Source: Candidatus Multivoradales bacterium (lineage in GTDB: Bacteria; Acidobacteriota; Thermoanaerobaculia; Multivoradales; JAHEKO01). From it: DNA of 64,000 nt. The notes beneath the pieces were generated by a model, which saw only the letters and a list, made by a program, of their open reading frames with translations, was not told where the DNA came from and did no database searches. Numbering within the stretch: the first letter of the stretch is position 1; each line of letters starts with the position of its first letter. The stretch lies in the NCBI GenBank assembly GCA_965223155.1, contig CBDCVR010000015.1, positions 1,120,001 through 1,184,000 on the forward strand. Reading direction: 5' to 3'. Below, one piece after another: positions 1-64,000 of this stretch. The position numbers and the translations under genes were made by a program.

Positions 1-2223
1 CGGGCGTCCCCGTCGCGGAAGGCCGATCCGGTCGGGCCGGTAGAGGTAGGCCACGCGGATATTGGACCCGGGCCGGCCGCCGTCGGCTAAGTCCACCGGG
101 TCGATCTGAGCCGCCTCGTAGACGGGTCCGCCGGCCCGGGCGATGGCTTCGATGAGACGCCCCAGCGTATGCGCGGCCGACACCGTGCCGTCATTGTCGG
201 GACCGGTGTCGTCCTGAATCTCTTGCAGGGCAAGAACGTCGGGAGCGTCCAGGTTGGCGACGATGGTCTCGGCGACCCGGAGGATCTTCTCGGCTCCGCT
301 CCGGGGGCTCAGGTTCTCGACGTTGTACGAGGCCACCGTGAGAACGCGGGGACCGGCTCCGAGGGTGGTGCGCTCGGGCGGGGTTGCCGCCGGCCGGTGG
401 GCGGGGAGCTCTTCGGCCAAGACTCGAAAGGTACCGAAGGCGTAGGTCAGAACCCCGACGATCGGTTCTTCGAAACGATCGCCGACCGTGAGCCGCGGCC
501 CCTGGGCACCGTCCCGGGTCGTCACCAGCAGGCGCTCGGCGTTGACGCTTGCCGCCTCCAGCAGCAGCCCTCCGGCTCGGGAGCGCCCGCCAGTTGCGGC
601 CCCGCCGTCGGCCAGAACAGCGATCTCGCCAAAGCGAGTCGTCGGTCCGACCACCACCGCGTCCGGAATCGCCACCCGCATGCCCTCGAGACTCTCCAGG
701 AAGTCGATCGCGTCGAGCTCGGGCTCGAAACGCTCCAAGCCGTCATCGTCGATCGCCGCCGCGGGAATCGGCCGGCCGGTCCGGCCCAGGACGATCGGTT
801 CCGGCAGTGGCTCGCGTTCTTCGTTCGAAGCGCGCCGGACGTACGCGCCGCCGAGCCCTGTGACCGAGAGTCCCAGCGGAAAGCTCGTCTCGGTGACCCG
901 ACCGCTGACAACCACGCGCTCGCCCGGCTCGAGCTCGGGCCCCGGTGGACTCACGGCCGGCTCCACGAACAGAGCGTCGCTGGTTGCGGGGTCGCCGTCA
1001 CCCGCCGACTGGATCCAGAAGCCGGAGCCGCTGGGAGCGCGGGCTGTGACCGTTCCCGTGACTCCGAGCAACCAGGATCCTTCCCGGCCGCTGCGATGGC
1101 CGGCTCCCTGGATCCCCGCGACCGCATGTGGCTGGGCATCGAGGGCGAAGACCAGAATCTGGGTCCGCTGGAATTCGCTGAAGTTGTTGTCCGAAACCAG
1201 GACCAGGGTCCGCCGTCCATCGGCGAGCCGCGGACCGAAGGTCAGCCCTTCCAGGTTATCGAGAGGAATGCCGAAAGCGCCCAGCGGAACCAGAAGCGTC
1301 TTGCGGACCGGGCGGTAGCGTCCCTTTTTCAGGCGCTTACGGCCGGCGACGTCGGTGGCGCCGGCGAGAGCGACGTCGTAGATCCGGATGTCGTTGCCGA
1401 CGCCGGCGGTGTACGAGCGCTCGAGGGCCAGCAGCCGGTCTGGTCCAGTGCTCAAGAGCTCGACCAGGCCATTGGTGCGAAACCCGTCGGGCTCGGGCGG
1501 CGCCGCCACCACTGGATCCACCTCGTAGGCGAAGGCGGCCTCCAGCCGCCCCCTCGGGTCGTAGCGCAGAATCCGGACCGTCGAACCGACGCCGACGTCG
1601 GTTTCCGGCCCGTCTTGCATCAGAGCATTCTCGGTGGCGGTCAGGATGCCGCCCGCCGGTTCGAGCGCCAGGCCTTCGAAGCCCAGGTTGTGGCGCACGC
1701 CCCGGGCTCGCCACCGCTTGGGATGCGTTCGCCGGGGTAGCGGAAGGTCCCGAATCCAAGCTCCGGCGCGCGAGTATTCCCGCACGAAGGGCGCGATGCC
1801 TTCCCGGATCTGCCCCTCGGACGAGATGAAGAGTGTGTCGCGGCCGGTGTGCCGGATGCCCTCGGCGTCGAGGGTGCCGGCGCGAAACGGCTTCCCGTCC
1901 CGGTCTAGAAGCTCGGTCATGGCTTCGATTCGGACGTCGTCCGCATCCACGCGGCCGCGGGTCAGGTCGATCCGGAGGGTCAGATAGCGAGCCGGACCCA
2001 ACGTGGCGGGATCATCCGACACCGCGTAGTAGAGGTCGCGGCCCCCGTCGTAGGTGAGGCCCGAGAGCCCGCCCACCGGTACGTCCTCGAAGCGCAGGCT
2101 CGACGGCAGATCGACGTGGCCGAGAAGCTCGAGCCCGGTGATGGCGTTAGCCGACGCCGAGGCCGGGACGGCGAGCAGCACGAACGCGGCCAGCAGGCCG
2201 GCGAGCCTCGGCAGGAAAGCCAT
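1..2223 (-). CDS. Secreted phytase-like esterase beta-propeller + OB-fold + EEP (endonuclease/exonuclease/phosphatase) fusion, running off the left edge
   Basis: Manual translation (absent from ORF track): ATG 2223, signal peptide MAFLPRLAGLLAAFVLLAVPASASA, then GGLSGLTYD..YYAVSDD, DAEGI, NLGFEGL, DNLEGL, LVSDNNF (phytase-like); IQGAGHRS and FLESLEGMRV (OB-fold); TVASYNVENL and PDVLALQEIQDD (EEP). Confidence 0.85.
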   Translation of the reverse strand, partial: MAFLPRLAGLLAAFVLLAVPASASANAITGLELLGHVDLPSSLRFEDVPVGGLSGLTYDGGRDLYYAVSDDPATLGPARYLTLRIDLTRGRVDADDVRIEAMTELLDRDGKPFRAGTLDAEGIRHTGRDTLFISSEGQIREGIAPFVREYSRAGAWIRDLPLPRRTHPKRWRARGVRHNLGFEGLALEPAGGILTATENALMQDGPETDVGVGSTVRILRYDPRGRLEAAFAYEVDPVVAAPPEPDGFRTNGLVELLSTGPDRLLALERSYTAGVGNDIRIYDVALAGATDVAGRKRLKKGRYRPVRKTLLVPLGAFGIPLDNLEGLTFGPRLADGRRTLVLVSDNNFSEFQRTQILVFALDAQPHAVAGIQGAGHRSGREGSWLLGVTGTVTARAPSGSGFWIQSAGDGDPATSDALFVEPAVSPPGPELEPGERVVVSGRVTETSFPLGLSVTGLGGAYVRRASNEEREPLPEPIVLGRTGRPIPAAAIDDDGLERFEPELDAIDFLESLEGMRVAIPDAVVVGPTTRFGEIAVLADGGAATGGRSRAGGLLLEAASVNAERLLVTTRDGAQGPRLTVGDRFEEPIVGVLTYAFGTFRVLAEELPAHRPAATPPERTTLGAGPRVLTVASYNVENLSPRSGAEKILRVAETIVANLDAPDVLALQEIQDDTGPDNDGTVSAAHTLGRLIEAIARAGGPVYEAAQIDPVDLADGGRPGSNIRVAYLYRPDRIGLPRRGRP

Positions 2224-2357
2224 GGGGGGGGATCGTAGCACCGGGTCCCTACGGTCCGGACGTCCAGCGGAGATCGCCCGATCGGCTCTGGCCTGGCTCT
2301 GATCGGTCCGGGGTTCCGGCCCGGCCGCCATGGATCCCGTTGATAGCATTCGTGCCA

Positions 2358-2882
2358 GTGAAGGACTCCTTGCAGGATTCGGCGGCCGCGCATCGGGAGG
2401 CGGCCGGAGAGCCCAGCGCCCGTTGTGCCGTCGTGACCGTGAGTGACAGCCGGACGACGGAAGACGACCCGGGCGGGGATCTTCTCGCGAGCCGGCTCGA
2501 GCAAGGCGGCCACCGGGTCGTGGCCCGCACGTGGGTGCGGGACGAACCCATCGAGCTCGGCCGCGTCCTGACCGAGTGGACGTCCCGCGACGACGTCGAG
2601 GTGATCCTGACTACCGGCGGCACGGGAATCTCCCGCCGGGATACATCGGTCGAGGTCCTCGAGCGGTTTCTGGACCAGCGTCTGGACGGTTTCGGGGAGC
2701 TCTTTCGAATGCTGAGCTACGAGGAGGTCGGCTCGGCCGCCATGCTCAGCCGGGCTGTGGCGGGTTTGGTCCGAGGCTGCTTCGTCTTTGCGCTACCGGG
2801 CTCGGTGGCGGCGGTGACTCTGGCGCTCGACAAGCTGATCTTGCCCGAGCTGCCGCATCTCCTCTGGGAGCGGAGCCGCTAG
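2358..2882 (+). CDS. moaB: Molybdenum cofactor biosynthesis protein MoaB/Mog
   Basis: VTVSDSRT..D..G, ILTTGGTGISRRD, GFGELFRMLSYEEVGSAAMLSRA, FALPGS. Start uncertain (GTG 2358). Confidence 0.9.
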   Translation: MKDSLQDSAAAHREAAGEPSARCAVVTVSDSRTTEDDPGGDLLASRLEQGGHRVVARTWVRDEPIELGRVLTEWTSRDDVEVILTTGGTGISRRDTSVEVLERFLDQRLDGFGELFRMLSYEEVGSAAMLSRAVAGLVRGCFVFALPGSVAAVTLALDKLILPELPHLLWERSR

Positions 2883-2892
2883 CGGCCCGCCG

Positions 2893-5800
2893 CTAGAAGC
2901 CGTCCGCCGGCGCCGAGGCGCCGGTGGGTGCAGCCGCCTCGATCGAGTCGATCGAGTCGATCGAATCGATCGCAGCGGGCGCTTGCTCGTCCTCGGTCTG
3001 GAGGCCGCGCCAGAGAGGCACCGAGCTCGCGGCGTAAAACGCCTCGAGGTCCGCTTGCGCCTGCCGCGCGCGAGGATGGCCGAGCGCCTCGTAGCACTCG
3101 TAGCGGGATCGGAGGAACGGCTCGCTCCAGGCTGGCAACGGCTCGAACTCGGCCAGGGCTTCGGCGCAGCGGCTCCGCTCTTCGGAGCGCAGCGCCAGGT
3201 TGAGGCGGGTGGTGGCGCGCTGGTGATCCAGCAAGCGCATCGAGAACGGCTGACTCAGGGCTTCCAGAATCACTGGAGTCGGATCGGGAAGATCGGGCGC
3301 TTGCGCGGCGGCTTCGAGGAGTTTCCAGACCAGAAACAGTCCCCGGGTGACGAGCTGGGGCTCCGGCCAGGGGTTCGTCCGGTAGGTCTCGACGGCCTCT
3401 AGCCAGGCGCTCAGAGCGAGGGTGGCCTCGTTGCGCGCCAGATGCCAGCGCGCACGCGCGAAGCCGGCCTCGACCGGCCGGGTCTCGGCGAGGCGTTGCG
3501 CGAGCTCTGGAAACTCCGGGTCGGCCGCGGTTGCCGCGCTGTCGGCCACTGCGAGGAGGTCCCGGGGATGCCGGGGCGGGCTGGTCTGCTCGCGCCATAG
3601 GTCCAGAGCCTCTCCGTAGGCCTCACGGCCGTGCGCGTCACGGGCACGGTGCCGCGCCTGGCGCTCCGGATCCTCGGAAGCCAGGGCTTCGACCGGCCGG
3701 CCGTGTAGGACGAGATCGCGGACTTCGCGGGCGTCCTCGACATCGTCCCAGTCGAAAGAGACCGCGGCGGGGCGGTTCTGGCCACGGGCGGTGGCGATCT
3801 GGCGTAGCTGCTGGACGGAAAAATCGCTGGGCTGGCCGACGGAGCGAGCGAAGCCGAACTCGATCACCGGGTGGTCGTCGGTGTTGATGGCGGCCAGGTC
3901 CAGCGCGCCGACGTCCCGCGAGAACTCGGCGTTGGCCAAGAACCCCGAATAGAGGCCATCCACGCCCCGGACACCCCAGACGAGATCGAGGGCTTTGCGG
4001 TACGGCTCGTGCCGCAGCACTTCGGCTAGCGCCGGACGCGAGTGGTCGATGGCGCGGTTCGACGCGATCAAGAGGAGATCGCTACGGTGTACCTGCCAGG
4101 TCTCGACGTGCTCGAAGACTGAGCTCAAAGTGGCATAGGCGGTGCGGATGACCTGGGCATCGACCTCGTAGGCCTGCAGCCACTGCACGAATAGGCCCTT
4201 TTCGGTCAGGCGCTCGCGCACGGCCTCGTAGAACTCCTGGGTGAAGAGGCTCGAGACCCCGGCCCGGTACGGGTTTGACGGCTCCGAGAAGACGACGTCG
4301 TAGGAGGACTTGACCGTCAACAAGTGCTCGCGCGCGTCGGCGATGACGACTTCTACCTTGGGATTCTCGAGCACCTTCTCATTGACCGGGGCGCAGTCTT
4401 CGGCGACCCGCAGGATCGCCGGTTCCAGCTCGACCACTTCAACCGACTCGACCGTCGGCACTCGGGCCATCCAGCCCGCGGTCGAGCCCGTGCCCAAACC
4501 GATGACCAGGGTGCTCTTGGGCTCGGGATGAAGCGCGGTGGCCACCAGGCCGCTCATCACTTGAGTCGGCGCATCGCTCCGGGAATGGCCGTCCACCTTG
4601 CCGTTGACGACGAAGGCGTAGCCTTCACCCTGAACCAAGGCGACGCTGCTCTCGCGTCCGTCCGCCTCCCAGGCCACGTTGCGCTGGAAGCCCAGGCGCA
4701 TGTCCTCGAGATCGTTCGGGCTTCGGATCGGAACCTTCAGCCGGCCCGCGCCGATTCCGGAGTGACGCCAGAAGGCGGTGGGTCCGTCCGCCGTGGTCAG
4801 AGCGAACGCGGCCAGCGCCAAGGCGCCGATCCCATAGAGTGCCGGCCGGCGATGCCGCATCTCGTAGGCCAGAAAGGCGGTGGCGATCAGACCCAGGAGC
4901 CAGATCGACAGCTTCCAGGTGGCTGGTGCTCCCAAGGCGGGCAGGATCAAGAAGCCGCCGGCGATCGAGCCCAAGATGGCGCCGAAGGTGTTCCAGGCGT
5001 AGGTACGGCCGACCTGGCTGGCGATCTCGTCGCGACCGCTGCCCAAGAGGGCAATCAAGAGCGGGAACTGGTAGCCGGCCAGAACCGCCGCCGGAAAGAT
5101 GACGCAGACCGACACGGCCGTCCAGCCCAGGGTGAGGGCGCCAAAGCCCGCCACCGACAGGTCGCGTAGCTGGAGGGCAAGAAAGGCGATGCGGTCGCCG
5201 GCGGCGAACGGGATCGCGACCGCCAGGGCTTCGAGGCTGCAAGTCGCCGCGAACTCGGCCGGGGTGGGTCGGCGTCCCTGAGCGGCCAGGCCATACAGGA
5301 AGCCGCCCAGCCCGATGCCCGCCAGGGCCACGGCGAGGACGACGCCGAAGGTATAGGTCGATCCTCCCAAGATCGGTGCCATCATCCGGTACCAGACGAG
5401 CTCGAGCTGGAAGAAGACGAACCCCACGCCCGCGGCGGCGGCCAGGACCAGATAGTAGAGCGACCTCGAGGACTCGGAACTCGCGGCCACCGGTGTTCCG
5501 TCTCGATCGGTTGTCGCCACGGCTCCGGCCGAGGCCATCCGCCGAGCTTCCGCGCGCGCCGCCACCGCGATCAGGAGATTGAGCGCCGCCGCCAGCCAGA
5601 TCGATTGGCGGATGCCCAGGAGCTCGATGAGATAGAAGGTCGTGATCCAGGCGCCGGCGACGGCGCCCAGGGTGTTGACCGCATAGAGCAGCCCGACGGT
5701 ATGGCGGCCGACGTCCCGTTCGCTGGTGGCCGCGCGCACGGTGGCCGGCAGCGTGCCGCCCATGAGAAACGTCGGCAGTCCCAGAACGATCGTGGCCAGC

Positions 5801-6150
5801 ACCAGACGCAGCGCCGTGCCGCCCAGCGAGCCGAGGGTCGCTGTGCCGCCCAAGGCGACGTACGAGGCCCGCACGCCGGCGATCAAGAAGACGCTGGCGG
5901 CAGCGGCGATCGAGATTCCGATCTCCAGGCGGGCGTAGAAGTCGAGTGGGTTTCCGACCCGCTGGCTACGCCGGCCGAGCCACAGGCCGCCGGCGCCCAG
6001 GCCGGCCATGAAGATCGCGAGCACCGTTGCCGAGGCGGCAGTCGAACCGCCAAAGACCAGTCGCAACAACCGGAGCCAGGCAATCTGGTAGACCAGAGCG
6101 CAGAAACCCGAGCCGAAGAGAAACAGTCCGATACGGGCGGTGGCGGTCAC
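2893..6150 (-). CDS. Fused MFS-like membrane domain / spermidine synthase with TPR-like C-terminus
   Basis: About 13 TM helices (SGFCALVYQIAW, LYAVNTLGAVAG), then VIGLGTGST, VELEPAI, DVVFSEPSNPY, SLFTQEFY. Likely start GTG 6150. Confidence 0.88.
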   Translation of the reverse strand: MTATARIGLFLFGSGFCALVYQIAWLRLLRLVFGGSTAASATVLAIFMAGLGAGGLWLGRRSQRVGNPLDFYARLEIGISIAAAASVFLIAGVRASYVALGGTATLGSLGGTALRLVLATIVLGLPTFLMGGTLPATVRAATSERDVGRHTVGLLYAVNTLGAVAGAWITTFYLIELLGIRQSIWLAAALNLLIAVAARAEARRMASAGAVATTDRDGTPVAASSESSRSLYYLVLAAAAGVGFVFFQLELVWYRMMAPILGGSTYTFGVVLAVALAGIGLGGFLYGLAAQGRRPTPAEFAATCSLEALAVAIPFAAGDRIAFLALQLRDLSVAGFGALTLGWTAVSVCVIFPAAVLAGYQFPLLIALLGSGRDEIASQVGRTYAWNTFGAILGSIAGGFLILPALGAPATWKLSIWLLGLIATAFLAYEMRHRRPALYGIGALALAAFALTTADGPTAFWRHSGIGAGRLKVPIRSPNDLEDMRLGFQRNVAWEADGRESSVALVQGEGYAFVVNGKVDGHSRSDAPTQVMSGLVATALHPEPKSTLVIGLGTGSTAGWMARVPTVESVEVVELEPAILRVAEDCAPVNEKVLENPKVEVVIADAREHLLTVKSSYDVVFSEPSNPYRAGVSSLFTQEFYEAVRERLTEKGLFVQWLQAYEVDAQVIRTAYATLSSVFEHVETWQVHRSDLLLIASNRAIDHSRPALAEVLRHEPYRKALDLVWGVRGVDGLYSGFLANAEFSRDVGALDLAAINTDDHPVIEFGFARSVGQPSDFSVQQLRQIATARGQNRPAAVSFDWDDVEDAREVRDLVLHGRPVEALASEDPERQARHRARDAHGREAYGEALDLWREQTSPPRHPRDLLAVADSAATAADPEFPELAQRLAETRPVEAGFARARWHLARNEATLALSAWLEAVETYRTNPWPEPQLVTRGLFLVWKLLEAAAQAPDLPDPTPVILEALSQPFSMRLLDHQRATTRLNLALRSEERSRCAEALAEFEPLPAWSEPFLRSRYECYEALGHPRARQAQADLEAFYAASSVPLWRGLQTEDEQAPAAIDSIDSIDSIEAAAPTGASAPADGF

Positions 6151-6311
6151 AGGTCGATGGGTTCTCCGGAACCGGACCCGTAGTGCGGAACCGGCTTCGT
6201 GGGGTGGGAGCCCGTACAATACAAGCCGGGCCCGAAAACTCGAAACAGGACGGCAGGTCGCCGGTGTTCGACTCGACGGTCGGCGCCGGCGGGGAAGCCG
6301 TACCCGTCACC

Positions 6312-7904
6312 ATGGACTGCGACCTTGTCATCGTCGGCGCCGGCAGCGCCGGTTGCGTGCTCGCCGGTCGGCTGAGCGCCGATCCCCACCTGCGGGTCGT
6401 CTTGGTCGAGGCTGGCGGGCCGCCGAAGAGGATGGAAATCGGGATTCCGGCCGCCTTCCCGAAGCTCTTTCGAACCGAGGTGGATTGGGCCTACGAGACC
6501 GAGCCGCAGGCGGGCTTGGGTGGTCGCCGGCTGTTCTGGCCCCGCGGCAAGATGCTGGGTGGCTCGTCGTCGATGAACGCGATGATCTACATCCGCGGCC
6601 ACCGGCGGATCTTCGACGGCTGGGCCGAAACCGGCGCGGACGGCTGGAGCTTCGAGGAGGTACTACCTGTGTTTCTTCGCTCCGAGAACTTCAGGCCGCT
6701 ACGAGCCGGCGGCGCCCGCGACCCGTTCCACGCCCGCGGCGGGCCGGTTCAGGTCGCCGAGCAGGTGGATCCGAATCCCCTGTCCCGGGCGTTCGTCGAA
6801 GCGGCGGTGGCCGCCGGCCACGAGCGCAACGACGACTTCAACGGGCCGCGCCAAGCGGGCATGGGCCTCTACCACGTCACCCAGCAGCGGGGACGGCGTT
6901 GGAGCGCCTTCGACGCCTTCTTGCGGCCTGCCCGCAAGCGCCCCAACCTCACGATTCTCGCGAACACGCTGGCGACTCGAGTCCTCTTCGAGGGAAGCCG
7001 AGCCGTGGGCCTCGAGATCGCGCGCGCGGGAGGGCGCGAGACTGTGCGGGCCGGCCAGGTCGTTCTGGCCGGCGGCGCCGTCAACTCGCCTCAGCTCCTG
7101 ATGCTCTCAGGCGTGGGCCCGGCCGAGAACCTCCGGCGGGCCGGGCTGGACGTGGTTCACGACCTGCCGGGGGTCGGCCGGAACCTCCAGGACCATCCGA
7201 TCGCCCCTCTGGTCTTCGACTGCACCCAACCGGTCAGCCTGGCCAACGCCGAGTCCCTGGCCGCCCTGGCGCGGTATCTCCTCGTTCGGCGTGGCGGGTT
7301 GACCTCCAACATCGGAGAAGCGGGCGGCTTCGTTCGCGTCCTGGCGGCGGCCGACGACCCTCCCGATCTCCAGTTTCATTTCGCGCCGTCCTACTTCGTC
7401 AATCATGGGTTCGAGAACCCCGAGGGGCACGGATTCTCAATCGCGGTCACCCTGGTGGCGCCTCGGAGCCGCGGCCGCGTGCGGCTCGCCAGCGCGAAGC
7501 CGACCGCGGCGCCCGCCATCGACCCGGCCTACCTGACCGAGCCCGAGGACGTCGAGATCCTGGTGCGCGGACTGGAACTGGGCCGCGAGATCCTGGCGGA
7601 AGCGCCGCTTGCTCCCTACCGGGGCGCGGAGCGCTTTCCGGGCGCCGCCACCGTTCGGCGCTCCGAGCTCGAGGCATACCTGCGAGGCAATCTCGAAACC
7701 CTGTACCATCCGGTTGGCACCTGCAAGATGGGCAGCGACGCGATGGCGGTGGTGGATCCTTCCTGCCGGGTGCGCGGCCTCGACCGGCTTTGGGTCGCCG
7801 ACGCTTCGATCATGCCCACGATCCCGAACGGCAACACCCACGCATCCACCATGATGATCGCCGAGAAAGCCGCCGCCGGGCTGGTCGGAGAGCCGGGACT
7901 CTAG
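6312..7904 (+). CDS. GMC oxidoreductase (choline dehydrogenase-like)
   Basis: IVGAGSAGCVLA, RGKMLGGSSSMNAMIY, GRNLQDH, YHPVGTCKMG, DASIMP..GNT. ATG 6312. Confidence 0.92.
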   Translation: MDCDLVIVGAGSAGCVLAGRLSADPHLRVVLVEAGGPPKRMEIGIPAAFPKLFRTEVDWAYETEPQAGLGGRRLFWPRGKMLGGSSSMNAMIYIRGHRRIFDGWAETGADGWSFEEVLPVFLRSENFRPLRAGGARDPFHARGGPVQVAEQVDPNPLSRAFVEAAVAAGHERNDDFNGPRQAGMGLYHVTQQRGRRWSAFDAFLRPARKRPNLTILANTLATRVLFEGSRAVGLEIARAGGRETVRAGQVVLAGGAVNSPQLLMLSGVGPAENLRRAGLDVVHDLPGVGRNLQDHPIAPLVFDCTQPVSLANAESLAALARYLLVRRGGLTSNIGEAGGFVRVLAAADDPPDLQFHFAPSYFVNHGFENPEGHGFSIAVTLVAPRSRGRVRLASAKPTAAPAIDPAYLTEPEDVEILVRGLELGREILAEAPLAPYRGAERFPGAATVRRSELEAYLRGNLETLYHPVGTCKMGSDAMAVVDPSCRVRGLDRLWVADASIMPTIPNGNTHASTMMIAEKAAAGLVGEPGL

Positions 7905-7926
7905 CCACGAGGGCTTGAACGACGGT

Positions 7927-8937
7927 TCAGCCGTCGCCGAGGTGTTCGGCGAAGAATTCGAGCGTCCGGCTCCAGGCGAGCTCGGCCGCGTCCGAGTCGT
8001 AGCGCTGCCCGCTGGGATTGGCAAAGGCGTGATCGGCGCCGTCGTAGACGTGGATGGTCGCATCTTTGCCGAGCGCGGCCAGGGCGCGCTCGAATTCTTC
8101 GACGCCCTCGAGCGGGATGCCGCGGTCGAGGGATCCGAAGTGTCCCAGGACCGGAGCCGTCAGGGGCTCGAGCTCTTCGGCGCTCGAGGTGACGCGGCCG
8201 TAGTAGATGACGGCAGCGTCGAGGCCGGAGCCCAAGTGAAGCGCCGTCCGGAGCGACCAGCCGCCGCCGAAGCACCAGCCGACCGATCCGATCCGGGAGA
8301 CTCCCGCCTTCTCGCGCAGGAAAGTGGCCGCTTGGCGTAGGTTCTCCTCCAGGCGTTCGGTGCGCTCCAAGGTGCCTCGCATGAGACCCATGGCGCCGTC
8401 CCGGTCGGTTGCCGACTCGCCTTCGTAAAGGTCCACCGCCAGGGCCGTGTAGCCTTCGCCCGCGAAACGCTCGGTCATGGCCCGGACGTTGTCGTTGAGT
8501 CCCCACCACTCGTGGATGACGAGGAGGCCTGCTTTGCCAGCTCCGCCAACCTCGGCGGCTCCGGCGGTATCGGAGGTCCGGGGCCGAGCCAGATAGCCCC
8601 GGATCACGGTGCCGTCGAGCCGGGCATAAGTGACTTCATCGGTCGCGATCGAGCGCGCCGGCTCGGGTTCGGTCGCCGGCGTGGCCGCGGGCTCCTCGCC
8701 TTCGTGCTCGCGGGCCATGGCCTCAACGTGCGCGGTCTCGGCGTCTGCCGGGGCGTTGGCCTGGGCGTTGGCGTTGGCGGCGTCTACGGCCGGCGCCGGG
8801 TCCGGCTCGGTCGAGGTGGCGCAGGCCAGGCTCGCGATAGCGACCAGCAGCGCCGGCAACCAACGGGCGGTCCGGACACCGAGCTGAGCTCGAGCCCAGA
8901 AACCGGAGCGGACGGAAGGGGGCGGCTGTGCGGTCAT
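7927..8937 (-). CDS. Dienelactone hydrolase family lipoprotein
   Basis: IHEWWGLN, GWCFGG nucleophile motif, HAFANPS; lipobox-like SLAC. Confidence 0.9.
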   Translation of the reverse strand: MTAQPPPSVRSGFWARAQLGVRTARWLPALLVAIASLACATSTEPDPAPAVDAANANAQANAPADAETAHVEAMAREHEGEEPAATPATEPEPARSIATDEVTYARLDGTVIRGYLARPRTSDTAGAAEVGGAGKAGLLVIHEWWGLNDNVRAMTERFAGEGYTALAVDLYEGESATDRDGAMGLMRGTLERTERLEENLRQAATFLREKAGVSRIGSVGWCFGGGWSLRTALHLGSGLDAAVIYYGRVTSSAEELEPLTAPVLGHFGSLDRGIPLEGVEEFERALAALGKDATIHVYDGADHAFANPSGQRYDSDAAELAWSRTLEFFAEHLGDG

Positions 8938-9135
8938 GGAGAACTCCTCGAAGAAGCGGCCGCAGGGGCAACTTGGCGTTACGGCACGGACGGCGAGGCC
9001 GAAATGCTAGCACCGCCCCCGGGGATGAATCCGCCATCCCGCTCAGAACTCGATCGCTCGATCTTGCGTAGTAGGGTTCAGAGCCCGGCGGTTCCGCCGG
9101 GGTCTCTTCAAGACAACAGCTCAGGAGGATCTTTT

Positions 9136-11031
9136 ATGCGGAAGCTGACTGTACCGGTGACGGCAGGGCTCTTCGTGGCTCTGACCGCGATGAGCGTGCT
9201 GGTCTCGCCGGTGGCCTATGCGGCCGGCCACGAGGGCGTGGCGGCCACCCGGGAGCGCCTGATGGCTCAGGCCGAGGCGCTCAAGACCAATGAGGAGGGG
9301 CTGTCCGATGCCGAGCGGCTGTCCCAGTTCATCGATCTCTACTTCGAGTACGTGATGAACGAGCATCCCGAGTTCGCATCGATGATCGGCCATCCGACCG
9401 GTCACGACCGTTGGACCGACAACTCGCTCGAAGCCGAGGCGCGGCGCGAAGCCGAGGCTCGAGACGCCCTCGAGCTTTTGCAGTCGATCGACCGAGAAGC
9501 CTTGGAGGGCGACGATCGGTTGAACTACGACCTTCTGATGGAAGATCTCGTCGACGGCGTCGAGGGGCAGAAGTTCCAGGGTGAGTACCTGGCCATCAAT
9601 CAGATGGGTGGCGTCCATTCGAATACCGCGCGCATGATCTCGATGATGCCGGCGGCCAACAAGCGCCACTACGAAGCCATCGCGGCCCGTCTCGAAGGCA
9701 TCCCCGCCCTGGTCGAGAACGCCATCGAGCGCCTCGAGAAGGGGCTCGAGCACGGTGTCACGCCACCCAAGGTGACGCTTCGCGACGTGCCTCAATTGGT
9801 GCAGAACCTGATCGTCGAGGATCCCCTGGAGAGTCCGATGCTGCGGGCGTTCCAGAAGTTCCCGGCGGACATCTCCGAAGACGATGCGGAGGCGCTCCGG
9901 GAGCGGGCGGTCCGTGCTTACGCCGAGGGCATCAAGCCCGCCTTTACCCGTCTGCATGGCTTCATGGTCGATGAGTACCTGCCCGGCAGCCGCGAGTCGA
10001 TCGCGATGAAGGATCTGCCCGACGGAGAAGAGTGGTACGCCTTTCGGGTCAAGCAGATGACGACCACCGACCTCACTCCGGAAGAGATTCACGCCATCGG
10101 TCAGTCCGAGGTGGAGCGCATCCGCGGCGAGATGGACACGGTGATCGCGGACTCCGGGTTCGAGGGCGACTTCGCCGAGTTCACCGAGTTTCTGCGGACC
10201 GATCCGCAGTTCTACTTCGAAACCGCCGAGGAGCTCCTAGCCGCCTACCGGGACATCTCCAAGCGTGCCGACGGCCAGATGCCCAAGTTCTTCGGGCTGC
10301 TGCCGCGGCTGCCCTACGAGGTGGTGCGGGTACCGGAGTACGCTGAGAAGTCGCAGACCACGGCGTACTACCAGCCGGGCTCGCTCGACGCCGGCCGCGC
10401 CGGCCAGTTCTTCGCCAATACCTACGATCTGGCCTCTAGGCCGAAGTGGGAGATGGAAGCGCTGACCCTGCACGAGGCCGTGCCCGGACATCACCACCAG
10501 ATCGCGCTCTCGCACGAGCTCGAGGATCTGGCTTGGTTCCGGCGCTTTGGCGGCTACACGGCTTTCACCGAAGGTTGGGGTCTCTACTCGGAGAGCCTGG
10601 GCGAGGACATGGGCTTCTATCAGGACCCGTACTCCAAGTTCGGTCAGCTCACCTATGAGATCTGGCGGGCGATCCGCCTGGTCGTCGACACCGGCATGCA
10701 CCAGCTCGGCTGGAGCCGCGACGACGCCATCGAGTTCTTCAAGAGCAACACCGGCAAGGCCGAGCACGACATCGTGGTCGAGGTCGATCGCTACATCGTC
10801 TGGCCCGGCCAGGCGCTGGCCTACAAGATCGGGGAGCTCAAGCTGAAGGAGCTCAAGGCTCTGGCCAAGGACGAGCTCGGCGAGGGCTTCGACATCCGGG
10901 CCTTCCACGACACCGTGCTGGGCAACGGCGCCCTGCCGCTGCGGGTGCTCGACAAGCACGTGCGCGAGTGGATCGCCGCCGAGAAGGGCGATGTGCCCGA
11001 GGTGGCGCAGCCGGCGGCCAAGGGTTCGTAG
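9136..11031 (+). CDS. DUF885 family secreted metallopeptidase-like protein
   Basis: AGGAGG RBS before ATG 9136; signal peptide; HEAVPGHH, EGWGLYSE, RLVVDTGMH, EVDRY..PGQALAYKIG. Confidence 0.92.
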   Translation: MRKLTVPVTAGLFVALTAMSVLVSPVAYAAGHEGVAATRERLMAQAEALKTNEEGLSDAERLSQFIDLYFEYVMNEHPEFASMIGHPTGHDRWTDNSLEAEARREAEARDALELLQSIDREALEGDDRLNYDLLMEDLVDGVEGQKFQGEYLAINQMGGVHSNTARMISMMPAANKRHYEAIAARLEGIPALVENAIERLEKGLEHGVTPPKVTLRDVPQLVQNLIVEDPLESPMLRAFQKFPADISEDDAEALRERAVRAYAEGIKPAFTRLHGFMVDEYLPGSRESIAMKDLPDGEEWYAFRVKQMTTTDLTPEEIHAIGQSEVERIRGEMDTVIADSGFEGDFAEFTEFLRTDPQFYFETAEELLAAYRDISKRADGQMPKFFGLLPRLPYEVVRVPEYAEKSQTTAYYQPGSLDAGRAGQFFANTYDLASRPKWEMEALTLHEAVPGHHHQIALSHELEDLAWFRRFGGYTAFTEGWGLYSESLGEDMGFYQDPYSKFGQLTYEIWRAIRLVVDTGMHQLGWSRDDAIEFFKSNTGKAEHDIVVEVDRYIVWPGQALAYKIGELKLKELKALAKDELGEGFDIRAFHDTVLGNGALPLRVLDKHVREWIAAEKGDVPEVAQPAAKGS

Positions 11032-11053
11032 GTCTCCCGTCCGTTCTGGATTC

Positions 11054-11093
11054 GCCCCCGGAGGCCGGCCGTGCTGCCGGCCCCGGGGGCTTT
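11054..11093 (+). terminator. GC-rich hairpin, probable intrinsic terminator
   Basis: GCCCCCGGAGGCCGGC-CGTGCT-GCCGGCCCCGGGGGC followed by TTT, about 22 nt after the DUF885 stop. Confidence 0.6.
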
Positions 11094-11154
11094 GCCGTTC
11101 GGTCGCTCCGTCTCGCGACGGCATGGTGCCCAGGCGGCCCAGTAGAGTCAGGGC

Positions 11155-13185
11155 ATGACGCGCCCAGTGAACCTGCGGCCTTCCGGATGCCGGCGCACCG
11201 GCATCCTTGCCACCGCCGTGGGTTTGGTGGTTGTTCTGTTGCCGGGTCTCGCGCTGGGTCAGGTTGCGCGGGCTACGCCGGCTGCGCCGGTTGAAGGGAC
11301 TCAGGCCGTACCGAATCTAGCCAGGACCGTGGCTGCGGCCCTCGAACCCATGCGGTCCCTGCCGGAGCCCTCGACTCGCCCGCTGCCGCGTCACGGTTTG
11401 CGCTACGCGGTCGCCGAGGGCGCTGCCGGCGGCCATGGCACGGTCGAGGCGCCCTGGCGCTCGTTCGGCTACGCACTTTCCGAGCTCGAGCCCGGTGACA
11501 CGCTGCTTCTGCGCGGCGGCGTCTATCAGGAAGCCGTGGTCGTCACAGCCTCCGGCACGCCGGACCAGCCCATCACGATCCGCTCCCATCCGGGCGAGTT
11601 GGCGATTCTGGACGGGGGCTTGGCCGAGTTCCGTACCCGGCCCGAGGCCGCTTGGGAGCCGGTTCCGGGCGGGGCCCCAGGCGAGTTCCGGTCGCGCGCC
11701 ACCTTCCCCGGCATCCGGCGAGCGGTCGGGACCTTTGCCGCTTCCGCGGTGCCGCTTCACGGTTACGTCTGGCTTCACGACCTGCGCTCAAACCGCTCGC
11801 GGCCGGCCGAAGACGAGGGACTCTACTGTGGTCCCGGGCTCTGGTTCGACCCGCGCTCCCACCGCTTTCACGTCCGCCTGGCGCACGACTCGGCTGACTA
11901 TTTCCCGGAGGCGCATCGCTACCGGGGCGAGCGCGACCCGCGCAAGGTGCCGATGGCCGTTGCCGCCGCCCAGGTGACGCTCGAGCTGCGGGGAGCGCGG
12001 CACGTCCGGATTCAGGATCTGTTGGTGCGGGGCGCGACCCGGGCGGCGATCGAGCTGCTCGACGCGGAGGGCATCGAGCTCGACGGCGTGACCGCGTACG
12101 CCGGCTACCACGCCATCCTGCTGGAGCGCACCCGGGACGTCGAGATCGTAGGTTCACGATTCCGCGGCCAGTCGGCGCCCTGGTCGTCGAGGACCTGCCT
12201 CAAGTACCACGGCAATCCGGGAGTGCTGCTGCGAACCGCGGGTCCGGTGCGCAAGAACCTGGATCTCGAGATCGTCGACAGCGAATTCACCGACGGCCAC
12301 GACGGGGTCTTCCTGGGCGATGCCAAGGAGGTCGACTTTCACCACAATCTGGTCGAGAACTTCAACGACGACGGCATCTTCCTGACCGCCCGCGGCGCCC
12401 CCGCCGGCCCAGTGAGGATCTGGGCCAACCGCATCTCGCGCTGCCTGACCTCCTTTGCCTTCGGCTGGGGCTCGGGCGACGTCAACCTGCCTGGCGCCGG
12501 GGTTGCCATCTATCGGAATCTGGTCGAGCACACCCGGCCGGTCTACTACAGCCTGCCGCAAGAGGGCGCCGAGCTTCCCGAGCACTACGGCAGCCTGATG
12601 CGCGACCACGGCAGTCCCACCTGGGAGCCGATGCGGATCTACCACAACGACTTCGTCCTGCGCCGGCCCGAGCGCCACAGCTATCTGAGCGGGCTGGCCT
12701 CCCACCTTGCCGGCACCTGGCGCGCGGTCTTCAACAACCTGTTTGTCGAGCTCGTCACCTCGCCCCGGTTTCCGGCGCGGGCTCCCGCCGGCGATCTGCG
12801 GTCCGACGGCAATCTCTTCTGGAGTCCGACCGAGAGCGACTCGGAAGGTTCGGTTCGGCTCGATGCCTACCATGCCGGCCCGGTGTTCGAGGCCACGCGC
12901 GCGGTCTATCCCCCCGGTCTCGAAGCGGCAAGCGCCTACGGGGACCCCGAGTTCGCGGACTTCGCGCTCGGCGAGGAAGCCGGATACCGGCGAGCGCCGT
13001 CCGGCGCGGCCCGCGATCTCGGCATCGAGCTGCCCGAAGATTGGCCCGATCCCTTGCGGCCGCTCGACCGCGGAGCCCCGGACGCGGGAGCACTACCGGT
13101 CGGGGACGACGTCCCGCTTCCGGGTCCCAGGCCGCCCGCCCGGGACTCAGTCCAGGAAGAAGCGGGTGCTGCCGGCGGGCGGTAG
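11155..13185 (+). CDS. Secreted right-handed parallel beta-helix (pectin-lyase fold) protein
   Basis: Signal peptide; GTVEAPWRS, PGDTLLLRGGVY, PITIRSHPGE, DGHDG, NFNDDGI repeats; C-terminal PDAGALPVG. Confidence 0.8.
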   Translation: MTRPVNLRPSGCRRTGILATAVGLVVVLLPGLALGQVARATPAAPVEGTQAVPNLARTVAAALEPMRSLPEPSTRPLPRHGLRYAVAEGAAGGHGTVEAPWRSFGYALSELEPGDTLLLRGGVYQEAVVVTASGTPDQPITIRSHPGELAILDGGLAEFRTRPEAAWEPVPGGAPGEFRSRATFPGIRRAVGTFAASAVPLHGYVWLHDLRSNRSRPAEDEGLYCGPGLWFDPRSHRFHVRLAHDSADYFPEAHRYRGERDPRKVPMAVAAAQVTLELRGARHVRIQDLLVRGATRAAIELLDAEGIELDGVTAYAGYHAILLERTRDVEIVGSRFRGQSAPWSSRTCLKYHGNPGVLLRTAGPVRKNLDLEIVDSEFTDGHDGVFLGDAKEVDFHHNLVENFNDDGIFLTARGAPAGPVRIWANRISRCLTSFAFGWGSGDVNLPGAGVAIYRNLVEHTRPVYYSLPQEGAELPEHYGSLMRDHGSPTWEPMRIYHNDFVLRRPERHSYLSGLASHLAGTWRAVFNNLFVELVTSPRFPARAPAGDLRSDGNLFWSPTESDSEGSVRLDAYHAGPVFEATRAVYPPGLEAASAYGDPEFADFALGEEAGYRRAPSGAARDLGIELPEDWPDPLRPLDRGAPDAGALPVGDDVPLPGPRPPARDSVQEEAGAAGGR

Positions 13186-14316
13186 GGGACAGGAGTCGTA
13201 GTGCCCGAACCATCGGTAGCGGTAGCGCGCGACCAGCCTGTAGACCGCGTCGCGGATAGGTGCGGGCACCAGGCGCAGCCAGGAAACGATGCGCCAGATG
13301 CCGCCGATGGCGTCCAGGCTGCGCAGGGCGGCGGTCGAACGCGTCCAGAGACGCTCGGTCTCTGAGCCGTGGTCCTCGACCAGGCCCATGGTCGAGAGAT
13401 CATCACGCACACCGTGCTTCTCCAAGAGCGCTCGGCCCGTAGGTCCCTGGAGCGTCGCGTAGCGGAGGACGCCCGAGCGGTCCTCGGCGAGATAGAAGCG
13501 CACGGCTCGATTGCAGAGGCCGCAGACACCGTCGTAGAGCACGAGATGCCGGGACGGGATTCTGGGCGGTAGCCATTCCGGATCGAGCAGCAGCAGGTGG
13601 ACCACGACGACGCCGAGGGAGGTGGCGGCCCCCATGCCCACGTTCAAGGTGGCTAGCTGGACGAGCAGCGTGGCGCCCCAGACCCAGGGGCGGACGCGGC
13701 GCAACGCCGGCAAGGGCAGGCTCAGGGGCAAGGCGAGGAGCAAGACCGCCAGGACACCCCAGGTCAGACCGCGCGTCAGGCCGTCCGGCAGGGCCAGGAG
13801 CCACTGCGAGAGCTCGCCCGAAGCCGAGGGTGTCGCCCTGATGGCGTCGATGACGGCGGTGCCCTGGCGCCAGCCCGGGCGCAGGAGCCGGATCACGCCG
13901 GTTGCCGTATAGGCGCCCATGACCAGCAGCCAGATCCCTTTGTAGACCGCGGCCGGGAAGGCCCAAGTCCGCGAGCGGCGAAGGAACCGGGGCGCGAACA
14001 CCGGCTCGCCGCCGGGGATGAACGTGGTGGCCAGGATGACGACGCCTAAGACCGTGGACCAGAGAATGCCGATCAGGCTGCCGCGGTAGAGCATCGGCAG
14101 CCAGCCGAAGGCGAGGAGGAGTGCTGCCGGTCGCCGCTCCCAGCCGGTGACGTACAGGCAAGCGGCGAGGGACAGAAGCAGGATGGTTAGTCCCTGGTCG
14201 CTCCGGGGATCGACCCCGCGGATTGCGGGCAGGAAGCGCCACACCAGGTAGGCGCCGAAGAGCACCCGAAAGACCAGGAAGTGGTACCGGGAGAAGGGCT
14301 TTTCCCGATAGGTCAC
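13147..14316 (-). CDS. HTTM-like membrane domain fused to a DCC1/DUF393 thiol-disulfide oxidoreductase domain
   Basis: GTG 14316 overlaps the arfB stop (GTGA); several TM helices, then LYDGVCGLCN..F..ED, RSTAAL, RDAVYRLVARYRYRWFG. Confidence 0.8.
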   Translation of the reverse strand: MTYREKPFSRYHFLVFRVLFGAYLVWRFLPAIRGVDPRSDQGLTILLLSLAACLYVTGWERRPAALLLAFGWLPMLYRGSLIGILWSTVLGVVILATTFIPGGEPVFAPRFLRRSRTWAFPAAVYKGIWLLVMGAYTATGVIRLLRPGWRQGTAVIDAIRATPSASGELSQWLLALPDGLTRGLTWGVLAVLLLALPLSLPLPALRRVRPWVWGATLLVQLATLNVGMGAATSLGVVVVHLLLLDPEWLPPRIPSRHLVLYDGVCGLCNRAVRFYLAEDRSGVLRYATLQGPTGRALLEKHGVRDDLSTMGLVEDHGSETERLWTRSTAALRSLDAIGGIWRIVSWLRLVPAPIRDAVYRLVARYRYRWFGHYDSCPLPPAGSTRFFLD

Positions 14317-14738
14317 GACTCGTCGGCCCGCACTCGGCGCCGTCCGCGTTTCCGTTCGCTCTGACGCCGCTTGGCCTCCAATCGCGACCGCTTGGCCCGC
14401 TTGGGCACGCGGGTCGCGCGGCGGCGCTTGGGTCGGACTAAGGCCGAGGCCAGGAGACCGGCCAGCTTGGCCCGCGCGGCTTCCCGGTTGGCTGCCTGGG
14501 TGCGATGCTTCTGCGAAACCACTCGCAGCACGCCGTCCTTGTTGATGCGGGTGGCCAAGCGGGCGGCGACCCTGCGCTTCTGAGCGGCGGTGAGCGCGGT
14601 TGATTCGGGCAGGGACAGGAGCACCGTCACCCGGCTCTCGATCTTGTTGACGTTCTGCCCGCCGGGCTTCGAGCTGCGTGAGGTGCGGTACGACAACTCT
14701 CGCTCGGGGATCGCCACGGTGCGGCTGACTTGGAGCAT
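14313..14738 (-). CDS. arfB: Alternative ribosome rescue aminoacyl-tRNA hydrolase ArfB
   Basis: RSSKPGGQNVNK, HRTQAANRE, basic tail PKRRRATRVP..KRRQSERK. Confidence 0.92.
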   Translation of the reverse strand: MLQVSRTVAIPERELSYRTSRSSKPGGQNVNKIESRVTVLLSLPESTALTAAQKRRVAARLATRINKDGVLRVVSQKHRTQAANREAARAKLAGLLASALVRPKRRRATRVPKRAKRSRLEAKRRQSERKRGRRRVRADES

Positions 14739-14911
14739 GACGGTCGGTAGGAAGACGGTAGCATTTTGCTAGCATTTCGCACCAGCCAAACTCGGGTTCG
14801 CCGAGCGCCTTCCGGCCGGCAACGCCGGCCTCGTGCAAGGCTCGGCGCACGAGCGGAAACCGGTACCGAAACCGGGAGCCGGTACCCGAACTTTCGACCC
14901 GGTCCACCTTC

Positions 14912-15784
14912 ATGAAACCGCCATCGTTCGACTACCTCGCGCCTCGATCGCTGAAAGAGGCTCTGAGCCAACTTGCCGAGCACGGCGCCGATGCCAAAGT
15001 CCTGGCCGGGGGACAGAGCTTGATTCCGCTTCTCAACTTTCGGCTGGCCCAGCCGGCGGTCCTGATCGACCTCAATCGGGTCGGCGCCGATTCGATCGCG
15101 GTCGAGGGTGAGCTGCTGCGCATCGGGGCCATGGTCCGGCAGCGGGCGCTCGAACGCTTCGACGGCCTCGAGCGGGTGGCGCCGCTTCTGGCCGACGCCA
15201 TGCCGCTCATCGCTCATCCCCAGATCCGCAACCGAGGTACGGTCGGCGGCAGCCTGGCCCACGCCGATCCGGCGAGCGAGCTGCCGGTCGCGGCCTTGGC
15301 GCTGGGTGCCCGGCTGGTGGTCGAGAGCGCGGCCCGGGGCCGGCGAACGATCGAAGCCGAGTCGTTCTTCGAAAGCCTGATGACGACGGCCCTGGCCGAG
15401 GACGAGATCCTGGTCGAGGTCGAGGTGCCGGTTCGACGCCCCGGTTGGGGCTGGTCGTTTCGCGAGGTGGCCCGCCGCCACGGCGACTACGCCCATGCCG
15501 GCGTCGCCGTGGGGGTGGAGCTGGCGGGAGGCGGCACCGTGGCCGAGGCTCGGATCGTCTTCTTGAGCGCCGGTGACACACCCAGGCCGGCGGCGAGGGC
15601 GGCGGCGCTCATGGTCGGCGAGCGGCCCGGAGCCGAGCTTTTCGAGGCCGTCGCGGCAGCGGCAGATGGAGAGATCGAGCCCACCGGCGATATCCATGCG
15701 ACCGAGGCGTTCAAGCGTCACCTGGCGCGGGTTCTAACCCGCCGGGCGCTCGAAACCGCCCTCACCCGGGCCGAGGCCGCCTGA
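14912..15784 (+). CDS. Xanthine dehydrogenase/CODH family FAD-binding medium subunit (CoxM-like)
   Basis: MKPPSFDY, LAGGQSLIP, IAHPQIRNRGTVGGSLAHADPASE. Confidence 0.92.
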   Translation: MKPPSFDYLAPRSLKEALSQLAEHGADAKVLAGGQSLIPLLNFRLAQPAVLIDLNRVGADSIAVEGELLRIGAMVRQRALERFDGLERVAPLLADAMPLIAHPQIRNRGTVGGSLAHADPASELPVAALALGARLVVESAARGRRTIEAESFFESLMTTALAEDEILVEVEVPVRRPGWGWSFREVARRHGDYAHAGVAVGVELAGGGTVAEARIVFLSAGDTPRPAARAAALMVGERPGAELFEAVAAAADGEIEPTGDIHATEAFKRHLARVLTRRALETALTRAEAA

Positions 15785-16272
15785 TGCCGGCGCCGGTCTC
15801 GATCCAAGTGGCGGTCAACGGCAAGCGCTACGAGCGCGAGGTCGAGCCCCGGCTTCTCCTGTCCGACTTTCTGCGCCAGGAGCTCGGGCTGACCGGAACC
15901 CACGTGGGTTGCGAGCATGGAGTCTGTGGCGCTTGCACCGTGCTCTTCGATGGCGCTCCCGTGCGCTCGTGCCTGGTGCTGGCGGTCCAGGCCGACGGCC
16001 TGGAGCTCGAGACGGTCGAGGGTCTGGCCTCGGAGTCGGGCGAGCTCGACCCGCTCCAGACGGCGTTTCGTGACGCGCACGGCCTGCAGTGTGGGTTCTG
16101 CACCGCCGGGATTCTGATGACGGTCAAGCCGTTTCTGGCCGAACGGCCGGACCCCACCGAGCGTGAGATCCGCGAGGCCATCTCGGGCAATCTGTGTCGT
16201 TGCACCGGCTACCAGCACATCGTGGACGCGGTCTTGCTGGCCGCTCGGCGCGGCCGGACGGAGGGCGCGTGA
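15784..16272 (+). CDS. [2Fe-2S] small subunit (CoxS-like)
   Basis: GCEHGVCGACTV, SCL, QCGFCT, NLCRCTGY. Confidence 0.95.
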   Translation: MPAPVSIQVAVNGKRYEREVEPRLLLSDFLRQELGLTGTHVGCEHGVCGACTVLFDGAPVRSCLVLAVQADGLELETVEGLASESGELDPLQTAFRDAHGLQCGFCTAGILMTVKPFLAERPDPTEREIREAISGNLCRCTGYQHIVDAVLLAARRGRTEGA

Positions 16273-17582
16273 CGACCAGCGCGGCCGCAGTACCCGATCT
16301 GGCGTCGCTGGCCGCTTCGCTGCGCTCGGGAGCGGTCGAGCTGGGGGAGTACCTGGACCGGTTGGAGCGTGAGGTCGCCGGCCGAGAGCCATCTCTCAAG
16401 GCGCTGGTCGAGGACACGGTCTCGTTTCCGGACTTGAGGCGTCAGGCCGAGGAGCTCGTCGAGAGCTTTCCGGATCCGGCTTCGCGGCCGGCTCTTTTTG
16501 GCGTGCCGGTTGGCGTCAAGGACGTCTTCCACGTCGAGGGGTTTCCGACCCGAGCCGGAAGCCGTCTGCCGAGCGCCGAGCTCGCCGGCGAGGAGGCGGC
16601 GGTGGTGACCGATCTCAAGGCGGCCGGCGCTCTCATCCTGGGCAAGACCCAGACCACCGAGTTCGCCTATTTCGGTCCCGGGCCGACCCGCAATCCCTGG
16701 GATCCGGCCCATACTCCGGGGGGTTCCTCCTCGGGCTCGGCCGCCGCGGTCGCCGCCGGCTTCTGCCCGCTTGCTCTGGGCACTCAGACCATCGGCTCGA
16801 TCTCGCGGCCGGCGTCGTTCTGTGGCGTCGTCGGCTATAAGCCTTCGTACGGGCGGATCTCGCGCCGAGGCTTGATTCCGCTGGCCCCTTCGCTCGACCA
16901 CGTCGGTTGGTTCACTCCGGACGTAGCCGGCGCCGAACGCGTGGCGACGGTTCTGTGCCGGGGCTGGCGCCCGGTTTACGGCGAGAGCCTGCCGGTTCTG
17001 GGAATTCCGGGAGGGCCCTACTTGCGTCGGGCCGAGGGCGAGGGCCGGACCTTCTTCCGCCAGGTGTGCCGGCGCTTGACCGCCGCCGGCCACGCGGTGC
17101 TTCGGGTCGAGGCCATGCCCGATTTCGACGGCATCGAGATTCGCCACCGAGCGATCGTCGCCGCCGAGGCGGCCCGGGTCCACCGGGCTTGGTTCGAGCG
17201 CTTCGCCGACCTCTACCATCCCAAGACCCGCGAGCTCATCGAGACCGGGCTCGAGATCTCGGATTCGGAGCTGGAAACGGCGCTCACCGGTTGTGAAGCC
17301 TTGCGGGCAGAGCTCGAAAGCCTGCGCCGGGCCACCGGCGTCGACGTCTGGATCTCGCCGGCCGCTCCGGGAGCGGCACCCGCCGGTCTCGCTTCCACCG
17401 GCGATCCGGTGATGAACCTTCCCTGGACTCACGCTGGCCTGCCGACTCTGGCGATTCCGGCGGGCGCAAGCCCGGGCGGCCTGCCCATGGGCCTCCAGCT
17501 TGCCGGCGGGTGGCAGCGCGACGAAGACCTCTTTGGCTGGGGCCGAAGAGCCGAGGCAACGTTGCGGACGGTCTCGACCTAG
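16269..17582 (+). CDS. Amidase-signature family enzyme
   Basis: GVPVGVKD, GGSSSGSAAAVA, LGTQTIGSISRPASFCG; GTG overlaps the coxS stop. Confidence 0.9.
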   Translation: MTTSAAAVPDLASLAASLRSGAVELGEYLDRLEREVAGREPSLKALVEDTVSFPDLRRQAEELVESFPDPASRPALFGVPVGVKDVFHVEGFPTRAGSRLPSAELAGEEAAVVTDLKAAGALILGKTQTTEFAYFGPGPTRNPWDPAHTPGGSSSGSAAAVAAGFCPLALGTQTIGSISRPASFCGVVGYKPSYGRISRRGLIPLAPSLDHVGWFTPDVAGAERVATVLCRGWRPVYGESLPVLGIPGGPYLRRAEGEGRTFFRQVCRRLTAAGHAVLRVEAMPDFDGIEIRHRAIVAAEAARVHRAWFERFADLYHPKTRELIETGLEISDSELETALTGCEALRAELESLRRATGVDVWISPAAPGAAPAGLASTGDPVMNLPWTHAGLPTLAIPAGASPGGLPMGLQLAGGWQRDEDLFGWGRRAEATLRTVST

Positions 17583-17588
17583 CTGGGC

Positions 17589-19283
17589 GTGTCGACTCTC
17601 GCCCATGAGGTCCGGCGCGGGGCCTACGCCGACTCGATCGTTCTGATGCAGCTTCAGAGCGCTCTTGCCGCCTGTCCGGGGATCGAGGACGCCGGCGTGG
17701 TGATGGCGACCGAGGCCAATCGCGAGATTCTGGAGGCCTCGGGGCTGCTTCCCGACGACCTGCCGGAGGCGGGCGCCAACGACCTGGTCGTCGTGGTGCG
17801 GGCCGAGGATCCGGACGCGGCGACGGCGGCGCTGGGCCGTATCGACGAGCTCATGGTTCGGGAGCGGGTCGCCGACGACAGTGAGTACCGCCCGAGGAGC
17901 CTGCGCGGCGCGCTGGCCAACGCCCCCGGGGCGCGCTGGGTGCTGGTATCGGTGCCTGGGCGCTGGGCGGCGGACGTGGCGCGGGAAGCGCTCGACGGCG
18001 GCCGGCACGTTTTTCTGTACAGCGACAACGTTTCGCTCGAAGACGAGGTCGCTCTCAAGGAATTCGCGGCCGGCCGGGGCCTCCTGGTCCTGGGACCCGA
18101 CTGTGGCACCGCCATCGTCGGCGGCGCCGGGTTGGGCTTTTCCAACCGGGTTCGGCGCGGCGCGGTAGGCATCGTCGCGGCTTCGGGTACCGGCCTCCAA
18201 TCGGTGGCGTGCCGGGTCCACGAGCTGGGCGCCGGGGTTTCGCATGCCTTCGGCACGGGCGGCCGGGATCTGAGCGATGCGGTTCGAGGGCGGACCACTC
18301 TCCAGGCGCTCGAGATGCTGGGCGGCGACCGCGAGACCGAAGTCGTGGTGCTCTTGTCGAAGCCGCCGTCGGCCGCGGTCGCGACCCGCGTTCTCGAGCG
18401 CGCGCGCACCCTGGGCAAGCCGGTGATCGCCGCCTTCACCGGCGCGACTCCGCCGGCCGAAGCCTTCGGTGAGCTGGAGTTCGCCCGCAGCCTGGAAGAC
18501 GCGGCGGTGCGAGCGGTGGCGCGGCTGGGAAGCGTCCGCCCGGATCCGGCCGATCGTTCGCCCGCCCCCGCCCCCGCCGCTACCGGCTGGCTGCGGGGCC
18601 TGTTCTCCGGGGGCACGCTGGCTCTCGAGACGGTGCTGGCCCTGCGGGCGGTTCTGACTCCGCTGACCTCGAATCTGGGAGTGGCAGGCGTCGGCGTGCT
18701 GACCGGTGCTGCTCTGGCTGGTACCGACGAGCCGATCGAAGGCCACGCCGTCGTCGACCTGGGGGCGGACGAGTTCACCGTCGGCCGCGCCCACCCCATG
18801 ATCGACCCCCGCCTGCGGCTCGAATGGCTGGAGCGGGCCGCCGCCGACCCGAACGTCGGGACCATTCTCCTGGACGTCGTTCTCGGGGACGGTGCCCACC
18901 CGGATCCAGCCGGTGCCTTGGCGCCGGGATTGGCGGCCGCGCGCCGCCGGCGGGATCTCGAGGTCGTGGCTCTGGTGGTGGGCTCGGACGAAGATCCGCA
19001 GGACCGCTCGGCCCAAGTCGAGCGCCTCGCCGCCGAAGGGGCGATCGTCGCCGCCACGGTGGAGGAGGCCGCCGGACGGGCGGTGGCGCGCGCCGGGGCC
19101 GCGCGCGCAGGCGATTCCCAGGCGATCGAGCCCATCGACCCCGCCGCCGGGTTCGTGAACGTCGGGGTGGAGATCTTTGGAGAGGCTTTGGCGGCCCAGG
19201 GCTTCGACCGGGTGCAGGTGGACTGGAGGCCGCCCGCCGGTGGCGATGAGCGTTTGGAACGGCTGCTAGCCGCGATGAGGTAG
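17589..19283 (+). CDS. fdrA: FdrA/YahF family acyl-CoA-synthetase-like protein (oxamate carbamoyltransferase subunit AllF-like)
   Basis: YADSIVLM, VMATEAN, SVPG, YSDNV, GPDCGT, GTGGRDLS, FSGGTL, DLGADEFTVGRAHPMIDP, VDWRPPAGGD. Confidence 0.88.
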   Translation: MSTLAHEVRRGAYADSIVLMQLQSALAACPGIEDAGVVMATEANREILEASGLLPDDLPEAGANDLVVVVRAEDPDAATAALGRIDELMVRERVADDSEYRPRSLRGALANAPGARWVLVSVPGRWAADVAREALDGGRHVFLYSDNVSLEDEVALKEFAAGRGLLVLGPDCGTAIVGGAGLGFSNRVRRGAVGIVAASGTGLQSVACRVHELGAGVSHAFGTGGRDLSDAVRGRTTLQALEMLGGDRETEVVVLLSKPPSAAVATRVLERARTLGKPVIAAFTGATPPAEAFGELEFARSLEDAAVRAVARLGSVRPDPADRSPAPAPAATGWLRGLFSGGTLALETVLALRAVLTPLTSNLGVAGVGVLTGAALAGTDEPIEGHAVVDLGADEFTVGRAHPMIDPRLRLEWLERAAADPNVGTILLDVVLGDGAHPDPAGALAPGLAAARRRRDLEVVALVVGSDEDPQDRSAQVERLAAEGAIVAATVEEAAGRAVARAGAARAGDSQAIEPIDPAAGFVNVGVEIFGEALAAQGFDRVQVDWRPPAGGDERLERLLAAMR

Positions 19284-19288
19284 AAGGC

Positions 19289-20539
19289 ATGTCGAAGATC
19301 GATCAAGCGAACCTAGAAGCCGTGTCCCGAATGATCGAGGCGCGTCCGGTGCTCCGCGGCGTGGAGCGGGCGGCGGACGTCCTCCCGGCGCTCTCCGAGC
19401 GGACGTTGCTCCATGCCGGGCCGCCGATCGAGTGGACCCGGATGTCGGGGCCGCTCCGTGGGGCGGTCGTGGGCGCGCTTCTCTTCGAACGCTGGGCGGC
19501 TGATGAGATCTCGGCCGAGCGCATGGCCGCGGCCGGCGAGATTGCCTTCGCGCCCTGCCACCATCACGGCGCCGTGGGGCCGATGGCGGGAGTGACCTCG
19601 CCCTCCATGGCTGTGTACGTGGTCGAGAACGAGACCCACGGCAATGTCGCCTACTCGAATTTGAACGAAGGCTACGGCAAGGTGCTCCGCTACGGAGCCT
19701 TCGCTCCCGAGGTCCTCGACAAGCTGCGCTGGATGAACGAGACCATGGCCCCCGCGCTAGCCGAGGCCCTGCGTGCGGCGGGCGGGATCGACCTGCGCAC
19801 CCTCCTGGCCGAGGCGCTGCACATGGGCGATGAGGGTCACAACCGCAACAAAGCGGGCTCGCTGCTTTTTGCGCGCCTGTTGGCGCCCCATGTGGCCGAG
19901 AGCTCGTCTCCGGGCGAAACCAGGCGCCGGATCCTGGAGTTTCTAGGCGAGAACGCCCTGTCGGTCCTGAACCCGGTGATGGCGGCGTGCAAGGCCGCGG
20001 CCGACGCCGCCCAAGGCGTCGAGCATTCGACCCTGGTTACGACGATGGCACGCAATGGCACCGACTTCGGCATCCGGGTGGCGGGCCTGGGCGAGCGCTG
20101 GTTCACGGCGCCGGCGGCGACTCCGGACGGACTCTATTTTTCGGGCTTCAGCGCGGCCGATGCCAACCCCGACATCGGGGACTCCACCATCACGGAGACC
20201 GCCGGCCTGGGCGCATTTGCCATGGCCGCGGCGCCGGCGATCGTGTCGTTCGTATCGGGCAAGCCCAAAGACGCTCTCGAGGCGACGCTCGAGATGTACG
20301 AGATCTGCTCGGCCGAGCACCGGCACTTCACGATACCGGCCCTCGACTTCCGCGGCACTCCGGTGGGGATCGATCTGCGCCGGGTGGTCGAGCTGGGGAT
20401 CACGCCGCGGGTCAACACCGGCATCGCCCACAAGGATGCCGGCGTGGGCCAGGTCGGAGCCGGCCTGGTGCGTCCGCCGCTTGCCATCTTCGAAGAGGCG
20501 CTCACCGCGTTCGCCGAGGTCTACGGCTACGACGGCTAG
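19289..20539 (+). CDS. DUF1116 (YlbE/YahG, AllG-like) protein
   Basis: LLHAGPPI, VGPMAG, NEGYGKVLRYGA, MGDEGHNRN, MARNG, PDIGDS, NTGIAHK..GVGQVGAG. Confidence 0.9.
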   Translation: MSKIDQANLEAVSRMIEARPVLRGVERAADVLPALSERTLLHAGPPIEWTRMSGPLRGAVVGALLFERWAADEISAERMAAAGEIAFAPCHHHGAVGPMAGVTSPSMAVYVVENETHGNVAYSNLNEGYGKVLRYGAFAPEVLDKLRWMNETMAPALAEALRAAGGIDLRTLLAEALHMGDEGHNRNKAGSLLFARLLAPHVAESSSPGETRRRILEFLGENALSVLNPVMAACKAAADAAQGVEHSTLVTTMARNGTDFGIRVAGLGERWFTAPAATPDGLYFSGFSAADANPDIGDSTITETAGLGAFAMAAAPAIVSFVSGKPKDALEATLEMYEICSAEHRHFTIPALDFRGTPVGIDLRRVVELGITPRVNTGIAHKDAGVGQVGAGLVRPPLAIFEEALTAFAEVYGYDG

Positions 20540-20549
20540 CGGACTCGTT

Positions 20550-20578
20550 GGTAGTGGGTCAGTTTGAGACCCACTACC
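20550..20578. repeat. Perfect 11-bp inverted repeat containing site copy 1 (GGTAGTGGGTCAGTTTGA)
   Basis: GGTAGTGGGTC-AGTTTGA-GACCCACTACC read directly; the 18-mer recurs at 21453-21470. Confidence 0.85.
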
Positions 20579-20579
20579 T

Positions 20580-20621
20580 TTGACAAACTCATCTTGATTT
20601 CGGTTTGCTTCTTTCAAGATG
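20580..20621 (+). promoter_or_regulatory. hicAB promoter/operator candidate
   Basis: TTGACA at 20580-20585; 8-bp inverted repeat CATCTTGA-N16-TCAAGATG overlapping the start codon. No clear -10 box or RBS. Confidence 0.55.
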
Positions 20622-20870
20622 AGCAGACGGAAAAAGACACTGGACAAGGTTCTCAACGCCGCACAGGAAAACTCGATTCGCTTCTCGGACCTCCGCTCGC
20701 TTCTCGAAGCCCTGGGCTTCACTGAGACCATCAAGGGAAGCCACCACGTCTTTCGCAAGCCCGGAGTCGCGGCAAAGATCAACCTTCAGCCTCAGAGCGG
20801 CAAGGCGAAGGGCTACCAAGTGCGGCAAGTCCGCAAAGCCATCATCGACTACAATTTGGACAAGGAGTAG
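20619..20870 (+). CDS. hicA: HicA family toxin
   Basis: IRFSDLRSLLEALGF, KGSHHVF, INLQP..GKAKGYQVRQV. Confidence 0.92.
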   Translation: MSRRKKTLDKVLNAAQENSIRFSDLRSLLEALGFTETIKGSHHVFRKPGVAAKINLQPQSGKAKGYQVRQVRKAIIDYNLDKE

Positions 20871-20875
20871 ACGTC

Positions 20876-21106
20876 ATGCCCGCACCTCAATACCCGGTCC
20901 TCCTCTATTGGGACCAAGCCGACCAAGTGTTCGTCGTCGAAGTTCCGGACCTCCCCGGGTGTGCTGCCCATGGCGCGACCGAGGAAGATGCCCTCGAGCA
21001 GGCTGCTGGCGCCATGGCGGCCTGGATCGCAGTCGCACAAGAGAGCGGGGACTCGATCCCCGAGCCTTCGTTTCGCCGACTCCTCAAACTCTCCCCGGCC
21101 GCGTGA
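20876..21106 (+). CDS. hicB: HicB family antitoxin (short form, no DNA-binding domain)
   Basis: FVVEVPDLPGCAAHGATEEDAL..A..AWI..G..IPEP. Confidence 0.92.
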   Translation: MPAPQYPVLLYWDQADQVFVVEVPDLPGCAAHGATEEDALEQAAGAMAAWIAVAQESGDSIPEPSFRRLLKLSPAA

Positions 21107-21292
21107 CCACTCACGGCGGCCGCCGGAAGGGGGCTGGCCGCAAGCCCGAGCTCGAAGAGCCCCAGGGTCGTTGTCGTGAAATTCCCCAAGAGCCTGATTG
21201 CCAGGCTGGACGTTTGGGCTGAGGACCATGCGGGCGGGAACCGCTCGGCGGCGATTCGGGAAGCCGTCAGGCGAGTCGTGGGCTCGCGCTAG
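21103..21292 (+). pseudogene. Frameshifted ribbon-helix-helix (CopG-like) DNA-binding protein
   Basis: GTG overlaps the hicB stop; removing one C from the CCCC run at 21160-21163 gives MTTHGGRRKGAGRKPELEEPRVVVVKFPKSLIARLDVWAEDHAGGNRSAAIREAVRRVVGSR*. Confidence 0.7.
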
Positions 21293-21443
21293 CGGCTGCC
21301 ATCACCAGCCGGCGCTCCTCTCGCGTCAGGCCGTGCCAGACGTCGAGGCACTCAGGACCAAGCGGGCGCTTCGCGCCCTCGAAGACGATCGGGACCAGGG
21401 TCGGGGTGGCGCAGGCAGCGCAGGGCCGGCTCTCGCCCCCCAT
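21267..21443 (-). CDS. Short hypothetical ORF or truncated gene fragment with CxxC
   Basis: Manual translation MGGESRPCAACATPTLVPIVFEGAKRPLGPECLDVWHGLTREERRLVMAAASASPRLA*; begins immediately inside the right-hand repeat. Confidence 0.3.
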   Translation of the reverse strand: MGGESRPCAACATPTLVPIVFEGAKRPLGPECLDVWHGLTREERRLVMAAASASPRLA

Positions 21444-21452
21444 CAGCCACCC

Positions 21453-21470
21453 GGTAGTGGATCAGTTTGA
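21453..21470. repeat. Site copy 2 (GGTAGTGGATCAGTTTGA)
   Basis: 17/18 identical to 20550-20567. Confidence 0.85.
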
Positions 21471-21758
21471 ATTCGACAATGCGCCCGGCGGGTTCGTAGA
21501 CTAGTCTCGGCTCAGGACCCAAGCGGCCCCGGACGAGCACGGCAGCTCGGCCAGGGCCTAGACCACGCTGGAGGTGAGTCCATGCGCAGTCCTAGCCGAC
21601 TCGTTGACCGCCTTGACCCGGACCGGATTCGGGTCTAGCCTCGGAACATTGTTGCGAAAAGGATGCTCGTCGGAGCATTCAGCGAGTTTGGCCGCGAGAC
21701 GGTCTCGCGAGCGAGACTCGCTCCGGCGGTCGTCGCGAGCCCCAGAGGAGGAGTGGCT

Positions 21759-22340
21759 ATGAAGAAATGGACGATTCTTGTCGTGTCCGTCGCGCTTGTC
21801 GGACTTGCCTACCAGCCGGCCGCAGCGGCGACCGTCGAGATCAAGGAAGCCAGCAACGCGCACTTCCGGGACGGCGCTAAGCCGCCCAAGAAGCAGGAAG
21901 TCACTCAGGTCATCGAGCTTGATTCGAGCCACGACTGGGAGCTGTGTGTCTTCGGCAACAACAGCCAGGGCAAGAAGAGCAAGTTCAACGTCACGTTGAC
22001 GGCCTATGGAGCCCTGGCCAACGGCCCGATCGCGCCGCAAGGGATGATCGGAGAGGTGAAGGGCGTCGTCAAGCTCGAGAAGGACGGCGGCACTGCGTTC
22101 GGGCTGGCCTGTGCCACGCTGAGCGTGGCCAACTCGCTCGACTATGCGATCGCCAAGATCCAGATCCTGGCCAAGACCAGCCGGAACATCAAGAACGGCG
22201 AAGTGGCGACCTGGGGTCTTCTCTCCTTGCCGGCGGCGACGGCACAGTCGATCGGCGGCACGGACCGAAGCAGCCTGCGCTGGACGGATCGGTCGCGTCT
22301 GGGCCGGGATCAGCTCCGCGCGGCCGTTCTGGATGAATAG
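21759..22340 (+). CDS. Secreted hypothetical protein
   Basis: GAGGAGG RBS; signal peptide MKKWTILVVSVALVGLAYQPAAA; beta-rich, two Cys; family not recognised. Confidence 0.75.
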   Translation: MKKWTILVVSVALVGLAYQPAAAATVEIKEASNAHFRDGAKPPKKQEVTQVIELDSSHDWELCVFGNNSQGKKSKFNVTLTAYGALANGPIAPQGMIGEVKGVVKLEKDGGTAFGLACATLSVANSLDYAIAKIQILAKTSRNIKNGEVATWGLLSLPAATAQSIGGTDRSSLRWTDRSRLGRDQLRAAVLDE

Positions 22341-22608
22341 CTCGAGCTAAGGGCGCGACGCGACCCCGGTTTCGACCGGGGGGAGTGCCGGTCGCGGGGC
22401 CGACCCTTGGGTTCGGCCCAAGGTGGGAGACCCGGCCGGATGCCGGACTGGCCTCTTGACCTGGCGAAGGCGAAGCCTACCTAGGCCGGCGGATTCGCGT
22501 CCGGTCCGGATTACGGGGCGATCCGGATTCTGCATGCGGCCGGTATGATCGGCTCTTCACCCCCCGGCGCCCGCCTTCGGTGGCGGATGCCGTCCCTTGG
22601 GAGAGACC

Positions 22609-24291
22609 ATGCCGGATTCCCTTAGCCTCCTTTCGTCCGCCCGTTGGTACGACCTGACCCAGCCGCTGTCGATCTTCACGCCGCCGGTGCCGGGGGAGAT
22701 GCCGCTGCAGGTTCACTTCTTCAAGCGGCTGACCGGATCCTGGGGTGGCGGCCAGGGCGCCAACGGCCAGTTGATCGAATGGTCCAACAACACGGGCACC
22801 CATCTGGTCGGCCCGCGAGCTTTCCACTCCGGGGCCGAGGCGATCGCGGATCTGCCCCTCGAGCGACTGTGCGGCCCCGGCGTGGTCGTGGACGTGTCGG
22901 ACGCGGTCGAGGACTACGGCTTCTATACGCCCGAGATGATCGAGGACCGGGCCGAGGTTCGGGAAGGCGACGTTCTCGTCATCCACACGGGCTATCACCG
23001 CTACGCCTACGATCAGCCCGACGTCGAGAATCCGGATGCCCAGGGCGGCATCGAGAACAAGGAGTTCGGCTACTACGTTCGCCACCCCGGACCCTCGCCC
23101 GACTTCTTCCCATGGGCGCTCGACAAGAAGCTCAAGGTGGTCGGCGTCGACTGCGGCTCGGCCGAGCATCCGATGAACACGAACGTGCGCCGTTTGCACG
23201 CGGCCGAGTTCGCCAAGGCCGAGACGCGCGCTCGCGAGACCACCGGCAAGAGCTGGGACGAGCTCTTTCCGCCGGCCGAGTACTACGCCCTGACCCACCG
23301 CACGATGCCCAAGGCCGGGCTCTGCCTGGCAGAGGCTCTGGGCGGCGACCTCGGCCGGTTGCTAGGCGGCCGGCCGGCGCAGCGCGCCTGGTTCTTTGTT
23401 CCGCCGTTGCCCTTCATGGAGGTCGAATCGGCCTGGAGCCGGGTGGCCGCTCTGCGTCCCCCCGAGGGCATGGACGAAGACGAGTTCTTCGAAACCATGG
23501 CCTCGATCGAGATGCTCGACATGACCCTGCCGTTCAGCGTGCAAACGCCGCAGTGGGCCAACTACGAGCCGCTCTCGATCAAGTACACCAAGCGCGTCGG
23601 CGGCCAGGACCTGGGATTGGGCCGCAACAACGCCCACTGCCGGGCCAGCTTCCACCTCGCCACCCACATGGACGGCGAGAAGCACTTCTGGGCCGGCGGC
23701 CGGACCATCGGCGAAGTGCCGTTCGAGTACTGGCACGGCCCGGGAGTGATCGTGGACATCTCGGACGAGGTCAGCGACTCGAGTGTCTACACACCGGCCA
23801 TGATCGAAGACCGGGTCGAGCTGGAGGACGGCGACATCCTGCTACTCAAGACCGGCTGGAGCCGCTTCGGCTGGGCCAGCCCGGATTCGGACGAGTTCCG
23901 CTACATGATCCAGCACCCGGGTCCGTCTCCGGACTTCGCTGACTGGTGCGTCGAGCGCAAGATCAAGTGGCTGGGCATCGACTGCGTGGCGATGGAGCAC
24001 CCGATGAACACCATCCAGAGGTTGTTTCATCCCGGGCAGTTCGCGGTGGCGAACGAAAAGCTCAAGGCGCAGTACGGCAAGGACTGGGACGAGGTCTATC
24101 CGCAAGAGACGTACTACCAGGACATGCATCTCAACCTCTTTCCCAAGGGCATCGTCCACGCCGAGAACCTGGGCGGCGCCATCGCCGACGCGCCCACGGG
24201 CCGCTACTACGTCGCGGCCTTCATCCAGCGGGGCATGGAGCTGGCGTCGTGCTGGGGCCGCTTCGTGGCTTTCCGGGGCGAAGACGCCTAG
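22609..24291 (+). CDS. Tandem (two-domain) cyclase / kynurenine formamidase-like metallo-amidohydrolase
   Basis: Two homologous halves, each with GPGV.VD.S, GD.L...TG, HPGPSPDF, G.DC...EHPMNT; HxxTHxD intact only in the second half (HLATHMD). Confidence 0.85.
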   Translation: MPDSLSLLSSARWYDLTQPLSIFTPPVPGEMPLQVHFFKRLTGSWGGGQGANGQLIEWSNNTGTHLVGPRAFHSGAEAIADLPLERLCGPGVVVDVSDAVEDYGFYTPEMIEDRAEVREGDVLVIHTGYHRYAYDQPDVENPDAQGGIENKEFGYYVRHPGPSPDFFPWALDKKLKVVGVDCGSAEHPMNTNVRRLHAAEFAKAETRARETTGKSWDELFPPAEYYALTHRTMPKAGLCLAEALGGDLGRLLGGRPAQRAWFFVPPLPFMEVESAWSRVAALRPPEGMDEDEFFETMASIEMLDMTLPFSVQTPQWANYEPLSIKYTKRVGGQDLGLGRNNAHCRASFHLATHMDGEKHFWAGGRTIGEVPFEYWHGPGVIVDISDEVSDSSVYTPAMIEDRVELEDGDILLLKTGWSRFGWASPDSDEFRYMIQHPGPSPDFADWCVERKIKWLGIDCVAMEHPMNTIQRLFHPGQFAVANEKLKAQYGKDWDEVYPQETYYQDMHLNLFPKGIVHAENLGGAIADAPTGRYYVAAFIQRGMELASCWGRFVAFRGEDA

Positions 24292-24505
24292 CGGCTAGCA
24301 AAACCGTTCCTCGCTAGCGCCGAAGAATCGGCCCCCCTGGGCGTCGGGCAGGCGATCCCTCAGGGGTCGGCTCGGGCAAGGACGTTTTCTGCGGCACGGG
24401 CCCTCGCCTGCGCTTCGCTCGCGCGACGAGCCCGTGGTCTGCGGTCGGTGGTCTGGGCGCTCGCTCAGAGCCCCCTTCGGGATCGCGCCGGGTGCCGCGC
24501 GCTCC

Positions 24506-24865
24506 CTACGGCAGCTCTTCTTCCGGCAATCCGAAATAGTGCCCGAGCTCGTGGATGACGGTGTCACGAATCTCGCGCAGGAGCTCCCGGCGGGAAGCGC
24601 AGGCCCAGAGCAGGGGCAGCCGGTAGACGACAATTCGGTCCGGCAGGTCCGGGCCGTAGCTCGAAGGGCCGCGTTCAGGCAGGGGCACACCCTGGTAGAG
24701 ACCGAAGAGATCGTCTTCTTCGGGGTCGAGCCCGACCGCGATCAAGTCCTCGGTCGTGGGTTCGTCCTCGACCGTGACCGCGACGTTCTCGATGGCTTCT
24801 GCCAGCTCGCCGGGAAGCGAGTCGAGGGCTTCGACCACCACCGCTTCGAAGTCCTCGGCGCTCAT
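24506..24865 (-). CDS. Minimal zincin-like metallopeptidase (DUF1025)
   Basis: FEAVVVEALDSLP, LFGLYQGVP, PDRIVVYR, TVIHELGHYFG. Confidence 0.88.
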   Translation of the reverse strand: MSAEDFEAVVVEALDSLPGELAEAIENVAVTVEDEPTTEDLIAVGLDPEEDDLFGLYQGVPLPERGPSSYGPDLPDRIVVYRLPLLWACASRRELLREIRDTVIHELGHYFGLPEEELP

Positions 24866-25009
24866 CCGCAAGGTGCGCGACCGTTGCATCGGTGACACGA
24901 TACGTTATGTTGGCGAGGGGCGGGAGAGGCGTGGTTTTTGACGACAGTTCGTCGCGGCTGGCGGGAACCCCACCGAAGAGCGGCGCTTGCACCGAAAAGG
25001 AGAGTTGCG

Positions 25010-26716
<1,707 letters not shown>

Positions 26717-26901
26717 CGGGCGAGAACGCGCGGCGAATCGCCCCGCCCGCGCTCCTCACTGGATTCTGGCCGCAGGCTGCTGAGGCTGGCGGAGGGAACC
26801 GGTATCATCATTGGGAATCAGCGAGCCGGCCGGTTCGGGTCTTGGTCGAGCCTGGGTCCGGTCCGGTCCGAGTCCGATTTCCCGACGAGCGATCCAAGAA
26901 C

Positions 26902-29265
26902 ATGAGTCCCAAGGTCTTCGGAGAACGCGTCACTCGGAACGAGGATCGCCGCCTGTTGACCGGCAAGGCGCTCTTCGTGGATGACGTGGCCTTGCCGGAG
27001 ATGCTGCACGTGGCGTTCGTGCGCAGTCCCTTCGCCCATGCGCGCCTGCGCTCGATCGACGTCTCGGCCGCGCTCGATCGTCCCGGGGTGGTGGCGGTCT
27101 ATGACGCTTCGGACCTCGGCGACTACTGGCGTCCGGGACCGCTTCTGGTGCCGCCGCCGCCGATCGAGGGAGTGGTTTTTCACGAGCGCACCCAGGTTCC
27201 GCTGGCCAAGGACAAGGTTCGCTACGTGGGCGAGCCGGTGGTCATGATCGTGGCCGAGAGCCGGTATCTGGCCGAGGACGCCGCCGCCGAGATCTTTGTC
27301 GACTACGATCCCCTGCCGGCGGTCGTGGACCTCGAGGGCGCTCTGGCACCCGAGGCGACCCTGGTTCACGACGACCTGGAATCGAATGCCGCCGCGCACG
27401 TCGCTCAGCACAAGGGGGACTACGAGGCGGCGAGAGCCGAGGCCGACGTTGTCGTGCGCCGGAGGCTCACCTACGACCGAGGCACCGCGGCGGCGATGGA
27501 GAACCGCGGCGTGGTGGCCGAGTGGGACGACCGGACCCAGCGCATGACGGTGTGGGATACGACCCAGGCGCCGATTCCGATTCGCAACGGCCTGGCTTCG
27601 ATGCTGGGTCTGTCCGAGGGGCAGGTGCGGGTAATCGCGCCCTTTATCGGCGGCGGCTTCGGGCCCAAGATCATGATGTTCTACCCCGAGGAAGTCCTGG
27701 TGCCGTGGGCGGCGCGCGCCCTGGGCCGCCCGGTCAAGTGGATCGAGGACCGGGAGGAGAACTTCGTCGCCACGACCCAGGAGCGCGGCCAGGTTCATGA
27801 CGCCGAGCTGGCCGTCACCCGGGACGGCCGCATCCTGGGCGTGAAAGACGTCTTCTTGCACGACACCGGCGCCTACGATCCGTACGGGCTGACGGTGCCG
27901 ATCAACAGTCAGTGCACGCTCCTGGGCTGCTACCGGGTGCCCAACTACGCAAGCGAGTTCACGGTCGTCTTCACCAACAAGCCGATCGTGAGCCCTTACC
28001 GCGGCGCGGGCCGCCAGCACGGCGTCTTCGTCATGGAACGCCTTTTGGACGCGGCCGCCGCCGAGCTCGGCCTCGACCGGGCCGAGATCCGGCGGCGCAA
28101 CTTCCTGGGCCCCGAAGACTTCCCGCACGATCACGAGATCATCTATCAAGACTTCGCGCCCCTGGTCTACGACAGCGGCGACTACGAGCCGTTGCTGGAC
28201 CGAGCTCTCGAACGCATCGGGTACGAGTCGTTCCTGCGCGACGAGCAGCCGGCGGCGCGCGCCGCCGGCCGGCATCTGGGCATCGGTGTCGTGACCTACG
28301 TCGAGGGCACCGGCATCGGGCCCTACGAGGGCGCCCGGGTCCAGGTCCAGGCCTCGGGCAAGGTCTCGGTCGTGACCGGTGTGGGTACCCAGGGCCAGGG
28401 CCACATGACCTCTTTCGCCCAAGTCGCCGCCGAGCAGCTCGGAGTCGCCGTGGCCGACGTCGAGGTGGTGACCGGAGACACCGACCTCTTCCACTGGGGG
28501 GCCGGCACCTTCGCCTCCCGGGGCGCGGTGGTGGCCGGCAATGCCATCCATGCCGCCGCCGCCAAGGTGCGGGCCAAGATCCTGGAGCTCGCCGCGAGCG
28601 AGCTCGGTGTCGTGATCGACGATCTGGAGCTTGGAGGGGGACGCGTCTGCCTGCGGGAGAATCCGGAGCGCGGCTTCGACCTGGGCGAGCTCGCCCTCCT
28701 CGCCAATCCGATGCGCGGCGCCGTGGCGCCGGGCACCGAGCCGGGGCTCGAGGCCACCGACTACTTCGGCCCCGAGCGTGGCGCGACCGCGGCCGGCGTT
28801 CACGCCATGATTCTGGAGGTCGATCCAGAGACCTTCGAAGTCCGGATCCTCAGGTACGTGGTCGAGCACGACTGTGGCGAGGTGATCAACCCGTTGATCC
28901 TGGACGGGCAGATCCAGGGCGGCGTCGCCCAGGGCATCGGTGACGCCTTCTACGAGCAGCTCGTTTTCAGCGAAGACGGGCAGATCCTGAACGCGTCCTT
29001 CATGGACTACCTGGTGCCGACCTCGCTCGACGTGCCCCGGATCGAGGGCGGGCACCGGACGACCCCTTCGCCGCTTAATCCGTTGGGAGTCAAGGGCGCG
29101 GGCGAGGCTGGCGCCATCCCGGTCGGTCCGCTGTTCGCCCAGGCGCTCGAAGACGCTCTGCCTGGCATCGAAGTTCTCGACATTCCGGTCAGCCCCAACC
29201 GGCTTTGGGAGCTAAGAGCCGAAGCAGACGCCGACGCCAGAGCCGCGGCGCCCGCGGCCTCGTGA
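26902..29265 (+). CDS. Molybdopterin-binding large subunit, CoxL form II-like / xanthine dehydrogenase family
   Basis: EDRRLLTG, GGGFGPK, active-site loop PYRGAGR, QGQGHMT, FASRG, GQIQGG, KGAGEAG. Confidence 0.92.
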   Translation: MSPKVFGERVTRNEDRRLLTGKALFVDDVALPEMLHVAFVRSPFAHARLRSIDVSAALDRPGVVAVYDASDLGDYWRPGPLLVPPPPIEGVVFHERTQVPLAKDKVRYVGEPVVMIVAESRYLAEDAAAEIFVDYDPLPAVVDLEGALAPEATLVHDDLESNAAAHVAQHKGDYEAARAEADVVVRRRLTYDRGTAAAMENRGVVAEWDDRTQRMTVWDTTQAPIPIRNGLASMLGLSEGQVRVIAPFIGGGFGPKIMMFYPEEVLVPWAARALGRPVKWIEDREENFVATTQERGQVHDAELAVTRDGRILGVKDVFLHDTGAYDPYGLTVPINSQCTLLGCYRVPNYASEFTVVFTNKPIVSPYRGAGRQHGVFVMERLLDAAAAELGLDRAEIRRRNFLGPEDFPHDHEIIYQDFAPLVYDSGDYEPLLDRALERIGYESFLRDEQPAARAAGRHLGIGVVTYVEGTGIGPYEGARVQVQASGKVSVVTGVGTQGQGHMTSFAQVAAEQLGVAVADVEVVTGDTDLFHWGAGTFASRGAVVAGNAIHAAAAKVRAKILELAASELGVVIDDLELGGGRVCLRENPERGFDLGELALLANPMRGAVAPGTEPGLEATDYFGPERGATAAGVHAMILEVDPETFEVRILRYVVEHDCGEVINPLILDGQIQGGVAQGIGDAFYEQLVFSEDGQILNASFMDYLVPTSLDVPRIEGGHRTTPSPLNPLGVKGAGEAGAIPVGPLFAQALEDALPGIEVLDIPVSPNRLWELRAEADADARAAAPAAS

Positions 29266-30575
29266 GCGGGACCGAAGGCCGTTCCGGCGCCGTCACGCTC
29301 GTCTACGGGATCGACGACCGGCCGCCGGTTTCCAAGGCCGTGCCCCTGGGCATCCAGCACGTGCTGGCGATGCTTCTCGGCAACATCACGACGCCGGTTC
29401 TGGTCGCCGCGGCGCTGTCGCTGGCGGTGACCGACAGCGCGGTCCTGATTCAGGCGGTTCTCTTCATGGCCGGGCTGGCGACCATCGTCCAGTCCTATCC
29501 GTTGGGTCCTGTGGGCGGCAGGATTCCGGTCGTCATGGGAACGTCGATCGCCTTTCTGGGGGCCATCGTGGGCGTGGCTCGTGAGTACGGCCTGGCGACG
29601 GTGTTTGGAGCCTGCCTCGCGGCCTCGGTGGTCGAGGTCGCTCTGGGCGCCTCGATCGCGCGCTGGCGCCGGGTCTTTCCGCCGCTCGTTACCGGCATCG
29701 TCGTCCTGTTGATCGGTCTGACGCTGATTCCGGTCGGGATGGACTACGCGGCAGGAGGCAAGGGCGCCGCCGACTACGCGTCGGCCACCAACTTGGGAAT
29801 CGCCGCGACCGTTCTCGTGGTGACCCTTCTGGCCAATCAGCTCGGCCGCGGTTTCGTGCGCGCGGCGAGCCTGCTGCTGGGAGTCCTCGTCGGCTACGGG
29901 TTGGCTCTGGCGGCCGGCCTGGTCGACTTCGCCCCGGTCGCCGAAGCCGCTTGGCTGGCCCCGCCCAGGCCCCTGGCGTTCGGCCTGGCCTTCGCACCCG
30001 CGCCGATCCTCCTCATGGCGTGCATCTACGTCATCTCGACCCTGGAAACCCTGGGCGACGTTTCCGGCACCCTGGCCGCGGCCGGACGCGAGCCGACGGT
30101 GGCCGAGCAGCGCGGGGCGCTTCTGGCCGACGGGGTCCTGAGCGGCGCGGCGGCGCTCTTCTCCGCCTTCCCCAACACCTCGTACTCGCAGAATGTCGGC
30201 TTGGTCAATTTCACCGGCGTGGCCAGCCGGCACGTCACAGCCATCGCCGGCATGGCCCTCGTGGCCCTGGGCCTGGTGCCCAAGGTGGGAGCGCTCTTTG
30301 CGACCATTCCGCCCGCGGTCATCGGCGGCGGCGGGCTCGTCATGTTCGCGATGATCTTCGCCTCGGGCTTTGGCATCCTGCACCGCTCGGTGGCGCTGTC
30401 TCAGCGGAATCTGGTGATTCTGGCGGTGGCCGTTGGGCTCGGCCTGGGGATCGAGCTGCGGCCGGAGGTCCTGGCGCTCGCGCCCGCTCAGATCCGGATG
30501 CTCTTCGGTTCGGGCCTGGTGACCGGCGGCCTCGCGGCCCTGGTCCTCAACCTGGCGCTGCCCGAGCGCGGCTGA
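29262..30575 (+). CDS. NCS2 (xanthine/uracil) permease
   Basis: GIQHVLAM, PVVMGTS, FPPLVTG, ETLGD, NAT motif SQNVGLVNFTG; overlaps the coxL stop. Confidence 0.92.
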   Translation: MSGTEGRSGAVTLVYGIDDRPPVSKAVPLGIQHVLAMLLGNITTPVLVAAALSLAVTDSAVLIQAVLFMAGLATIVQSYPLGPVGGRIPVVMGTSIAFLGAIVGVAREYGLATVFGACLAASVVEVALGASIARWRRVFPPLVTGIVVLLIGLTLIPVGMDYAAGGKGAADYASATNLGIAATVLVVTLLANQLGRGFVRAASLLLGVLVGYGLALAAGLVDFAPVAEAAWLAPPRPLAFGLAFAPAPILLMACIYVISTLETLGDVSGTLAAAGREPTVAEQRGALLADGVLSGAAALFSAFPNTSYSQNVGLVNFTGVASRHVTAIAGMALVALGLVPKVGALFATIPPAVIGGGGLVMFAMIFASGFGILHRSVALSQRNLVILAVAVGLGLGIELRPEVLALAPAQIRMLFGSGLVTGGLAALVLNLALPERG

Positions 30576-30588
30576 GCGGTGGCCCCTT

Positions 30589-31557
30589 CTACGCCGCGGT
30601 TTCGGAATCGAGCTCGGACTCGGACTCGGACTCGGCTTCGGCTTGGGCTGGAGTCCGGCTCGAGATTCGCAGAATCGCGCCGATCATGAGGACGGCGCCT
30701 CCGATCTGGAGCGGCGACAGAACCGATCCGTTGACCAGATAGTCGAAGACCACGGCCGAGAGCGGCAGACAGAGCTCGCAGATCGCGGAGACCCGGGCCG
30801 GCACCCGCTGGAGACCGAAGTAGTAGAGCAGGATGGCCGCGCTGCCGGTGGTAAGGGCGATGGTGACGATGACCGTCCAGTTGGCGGGGGTGACCTCGCG
30901 CAGCGGAAACCCGATCCCGGTCGCGGCCAAGAGGATGATGAGAAAGCCCGTGGTCAACCCGTAGCGCGCCAGCGTGGCCTCGCCGAAGCTGACCGAGCCC
31001 AGGATCTTCTTGCCGAAGACGGTGGCCGAGCCGAACGAGGCCGCCGCCAGCAAAGCGAAGGCCGCCGCTCGGGCCGAGGCCGCGCCGCCGGCCACGTCCG
31101 GCAGACTCCAGCCGAAGGTCAGGAGATATCCGCCCAGTATCGCCGCCGCCGCCCAGCCCAGGAAGCGCGGGCTCAGGCGCTCGCCGAGGAGCACCGCGGC
31201 GAGCGCGATGGCGAATACCGGCTGGAGCTTCTGAAGCAACACCACCACCGACAGCTGGTTGAAGTCCACCAGAAACAGCGCATGGACGATCGACAACGTA
31301 CCGACCACGCCGCCGGTGAGCGCGACAGCGATCAACGTCAGCCACTCGGACCATTCCAGAGCGCCGAGCCGGCGGTACGCGTGAGCCCCGGGCCGGGTGA
31401 AGGCCAGCTGCATCAAGGCGAAGGGCACGGCATGGACGAGGAAGACGACAAAGGGCACTGAAAGGTTGTGAAGCCGCGGCGTCAGCACGACCCCGTCGAG
31501 GCCCCAGAGGGCTGCAGCCAGGCAGATGGCGAGAGCGCCGAGTCTGGAGGGAGTCAT
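30589..31557 (-). CDS. DMT/EamA family transporter
   Basis: About 10 TM helices; LAAALWG, LLQKLQPVF, LGERL, LYYFGL. Confidence 0.85.
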   Translation of the reverse strand: MTPSRLGALAICLAAALWGLDGVVLTPRLHNLSVPFVVFLVHAVPFALMQLAFTRPGAHAYRRLGALEWSEWLTLIAVALTGGVVGTLSIVHALFLVDFNQLSVVVLLQKLQPVFAIALAAVLLGERLSPRFLGWAAAAILGGYLLTFGWSLPDVAGGAASARAAAFALLAAASFGSATVFGKKILGSVSFGEATLARYGLTTGFLIILLAATGIGFPLREVTPANWTVIVTIALTTGSAAILLYYFGLQRVPARVSAICELCLPLSAVVFDYLVNGSVLSPLQIGGAVLMIGAILRISSRTPAQAEAESESESELDSETAA

Positions 31558-31696
31558 CGTGCCGCGGCCTCCGCGCATTGGTTCAGCTTGAACGGTGGCG
31601 GCGTAGGGAGTATCGGCATCGCTGGAAGCTCGGGTCGATCGTGGCTCGGCGCCACGGCGGCGCCGAGTATACGGCCGGGACCGCGGCTAGAAAGCG

Positions 31697-32455
31697 CTAT
31701 CTCGCTTCGGCTTGCTCCGGCTGACTTCTCTGCGCCGCGATCTCGACCGGCTCGAAGGCCCGCGCCGTCCAGCGATGGAGCCTAAGAGGCGCCGGATCGC
31801 TCCCCGCCTCGAGCGCGATCGCCACCAGATGACGATCGTCGGGAGCGGCCAGGACGAACTGCCAGCGCTCGGCTGCGACCTCGGCCTCCCGGGTGGGCCG
31901 GAAGCGAAGGCCGTCCGCCAGATCGAAGCGGGCGCCGCGCATGCGGAAGGGAATGCCCGAACCGGTGGCTTTGTAGAAGGCTTCCTTGAGAGTCCAGTAG
32001 GCGAAGAAGAGACGGACATCGTCCGGGTTCGCTTCGAGAGCCGCGGTCTCGTCGGAATGAAAACTGTGGCGGGCGATCCGGAGCGCGTTGACCGGCCGGT
32101 CGAGAGTCTCAGCGTCGACGCCAACTCGCGCGCCGCGGGCGACCGCGCAGGCGATGAGCCCGCGAGTATGGGTCAGATTGAAATCGACGCCGGCAATCTC
32201 CTCGGCAAGGGCCGGCCGGCCGGCCCGGTTCGGACGGAATCGCCAGGCGGTTTCAGACCGGGCGGGACGGTCCTCTGTGTAGGACAGGGCGCGGCGCAAG
32301 AGCGCCCGCCCGGCCAGGAAGTTGGCGCGCGCCTCCGGATGTTGAAACGACCGGGCCCTGGGGCTGTGCTCGTCTTCGGAGTAGGGTGTCAGCGCATCGG
32401 GATGCGCGAGGAACAGATCGACCTCCGGCGCCTGGCCTATACTGATCGTCTCCAT
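31697..32455 (-). CDS. Sfp-type 4'-phosphopantetheinyl transferase
   Basis: GRPAL, FNLTHT, VGVDAE, FFAYWTLKEAFYKATG. Confidence 0.9.
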   Translation of the reverse strand: METISIGQAPEVDLFLAHPDALTPYSEDEHSPRARSFQHPEARANFLAGRALLRRALSYTEDRPARSETAWRFRPNRAGRPALAEEIAGVDFNLTHTRGLIACAVARGARVGVDAETLDRPVNALRIARHSFHSDETAALEANPDDVRLFFAYWTLKEAFYKATGSGIPFRMRGARFDLADGLRFRPTREAEVAAERWQFVLAAPDDRHLVAIALEAGSDPAPLRLHRWTARAFEPVEIAAQRSQPEQAEAR

Positions 32456-32466
32456 TTCGAGTCGCC

Positions 32467-33084
32467 GTGACCTATCGCGCCGTCGCAAACTACTACCGGC
32501 AGGAAGCCTTCGAGTTCTTCCGGCAATACCGGAACCCGTTTTACTCGCTCAACTTCCGGTTGCAGTTTAGCCGGTTGAAGGAATACCTGGACGAGCGCGG
32601 CTACCGCAGTTACCTCAATCTCTGCTACTTCGTCACCCGGGCGATGCAGCCGATCGAGGCCTTCCGCTACCGGCTTTTGGACGGCGAGATGGTCCTCTAC
32701 GACACCCTCCACCCCGCGATCACCGTGCCGGCCCAAGATGGTGCCTTCAGCTTCGTGGACTGCCGCTACGACGCGGACGTCGAGCGCTTCAACCGTAAGA
32801 CGGTGTTGCCGGACCCGGAGGCGCCGCCGCGTCTCGCGCCCCATTCGCGCCACACCAACTACGCCTACTTCACGGCCATTCCCGGGGTGCCGTTCACGAG
32901 CTTTACTCACCCCACCAACGACCGGGAGGACGGGGCGCCACGGGTGGCCATCAGCAAGCCCTTCGAGGAGGCCGGCGAGCTCTGGGTGCGACTGAGCCTC
33001 CAGGTGAACCACGTCTTTGTGGATGGCCGGCCGCTGGGCGAGCTCTACGAGCGCTGCGTGGCCGAGTTCGCGAATCCGGGCTGA
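32467..33084 (+). CDS. CatA-like O-acetyltransferase
   Basis: RQEAFEFF, FRYR, AIPGVPFTSF, QVNHVFVDG (catalytic His motif); TATACT at 32438-32443. Confidence 0.82.
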   Translation: MTYRAVANYYRQEAFEFFRQYRNPFYSLNFRLQFSRLKEYLDERGYRSYLNLCYFVTRAMQPIEAFRYRLLDGEMVLYDTLHPAITVPAQDGAFSFVDCRYDADVERFNRKTVLPDPEAPPRLAPHSRHTNYAYFTAIPGVPFTSFTHPTNDREDGAPRVAISKPFEEAGELWVRLSLQVNHVFVDGRPLGELYERCVAEFANPG

Positions 33085-33341
33085 AGATCTTTTCGACGGG
33101 AGGAATGCCGGGCGGCCCGGATCGTCAGGACGATGCCCGTTTCCGTCGGATCGGGCGTCAACACCTTCGACTCCTAGGATCGAGCCTTGGGGTTGACTTG
33201 CGAATCGCAACGTCTTCCCCTACCCTGGCCGCGTGGTTGGTAATGGTTGTGTCGAATCTTCGGTTGCGCGAGCCCGTCGCTCTCAGGGCTTTCTGAGCCG
33301 CGAGTCGTCGTCCGCCAACGCATTCCAGCCCGTGACCAGCG

Positions 33342-36300
33342 ATGGAGTGGGTTGGCATGGGACGACAGAAGGCTAGCCCCTCCCGCCGATACCGAAGAAT
33401 CGGGAGCATCTGGGTTGCGGCACTCGCCGTAGCGGCACTGACCACCGCCCAGGAACCCGACCCGGGGCCGGAGGATCCTCCGGTCGGCGCCGACGTCAAT
33501 GATGCCCTTGTCGTCTCGCAGAACCTGCCGGACGCGATGTACTGCGGCGACACCGAGTCGTTCACGATTCGGCTCGAGAACGTCGGTACGGGCGACTGGA
33601 CCGAGGACGGTACGAACGGGCACCGGCTCGGGGTCACGGACAACGACGATCCGTTCCGCTCAAACGGCTCGAAGGTCCGGCTCCCCGCGGGCACGACCAT
33701 CGCTCCGGGACAGCGGCACACGTTCACCGTCGAGTTGACCGCGCCCGAGACCCACGGTGTCGTACGCACGGAGTGGCAGATGGCCGAGCAGGGGGTCGAA
33801 TGGTTCGGTTCGATCGTCTTCAAGGACATCAACGTCGTCTGCGGGGACCATGCGGTCCTCGCCGCCGAGGCGTTCCCGACGGCCATGAACTGCTCTTCGG
33901 AAGACGAAGCCACGGTGACGCTCCAGAACCTGGGCTCGACCGACTGGACCGACGCGGCCGGGTTCTATCTCGCCAACGTGGGCACGAGCGATGCCTTCAA
34001 TCCGTCCGGCGCTCCGGTGCGCTTGCCGAGCAATGTCACGGTCGGTCGCGGCGGAGGTCAGTACCCCTTCAAGGTTCCGCTCCAGGCCCCGAGCGACACG
34101 CACCAGAACGACGTCATGACGCTCTGGCAGATGGAGCACAACGGCGAACCCTTCGGTCCGCTCGTGACTGCCAGGATCGACGTTGATTGCGTCAACGCTG
34201 CGACCCGGGTCTCGGACACCCTGCCGGATTCCATGACCTGCGGCTCGACCCTGGTGCGCGAGGTGACGCTTCGCAACGGCGGCTCGAAACCCTGGACCGC
34301 AGCCGGCGGTCATCAACTGGGGGTTCCCGGGGATACCGATCCCTTCAACCCGAGCGGCGCCCGGGTCCACCTGCCGGCGAGCCTCGCGATCGAAGAGAAC
34401 GACTCCCACACCTTCGACGTCTCGCTGGTAGCGCCCGAGACGGCAACGACTCTGACCACCGAGTGGCAGATGGTCGAGAACGGGCAGTGGTTCGGCGAGA
34501 AGGTCTCAAAGACCATCACCGTGGTCTGTCAAGACGCTGCCCAGGCTATTGGTCACAACTTGCCGTCGCAGATGGCCTGTGGCGAAGTGGGGACCTATGC
34601 CGTAACGATGAAGAACACGGGCGACACGGTCTGGACACGGGCGGACGGCTACAAACTGGGCCCGACGGGAGGAAGCGACCCGTTCCGGGCCGATGCGACC
34701 CGGGTTCAGCTGCCCACGAGCGCCTCGATTGCCCCGCAATCCCAGCATTCGTTCTCGGTCGCCTTGACCGCGCCGTCGCAGCCCGGAAGCTATGTGACGG
34801 AATGGCAGATGGTCAACGAGGGCGTCGGCTGGTTCGGCGTCGTCGTCTCTCATCCCATCGAGGTGACCTGCCAGACGGGGGCCAACGACGCCGACATCGT
34901 CTCCGCCAACGTTCCGTCTCCGATGGCACTCGGCTCGACCCATACGATCTCAGTAAGTGTTGCCAACAACGGCACCTCGACTTGGCAGGCCGGCACCCAT
35001 CGGCTGGCCGTCGACGCCGACCTCGACTTCTTCCCGGCGAGCGTGGAGCTGCCGGCAGGTGCACAGATCGACGAATCTGGTTCGCACTCGTTCGTCTTCG
35101 AGGTCACGATCCCGACGACGGCAACGCTAGGCAACCAAGTCATCCAGTGGCAGATGGAGACGGTGAGCGGAGACGCGTTCGGCGAGACCGAGAGCACTGT
35201 GGTCAAGGTCGTCGATCCGTCCACTGCCCTGCCGATGGTTGACTCCGAGCTCATCGTCGTGCCCCTGGGAGCGGTGACGCGCGCCAGTCTCACGGGATCG
35301 GGCCTCTCGGGCGCCGAGGTCTCCTTTGCCCGGCCGGCGACCGGCGATCCGGCGAGCACTCCCCTCGCCAGCGCCGTGACTTCGTCCGGCCAGCAGCTGG
35401 CCTTCGACGTCGATACTCGAGGGGCGACCGAGACCGGCTTTCATGTCCTGACGATCGAGACCGCCGGTGGCGTTGAGTCGGCACTCGTCCGCGTCCTTGC
35501 TCCCGGACCGGTGGTGGACACCTACACACCGAGCGAGGTCGCCCGAGGTGAGACCTACGTGCTTCACATCGTTGGTGCGAATCTAGGTGGCGGCTCGATT
35601 TCCACTTCCAGCTCTGGCATTCAGCTCCACTCGGTCCACGCCGAAACCAATGGGATATCGGCTGTCCTGTCCGTGGAGGATGACGCGTCGACCGGCGAGC
35701 GCGAACTGTCGGTCATGACGTCGGCCGGCTCCGTCAGCCTTCCGCTCCGCGTGCTTGCATCTTTGTCCGGTGGCTCTCCGGCGACTCGGACCCTCGGAGG
35801 CGCACGCTTCCAGACGCCCGCGACCTACGGGGACTTTACGAATCCCAAATCGACGATTCCGGAAAACGCCTTCTTCGCGGGTTGCTACGACAAGAACTTC
35901 CGCTACAACGTCATCAATCACACTTCGACGCAACTGATTCTCGAAGACCTGCAGACGGCAGCCGCGGTTCTGCCCGGCGATGTGGTCAATCTTGTTCCCG
36001 AGATCGGACGGGTTCTTGACGCGACCGTTCTGCAGACCCATGCTCGGATCGAGGTCGAGGGGGCCGTCGTCGTCTGCGTCTTCTTTGAACCGCTCACCGG
36101 GACCTTCGAGTGGGGCTACAACATCGATCTCTGCATCCGGGCGGAAGCCCGCATCACGATTCCGCTGGTGCGGGGCTACATGTTCACCAAGGAATGGTGT
36201 TTCGGAGTCCAGCGCGAAGAGCCTCCGACCGAAACCGAGCCCACCGGAGACATGGAGTCCTTCTCCGTGCGCCACAGCGATGCCTGTGTCAAGGTCGTCG

Positions 36301-37277
36301 AGATCTCGATCGTGGATGGAGAACCTGAAGATCCCAACCGTCCGCCCACCGGCGTCAAGCGGGTGGAAGTCGCCATTCCCAGGGACTGCGGCTGCGAGCA
36401 GGGCGCTCCCCGAGACGGCATCCTCAGCGCCCGCGCCATCGGCAGCGGCTTTACGGATTTCGACACCGGGGACGAGGACGTCGCGGACACCCACGTCACC
36501 TGCGCCACGTCCTGTACCGGTGAAGAGGTGGAGATCGAGATCAGGACCTTTATCCCGACGAACCGGGCAGATCCGCCCGGATTTGCCCTCCACGTCGGGT
36601 GTTTCAAGAACACGTCCTTCCTCCCGACGACCTTTTCCGGCGATGACCGGTGGCTGGACCCAAACCCGGCCCCGCAGCCACTTCCACAGTATCCTGACTT
36701 GCCTTCGAGGAGGAACCGGTTTCGGACGCAGCAGACCCTCCGGCTACGAATCGATCAGGACCAGGAGCCGCTTGTGCTTTCGTCGAGCGCTGACACAGGG
36801 ACGACCTTTGAATTCGAGAAGCTGTCGACGCTGGCAGGCGACAATCGGGTCGACTTCCGGGACGCTGAGGACGGTGGAGACCACGATGGCGTGCTCGGCG
36901 ACTGTCACCTTTTGCATCGGTCTGGCGCGGCTCCCACCGACAAGCTGCGGTGGACGGCGACGGCAACCCTGCCAGGTCACCTGGGGTTGCTTGTCACGGG
37001 AGAAGCCGGAGACCCGCTTGTCGCAGGTGCGGCGCCCCTCGGCTATTCCTTCCAGGCTACCTTTCGGCGAAACTCGGACGGCTCTCTCACCTGGGCGATG
37101 AACGGTGCCCATGACTGTCAACCGGCGTTCGAGGTCTACATTAACGACGATCTGATCCATCATTATCCGCAGAGTCGGCCTCAGGTAACTGATCCCAATG
37201 ACCTTTGGCATTGTCTTGGTGGAAATCTTGAAATAGAGACGGGACTCCTCGAAGGAGAAATACCGTGTACACAATGA
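33342..37277 (+). CDS. Large secreted protein: 5 NBR1-Ig-like repeats, 2 IPT-like domains, Cys-rich region, DUF3238-like C-terminus
   Basis: Five ~115-aa repeats (N.G...W...LG..DPF...LP...F.V.L.AP...WQM...FG); C-terminal IRTFIP, FSGDDR, RTQQ, HDCQPAFEVYIN. Start uncertain; DUF3238 call is from motif recall. Confidence 0.75.
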   Translation: MEWVGMGRQKASPSRRYRRIGSIWVAALAVAALTTAQEPDPGPEDPPVGADVNDALVVSQNLPDAMYCGDTESFTIRLENVGTGDWTEDGTNGHRLGVTDNDDPFRSNGSKVRLPAGTTIAPGQRHTFTVELTAPETHGVVRTEWQMAEQGVEWFGSIVFKDINVVCGDHAVLAAEAFPTAMNCSSEDEATVTLQNLGSTDWTDAAGFYLANVGTSDAFNPSGAPVRLPSNVTVGRGGGQYPFKVPLQAPSDTHQNDVMTLWQMEHNGEPFGPLVTARIDVDCVNAATRVSDTLPDSMTCGSTLVREVTLRNGGSKPWTAAGGHQLGVPGDTDPFNPSGARVHLPASLAIEENDSHTFDVSLVAPETATTLTTEWQMVENGQWFGEKVSKTITVVCQDAAQAIGHNLPSQMACGEVGTYAVTMKNTGDTVWTRADGYKLGPTGGSDPFRADATRVQLPTSASIAPQSQHSFSVALTAPSQPGSYVTEWQMVNEGVGWFGVVVSHPIEVTCQTGANDADIVSANVPSPMALGSTHTISVSVANNGTSTWQAGTHRLAVDADLDFFPASVELPAGAQIDESGSHSFVFEVTIPTTATLGNQVIQWQMETVSGDAFGETESTVVKVVDPSTALPMVDSELIVVPLGAVTRASLTGSGLSGAEVSFARPATGDPASTPLASAVTSSGQQLAFDVDTRGATETGFHVLTIETAGGVESALVRVLAPGPVVDTYTPSEVARGETYVLHIVGANLGGGSISTSSSGIQLHSVHAETNGISAVLSVEDDASTGERELSVMTSAGSVSLPLRVLASLSGGSPATRTLGGARFQTPATYGDFTNPKSTIPENAFFAGCYDKNFRYNVINHTSTQLILEDLQTAAAVLPGDVVNLVPEIGRVLDATVLQTHARIEVEGAVVVCVFFEPLTGTFEWGYNIDLCIRAEARITIPLVRGYMFTKEWCFGVQREEPPTETEPTGDMESFSVRHSDACVKVVEISIVDGEPEDPNRPPTGVKRVEVAIPRDCGCEQGAPRDGILSARAIGSGFTDFDTGDEDVADTHVTCATSCTGEEVEIEIRTFIPTNRADPPGFALHVGCFKNTSFLPTTFSGDDRWLDPNPAPQPLPQYPDLPSRRNRFRTQQTLRLRIDQDQEPLVLSSSADTGTTFEFEKLSTLAGDNRVDFRDAEDGGDHDGVLGDCHLLHRSGAAPTDKLRWTATATLPGHLGLLVTGEAGDPLVAGAAPLGYSFQATFRRNSDGSLTWAMNGAHDCQPAFEVYINDDLIHHYPQSRPQVTDPNDLWHCLGGNLEIETGLLEGEIPCTQ

Positions 37278-40195
37278 GACGAGACTGCGGAGGCAGTCGG
37301 CTCCTGACAGGGCTGAGCACAGTGTGCCTAGTCCTGATTCCTGCCATGGTTGCGACGCCCGCAAGCTCGACGGACACGCTCTCCGCGGTTGTGGCCATGC
37401 TTTCGTCCCCGGAATCCGCAACACGCGCTCAGGGTCTCAATGCACTAGACTCCGACTGGCCATCCTTCGGGATAGATCACCTCGACACGATCTGGGGGCT
37501 TGTCCTGCCTCTCCTGGACGATCCCGACCTTGGCGTGCGCCTGGACGCGGCCCACACGCTCTTCCAAGCGGTGACCGTTAACCAGCGGCCGGAAGCCTTC
37601 GGCGCTTCGAACGCACAAGTCGGTGTTGCGGCCGACAACGTAGCGAGCTTCAACGAACGGCTGCCGGACATCCTCGGTCGCCTGGATACCGTGGCACCGG
37701 ACACTCGGGGCGACTTCTACACAGTTCTTGCCCACTGGCCGGACCTGCCGGCATCCGCGGTCCACGAGATCCTCCCGCCTCTTGACGAAACCGACACGGA
37801 GGTCCTGCGCATGTCCTTCGTTGCGCTGGCTGGCGTTCGTCCACGGGATGGATTGATCGTTGCCGAGCTCCTGCGGCGTTGCGAGGAGGACATCTCGGAC
37901 TTCTATGCAGTCGAAGCTCTAGGCTGGATGTATAGTAAGCGGAATCCTCTCGATTTCTTACCCGTACCCGAGCCGCCGCAAGAAGTTTTGGACGCTCTCC
38001 TGGCGGAGCTTGGCGATCCGGAAGCGAGTCACCGAGCAGTCGCAGCTAGGGCACTCTCGGGAATCGCAATCGGCAACGAAGCAATCTCCGAGATGCTCGC
38101 ATTGCTTCGAGATACGGATCCGTCAGAGGAGGTGCGCAACCAAGCCTCCCACGCCCTGAAAAGCATCGAGCGCTTCGAGAAGCACCCCGAGATCGTCACC
38201 CACCCGGCGTCGACCAACGCGGTCGTAGGGTCCACGGGACTCCTGTCTTGCTCGGCTACCGGAGGCGAGCCGCTGACCTATCACTGGGTCAAGGACGGCG
38301 TCGCCCTCGACGACGGCCCTGCCGGCACAGGCGCGACGCTCCAGGGCACCGCGACCGCGACCTTGACCATCCAGTCCGTCCAGAGCGAAGACGCCGGAGA
38401 GTACGTGTGTGGCGTGTCCAACGAGTGGGGGATCATCACCTCGAATCCGGCATTCGTTCGGGTGGGTAGTGCGCCGTCGATTACGGCCGGCCTGGCCGCA
38501 GCTTCGGTCGCCACCGGTTCTAGCTTCACTCTCGCTTGCACCGCCACGGGCACCGAACCGCTAGCTTTCACCTGGACGAAAGACGGTGCCGCGCTCTCGG
38601 ATACCGCGACTCTGTCGGGCACCGCCTCTCCGTCCCTCCAGTTCCCAGCCGTCGCTCTAGATCACTCTGGCAGCTATCGGTGCCACGTAAACAACGACTG
38701 GGGCTCCGCGGAGTCGGTCCCAGCGCAACTGACCGTCGGCGACCCTCCGGCGATCGCCGGCGAACCGGTGTCGGTGGAATCCGCGATCGGCATGAGCGCC
38801 GTCTTTTCCTGCTCGGCCTCGGGGACAGAGCCACTCGCCTATCAATGGCTGCGGAACGGTGTCGAGCTCGTGGATGGAGCCCGAGTGACGGGCTCAGCGA
38901 CTCCGAGCGTGACGGTTTCGAGTCTGGTCGCGTCCGATGCCGGCGGGTATGCCTGCCGGGTGGCGAACGGCTTTGGCGAGGCCGTGTCGGCCTCGGCGAG
39001 TCTCGTTATCGGAAACCCGCCGCAGGTGACGAGCCAGCCGGCCCCGGCGACGGCGATCGCCGGCGGAGAGGCGAGCTTCTCGTGCGCGGCGACGGGCGAT
39101 GGCACCCTCTCGTATCTTTGGCAGAAAGACGGCGCGGATCTGGCCGATGATGCCAGCATCGAAGGCGCCGCGACCACCCAGGTTACCGTTCGGAAGATCG
39201 ATGCCTCGAGCGCGGGCACCTACCGGTGCCTCGTGTCGAGCGACTACGGACAAGCCCTGTCGGATCCGGCGGCCCTCACGTTCGAGGCCTGGCGCGCCTA
39301 TCCGGTCGCCACGGTGAGCTCGAACTGGACTTCTTCGGAGCCGGTCCATGATCAGCTCGACGATCCCACCAACTTCGTGACCTCCCGCATGACGGCTGGT
39401 ACCAGTATGAGCGATGCTCTGACGGTTCGGATGGCTCCGATGGGCGATCCTGACACCGATCTCGGGCACGAGATCCACGTCCGGGCCCGGGCACTCGACA
39501 ACGCCCCGGTGACCTTGCGCGTGCACCTGATGCGGGGAAGCACCTCGCTGACCTACCAAAACCTCGAGTTCGGCTTCGAGGAGTCGGTCGCGGTATTCGC
39601 CGTGCCTCCCGAAGCCGCCACGAATCTCGAAGACTACGGCGACGTCCAGATCAAGGTGGTCAAGTTCCATGAGATCACGGGCAACAACTCGGATCGTCGG
39701 GCCGAGCTCATTGAGGTCGAGTTTCGAGTCCCCGAGGTTTCCGCTCCGGTCCAGCGGGTGGCCGCTGTCGGTACGACCGCGACCAACTCCTTCTCGCCGA
39801 CACCCGTTCACGAGCAGGTCGATGATCTGACGAACGTCGTCACCTCGTCGGTTTCGGCCGGTACGTCGGACTCGTTCACCCTGGCGATGGCTCCGATGAC
39901 CGATCCGGGGACCGACGCGGACCATGTTCTCCGGGTTCGCGGCCGGGCGCTCGACAACGAGCCGGTCCGCCTTCGGATCGTGCTGCTCCAGGGCGGCACG
40001 ACCCTCAAGTACTGGGGCCGCGATCTCTACTTCCAGGAATCGACGATGCGGGTTGCGATCCCGGCCTCGGTGGCCTCGGGCTTGACTGACTACTCGGACG
40101 TGCGCGTTCGGATCGTTAAGTTCAATGAGCTCTGGAACGAGAACAACCGGCGCGCCGAGATCAACTGGATCGAACTCGAAGCCCCGCTGCCCTAG
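37274..40195 (+). CDS. Secreted HEAT-repeat + 4 I-set Ig-like domains + duplicated C-terminal domain
   Basis: ATGA overlap; signal peptide; LLDDPDLGVRLDAAHTL and DPSEEVRNQASHAL; four C..W.(K/R)(D/N)G..G.Y.C domains; two ~150-aa repeats. Confidence 0.8.
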   Translation: MRRDCGGSRLLTGLSTVCLVLIPAMVATPASSTDTLSAVVAMLSSPESATRAQGLNALDSDWPSFGIDHLDTIWGLVLPLLDDPDLGVRLDAAHTLFQAVTVNQRPEAFGASNAQVGVAADNVASFNERLPDILGRLDTVAPDTRGDFYTVLAHWPDLPASAVHEILPPLDETDTEVLRMSFVALAGVRPRDGLIVAELLRRCEEDISDFYAVEALGWMYSKRNPLDFLPVPEPPQEVLDALLAELGDPEASHRAVAARALSGIAIGNEAISEMLALLRDTDPSEEVRNQASHALKSIERFEKHPEIVTHPASTNAVVGSTGLLSCSATGGEPLTYHWVKDGVALDDGPAGTGATLQGTATATLTIQSVQSEDAGEYVCGVSNEWGIITSNPAFVRVGSAPSITAGLAAASVATGSSFTLACTATGTEPLAFTWTKDGAALSDTATLSGTASPSLQFPAVALDHSGSYRCHVNNDWGSAESVPAQLTVGDPPAIAGEPVSVESAIGMSAVFSCSASGTEPLAYQWLRNGVELVDGARVTGSATPSVTVSSLVASDAGGYACRVANGFGEAVSASASLVIGNPPQVTSQPAPATAIAGGEASFSCAATGDGTLSYLWQKDGADLADDASIEGAATTQVTVRKIDASSAGTYRCLVSSDYGQALSDPAALTFEAWRAYPVATVSSNWTSSEPVHDQLDDPTNFVTSRMTAGTSMSDALTVRMAPMGDPDTDLGHEIHVRARALDNAPVTLRVHLMRGSTSLTYQNLEFGFEESVAVFAVPPEAATNLEDYGDVQIKVVKFHEITGNNSDRRAELIEVEFRVPEVSAPVQRVAAVGTTATNSFSPTPVHEQVDDLTNVVTSSVSAGTSDSFTLAMAPMTDPGTDADHVLRVRGRALDNEPVRLRIVLLQGGTTLKYWGRDLYFQESTMRVAIPASVASGLTDYSDVRVRIVKFNELWNENNRRAEINWIELEAPLP

Positions 40196-40227
40196 CCCGC
40201 CCGCGAGAACCTTCCTTCGCGCCGCCC

Positions 40228-40803
40228 TCAAGCGCGGTCGAGGTCGCGGACGGGGGTGGAGCTGGCGAGCTCGAGCTCGACGATGGCGTCGGGGTGGGTG
40301 GCGAAGAGCTGGCGGCCGCCCCGGTCGCCGGTGATGGCGGCGAGATCGCCAAAGAGGGCGCGGTCGAAGAGGACGGGGGCAAAGCGGTGTCCACGATAGG
40401 CCGGCACCACGATAGGTCCGCCGGTAGCGGCGTAGGTGTCGAGGATGCGATCCAGGGTCGCGGCGTCGAGGTCCGGGAGGTCGCAGGGGATGAAGAGGGC
40501 GGCGTCGGCGTCGGGTGCGACGGCGTCGAGGCCGCGGCGCACGGACGTGGACTGGCCGGAGGCGAAGTCTCGGTTCTCGGCGATCTCGACCGCCAGTCCG
40601 GCGAGGACGGCCTCGATCTCGGCGGCGCGGTGACCGGTGACGACGAGGATCTGGCGCAGCCGCGAGGCGAGCGCGGTCCGGGCAGTCCGCCGGACGAGAG
40701 GCTCGCCGTCGATCGCGTGAAGCTGCTTCGGGGCTGCGCCGCCGAAGCGGGTCGATCGGCCCGCGGCCAGGATGACGCCGGTGACGTTGACCGAGTGGGG
40801 CAT
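40228..40803 (-). CDS. mocA: Molybdenum cofactor cytidylyltransferase MocA-like
   Basis: ILAAGRSTRFG..KQL, GQSTS, PCDLP, PVLF, GDRGGR. Confidence 0.85.
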   Translation of the reverse strand: MPHSVNVTGVILAAGRSTRFGGAAPKQLHAIDGEPLVRRTARTALASRLRQILVVTGHRAAEIEAVLAGLAVEIAENRDFASGQSTSVRRGLDAVAPDADAALFIPCDLPDLDAATLDRILDTYAATGGPIVVPAYRGHRFAPVLFDRALFGDLAAITGDRGGRQLFATHPDAIVELELASSTPVRDLDRA

Positions 40804-40869
40804 CACGGATCGACTATCTCGCTTGGCTGGCCGTGGCCGCTTCGAACCGGCCACGCCGAGCCGGGCGCG

Positions 40870-41988
40870 TCACGCGGGCCGGTTCTCGCCGGCCGCGCCT
40901 GGCTCCGGGAACTCCGGGAGCTCCGGGAGTTCCGGGAGCTTGCCGTAGCGGGCGGCGACGATCTCGGCCAGAACGGCAAGGGCGATCTCTTCGGCCCGGC
41001 GCCCGCCCAAGTCGAGCCCGATCGGGTTGTGAATGCGGGCGATCTCGGCGGCCGAAAAGCCGGCCTCTTCGAGGGCCGCGACGCGCTTGGCGTGGGTCTT
41101 CTTCGAGCCCAGAGCACCGATGTAGCGGGCCGGGCTGCGCAAGGCGACCTCGAGAGCGGGCAGCTCGATCTTGAGGTCGTGGGCGAGAAGGGCGAAATAG
41201 GTACCTTCGGTGATCGCTCGTCCGGCGAGGGCCTCTCCCGGCCACAGGCCGAGGAGCTCGTCGGCGCCGGCGAACCGTTCGGCGGTGGCAAAGGCTGCGC
41301 GTGGATCGATGACGACGGTGCGGAAGTCCAGCTCGCGCGCGAGTCGGATCAGGTGGATCGCCACGTGGACGGCGCCCAGGATCACGATCTCGGCGGGCGG
41401 CAGGAAGACGTCGAAGAAGACCTCGACCGGCTCCGGCTCGGCCGCGATCCGTGCAAGCGCAGAGGTGCCGGCGGCCAGGCGCTCGCGAGCGGCCGCGGTC
41501 AGGTGGCCGCGGTCGAGCTCCTGGCTTTCTGTAGCGGCGTTCGAGCCAAGAAGGCCGCCGTCGCCGTCGAAAAGAAAGTGCGCGCCCGTGGCGGCTCCGG
41601 AAACCACAGTCGCCAGGATCCGGGTCTCGCCGGCCGCGATCGCCGCGCGAAGGCCGGTCAGGGGCGAGTCGGATGCGGGATCGAAGGGCTCGATCCAGAC
41701 GTCGAGCGAGCCACCGCAGGACAGTCCAAGGCTCCAGGCCAGATCGTTCGAAACGCCGTAGGCGGAGAGCTTCGGCCGGCCGCTGTCGAGAACTTCGAGG
41801 GCTTCCTCGACCACCGCTCCTTCGACGCAGCCGCCGGAGACCGAGCCCGCCATCTCGCCATCCGAGGAGATCGCCATCTTGGCTCCCACCGGTCGCGGCG
41901 CCGAGCCCCATGCCCGGACCACCGTAGCCAGGGCGGCCTTCTTGCCCGCCGCGCTCCAGGCGTCGACTTGCTCGAGAAGCTCGCGCAT
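40870..41988 (-). CDS. xdhC: XdhC/CoxI Moco-insertion chaperone
   Basis: GSAPRPVGAKM, GSVSGGCVE, GLSCGG, YIGALGS, PIGLDLG..EEIA. Confidence 0.9.
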   Translation of the reverse strand: MRELLEQVDAWSAAGKKAALATVVRAWGSAPRPVGAKMAISSDGEMAGSVSGGCVEGAVVEEALEVLDSGRPKLSAYGVSNDLAWSLGLSCGGSLDVWIEPFDPASDSPLTGLRAAIAAGETRILATVVSGAATGAHFLFDGDGGLLGSNAATESQELDRGHLTAAARERLAAGTSALARIAAEPEPVEVFFDVFLPPAEIVILGAVHVAIHLIRLARELDFRTVVIDPRAAFATAERFAGADELLGLWPGEALAGRAITEGTYFALLAHDLKIELPALEVALRSPARYIGALGSKKTHAKRVAALEEAGFSAAEIARIHNPIGLDLGGRRAEEIALAVLAEIVAARYGKLPELPELPEFPEPGAAGENRPA

Positions 41989-41992
41989 GGAT

Positions 41993-43219
41993 CTAGGGGG
42001 AGCTTGCCGCTCGGGTGATGAGAACCACGGCGACGGTATAGGCGGCGAGCGCCAGTGCCCACAACCAGGGACGAAGCGGCGGCGAGAGTATGGTTTGCTT
42101 CCAGCTCGCAAGCGTGCTTCTGGCTCGTGCCGCGAGCTTCGCCGCGCCTTCCGGAGGGCTGATCCGCGGCCGGGGCATCGAGGACGCCGGGGCGGTCGAA
42201 TCCGTAGCGTCGGCTCCGACTGCCGTCTGGGGCGTCGCTGGGTCGGCGCCGGACGTTGCGGGCGGGTCGGTCTCGGCCGCCGGGGCGGTTGGCGCTGGCT
42301 TCGAGATCGGCGCCGACTGGGGGGTACTAGCTCGAGCAGCCTTGCGCTGAGCTGTGACGGCCGGAGCCTTGGAAGGCTGAGCCCGGGTGGGAACGGGATC
42401 GGAAGCCGGAGCTGGAGACGCCGCAGCTGGACGCGGCTTAGAAGAGGGTTCTCCGCCGGCCGGCTGCGGAGCTGTCGGTTCGGGTCGTGGGTTTCTTTGC
42501 TGGCTTTGCTGGCTCGGCTGGCCTTGAGGACCAGGCGTGCTTTGACGATTCCGAGGCGACGGATCGCTCGCTGCTGTCGCTCCCGACGGGCTGGCCGAGC
42601 GCTCGGAGGCTGGCGCCGGGGCCGGTCGCGCCCAAAGCGGGCCGGCCTTGCCGGGCGGCTTGGGAGTGGACTCGGGGAGTGGCTGGCTTGATTCGACTTC
42701 GGATGGAGGGCTCGCGGCTCTGCTAGCTCTGTTGGCCTTGAACCCCGTGCCGGTCTCGACCTGCCCGGCCGGGCCGGGGGTCCCGGATTCCAGCCCGCGG
42801 GCGATGGCTTCGAGAGTCCGTTGCGCCAGGGAGCGCGCGAAGGTCTGAAGCGGTCCGTCGCCGGCCGATGCCAGACGTCCGCGAATCCGAATATCCGCGT
42901 CGAAGAGCAGGCGCGTGCCTCCGGCTCGGGGCTCGAGCAGGATGATGCCCTCGCCGTCGACCAGCCCCGCCGCACCCATGGCGCCAGCGGTGACCCGGTA
43001 ACTCACCGGCGGGTGTAGATCCTTGAGTTCGAGGGTGCCCTGAAAGTCGCTGGCGATCGAGCCCACCGCGACGCTCAGGGCGCACTCATACTCGCGGGTT
43101 CCGATGGGCTGCACGCGGGCCAGGCCGGGCATGCTGGCGGCCAGAGTCGCGGGGTCGAGGACGGCCCGCCAGACCGCCTCCGGCGCCGCCTTGAATTGGT
43201 GCTCGCCCTGAATCTTCAC
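41993..43219 (-). CDS. coxG: CoxG (SRPBCC) protein with long Pro/Ala/Ser linker and C-terminal membrane anchor
   Basis: MKIQGEHQF.A.PEAVW..LDP..L..SMPG; about 200-aa low-complexity linker; terminal TM WLWALALAAYTVAVVLI. Confidence 0.75.
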   Translation of the reverse strand: MKIQGEHQFKAAPEAVWRAVLDPATLAASMPGLARVQPIGTREYECALSVAVGSIASDFQGTLELKDLHPPVSYRVTAGAMGAAGLVDGEGIILLEPRAGGTRLLFDADIRIRGRLASAGDGPLQTFARSLAQRTLEAIARGLESGTPGPAGQVETGTGFKANRASRAASPPSEVESSQPLPESTPKPPGKAGPLWARPAPAPASERSASPSGATAASDPSPRNRQSTPGPQGQPSQQSQQRNPRPEPTAPQPAGGEPSSKPRPAAASPAPASDPVPTRAQPSKAPAVTAQRKAARASTPQSAPISKPAPTAPAAETDPPATSGADPATPQTAVGADATDSTAPASSMPRPRISPPEGAAKLAARARSTLASWKQTILSPPLRPWLWALALAAYTVAVVLITRAASSP

Positions 43220-43397
43220 GGCGCCGGCAAGTTTGCCACACGGCTCGTGATCCGCATGCCCTTGGTGAGCGGTGCGGGCCGGCCGACCTGCTCAGGAGCC
43301 AAGCCCGTAGAATCGTCCTGATGCTTCGATCGCTCCGACAGCCGCGCGCACGACGCCTGCGACGCCTACGATGGCCGCGATGCTCGCGAGAGCCGCG

Positions 43398-43931
43398 ATG
43401 ATGGGACGACTCAGGAAGTTCGCGCGCCTGGGGCGCTCGGAGCGCCGGCTCCTGATCGAGGCCGCTTGGAACCTGGCACGTGCCCGCGCGGCGCTGGCGG
43501 TGGTTCCCTTCCGGCGCATCGCTCCCGGCTTGGGCATCCGTCAAGGCGCCCTGGCGGAGGAAGCCCACGGAGCGGGGATCGACGCGCCGCCGCTGGCGGC
43601 GGGGCCGCCGGAGGCCGAGCGGCTGCCCGACCGCGTCGCCTGGGCCATCGCCCACGCGGCTCCGGCAGTGCCCTGGCAGACGCAGTGTCTGGTGCGGGCG
43701 ATGGCGGCCAAGGCGATGCTGCGGCGGCGGGGCGCTCCGGCGACTCTCTATCTGGGCACCGCTCGAGACGACGAGGGCATCTTCAAGGCCCACGCCTGGC
43801 TCCGGAGCGGCGAGTGCACCGTCACCGGCGGCCGTATCGCCGAGCGCTATTCCGTGATCGCCCAGTTCGCCGAGAGGCCGGCCGAAGAAGCCCTGGCCGA
43901 CTCCGAGCGAGCGTCCAGAAACGAGTGCTGA
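43398..43931 (+). CDS. Lasso peptide B2-like (transglutaminase-like) protease
   Basis: LLIEAA, PWQTQCLVRAMA..MLRRRG, LYLG, AHAWL. Confidence 0.85.
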   Translation: MMGRLRKFARLGRSERRLLIEAAWNLARARAALAVVPFRRIAPGLGIRQGALAEEAHGAGIDAPPLAAGPPEAERLPDRVAWAIAHAAPAVPWQTQCLVRAMAAKAMLRRRGAPATLYLGTARDDEGIFKAHAWLRSGECTVTGGRIAERYSVIAQFAERPAEEALADSERASRNEC

Positions 43932-43976
43932 CGGGACCGACGCTGGCCGGACGGAACCCGTCGAGCTAGCTCGGCG

Positions 43977-45440
43977 CTAGCGCACCGAGAAATCGACCAC
44001 CAGGGCCAGGTGGTCTGAAGCTCGGTCGGAGTCAGGCCGGTTGAGGCCGGCCTGGCGCAGTGCCTTGCCCGGCAGAAACTTGGTGTCGAGCACGAAGCCG
44101 CGCTCGCGTGCCAAGGCATCGCCGGTATAGAGAACCAGGTCCAAGCGCCCGGGCGCGAAGCGCGAGCTGGCGCGCCGCCAGGTGTAGGCCATGCGCCGGT
44201 GACTGTGACGGAGCGGCTCGTCCCGAAGCGATCCCTCGGCGCGGCCAGGAGCGAAATTGGGACCCTTGCCGGGATCGGTCAGGATGCCGTCGCGGATCGC
44301 CCGGAGCTGGCGGGTGAATCCCACCAGGTTGTAGTCGCCGGCGAAGATCGCGGCGTCCTCGGCATCGATCGAGAACGGGCCCGAGCCGTCGAGGAGATCG
44401 CGCCAGGTGGTCGCCAGGTTGTCGAACTCCCGGTCTCGCTCGACCTCATTGTCGCAGCAAGGCGGGTGCATGTTGAAGAGCACCAGGTCCCGTCCCATGC
44501 GGTTGGGCAGATCGATGTGGGTGACCAGGTTGCCGTCCACCGGGCTCCAGGAGACGATCGGGAAACGGCTCACGGTGATGACGTCGAATTGTTGCTGGGC
44601 GGACCAGGCGCCGCCGAGCACGCCCTCGACGAACTCGCGAGCTCGGGAGGCATTCCAGCCTTCGAGCTCCTGGAAGGCGATGACGTCGGGCTTTGCCGCC
44701 TTGAGGATCCGCCGGAAGACCTCGATGCGGTTGTCGGGGGTCTCCTCGACGTTGAGCGACAGCAGGCGCAGGTCCGTGCCCTTGGCGCGGGCCAAAGGAA
44801 TCGGCGCGGGCTCGTCCGGCCGCGTGCGGGCGAACTTGTAGCGCACCGCGCCGCTCGCAGGAAGCCGGTCGCCGCCCGGGACGGCTTCCTCCAGAAAGAG
44901 TCGGATCTTCTTGCGGCGCTTGGCGCCTTCGACCGGACGGAAGGCTTCCGGCAGCTCGATGCGGATCTCGAACTGGCTGGATGAGTGGGTGGGCATGCCC
45001 AGAGCCGACCCGGTGCCGGGCGAGACCAAGGTCTCGTGGCCCCGGGCGTCGTAGCGCCGCACCGAGCGGCCGCCGAAGCGGACCTCGAGATCGACTCCCA
45101 GGGCCCCGACCGGAAGACCGGTGCCCCGCTTGTTGTCGAGATCCAGATACAAGCGCAGATCGTTGCCGGCGTCGCCCTCGGGTGGATTCTGGAGGATGGT
45201 CTCCCGCCCGACTTCGAGGCGGAGATAAAGGGCCTCTCCGTCGTCGCCCAGCCACAGCCGGCCCAAGTCGAGACCTCCCGCCGGCCCGTCGCCGGAAGCG
45301 TCCTTCCTGCCCAGCTTGGCGCCCCGCCACTCATCGAAGCGTCCATCGGGAACGCCGGCAAGCTGCTTAGCCTCAGCCGTTCCGGACGAGACCAGCAGGG
45401 TCAGCGTCAGAACCGCCAGCGCTGGGGCGAAACGCGGCAC
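43977..45440 (-). CDS. Secreted EEP family protein with N-terminal accessory domain
   Basis: Signal peptide; LLSLNV, PDVIAFQE, GDYN, RLDLVLY, SDHL. Confidence 0.85.
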   Translation of the reverse strand: MPRFAPALAVLTLTLLVSSGTAEAKQLAGVPDGRFDEWRGAKLGRKDASGDGPAGGLDLGRLWLGDDGEALYLRLEVGRETILQNPPEGDAGNDLRLYLDLDNKRGTGLPVGALGVDLEVRFGGRSVRRYDARGHETLVSPGTGSALGMPTHSSSQFEIRIELPEAFRPVEGAKRRKKIRLFLEEAVPGGDRLPASGAVRYKFARTRPDEPAPIPLARAKGTDLRLLSLNVEETPDNRIEVFRRILKAAKPDVIAFQELEGWNASRAREFVEGVLGGAWSAQQQFDVITVSRFPIVSWSPVDGNLVTHIDLPNRMGRDLVLFNMHPPCCDNEVERDREFDNLATTWRDLLDGSGPFSIDAEDAAIFAGDYNLVGFTRQLRAIRDGILTDPGKGPNFAPGRAEGSLRDEPLRHSHRRMAYTWRRASSRFAPGRLDLVLYTGDALARERGFVLDTKFLPGKALRQAGLNRPDSDRASDHLALVVDFSVR

Positions 45441-45641
45441 GGCGCGACTCTACCAAGCAGGCTATGCATGGGCGTCGGCACCTAATCTTGCGGCTGGATC
45501 CTCTTGTTGCGAGTGGCCGAAATTCGAGGCTCCCGACGTCGAGCACCTCAAGGGTTCGGACCTCGACGGGAGACAATTTGATGGTGCGAGCCAGGATTGG
45601 GGCGCGAGCATGAGGCGCTTCGCTGCGCCGAGACCTCCTGC

Positions 45642-46037
45642 CTAGTAGGTAAGGACCTCGAGATTCGGGACGCGGCCGAAGTGACCGTGGTTCCGGGTCA
45701 CGAGCGGCAAGCCCTGCGCGCGGGCCGTGGCCGCGATCCACAAGTCGTTGGTACCAATGAGGAGACCATTACGGGCGAGAAATCGATAGTTCTCTCCGTA
45801 GTGCCAGCTGACCTCGAGCGACCACGGAAGAACTTCGAAGGAGCTCAGGAATCTCCGCCACCGAGACGAGTCGGCCAGAGACTGCCCGGCGGCCAGCTCG
45901 CCGGCAATCGTAAACGTTATGGCCAAGCGTGCGTCGCTGCGCTCTTCGAGGAAGGTCTGAGCCGGGCCGGACTCGCCCCGAGCCAGCTCCCGATCGAGAT
46001 CGATCAGAAACGTGGTCTCAAGAATCAGGTCCGCCAC
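45642..46037 (-). CDS. vapC: VapC PIN-domain toxin
   Basis: ILETTFLID, GEL, IGTNDLWIAATA, LVTRN..HF.RVP.L. Confidence 0.92.
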   Translation of the reverse strand: MADLILETTFLIDLDRELARGESGPAQTFLEERSDARLAITFTIAGELAAGQSLADSSRWRRFLSSFEVLPWSLEVSWHYGENYRFLARNGLLIGTNDLWIAATARAQGLPLVTRNHGHFGRVPNLEVLTY

Positions 46038-46261
46038 TTGTCTACCGGAGGAGCATCCTGGGACTTGGAGCGATCGATGTCCTCGAGCGAGAGCACGGAC
46101 TCACGCCGCCGGCACGCTTCGAGAAACTCCCCAGCGGTCTTCGGTTCCTCGGGCCACATCCCGCGCAGAACGACCTGGCTGAAGGACTCGTCCGGACTGC
46201 GCTTGGCCCTCTTGAGCTTCTCGTAGGCTGCGATCTTGAGGGAGATGGTCTTGGTGGCCAT
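46025..46261 (-). CDS. vapB: VapB-type antitoxin
   Basis: MATKTISL..AYEKL...K..ESFSQVV; overlaps the vapC start. Confidence 0.85.
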   Translation of the reverse strand: MATKTISLKIAAYEKLKRAKRSPDESFSQVVLRGMWPEEPKTAGEFLEACRRRESVLSLEDIDRSKSQDAPPVDKWRT

Positions 46262-46296
46262 GCACAGATCATGCATGGTGCACTTTTGGGTGTCAA
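46262..46296 (-). promoter_or_regulatory. Sigma70 promoter for a leaderless vapBC mRNA
   Basis: TTGACA-N17-CATGAT-N6-ATG on the minus strand; repeated TGCA palindromes are a candidate operator. Confidence 0.7.
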
Positions 46297-46395
46297 GCGT
46301 TGCCGCTCCCGGACGAAGGCTTGTCGGGAGAAACGCCGAAGCCCACTAGGGAAACCGACTCTGAGCGCCGCCAAGTCTCGCGGCGCTGCCTGCCC

Positions 46396-49149
46396 CTAGT
46401 CGCCGATCGGCTGGCCGTCGGCGTCCATGAGTTGGATGTCGGCGATCCCGAGCTCCTCGATGCCGGCCGCCACCTTGGCGCGGTCGCCGACGATGACCCA
46501 GACCACGTCGTCAGGGTGCAGGACGGACTCGGCGGCCGCCATGACCGCGGGTTGATCGACCGCCCGGACCTTGCCGGCGTACGAGTCGAAGTGGTCGTCC
46601 TCGTAGCCGAAGCGCACCAGCTCGGCGAGCGAGCCGGCGACATCCGAGACAGTTTCCCACTGTCCAGGGAGGGTCAGGGTGCGGCTGTCGATGGCCCGCG
46701 CGACTTCTTCGTCGGTCGCCGGCATGTCGCCCAGGAGTCCGCGCAGCTCTTTGGTGAGCTCGGCGATCGATTCCTTGGTCTTGTCGGTCTGGACGGGAGC
46801 GTAGGCCAGGAAGAGGCGCTGGCCGCGGGCGCCCGGGATGAAGGTGCCGGCGCCGTAGGACCAGCCCTTGTCCTCACGCAGGTTCATGTTGACGCGGGCG
46901 GTGAAGTCTCCGCCCAGAACGGTGTTCATGGTCTCGATCGCGACCTCGTCCGGGTTCGACTTGGGCGGCGCCAGGTGTCCGGCGAGCAGGATCGACTGCT
47001 CCGAGTCCGGGCGGTCGATGAGATAGATCCGCTGGCCTTCCAGAATCGCCACCTCCGAGATGTCCTTGGCCGGGGCCTCGACCGCTGCCCAGTCGCCGAA
47101 TCGCTCCTGGATCAGGGGGACGATCTCGCCCAGGGTGGTGTCACCCACAACCACCAGCTTGGCGTTGTTGGGCCCGAAGAGCGTCGAATGGAACCCGGTG
47201 AGCGTGTCCCGGGTGATCGAGGCAACCGAAGCCTCCGTGCCCGAGCCGGTGAGCGGATTCGAGTAGGCGTGGCCTTCGCCGTAGAGGAGTCCCGGAAACA
47301 CCCGGAGCGCCATCTGGATGGGAGTCGCCTTCTCGCGCTGGATGCGGGCAATCTGTTGCTGCTTCAGGCGTTCCAGCTCGGCCTCGGGGAAGGACGGGTT
47401 GCGGACCACGTCGGCAAGGAGATCCAGGGAGTCTCCCAGGTTGGTCTTGAGCGCTGAGAGCCGCACCGCGGAGAGGTCCAGGTTCGAAGAGGACCCGAGC
47501 TCGGCCCCGAGCATGGCGAGCTCGTCCGAGAGCTCGAGAGCCGTGCGCGAGGTCGTGCCCTCATCCAGCATGTCCATCGCCAGCCGGGCGGTGCCGGGCA
47601 CGGCGTGCTGATCCGAGGCGTAGCCGGCGTCTACCAGCAGGCGAAGCTCGACCAGGGGTGCGGCGTGCCGCTCGGCCAGGAGGATCTCGAGGCCGTTGGC
47701 GAGCTGCGTCCGCTGGATGTCCGGGAAGTCGGCCGAAGGAGCTTCGCCGGTGTCCGGTAGCTCTGAGCGGTCGGCGCCCTCGGCTGCCGCCTGGTAGTTG
47801 CCGAACGGAACGACGTTGATGGCGAGCTCGCCGTCGGCAAGCCAGCGCGCGGCGGCCGCCTGAACGTCTTCGGCCGTCGCCGACTTGGCCCACTCCAGCC
47901 GCTTCTTGTAGTAGCCGGGGTCGCCGCCGTAGACCTGGTGGCGGGCCAGAAGGTCCGACTTGCCGCCGAAGCCGCCGATGCCCTCGATGTCGCGGACGAA
48001 CTCGGCGAAGAGCTGGGTCTTGGCGCGGCCGAGCTCCTCGTCGGTCGGGCCTTCCGCGATCAGGCGGGCGAGCTCCTCGTCGAGCGCGGCCTCGACCGCG
48101 GCAAGATCGCCGCCGGGCTGGGCCGTGGCCATCAGGATGAAGCCGCCGGCCAGCTCGAAGGGCCAGATCCACGCGCTGACGTCGGTCGCGGTGCGGTCGT
48201 CGTAGACCAGTCGCTTGAACAGACGCGAGGTCTTGCCATCGGCCAGGACACGGGTGGCGAGCTCCAGGAGCTCGGCGTCGCGGGTGCCCCACTCGGCCAC
48301 GTTCCACTGCTTGTAGACGCGGGCCTGTGCCACCCGATCCTGAAGGACTTCACGGTGGGAGCCCGTGCGCTTGGCAACCCAGGTCTCGGGCTGTTGCACC
48401 GGCGGTCCGGACGGAATGTCGCCAAAGTAGAGCTGGGCTTTCTCGCGGGCGGTCTCGACGTCGATGTCGCCGGCCAGGACCAGGACAGCGTTGGCGGCAC
48501 CGTAGTAGGTCTTGAACCACTCGTGCACGTCCTCGAGGGAGGCGGCGTTCAGGTCGTCCATCGATCCGATGGTCGACCACGAATAAGGATGAGCGGCCGG
48601 AAACGCGGCCCGCGGCATGAGCTCCCAGACCTTGCCGTAGGGCTGGTTCAAGCCCTGGCGCTTCTCGTTCTGGACGACGCCGCGCTGCTCGTCCAGGCGT
48701 TCTTGATCGACGGCGCCCAGCATGTGGCCCATGCGGTCCGACTCCATCCACAGGGTCAGGTCGAGGGCGTTGGTGGGCACGTTCTGGAAGTAGTTGGTGC
48801 GGTCGAACCAAGTCGTGCCGTTCAGCTCGGTGGCGCCGATCCGCTCCATGATCCGGAAGTAGTCGTCGTTGTAGTTCTCCGAGCCGTTGAACATCAGGTG
48901 CTCGAAGAGATGGGCGAAGCCCGTGCGCCCGGGCTTCTCGTTCTTCGACCCGACGTGGTACCAGATGTTGACCGCGACGATTGGCGCTTTGTGGTCTTCG
49001 TGGACGATGACGGTGAGACCGTTGTCCAGGGTGAACGCCTCGTAGGCGACGTCGGGAATCTCGAACTCGGCGGCTGCCGGAGTTGCCGGGGCCAGGGTCG
49101 TAAGGGCTGCCATCAGAGCCAGAGCCAGGGCCAGGAGCGAGTTGCGCAT
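46396..49149 (-). CDS. M16 family (pitrilysin/PqqL-like) zinc peptidase, secreted
   Basis: AAGGAG RBS; signal peptide; inverted zinc motif HLFEH, NGTT..DRTNY, LREDKGWSYG. Confidence 0.93.
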   Translation of the reverse strand: MRNSLLALALALMAALTTLAPATPAAAEFEIPDVAYEAFTLDNGLTVIVHEDHKAPIVAVNIWYHVGSKNEKPGRTGFAHLFEHLMFNGSENYNDDYFRIMERIGATELNGTTWFDRTNYFQNVPTNALDLTLWMESDRMGHMLGAVDQERLDEQRGVVQNEKRQGLNQPYGKVWELMPRAAFPAAHPYSWSTIGSMDDLNAASLEDVHEWFKTYYGAANAVLVLAGDIDVETAREKAQLYFGDIPSGPPVQQPETWVAKRTGSHREVLQDRVAQARVYKQWNVAEWGTRDAELLELATRVLADGKTSRLFKRLVYDDRTATDVSAWIWPFELAGGFILMATAQPGGDLAAVEAALDEELARLIAEGPTDEELGRAKTQLFAEFVRDIEGIGGFGGKSDLLARHQVYGGDPGYYKKRLEWAKSATAEDVQAAAARWLADGELAINVVPFGNYQAAAEGADRSELPDTGEAPSADFPDIQRTQLANGLEILLAERHAAPLVELRLLVDAGYASDQHAVPGTARLAMDMLDEGTTSRTALELSDELAMLGAELGSSSNLDLSAVRLSALKTNLGDSLDLLADVVRNPSFPEAELERLKQQQIARIQREKATPIQMALRVFPGLLYGEGHAYSNPLTGSGTEASVASITRDTLTGFHSTLFGPNNAKLVVVGDTTLGEIVPLIQERFGDWAAVEAPAKDISEVAILEGQRIYLIDRPDSEQSILLAGHLAPPKSNPDEVAIETMNTVLGGDFTARVNMNLREDKGWSYGAGTFIPGARGQRLFLAYAPVQTDKTKESIAELTKELRGLLGDMPATDEEVARAIDSRTLTLPGQWETVSDVAGSLAELVRFGYEDDHFDSYAGKVRAVDQPAVMAAAESVLHPDDVVWVIVGDRAKVAAGIEELGIADIQLMDADGQPIGD

Positions 49150-49461
49150 GTCGGGAGTCTCCTTCTGAACTGTGCGGGATCGGTACGGATACGGGCGTCG
49201 GGCTCGGCGCGGCCGGCGAACGCCGGACTGGCGAGTATATCGGGCCAACACGGGGATGAATTGCGCGGATTAGGTCGGGCCGAGTCGGTTCGGAGGCGGC
49301 CGATCTGCGGCCCTGGCAGGCATCGAACTGCGTGCCCTGGGCAGTGCCAGACGGGAGTTGGAGCGGCCGGCCTCTCAGCGGTCCGGATCCGCAGTGGACG
49401 TTCGCCCTGCGGACAAGGTTGGCGGCCCCTTCGGGACTGGTCTTCTTGGCAAATTGGATCG

Positions 49462-49665
49462 ATGGCGGGGGGCGACAAACAGTACGCAGAGCGCTTGGCA
49501 ACGACCCTCGATTTGTTCGTCGCCGGAGAGGAGATCATGCGGCAGAATCTCCGTCGCCGCAATCCAGGAAAGTCTCCCGAAGAGATTCGGGCCCTCCTCG
49601 ACGCCTGGCTTCGACACAGGCCGGGGGCCGAATTCGGTGACTGCGTTGGAGTTCGCCGACTCTAG
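49462..49665 (+). CDS. Small helical hypothetical protein (antitoxin-like, orphan)
   Basis: MAGGDKQYAERLATTLDLFVAGEEIMRQNLRRRNPGKSPEEIRALLDAWL..; the protein-like tail of a long shadow ORF. Confidence 0.55.
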   Translation: MAGGDKQYAERLATTLDLFVAGEEIMRQNLRRRNPGKSPEEIRALLDAWLRHRPGAEFGDCVGVRRL

Positions 49666-50225
49666 CCGGGGTCCTGCGATTCGGCCTGATTCTCGAACCG
49701 CAGGCTCTCGAGCGCTGCGGCGATGTCTCGATAGACCGCCGCGCAACCCTCGACACCGGCGGCGTAAGGGTCGCGGAACTCGCCCCGGCGAGTCGAAGAC
49801 AGGACTCCGAAGCGAACCGCCTTGGACTTTGCTTCCGGGAATCTCCGGGTCAACTCGGAGAAGAGCCATTCGTCGAAGACCGCCACGGCGTCGGCCCACG
49901 CCACGGCGGAAGCATCGGTCGCGCTCGATCGGTGGCCGTCGAGGTCGAACCCGAGCTTGCGGGCGGCCTTGCGGGCGTGCTCGGGCGTCGAGCGCCCCTC
50001 CTTTTCGAGAAAGCCGGTCGAACGCACCTCGATCTCCGGTCGGTGGGTCCGGATCCAGACCTCGGCAAAGGGGCTCCGGCAGATGTTGCCGTGGCAGACG
50101 AAGAGAACCCGCCGGGCGCCTTCCATTTGGCGCCGAGCGCCCTCCGTGCGCGCCGCGCGCAAGGGCGTGGAGTTGGGCAGAGTCAGCACCGGCCCGAGAA
50201 GGCGTCGTCGGATTCGCTCCCACAT
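49662..50225 (-). CDS. Low-molecular-weight protein-tyrosine phosphatase
   Basis: VLFVCHGNICRSP P-loop, HRS, DPY. Confidence 0.9.
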   Translation of the reverse strand: MWERIRRRLLGPVLTLPNSTPLRAARTEGARRQMEGARRVLFVCHGNICRSPFAEVWIRTHRPEIEVRSTGFLEKEGRSTPEHARKAARKLGFDLDGHRSSATDASAVAWADAVAVFDEWLFSELTRRFPEAKSKAVRFGVLSSTRRGEFRDPYAAGVEGCAAVYRDIAAALESLRFENQAESQDPG

Positions 50226-50339
50226 GGCCCTAGTATCGCCGCTTTATCCCTGGGGGGCGGTACGGAATAGGTATCCTTCTATGAGTCGGTCGGTTGGCGT
50301 CAAGAGTTTCGTTTCTTCTTTTTGTAGTTTTCCTTAGGT

Positions 50340-50500
50340 TTGGATCGAGGCTTGGGACGAGCTTCTATTCGCACTCTGTAGGGTTCTTCTTTGAACCGGT
50401 GCATGGTGAGTTTTGCGTCCGTTTAGGAATCGATGCTCCCATCTGTCACACGGTGTCGGGGCCACCAAGGATACTTTCGGAGTCATCGAACCTCTCAATC
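50340..50500 (-). ncRNA. Putative bridge/seek RNA of the IS1111-type element (ends approximate)
   Basis: Two stem/internal-loop/stem modules whose loop strands match the junction sequences (see findings). Confidence 0.75.
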
Positions 50501-50533
50501 CGTCCTTGCTTGTTGGTCGTCTAGTTATCTCTT

Positions 50534-51547
50534 CTACGCTGCCTTGGGAAAGGCTCGGAAGCTCTCACCTGTCACCCACAGCCTGTGGAGCAACACCGCG
50601 ATCTTCCTAGCTAGCGCGACCACGGCCTTGCCCTTACCCAGCCTCTCGACCAGGCCCTCAGCCCATCTCTTGAGTGACGACTCTTTGCGACAGTTCAACG
50701 CCGCATGAGCTGCCTGCACCAAGAGTCTGCGCATCTCCGAGTCGCCCTCGCGAGTGATCCGGCCCCTGACCTCATGCCCTCCTGAGCTGCGAAGCGACGG
50801 TCTCAAGCCCAGACACGCTCCGACGTCGCGGCTTTTCTCGAACCGATCCGGACGATCCATCCAGCCGACGAACGCAAGGCTCACCAGAGGCCCCACACCA
50901 GGAACCGTCTGCAGCCGACGGACCAGCTCGTTTGATCTCGACTCGGAGATGAGGTCGTCTTCGAGATGGTGGATCCGATCGGTCAGCTCGCCGATTGTCG
51001 TTACCAGAGGTTCGAGCGCTCCCAACAGGCCGGCTTCGACCGACATCGACGCGTACCGAGCCACGAAGCTCTTCGCCGGACATGAGGGCACTCGGTAGCC
51101 CTGTGCCCGCAGCGTTCCGCGTACGGAGTTGATCAGCGAGGTCCTGGTCTTCACCAGACTCGTTCGGACCCGAAGACGCGTCCGAAGCTCTTGGGCCTCA
51201 CCTGTGCGCTGGTAGACTGGTCGAAGCAAACCCAGATCCAACCGGCTCAAACGAGCCAGGATCTCGGCGTCGATTCCGTCCGTCTTCAGGGTCGATTCCG
51301 CGATCAGACGTACCCGGCGTGGATTGACCACCATCACCTCATGGCCGAGCTCAGACAGCAGTCGATAGACCCAGGGTGTGACCGGACCGCTCTCGAGCGT
51401 CACCTGCGAGCGTTCCCGATTGGCGAAGAACCTTCGCAGGCCCGTCTCGGTCGTCGGAACCCGCCGGCGAACCGTCACCTCACCGTCTTCTGATACGCCA
51501 CACACCTCGCTGTACTTCGAGTGAACATCGATGCCAAGATACTCCAT
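50534..51547 (-). CDS. IS110 family transposase/recombinase
   Basis: YLGIDVH, LES, KTDGIDA (DEDD RuvC-like), TVPGVG, GLRPSLRSSG, VALARK; AAGGAG RBS before ATG 51547. Confidence 0.95.
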   Translation of the reverse strand: MEYLGIDVHSKYSEVCGVSEDGEVTVRRRVPTTETGLRRFFANRERSQVTLESGPVTPWVYRLLSELGHEVMVVNPRRVRLIAESTLKTDGIDAEILARLSRLDLGLLRPVYQRTGEAQELRTRLRVRTSLVKTRTSLINSVRGTLRAQGYRVPSCPAKSFVARYASMSVEAGLLGALEPLVTTIGELTDRIHHLEDDLISESRSNELVRRLQTVPGVGPLVSLAFVGWMDRPDRFEKSRDVGACLGLRPSLRSSGGHEVRGRITREGDSEMRRLLVQAAHAALNCRKESSLKRWAEGLVERLGKGKAVVALARKIAVLLHRLWVTGESFRAFPKAA

Positions 51548-51690
51548 GGTCGGTCTCCTTTCTCGGCTCTGATGCCGATTCTTGGTTATCTCCAACTGGC
51601 ACAGTGTCCCAGCTGGAGACCGACCGACTCATCTCATCTGTCACCGTATTACCACCAACGAACCGCGCTGCCCCGATACACTCCACTCCC

Positions 51691-53490
51691 GTGGAGACCG
51701 TCCGGAATTTCTGCATCATCGCCCACATCGACCACGGCAAGTCGACCCTTGCCGATCGGTTGATCCAGCACTGCGGCGCCGTCGAGGACCGGGAGTTTCG
51801 GGACCAGATTCTGGACTCGATGGACATCGAGCGCGAGCGCGGCATCACCATCAAGTCGAACACGATCTCGCTCGACTACCGCGCCCGGGACGGCCGGGAG
51901 TACCGACTGAATCTGATCGACACTCCCGGCCACGTGGATTTCTCGCACGAGGTGCGGCGCTCGCTCATGTCTTGCGAGGGAGCGCTCTTGGTGGTGGACG
52001 CGGCCCAGGGCGTCGAGGCGCAGACCGTGGCCAATCTCTACTTGGCGCTCGAGTACGACCTCGAGATCGTGCCGGTCGTCAACAAGATCGACCTGCCGTC
52101 GGCCGACGTGGACAGCGCCCTCGAGGAGATCGACTCGGACCTGGGTCTCGATCCGTTCGACGCCGTGCCGTGCTCGGCCAAGACCGGCGCCGGCATCGAC
52201 GAGGTCCTGGAGGCGGTGGTGACGAAGCTGCCTGCGCCGGAGGGCGATCCGGAGGCGCCGCTTCAGGCGCTCATCTTCGACGCCCAGTACGATTCCTACC
52301 GTGGCGTCGTGCTGCTGGTGCGGGTGAAGGCCGGAACCCTCCGGCCGAAGCAGACGATTCGCCTCATGCACACCGCCAAGGACTACGACGTCGAGGAGGT
52401 GGGCCTCCTGAAGCTCAAGAAGGTCAAGACCGGAGGGCTCGAAGCCGGAGAGGTGGGCTACGTCATCGCCGGCATCAAGACGGTCCGGGACATCGAGATC
52501 GGCGACACTTTGACCGATGCCACAAGCTCGGCGTCCGAGCCGCTGCCCGGCTACAAGCCGGCCAAGCCCGTGGTTTTCTCGTCGGTCTATCCGATGTCTA
52601 CCGACGAGTATCAGGATCTTGCCAAGGCGCTCGACAAGCTGGCTTTGAACGACGCCGCTCTGACCTACGAGAAGGACTCGTCGGCGGCGCTCGGCTTCGG
52701 TTTCCGCTGCGGCTTTCTGGGCCTCCTGCATCTGGAAGTGGTCCAGGAGCGGCTGCAACGCGAGTACGATCTGTCGCTGCTTCTGACCGCGCCCTCGGTG
52801 CGCTACCGGATCGAGCTCTCGGACGGTGAGGAGGTGCGGATCGACAATCCGCAGTTCTATCCCGATCCGACGCACATCGAGCAGGCCTACGAGCCGTACA
52901 TCAAGGCTTCGATCCTGATTCCGGAGCGCTACATCGGCACCGTCATGGAGCTTTGCCGCGAGCGCCGGGGCGAGAACACCACCTTCAACTATCTGGCGGT
53001 GGGCCGGGTCGAGCTGACCTCCGAGCTGCCGCTCGCCGAAGTCCTGTTCGACTTCTACGACCGCCTGAAGAGCTCGACCCAGGGCTACGGTTCGTTCGAT
53101 TACGAGATCCTCGACTACCGGCCCACGAGTCTGGTCAAGGTGGACATCCTGGTCAACGACGAACCGGTGGACGCGCTCTCCCAGCTCGTCCACCGGGACA
53201 AGGCCCGGGCGCGCGCTCTCCACTACTGCGAGCGGCTGGCCGACACCATTCCCAAGCAACAGTTCAAGATCAAGGTCCAGGGCGTGATCGGCGGCAAGGT
53301 CATCGCCCGGACCACGATCTCCGCTTTTCGCAAGGACGTCACCGCCAAGTGCTACGGCGGCGACATCACCAGGAAGCGCAAGCTTCTCGAGAAGCAGAAG
53401 GCGGGCAAGAAGAAGATGATGGTCGTGGGCTCGGTCGAGATCCCGCAGAAGGCCTTCGTCGAGGTGCTGAAGAGCGATGCTGGCAGCTGA
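51691..53490 (+). CDS. lepA: Elongation factor 4 (LepA)
   Basis: RNFCIIAHIDHGKSTLADR, ERERGITIK, DTPGHVDF, GFRCGFLGLLH, KCYGGDITRKRKLL. GTG 51691. Confidence 0.97.
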   Translation: METVRNFCIIAHIDHGKSTLADRLIQHCGAVEDREFRDQILDSMDIERERGITIKSNTISLDYRARDGREYRLNLIDTPGHVDFSHEVRRSLMSCEGALLVVDAAQGVEAQTVANLYLALEYDLEIVPVVNKIDLPSADVDSALEEIDSDLGLDPFDAVPCSAKTGAGIDEVLEAVVTKLPAPEGDPEAPLQALIFDAQYDSYRGVVLLVRVKAGTLRPKQTIRLMHTAKDYDVEEVGLLKLKKVKTGGLEAGEVGYVIAGIKTVRDIEIGDTLTDATSSASEPLPGYKPAKPVVFSSVYPMSTDEYQDLAKALDKLALNDAALTYEKDSSAALGFGFRCGFLGLLHLEVVQERLQREYDLSLLLTAPSVRYRIELSDGEEVRIDNPQFYPDPTHIEQAYEPYIKASILIPERYIGTVMELCRERRGENTTFNYLAVGRVELTSELPLAEVLFDFYDRLKSSTQGYGSFDYEILDYRPTSLVKVDILVNDEPVDALSQLVHRDKARARALHYCERLADTIPKQQFKIKVQGVIGGKVIARTTISAFRKDVTAKCYGGDITRKRKLLEKQKAGKKKMMVVGSVEIPQKAFVEVLKSDAGS

Positions 53491-53517
53491 GGCGGTAGAC
53501 GAGCTCTGGGTCAACTC

Positions 53518-55467
53518 CTAGAAGCGCTTCCGGCGGCGTCCGAAGAAGTATCGGGCGGCCAGAGCCAGCACGAGGCCGGCGGCCACGCCCAAGCTGAACG
53601 ACCACGCGGCGATGAAGTCCACTCCGAGGTTGTTGACGTCCAGGTAGCGGATCAAGCGTTCTCGAGCGCTCAGACGAATCGGTCTCGGAGCGGAGCCGGC
53701 CACGTCCGCCGCGGGCTCGAGCGCCGAGGAGCCAGGGCCCGGTGAGCTTCCCAGCTCGAACGCGCCCAAGTCGGGAGCCTTGCCCGAGTAGTCGTCGTTG
53801 ACTCCCGGAATCACGACTCCCGCATCGACCGCGGCGCTGTCAGGCGCCAGCTCGGGGACGCGAAACCGGTAGGTGTCGTCCGGGTCCGGGCGAAGAGAGA
53901 TCGCGGGGTCGAAATCCTTCGACAGGTCCAGGACCAGCCCGTCGGGTTCGAGGCCGGTGTCGCGCTGGAAGTCCTCGAGGGTCGAGAACGCGCGGACTGG
54001 CCCTGGGCCGGGATCTCGCCAGCCGAAGATCGGCCCCGCCAGCGGCTCTTGGAGCTGGTTGTAGCCGTTGTGGTTCCAGACGATCGCCTCCACGTTGCCG
54101 CCCAGCTCGATGCCGGCCTTCGCGCCCAAGAACAAGTTGTTGAGAGCGTAGCTGTGATCGAAGTCGCTGGGCTGCGCTCTCAAGGCCACGTGCCAATTGA
54201 GGCTCGTGTTGTGCAACAGGAGCAGCTTGGGAGCTCCTCGGAGTTTCCAGGCATCCTGGAGGTTGTCGGCAAGTACGTTGCGGATCGCGTAGACGGGGCC
54301 AACCGAGTCCTGAACGCTCAATCCGACCAGGCTGCGAATGAGACGGTTGCCACGGACCCGGAAGTTGCCTTCCGCCCGGTCGATTTCGATGGCATCGTCG
54401 TTGATCTCGAAAATCGTGTTTCCGAGAACGTCCGAGCCGTGGGTTCCTCCGTCGGGCGAGAACGATGCCGCGACGAGGTCGTCCGCTTCGAGCCCCAGCT
54501 CGGCGGTGCTGATGCCGTCCCAGAATCTGGAGATCCGGTTGCGAGCGATGACGTGGCCCTGTCCGAGAGCGCGAATGCCGGTGCCGCCCGGTACGGAGGT
54601 CCGAACGCGCCAATTCTCGTAGCGGCCGACCAAGGTGTTCTCCGCCACGAACCAGCCGCGGCGGCCGCACACCAAACCACCCAGAAGGTAGTTGTCGCGG
54701 ACGACCCAGTGGCTTCCTGACCCTTGAAGGGCGGTGCCGTTGGAGCGCAGGATGAGTCCCTGGACCCATACCGAATCGACCGACGGCTCGCCGGTCAAAA
54801 CCGCCTCCTCGGGGCCCACGTCTGCGGTAAGCAGGACGTCCCCATCTCCTGCGGCCCCGATCACGATCGGCTGACTCTCGGTTCCGCTCCGGCGGAGGAC
54901 GAACGGCCCTCGGTAGAGACCGGCATGGAGTCGAATCAAGTCGCCGGGCCGGGCGGCGTCGAGCGCTTCCTGGAAGCCGGTTCGCTTGTCTGGAAAGACC
55001 TCGACCGTGCGGGCCGGCTCGGGTTCGAGGATCGGTGGCCGGGTCGCGACGAGAAGGCGCCGCTCGATCGGCTCGGCGCCGGAATCGAGCAGTGTCAGAT
55101 GGACCTCGTAGCGCGTGTCGGCCTCGAGGCCGAGAAGCGAACCGGCAAAGAGTTTCTTGCTACCCTTTCGGGCCGTGGGGATGAGTGGTAACGAATCGCG
55201 CCATCGCGACGTGCCCTCGCGCCGGAATCGCGCGTCAACCCTGGCGTCGCCGTCGTCGTCTCCAAGGACCGGCCAGCGTATGGCGATGCTCTCGAATGTG
55301 GCCGGCCCGGCGAACACTTCGAGCGGAAGCGGAGCGTCGGTCCCCTCGACGACGCCCGGGCCCGGGAGCAGCCCCGCGAGCAACCCCGAGAGCAACCCGA
55401 AGCGTAGCGCCAGGACCAGCGCCGGCTGGGTTTTCGATCGCCAAGCGGCGTTGTGCCCGGACTTCAT
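53518..55467 (-). CDS. Membrane-anchored FN3 + right-handed beta-helix (polysaccharide lyase-like) protein
   Basis: Signal peptide; GSLLGLEADTRYEV, ARPGDLIRLHAGLY, NDDAIE, APDLGAFELG; C-terminal TM plus RRRKR. Confidence 0.8.
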   Translation of the reverse strand: MKSGHNAAWRSKTQPALVLALRFGLLSGLLAGLLPGPGVVEGTDAPLPLEVFAGPATFESIAIRWPVLGDDDGDARVDARFRREGTSRWRDSLPLIPTARKGSKKLFAGSLLGLEADTRYEVHLTLLDSGAEPIERRLLVATRPPILEPEPARTVEVFPDKRTGFQEALDAARPGDLIRLHAGLYRGPFVLRRSGTESQPIVIGAAGDGDVLLTADVGPEEAVLTGEPSVDSVWVQGLILRSNGTALQGSGSHWVVRDNYLLGGLVCGRRGWFVAENTLVGRYENWRVRTSVPGGTGIRALGQGHVIARNRISRFWDGISTAELGLEADDLVAASFSPDGGTHGSDVLGNTIFEINDDAIEIDRAEGNFRVRGNRLIRSLVGLSVQDSVGPVYAIRNVLADNLQDAWKLRGAPKLLLLHNTSLNWHVALRAQPSDFDHSYALNNLFLGAKAGIELGGNVEAIVWNHNGYNQLQEPLAGPIFGWRDPGPGPVRAFSTLEDFQRDTGLEPDGLVLDLSKDFDPAISLRPDPDDTYRFRVPELAPDSAAVDAGVVIPGVNDDYSGKAPDLGAFELGSSPGPGSSALEPAADVAGSAPRPIRLSARERLIRYLDVNNLGVDFIAAWSFSLGVAAGLVLALAARYFFGRRRKRF

Positions 55468-55504
55468 GGATTCGACATCCTGTTCGCTCGAGAGACGCCC
55501 CGCC

Positions 55505-55549
55505 TTCTCAGCATGCTCAGCAGTCTCAGTATTCTCAGCATGCTCACCA
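55505..55549. repeat. Degenerate 9-bp tandem repeat x5
   Basis: TTCTCAGCA TGCTCAGCA GTCTCAGTA TTCTCAGCA TGCTCACCA. Confidence 0.8.
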
Positions 55550-56550
55550 TGGAGCCAGTGAATCCACCAGCCCCCGGGGCCGTCAAGGTCCTGTTCATCG
55601 TAGGGTATCCCCGTAGCGGCAGCACCGTTCTGGGCGCTGTCCTCAATGAGCTGGCAGGCTTCGAGTTCGTGGGCGAGATGCGCTACCTGGGCGAGCTCCT
55701 TCGAAACGGCCAGCGACGCTGTGGCTGCGGCACGCCGATCGGACAGTGCGCCTTCTGGCAGTCCGTGCTGGCCGGGGAGCCGACGGACCCCGATGGTTTG
55801 GGAGGCTCGGTTGCCAAGTCCGGCGCGGAGGCGTTCGCCGCGTTTGCGGATCGCCAGGATCGGTTTGGGTCCTGGCTTCGGCTCGCCCTCGGGCGAGCTC
55901 CCTGGCCACGGAGAGTCGAGAGCCGGATCCGAGCTCGGCGGAATCTCTACAGGGCCGTTGCCAGGAGAACTGGGTTCGGCGTACTCGTGGACTCCTCGAA
56001 GTTGCCGGTCGATGCCGCCTATCTGGCGGCAACGCCGGGCATCGACGCCTACTTTCTGCACCTCGTTCGGGACCCGCGCGGACCGGTCTATTCACGGCAG
56101 CGCGGTCGGGATCTTCGCCTCCGTGAGGATCGTCATCCGAGACCTCTTCTGGCGAAGCTGAGAAAGTTGCTGATGGTCCGGGACGCTTTCGACTGGGCGC
56201 GGACGACGTTAGCCGTTAGGCTTTCCCTGCGCCGGGTATCGAGGGATCGCGTGTGTTTGCTTCGCTACGAGGACTTTGCGGCACGTCCGGAGCGGGAGGT
56301 CCGACGAATCGTTGCTTGGGTGGAACCAGGGACCGAGGTGGATTGCTTTTCTGAAGAATCGACCGTGGTGCTTGGCGAGAATCACTCGGTCAGCGGAAAT
56401 CGCACGCGGTTTCTTCGGGGCGAGACGCGAATCCGCGAGGATCGAGCCTGGAGCGACGAACTGTCGGGTCTCGAACAGGCCCTGGTGACGGCGTGTGCCG
56501 GGGCCGGAGCGTTGGGCCTCGAGGAGCGTGGGCATCGTGACGTCGGGTAG
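55549..56550 (+). CDS. Sulfotransferase
   Basis: GYPRSGST (5'-PSB), VDSSK, HLVRDPRG..S, LRYEDF, HSVSGN. Confidence 0.9.
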   Translation: MEPVNPPAPGAVKVLFIVGYPRSGSTVLGAVLNELAGFEFVGEMRYLGELLRNGQRRCGCGTPIGQCAFWQSVLAGEPTDPDGLGGSVAKSGAEAFAAFADRQDRFGSWLRLALGRAPWPRRVESRIRARRNLYRAVARRTGFGVLVDSSKLPVDAAYLAATPGIDAYFLHLVRDPRGPVYSRQRGRDLRLREDRHPRPLLAKLRKLLMVRDAFDWARTTLAVRLSLRRVSRDRVCLLRYEDFAARPEREVRRIVAWVEPGTEVDCFSEESTVVLGENHSVSGNRTRFLRGETRIREDRAWSDELSGLEQALVTACAGAGALGLEERGHRDVG

Positions 56551-57517
56551 GCAGTCGGACCGGACCGTGAATCCGCCGCTCGATTTCATCGTTATCGGCG
56601 CTTCGAAATCGGGCACGACGACGCTTTTCGAGCACCTGAAGAGGCATCCGGAGATCTACATTCCGGGAAACAAGGAAGTGCCCTTCTTTTCGAAGGACTC
56701 GCTCTACGAGATGGGGTGGGCGGCCTTTCTCAAGGAGTTCTTCTCCGAGGCCGAGCCCGGAGCGCTTCTGGGAAGCGTTTCGCCCCAGTATCTGGAGGAC
56801 GCCCCACGGGCCGCGCGCCGGATTGCCGCAAGCCTGCCGTCCGTTCGCCTCATCGCCCAGCTTCGGAATCCGATCGACCGAGCCCATTCGGCGTACCGGA
56901 TGCGGGTCTGGAAGGGGCGAGAGACTCGGTCATTCGAGGACGTGGTCGAAGCCCAGCTCGATCCGGAGGCACTGAGCCAGGCGCGAGAGCTCGACTGGTC
57001 TCTGGGAACGGTTACGGACCGGTACCTCGTGACCAGCGAATACGGGCGGCTCCTGGGCGAGTTCTTGCGGCACTTCGAGCGGGACCGGCTTTGCGTGCTG
57101 TTCGCGGAAGATCTCGCTCGGGCGCCGGAGGTGCTTCTCGACGAGCTGCTCGAGTTTCTGGATCTGGAGCCGGGCTTCCGCCCGGCAAGCCTCGGCCGGC
57201 GCTACTACCGCGGCGGCACGGGGATGCGCTCGTCCAAGCTGATTCGATGGGCGAGTCGAATTGCCCCCCTGCGTTGGCTTTGGTCGGGTCTCCCGCGAGA
57301 GCGCAGGCGGCGGCTCAAGTGGTGGGTCCAGACCGAGCTTGGGGTGCGGCGCTCGGGCAAGACCATTCCACCAATAGGCGCCGAGGTTCGAGCCCGCCTC
57401 AGGGAACACTACCGTCCGGACGTCGCCGAGCTTGCGCGGCGCTTCGAAGTTCGGCCGCCCTGGCCGGAGTTCGCCGAGACGCCCGCTACCGGGGCGGAGC
57501 CGGAGGCGCAGGCGTGA
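56537..57517 (+). CDS. Sulfotransferase (heparan 3-O/N-sulfotransferase-like fold)
   Basis: IGASKSGTT, HPEI, KEVPFF, SPQY, LRNPIDRAHS. Confidence 0.9.
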   Translation: MTSGRQSDRTVNPPLDFIVIGASKSGTTTLFEHLKRHPEIYIPGNKEVPFFSKDSLYEMGWAAFLKEFFSEAEPGALLGSVSPQYLEDAPRAARRIAASLPSVRLIAQLRNPIDRAHSAYRMRVWKGRETRSFEDVVEAQLDPEALSQARELDWSLGTVTDRYLVTSEYGRLLGEFLRHFERDRLCVLFAEDLARAPEVLLDELLEFLDLEPGFRPASLGRRYYRGGTGMRSSKLIRWASRIAPLRWLWSGLPRERRRRLKWWVQTELGVRRSGKTIPPIGAEVRARLREHYRPDVAELARRFEVRPPWPEFAETPATGAEPEAQA

Positions 57518-58320
57518 CAACCGACTCTCCGGCGCTGTCTGGGGTGGTGGTTTGCCGCAACGAAGCGGCCGAGCTCGCCGACTGTCTTGCCTCCCTTGCC
57601 GGTTGCGACGAACTCGTAGTGGTGGATCTCGACTCCGAGGACGGCTCTCGGGACGTGGCCGAGGGAGCCGGCGCCGTGGTGCTTCGGCACGATCCGACGC
57701 CGATTCGCAACCGTCCCCTGTTTTTCGGGCTCGACGCGGCCGCCAACGATTGGGTGGTCAACCTCGACCCCGACGAACGCTTGGCCCCCGGCAGCCTGGA
57801 CGTCATTCGCCGCACGCTGAGGGCCAATCCTCGAGCCAGCCAGATTCGGTTGCCCTTCCAGTACTTCCTGGCTGGAAGGCCAATCCGGACCACGGTTTGG
57901 GGACGGCCGGGAATCGGCAGCATCCGCGTCGTCCATCGGAAGCGTGTGCCGCGGAGCGAGCTCGTCCACCGCGAGTTCGTGGTCGATGCGTCCACGGCAG
58001 TGCTTTCGCGAAACGAGATCGATCCCGTACGGCACTACTGGGCCGAGTCCTATGGTGAAGTACGAACGAAGTTGGGCCGGTACGCGCGTCGCGAGGGAGA
58101 GCGCCTCGAAGCCGTAGGGGAGGTCTTCTCCTGGCCGAGGCTCCTGGACCGGTGCGCTCGTAGCCTTTGGCGGAATCTGGTTCGGCACAAGGGGATCTTG
58201 GGCGGCACGATGGGGGTGAAGCTGAGCTTCATCCGGGCCGAATACGTGGTGCGGAGCCTCCTGGACCTGAGGAGGCTCGAGTTGGAGCGAAGCCCGGACG
58301 GCAAGAGTTCTGGCGGCTAG
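57514..58320 (+). CDS. GT2 glycosyltransferase
   Basis: CRNEA..L..CL.SL, VVDLDSEDGS, LDPDE, VH. Confidence 0.85.
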   Translation: MTTDSPALSGVVVCRNEAAELADCLASLAGCDELVVVDLDSEDGSRDVAEGAGAVVLRHDPTPIRNRPLFFGLDAAANDWVVNLDPDERLAPGSLDVIRRTLRANPRASQIRLPFQYFLAGRPIRTTVWGRPGIGSIRVVHRKRVPRSELVHREFVVDASTAVLSRNEIDPVRHYWAESYGEVRTKLGRYARREGERLEAVGEVFSWPRLLDRCARSLWRNLVRHKGILGGTMGVKLSFIRAEYVVRSLLDLRRLELERSPDGKSSGG

Positions 58321-58424
58321 CCAGGCCGGTTGGAGCTCTTGTCCGGGGAGCCTGGGTGGCGCCGCTCCGGCCGTTCCGGATCCAAGCTGCGTGCTAGCAT
58401 CAATCGCTTTCTGGGCGGCACGGC

Positions 58425-59273
58425 ATGGAGAATTCGTATACCGGTGCTGGGGACGAGGTCGTCACCCGCATCCGGCCCCGCCCTGGCTGGATCGCCATCG
58501 ATTTCGCGGAGCTCTGGTCGTATCGAGAGCTGCTGGCGTTCCTGACCTGGCGCAACATCAGGATCCGCTACGCCCAGACCATTCTTGGAGGGCTCTGGGC
58601 GATCATCCAGCCGCTGTTCACGATGATCGTGTTCACTCTCATCTTCAACAAGCTCGGTGGCGTTTCGGGCGGCAAGGTCGACTACAAGTTCTTCAGCTTC
58701 GCGGCCCTCGTGCCCTGGACGCTCTTTTCGTCTGGAATCTCGCTGTCGGCGAACAGTCTGGTCGGCAGCGCCAATCTCATTCGCCGGGTGTACTTCCCGC
58801 GCCTGGTCATCCCGCTCGCCGCGGTGCTGTCCGCGGTGGTGGACTTTCTTCTCGCGTTTGCCGTGTTACTCGTCATGGTGCCGATCTTCGGCGTCGCGCT
58901 CGACTCCAGGGTCTTCTGGGTGCCCGCTTTCTCGGCGCTTGCCGTTGCCGCCAGCCTCGGGGTCGGATTCTGGCTCTCGGCGATGAACGTGCAGTTCCGG
59001 GACGTCAAGCACGCCCTGCCTTTCCTGACGCAGTTTCTCCTGCTGGCGAGCCCGATTGGCTGGAAGGTCGCGGACGTGCCGGAACGGTACCGCCTGCTCG
59101 TGGGCCTGAATCCCATGGCTGGAGTGGTCGAGGGCTTTCGTTGGGCTATGGGGGGACAGGAAGCGCCCGCGCCCGGGCTTCTCGCGTTGTCCGCGACGAT
59201 TGCCGTGGTGCTTCTGGTGACCGGCGCGGTGTACTTTCGGCGTATGGAAAAGACCTTCGCCGACGTCATCTAG
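58425..59273 (+). CDS. wzm: Polysaccharide ABC exporter permease Wzm
   Basis: ELWSYRELL, RYAQTILG..W.IIQP, VYFPR, FRDV, LNPMAG. Confidence 0.93.
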   Translation: MENSYTGAGDEVVTRIRPRPGWIAIDFAELWSYRELLAFLTWRNIRIRYAQTILGGLWAIIQPLFTMIVFTLIFNKLGGVSGGKVDYKFFSFAALVPWTLFSSGISLSANSLVGSANLIRRVYFPRLVIPLAAVLSAVVDFLLAFAVLLVMVPIFGVALDSRVFWVPAFSALAVAASLGVGFWLSAMNVQFRDVKHALPFLTQFLLLASPIGWKVADVPERYRLLVGLNPMAGVVEGFRWAMGGQEAPAPGLLALSATIAVVLLVTGAVYFRRMEKTFADVI

Positions 59274-59279
59274 GGGACC

Positions 59280-60596
59280 ATGGCCGAACCGGCAATTCGG
59301 GTCGAAGGGCTCGGCAAGCGATACCGCATCGGTGCCAGGAAGCGCCGGTCTCGGACGTTGTCCGAGAGTCTCACGACGACGGCTTTAGCGCCGGCTCGGA
59401 ACCTACGGGCGGTGCTTCGCGGCCAGGCCGCCCGCCACTCCAAGCGCTACCTGTGGGCGGTCGAGGAGGTTTCCTTCGACGTGCCACGGGGCCAAGTCCT
59501 GGGGATCATTGGCCGCAACGGCGCCGGCAAGAGCACGCTCCTCAAGATGCTCTCCCGGATCACCGAGCCGACTTGCGGATGGGCCGAGATCCGCGGCCGG
59601 GTGGGCTCGCTGCTGGAGGTCGGGACCGGATTCCATCCCGAACTCAGCGGGCGCGAGAACGTCTACTTGAACGGCGCGATTCTGGGGATGCGGAGCGCCG
59701 AGATCAGAAAGACGCTCGACCGTATCGTCGCGTTTGCCGAGGTCGAACGGATGATCGACACTCCGGTCAAGCATTACTCGAGCGGCATGATGGTGCGGCT
59801 GGCGTTCTCGGTCGCCGCCCATCTCGAGACCGAGGTGTTGCTGGTTGACGAAGTGCTGGCGGTCGGCGACGTCGCCTTTCAGCGCAAGTGCCTTGGAAAA
59901 ATGGGAGAGGTCGCCCGGAAGGGCCGGACCGTGGTGTTCGTCAGCCACAACATGGCGGCGATCGAGAGCTTTTCAGACCGGATTCTGGTCATCGAGGATG
60001 GCCGGCTGGTTCACGACGACACCGCCAAGAAGTCGATCCGCCACTATCTGGATCTCGTGCTCGAACCGTACTTGACCGGATCGCCCCTGGCCGATCGAGA
60101 AGATCGTACCGGCACGGGCTCGATCCGGCTGACCGAGTTTCGCGCGGAAGCACTGCCGGCAGACGGCGATCCGGATTCCGAAGCCAGCTTGCCCGTCCGG
60201 AGCGGAGCCGATGCGGTCCTCGCATTGGGATACGAGTGTGCGGCGGGACCCAGACCCCGCAACGTGGACGTGGGGTTCTCGATTCACACGCTCGACGGCG
60301 CGACCCTGCTGCGCCTGTACAGTTCCTACATGGGACAGGATCTTGGCGAGCTGCCGGAGGTGGGCGAGTTTCGCTGCCTGCTGGAGGACCTGCCACTCGC
60401 TCCGGGTAAGTATCTCGTTCACGCGAGGGTCACGGTCGGTGGAGAAGAGGCCGACTGGCCGCGCAACGGTGTCGGCTTCCTGACCGTCGAGCCGGGAGAC
60501 TTTTTCGGGACGGGACGGAACGAGTCCCAGGGTCGGGATCCGGCCCTCATTCTGCAGCGAGGCACCTGGTCGGTCGCCGAGACGGAGAGGCCGTAG
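59280..60596 (+). CDS. wzt: Polysaccharide ABC exporter ATPase Wzt with C-terminal binding domain
   Basis: GRNGAGKST, GFHPELSGREN, YSSGM, VDEVLAVGD, VSH. Confidence 0.93.
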   Translation: MAEPAIRVEGLGKRYRIGARKRRSRTLSESLTTTALAPARNLRAVLRGQAARHSKRYLWAVEEVSFDVPRGQVLGIIGRNGAGKSTLLKMLSRITEPTCGWAEIRGRVGSLLEVGTGFHPELSGRENVYLNGAILGMRSAEIRKTLDRIVAFAEVERMIDTPVKHYSSGMMVRLAFSVAAHLETEVLLVDEVLAVGDVAFQRKCLGKMGEVARKGRTVVFVSHNMAAIESFSDRILVIEDGRLVHDDTAKKSIRHYLDLVLEPYLTGSPLADREDRTGTGSIRLTEFRAEALPADGDPDSEASLPVRSGADAVLALGYECAAGPRPRNVDVGFSIHTLDGATLLRLYSSYMGQDLGELPEVGEFRCLLEDLPLAPGKYLVHARVTVGGEEADWPRNGVGFLTVEPGDFFGTGRNESQGRDPALILQRGTWSVAETERP

Positions 60597-61315
60597 TGGC
60601 GAGCGGCTGGCTGCGAAGGAAGACGCGCAACGGCTTCGTCCGCCTCCATCGAGCGCTGTCGCCGTCGGAGCGGGCGTTTCGAGAGGTGTTTCGGGAAGTC
60701 GAGACGATCGAGGGTTTCCTGCGCTCGCCGATGCAAGAACGCTGGCTCTTCAAGGCGGCGCGGTCGCTTCCGGCCGGAGCCAGCGTCGTGGAAGTCGGGA
60801 GCTTCAAGGGGCGGTCCACGGGTTGCCTGGGAGCGGGGGTCAAGAGCCGCGGCGGCCACGTTTGGGCCATCGACCGGTTCGAGGGCGACGGTGGCGCCTA
60901 CGGAGACAACCGATTTCTGAAGGAGTTCCAAGCCAACATGGACCGCTTGGGGCTCGGTGAGGTCGTCTCGCCCGTGCAAGCCGATTCACGAGCAGCCGCC
61001 CGAGACTGGGACCGGTCAATCCACCTCCTGTTCCTCGATGGCTCCCATGAATACGATGACGTGACCGCCGACTTCGAGGCGTTTTTCCCGTTCGTCGTGG
61101 ACGGGGGCTTGGTTGCCTTCCATGATGTCGGTCCCGAGGAGCCGGGGGTACTGCGCATGTGGCGCGAGGTCGCGGGACCCCGGCTGACGAGCCATGGCCA
61201 GTGCAGTTCGCTGGCGTACGGTCGTAAGGCCGGAGCGGCGTCCGGGTTTCGCCCCTTCCTGGAGGAGGCCCTGTACCGAGGTCGGCGCGCGCGAGACTCC
61301 GGTGGCCTTGCGTAG
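60596..61315 (+). CDS. Class I SAM-dependent methyltransferase (Methyltransf_24-like)
   Basis: VEVGSFKGRS, LFLDGSHEY, FHD. Confidence 0.88.
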   Translation: MASGWLRRKTRNGFVRLHRALSPSERAFREVFREVETIEGFLRSPMQERWLFKAARSLPAGASVVEVGSFKGRSTGCLGAGVKSRGGHVWAIDRFEGDGGAYGDNRFLKEFQANMDRLGLGEVVSPVQADSRAAARDWDRSIHLLFLDGSHEYDDVTADFEAFFPFVVDGGLVAFHDVGPEEPGVLRMWREVAGPRLTSHGQCSSLAYGRKAGAASGFRPFLEEALYRGRRARDSGGLA

Positions 61316-62474
61316 TCGCTGGCCGGGTCGTGTCGTCCTGGCGTTGCTGACCGCGATTCTGACCCTGGGTGCCTTGGAAGCGGGAGCTCGGATCTGGAAT
61401 CGGCTGGATCCTTCTCCGAGTCGAACCCAGGGAGGCTTCCGCGCCAGTCGGCCCGCACCCTACGAGGACGCCGGCTACTTCACCGACGCCTTTCTCGCCG
61501 AGCAGAAGCAGCATCGAGACTGGTATTCGCCTAGCGGCGCGCGGCTGGTCCTGCCCCGCGACTTCGCCGGCCGGTACTACAACATCTCCGCCGGCCGGCG
61601 CCGGACCGAAGGCCAGCCCCGAGAGGCGGCGCGGCGGATTGTTCTCTTCGGCGGCTCGGGAATGTTCTGCGAGGAAGTTCCGGACGGCGAGACCATCGCC
61701 AGTCACCTGCAAGATCTGCTGAACGGACCGGAAGCCGGACCTCTCGCCGGCAGTCGGGTGGAAAACCTGGGGGCGCTCACCGTCGGCATCGCCCAGCAAA
61801 TCGAGCGGATGCAGACGATGGAGCTCGGCGCGGGCGATCTGGTGGTCTTCTACGACGGAGTCAACGACGCGATCCTTTCGCTCTATCACGCGGCTCCGCG
61901 CTCTTCGATCTACCATCTCGAGCGAGACGGCCGGAGCTCTCAACCGGGTTCGGCGAGTCTGCGCCGTCTGCGCCGGCGCTCGGTCCTGGCGGGTCGGATC
62001 GAGCTTGCCCGCTTGCGCCGAAGCGCGCCTCGTCACCTCGAAACGGAAAATCGCCTGGACGAGCTCGAAGACGGCTTGTCCGAGCTCTATCGAGAGAGCT
62101 TGGCCTCGGCCGCCGAGACGGCCCGGGCGGCCGGCGCCGGCTTCCACCACTTCTTGCAACCCCACTTGTTCAGTACGGGCGAGTTGACCGACTACGAGAC
62201 AGAGCTTGCGGCCAATCCCTACCTGGTTCGCCCCGGGCTCGAGCAGGCTCTCCGGCGGGGCTACGAGGTTCTCCGGACCGCGATGGCCAGGGTCTCGGGC
62301 GACGGCGTCCGGTCTCGAGATCTCTCGGCCGTTCTCGCCCAGCGGGAAGAGGGAGAGGAATTCTTTCTCGACTACTGCCACGTCAACCATCGAGCGAATC
62401 GGCGGATCGCTCGAGCGATGTTCGATGCGATCCAGAACGGCGGCGGCCCTCGCGTCTTGGGCCCGGAATCATGA
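61302..62474 (+). CDS. SGNH/GDSL hydrolase-like protein, N-terminally anchored
   Basis: LFGGS, YDGVND, LQP, DYCH. Start uncertain (GTG 61302 or TTG 61308). Confidence 0.8.
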   Translation: MALRSRWPGRVVLALLTAILTLGALEAGARIWNRLDPSPSRTQGGFRASRPAPYEDAGYFTDAFLAEQKQHRDWYSPSGARLVLPRDFAGRYYNISAGRRRTEGQPREAARRIVLFGGSGMFCEEVPDGETIASHLQDLLNGPEAGPLAGSRVENLGALTVGIAQQIERMQTMELGAGDLVVFYDGVNDAILSLYHAAPRSSIYHLERDGRSSQPGSASLRRLRRRSVLAGRIELARLRRSAPRHLETENRLDELEDGLSELYRESLASAAETARAAGAGFHHFLQPHLFSTGELTDYETELAANPYLVRPGLEQALRRGYEVLRTAMARVSGDGVRSRDLSAVLAQREEGEEFFLDYCHVNHRANRRIARAMFDAIQNGGGPRVLGPES

Positions 62475-63523
62475 GCGCTCCCAAGGTCAGTGTCCTGCTG
62501 CCGGTCTACAACGGACTGGGGGTGGTTAGGACGGCGATTCAAAGTGTCTTGCGCCAGGACTTCCGGGATTTCGAGCTCGTGATCGTTGACGACGGCTCGA
62601 GCGACGGGACCGCGGAGATCTTGGCGGCGGCTCGATCCAAGGACGAGCGCATCGTAGTGGTCCGGAACGCAACCAACCGGGGGTTGATCGCAAGTCTCAA
62701 CCGCGGCCTGGCCTCCTGCCGGGGCGAGTACGTGGCCCGCCAGGATGCGGACGACGTCTCCTCGCCCGAGAGATTGCGATTGCAGGCGGCCCATCTCGAC
62801 GCGCATCCGGAGGTCGGTGTGGTCGCCTCCGCCTACTATCGTCTCCGGGACGGCGAGACCAGGATCCTGCGCCGTCCGCCTGCCGAAGACACGGCGATCC
62901 GCTGGAAGCTCCTCTTCGGGAACTGCTGGTGCCATTCCACGGTCATGTTCCGGCGGGACCTCTTGGATGCCGGCGAGACCGCCTACGGAGCGTTTCTCCA
63001 CGCCGAGGACTACGAGTTGTGGTGCCGCCTGCTGACGCGCTCGAAGGGGCATACCCTCGCCGCTCCCTTGGTGGACTACGCTGACGTACCCGGCGAAGGC
63101 GTGTCGCAGCAAAACCCCGCGGCCCAGGCCGAGATGGCCGAGCGGATCTCGGAGCGCCAGATCCGGGAGGTACTGCCAGACATTGCGGTCGAGGAGTGCG
63201 CCGCGATTCGGCGGCTGGCCCGAGCCGGGGAGGAAAGCGTCCAGTGGGCCGGGACGCTGCCGTTTCTGTTCGAGCTGATGGATGCGTTCCGGGCCCGGCC
63301 CGAGGTCGAGTCCGCCGTCATGGACCGCGTCGAAGCGGCCTGGCTTCGACGCTTTCTCGAAAAGGCGGGGACGGCCGAGATCGTCAGGGCCTGGCGCTCG
63401 GGCCTCCTGCGCCCGCTCCGCCAGCGGCACGGCCTTCGTCTTCTCGGCGCCGGCCCGCGCTGGCTTCGGGCCAGAGCTCGGCGGCTGGTGCGAGGAGGGG
63501 ACTCGGGGACAGACGCACCATGA
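62471..63523 (+). CDS. GT2 glycosyltransferase
   Basis: VSVLLPVYN, VDDGSSD, RQDADD, AEDYELW. Confidence 0.92.
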   Translation: MSAPKVSVLLPVYNGLGVVRTAIQSVLRQDFRDFELVIVDDGSSDGTAEILAAARSKDERIVVVRNATNRGLIASLNRGLASCRGEYVARQDADDVSSPERLRLQAAHLDAHPEVGVVASAYYRLRDGETRILRRPPAEDTAIRWKLLFGNCWCHSTVMFRRDLLDAGETAYGAFLHAEDYELWCRLLTRSKGHTLAAPLVDYADVPGEGVSQQNPAAQAEMAERISERQIREVLPDIAVEECAAIRRLARAGEESVQWAGTLPFLFELMDAFRARPEVESAVMDRVEAAWLRRFLEKAGTAEIVRAWRSGLLRPLRQRHGLRLLGAGPRWLRARARRLVRGGDSGTDAP

Positions 63524-64000
63524 CGCTTCGGGTCGGGGTTCTCCTGGATTCGACGGTTCGTTCTCGCTGGGTCGAACGGGTTCTGCGGGACGTCGTCGAA
63601 TCGCCGGTAGCGGACCTTGCCCTGGTGGTGCTCAACGAGGCCGAACCGGGTGCGCGGACCGGAGCGCTCGATCATCTCGTCTACCGCCTGCATCGCCGGC
63701 TGGATCGGAAGGTCTGCCGGTCGGTGCCCGACGCTTTTGAGCGGGTTGATCTAGGGCCGGTTCTGGAAGGCGTTCCGAGACGTGGAGTGACGCCGCGCCA
63801 GAAGCGTTTCTCGGATTTCTTGAGCAAAGCCGACGTGGCCGCGATCCGGGAGTTTGATCTCGACGTCGCGCTTCGCTTCGGATTTCGGATCCTACGGGGT
63901 CGAGTCCTGACCATTGCGCGGCATGGAATCTGGTCGTACCACCACGGCGATCCGGAGCGGTACCGGGGCGGGCCGCCCTGCTTCTGGGAAGTGATGGAAG
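63520..64000 (+). CDS. Formyltransferase-like domain protein, running off the right edge
   Basis: Manual translation MTLRVGVLLD..LDVALRFGFRILRG..HGIWSYHHGD..YRGGPPCFWE. Confidence 0.75.
   Translation, partial: MTLRVGVLLDSTVRSRWVERVLRDVVESPVADLALVVLNEAEPGARTGALDHLVYRLHRRLDRKVCRSVPDAFERVDLGPVLEGVPRRGVTPRQKRFSDFLSKADVAAIREFDLDVALRFGFRILRGRVLTIARHGIWSYHHGDPERYRGGPPCFWEVME

Follow-up and report, generated by a model that had tools for sequence, protein, structure and literature searches.

Insertion sequences of the IS110 family, to which the IS1111 group belongs, encode a recombinase whose target is chosen by a small RNA. The mechanism class has been experimentally established since 2024, so a further element adds a member to it and not a principle. 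Bridge RNAs have been predicted in 93.0% of IS1111 elements, where they lie in the right end (PMC11208160). As described by Siddiquee et al. (PMC11187229), the seekRNAs of four IS1111 members co-purify with the transposase, are essential and can be reprogrammed. The layout rule given there for IS1111 seekRNAs places the top-strand match 5′ of the bottom-strand match, with the two overlapping in the target. The same source describes the characteristic geometry of the group, namely subterminal inverted repeats of 11–13 bp beyond which the element extends by 7 (or 6) bp on the left and by 3 bp on the right, and it reports a G(L)-P----S-G motif for the transposases of the IS110 family. The roles of the catalytic residues have been assigned for the IS621 enzyme (PMC11208158).

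The element described herein was found in a 64,000-nucleotide stretch of the genome of a Candidatus Multivoradales bacterium (Acidobacteriota), hereafter called the window, to which all unprefixed coordinates refer. An earlier note on this DNA had proposed an IS1111-type recombinase with a bispecific guide RNA, and this class assignment holds, the open reading frame being that of an IS110-family DEDD transposase. The best explanation of the locus, to which we assign a probability of roughly 90%, is an IS1111-group element whose DEDD/serine recombinase is guided by a two-loop RNA to a 13-mer. The element is a member of the known IS1111 group of the IS110 family; it represents a clean example and not a new kind of system.

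The transposase gene (50534–51550, minus strand) encodes 338 amino acids counted from the ATG (MEYLGIDVHS...). Its product matches the Pfam families DEDD_Tnp_IS110 (PF01548, E = 8.6e-25, residues 5–148) and Transposase_20 (PF02371, E = 4.5e-21, residues 211–290), and thus combines the DEDD RuvC-like N-terminal domain with the PF02371 C-terminal domain that mark IS110/IS1111 enzymes. The NCBIfam model NF033542, "IS110 family RNA-guided transposase", is matched with 241.3 bits at a cutoff of 140. The nearest solved structures are distant, with E = 2.8e-10 for the ISCro4 transposase and 5e-10 for that of IS621. When the protein is aligned to IS621 (8wt6) by eye, its GID, LES and KTDGIDA motifs stand opposite the acidic residues D, E, D, D of IS621. 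The stretch GLRPSLRSSG holds the G(L)-P----S-G motif, its serine–glycine being likewise aligned by eye with that of IS621. Among the loci fetched, the closest relative belongs to an Acidobacteria metagenome-assembled genome and shares 85% protein identity.

The insertion site was defined from the other copies in the same genome. Full-length copies number 14, of which 12 show 100% and 2 show 99.9% identity; the genome further contains one copy split by another insertion sequence and two copies of an 82%-identical sister element, termed B. The earlier note had suggested that other copies and empty alleles be sought; other copies and uninterrupted target sites are both present in this genome. All 14 full copies are inserted in the same orientation into the same sequence, being flanked by G[T/C]ATCCTTCT and, at the opposite end, by GTCACC; insertion is therefore specific with regard to both site and orientation. 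At the locus in the window, positions 51640–51645 hold the left target half in transposase orientation (minus-strand GGTGAC), on the side where GTCACC is found in 14 of 14 copies. The core and the right half (AG-GATAC on the minus strand, GTATC-CT on the plus strand) lie at 50271–50277. The right-half flank reads GTATCCT in 13 of the 14 copies and GCATCCT in one, which would form a U–G wobble with the guide.

The empty site is GGTGAC-AG-GATAC in transposase orientation, or GTATC-CT-GTCACC on the plus strand of the window. This 13-mer, GGTGACAGGATAC, is present in the genome in 17 uninterrupted and 15 occupied copies, so that roughly one exact copy in two is occupied by the insertion sequence, and 9 further sites are one position off. 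Examples of the uninterrupted sites are found at C14:366085–366097 and C13:301094/301152, and a one-mismatch variant lies inside the window at 24891–24903 (C15:1144891). The surrounding context is loose (gaaat.C ....tatttC), and the sites often form inverted pairs 45–80 nt apart. Judging from these features, the repeat may be akin to REP units or to miniature-transposon ends.

Contig C7 provides a direct comparison of an occupied and an empty locus, since it is the 98.9%-identical counterpart of C14:355657–366393 and harbors the element at the very position of the 13-mer in C14. BLAST aligns C7:1–10444 with C14:355657–366092 and C7:13185–13485 with C14:366091–366393, with the element in between, and the two pieces overlap on C14 by 2 nt (366091–366092), which are the duplicated AG. 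Because of the uninterrupted 13-mers and this overlap, the core and its duplication are 2 nt long (CT on the plus strand of the window) and the whole insertion sequence spans 50278–51639 (1362 bp, minus strand). This span contains one copy of the core (51638–51639), which is counted within the 7-nt left extension in transposase orientation. The reconstruction in the earlier note, GTATCCT-TCT-GTCAC with a TCT core, was off by 3 nt: it has no match at up to two mismatches in the 4.0-Mb genome, the first TCT (50278–50280) belongs to the element, and the circle junction proposed with it is 3 nt short. As this case illustrates, the core of an element of this type is readily misassigned from a single copy.

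The identity of the sequence on both sides of all 14 copies, together with the absence of that 15-nt site from the genome, might be taken to mean that the conserved flanks (GTATCC..., ...GTCACC) are part of a longer element, in which case the loop matching them would bind the donor and not the target. However, GGTGACAGGATAC occurs 17 times without any element, the homologous loci of C7 and C14 differ only by the element and 2 nt, one flank varies (GCATCC) though the elements are identical, and sister B combines identical ends with different flanks. A longer element is refuted by the empty sites and the C7/C14 comparison, and its probability is close to nil.

With the boundaries set by the empty sites, the ends display the asymmetric geometry of the IS1111 group. 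The subterminal inverted repeat is perfect over 13 bp (ATGAGTCGGTCGG / CCGACCGACTCAT), in line with the 11–13 bp usual for the group. In transposase orientation, its left arm (minus-strand ATGAGTCGGTCGG) lies at 51620–51632 and its right arm at 50281–50293. Outward of the left arm follow the extension ATGAG and the core AG (51633–51639), an arrangement which is the same in relatives, and outward of the right arm the trinucleotide AGA (minus strand, 50278–50280). The terminal extensions thus amount to AGATGAG on the left (7 nt) and AGA on the right (3 nt). As in other members of the group, a long non-coding stretch lies downstream of the gene, the right repeat following 248 nt after the transposase stop codon; on the other side, the distance from the left repeat to the start codon is about 72 nt in L020, the closest relative. 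The element is intergenic, being located between a LepA/EF4-type GTPase gene and a phosphatase-like gene. Inspection by eye of the neighbours gives the LepA/EF4-type GTPase at 51604–53490 (plus), a low-molecular-weight phosphatase-like protein at 49662–50225 (minus) and an M16-type peptidase at 46396–49251 (minus). In the same-genus genome G015, the region upstream of lepA is not conserved and holds no such empty site.

A TTGACG hexamer points outward 17 nt inside the right-end tip (50298–50303, minus strand), and TTGAC(G) is read by eye 16–17 nt inside the tip at equivalent places in L025–L049. One possibility is that this hexamer forms the −35 half of a promoter that would be completed at the circle junction; another is that it belongs to an outward-facing promoter. 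A junction promoter is reported for ISEc11 in PMC11187229. A sigma-70-like promoter scan of the integrated element returned 0 sites. In the integrated state, the hexamer points toward the phosphatase-like gene at 49662–50225.

According to the minimum-free-energy fold, the guide RNA probably extends over 50342–50501 (minus strand), with a closing helix (50491–50501 with 50342–50350) around two loops. The fold of 50281–50540 (minus strand) has an energy of −60.9 kcal/mol (z = −2.05), and 4 of 200 shuffled sequences fold as well. The minus-strand RNA and its two-module fold had been described before; the letters are as written then, and both modules are present in the computed structure, with the stems TCGATG.CTCC/GGAGCATCGA, GGACG/CGTCC and GCAC/GTGC. 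A search of Rfam 15 returned no family at E ≤ 1 except a chance snoRNA match (14.9 bits against a threshold of 39).

The predicted target-binding loop (50430–50489, minus strand) is supported by the fold, by sequence matches, by compensatory changes and by the covariation of guides with flanks. It consists of an outer stem (50479–50489 with 50430–50439), an inner hairpin at about 50451–50466, and two strands between them, GTATCCT(T) on the 5′ side (50467–50474) and GTGACAG(ATG) on the 3′ side (50440–50449). The identity of the 5′ strand with the flank at 50271–50278, claimed earlier as 8/8, is confirmed: GTATCCTT has only two matches in the window, 50271–50278 (plus) and 50467–50474 (minus), for 0.42 expected, a count of two being reached in 10 of 100 shuffles. 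The 10/10 match of the 3′ strand to the other junction likewise stands, since CATCTGTCAC occurs only at 50440–50449 and 51635–51644 in the window, both on the plus strand, for 0.08 expected and with 0 of 100 shuffles reaching two. With the corrected boundaries, the register of these matches becomes clear. GUAUCCU agrees with the complement of AG-GATAC at 7 of 7 positions and GUGACAG with GTGAC-AG at 7 of 7, so that each strand spans 5 nt of flank and the 2-nt core; the additional nucleotides of the longer matches (U and AUG) pair with the element ends and not with the target. GTATCCT is complementary to the top strand and is located 25 nt to the 5′ side of GTGACAG, which has the sense of the top strand; both include the core AG. 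This is the layout of the IS1111 seekRNAs.

The predicted donor-binding loop (50355–50420, minus strand) is based on the fold and on the match of its 3′ strand to the right end. Its outer stem GGACG/CGTCC pairs 50416–50420 with 50355–50359, and its inner stem GCAC/GTGC, closed by a hairpin, pairs 50399–50402 with 50371–50374. The two strands are CTCACCA (50404–50410) on the 5′ side and ATAGAAG (50362–50368) on the 3′ side. The latter had been related before to the junction sequence CTTCTAT, and the plus strand does read CTTCTAT at 50362–50368 and at 50276–50282. Given the true boundaries, the 3′ strand is explained without invoking the flank, as AUAGAAG matches the terminal pentanucleotide ATAGA of the right end together with the core AG at 7 of 7 positions. 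The 5′ strand fits less well: CUCACCA agrees at 5 of 7 positions with the expected CUCAUCU, which represents the core and the first 5 nt of the left end.

In the relatives parsed as described below, AT[A/G]GAAG tracks right ends of the form ...CAT[A/G]GA in 24 of 24 cases, a pattern that comes down in essence to one split between two clades. In one clade (L039, L041, L044, L045, L047 and L050), the donor 5′ strand fails altogether to fit the present register, and the mismatches of the donor guide are conserved among many relatives. The inner hairpin shows double changes at 5 of 10 pairs. Close relatives show no variation in the outer donor stem, which is not recovered in the family alignment; when the donor loop was aligned by itself, the only stem to emerge was GCAC/GTGC, which is invariant, and covariation was absent.

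Sister element B provides a natural exchange of the target guide. Its two copies (C13:297857–299161, L017, and C15:372320–373624, L016) share the ends and the donor-loop strands of the element, while their target-loop strands are GAAAAGGGU and GUGCCAG, which differ from those of the element, designated A. The insertion flanks differ as well, being GTTCC-AG...AC-CCTTTTC and GTGCC-AG...AG-CCTTTCC, and they belong to a second palindromic repeat containing ...CTAGTCAGTAGTTGACG.... Uninterrupted members of this repeat family have AC at the core (C4:9446 and C14:185512), whereas the core belonging to B itself is AG. The pair A and B thus constitutes a case of natural reprogramming, with the same ends and donor loop, another target loop and another target. 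A 42-nt fragment of an A-type left end adjoins the copy B2 (C13:299287–299328). A second repeated element of about 1372 bp sits a few hundred bases from both copies of B. The same element interrupts one copy of the insertion sequence on C7 (C7:11411–12782) and is also found at C14:571680–573051, C13:299686–301056, C15:374671–376045 and C11:5664–7035.

A wider set of relatives was collected by a class-wide genome search, which was used in place of a contig scan with the protein that had yielded 1 locus. A match was obtained in 52 of 401 genomes. In all, 30 loci were fetched (L020 and L022–L050) and 22 of them were parsed by conserved end motifs, 8 (L022, L024, L029, L030, L032, L033, L034 and L040) being left out because of truncated contigs or ends that did not fit the pattern. 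Together with A, B1 and B2, this gives 25 elements with 24 distinct combinations of guide and target. Among the loci left out, L022 (G341:C4:803433–807443) is a 79%-identical relative with 4 copies in its genome and a preserved target loop; at about 2650–2900, the position of its donor loop reads by eye like the end of an integrase-type open reading frame, and no right end is found within 500 nt.

Across the parsed set, the guides follow the flanks, as had been anticipated for a target-binding loop. The 3′-strand guide, taken in a fixed register as the 5 nt before AG-AU, matches its cognate left flank at 4.46 of 5 positions on average, whereas non-cognate pairs (n = 524) reach 1.66. For the 5′-strand guide, scored by its best 7-mer match, the averages are 6.17 of 7 for cognate and 4.79 for non-cognate pairs (n = 518). 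None of 10,000 permutations of the 24 combinations reaches the observed total, a significance that is overstated since related elements are not independent. Misfits to the rule are the 5′ guide of L031 (4/7) and the 3′ guides of L036 and L050 (3/5 each). In addition, when 19 relatives are compared, 4 of the 9 pairs in the outer target-loop stem have changed on both sides in a compensatory manner. The earlier assignment of the first module to the target and of the second to the donor is therefore supported by the empty sites, by the swapped guides of B and by the covariation of guides and flanks.

These data also bear on the question of whether the transposase protein alone might recognize the target, for example by the shape of the repeat, with the matches between RNA region and flanks being relics or coincidence. 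The target does sit in a loosely palindromic repeat, and for ISPpu10 a 2026 preprint (10.64898/2026.03.19.712850) reports that base pairing is supplemented by a structural layer of target recognition. Nevertheless, both loop strands change along with the flanks, between A and B as well as across the 24 combinations, a 10-nt match is not expected by chance, and the arms flanking the 13-mer pair little better than mismatched arms, with a mean contiguous stem of 3.56 compared with 2.85. Recognition by the protein alone is thus very improbable. The related idea that the target forms a hairpin loop was unconvincing: a stem of at least 4 was found at 13 of 32 sites, as against 27.6% of mismatched arm pairs, which indicates a loose palindrome only.

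The preferred reading, guidance by a two-loop RNA, can be set out as a sequence of steps. Its observed part comprises the anatomy, the empty site, the 2-nt duplication, insertion at one sequence in a single orientation, and the covariation of guides with flanks; RNA expression, circular intermediate and strand exchange are carried over from the published mechanism of the family. A guide RNA of roughly 170 nt would be encoded in the 248-nt non-coding region 3′ of the gene. The 5′ strand of its target loop, GUAUCCU, would pair with the top strand of the core and right target (AG-GATAC), while the 3′ strand, GUGACAG, which has the sequence of the left target and core (GTGAC-AG), would pair with the bottom strand. 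The strands of the donor loop would address the joined ends of the element in the same manner. The predicted circle junction, in transposase orientation, joins the right end ...CTCATAGA through AG to the left end ATGAGATGAG..., and the excised circle would recombine at the 2-nt core with the 13-mer, a short repeat scattered over the genome, often as inverted pairs.

An intact and potentially reprogrammable element, as originally suggested, is plausible because the catalytic residues align with those of IS621 and 14 near-identical copies are present. The copies might instead be relics left by an earlier burst, with the element or its RNA now inactive. In favor of such relics, the copy on C7 is interrupted by another insertion sequence, and no circle junction was found among the contigs of four sequencing runs. 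These contigs likewise contain no joints, excision joint or empty allele for this locus; they break near 50271–50273 and 51627–51650, at or near the edges of the repeated unit, although one X1 contig crosses 50271–50273. Against relics stand the 12 copies that are 100% identical across 1359 nt with open reading frames. Moreover, the small contigs C2, C7 and C11 are 96–99.8% identical variants of regions of C14 and C15 that differ in the presence of the insertion sequence, and C7 and C11 hold the element where the main contig C14 is empty, which suggests recent transposition or strain variation within the sample. On balance, an inactive relic is unlikely, if less so than the alternatives weighed above.

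In one genome, the locus offers a natural data set of 15 occupied and 17 free 13-nt targets, a sister with a swapped target loop, and relatives whose guides track their targets. Exact boundaries, core length and guide registers are thereby provided for an IS1111 clade of a poorly studied phylum, and A and B could serve as a compact pair for guide swapping.

The element can be compared with IS621 as described by Durrant et al. (PMC11208160) and Hiraizumi et al. (PMC11208158). The RNA of IS621 and the one predicted here both contain a target-binding and a donor-binding internal loop, and each loop devotes one strand to each DNA strand, both extending over a 2-nt core. The catalytic D, E, D, D and S–G residues align. 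When the site of the present element is read on the strand opposite the transposase, its core is CT, as in IS621, and the order of guides on that strand, first the bottom-strand guide 5′ and then the top-strand guide 3′, also corresponds. The AU after the 3′ target guide pairs with donor nucleotides beside the core, which recalls the handshake guide of IS621 (PMC11208158). In contrast, the transposases are distant (E = 5e-10), the RNA lies downstream of the gene here and upstream in IS621, the guides follow the opposite order with respect to the gene, the subterminal repeats are long, and one donor guide contains mismatches.

Because the layout on the opposite strand reads as left guide, right guide and 2-nt handshake around a CT core, the IS1111 and IS621 groups may share one strand-exchange chemistry, the cargo of gene and RNA being inverted relative to the site. 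This proposal is tentative, and we consider it somewhat more likely to fail than to hold. The junctions of B1 might be a natural record of such an exchange. In B1, whose target family has another first core base in its uninterrupted repeats (GT when read opposite the transposase), GT is encoded by the 5′ guide and the donor's CT by the 3′ guide; of the two junctions, one has retained GT and the other CT, in the same order. As a single instance, these junctions may fit cleavage just 3′ of the core on the opposite strand. The donor-guide mismatches, conserved in many relatives, could represent a built-in bias between excision and insertion.

A further parallel is provided by ISPpu9 and ISPpu10, which are described as IS110-family elements that target repetitive extragenic palindromes. 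Like these, the present element occurs in multiple copies at one position of a short intergenic repeat; unlike it, they are Pseudomonas elements, and the repeat found here is unrelated in sequence to theirs. The closest counterparts are ISEc11, ISPa11, ISKpn4 and ISPst6 (Siddiquee et al. 2024, PMC11187229). By the published description, they share with our element a DEDD transposase in the range of 330–350 amino acids, a long non-coding region downstream of the gene, subterminal repeats of 11–13 bp with extensions of 7 and 3 nt, a top-strand match 5′ of a bottom-strand match that overlaps it in the target, and a repeated sequence targeted in one orientation. The present element, known here from its sequence alone, differs from these four in its host lineage and in its target, GGTGAC|AGGATAC.
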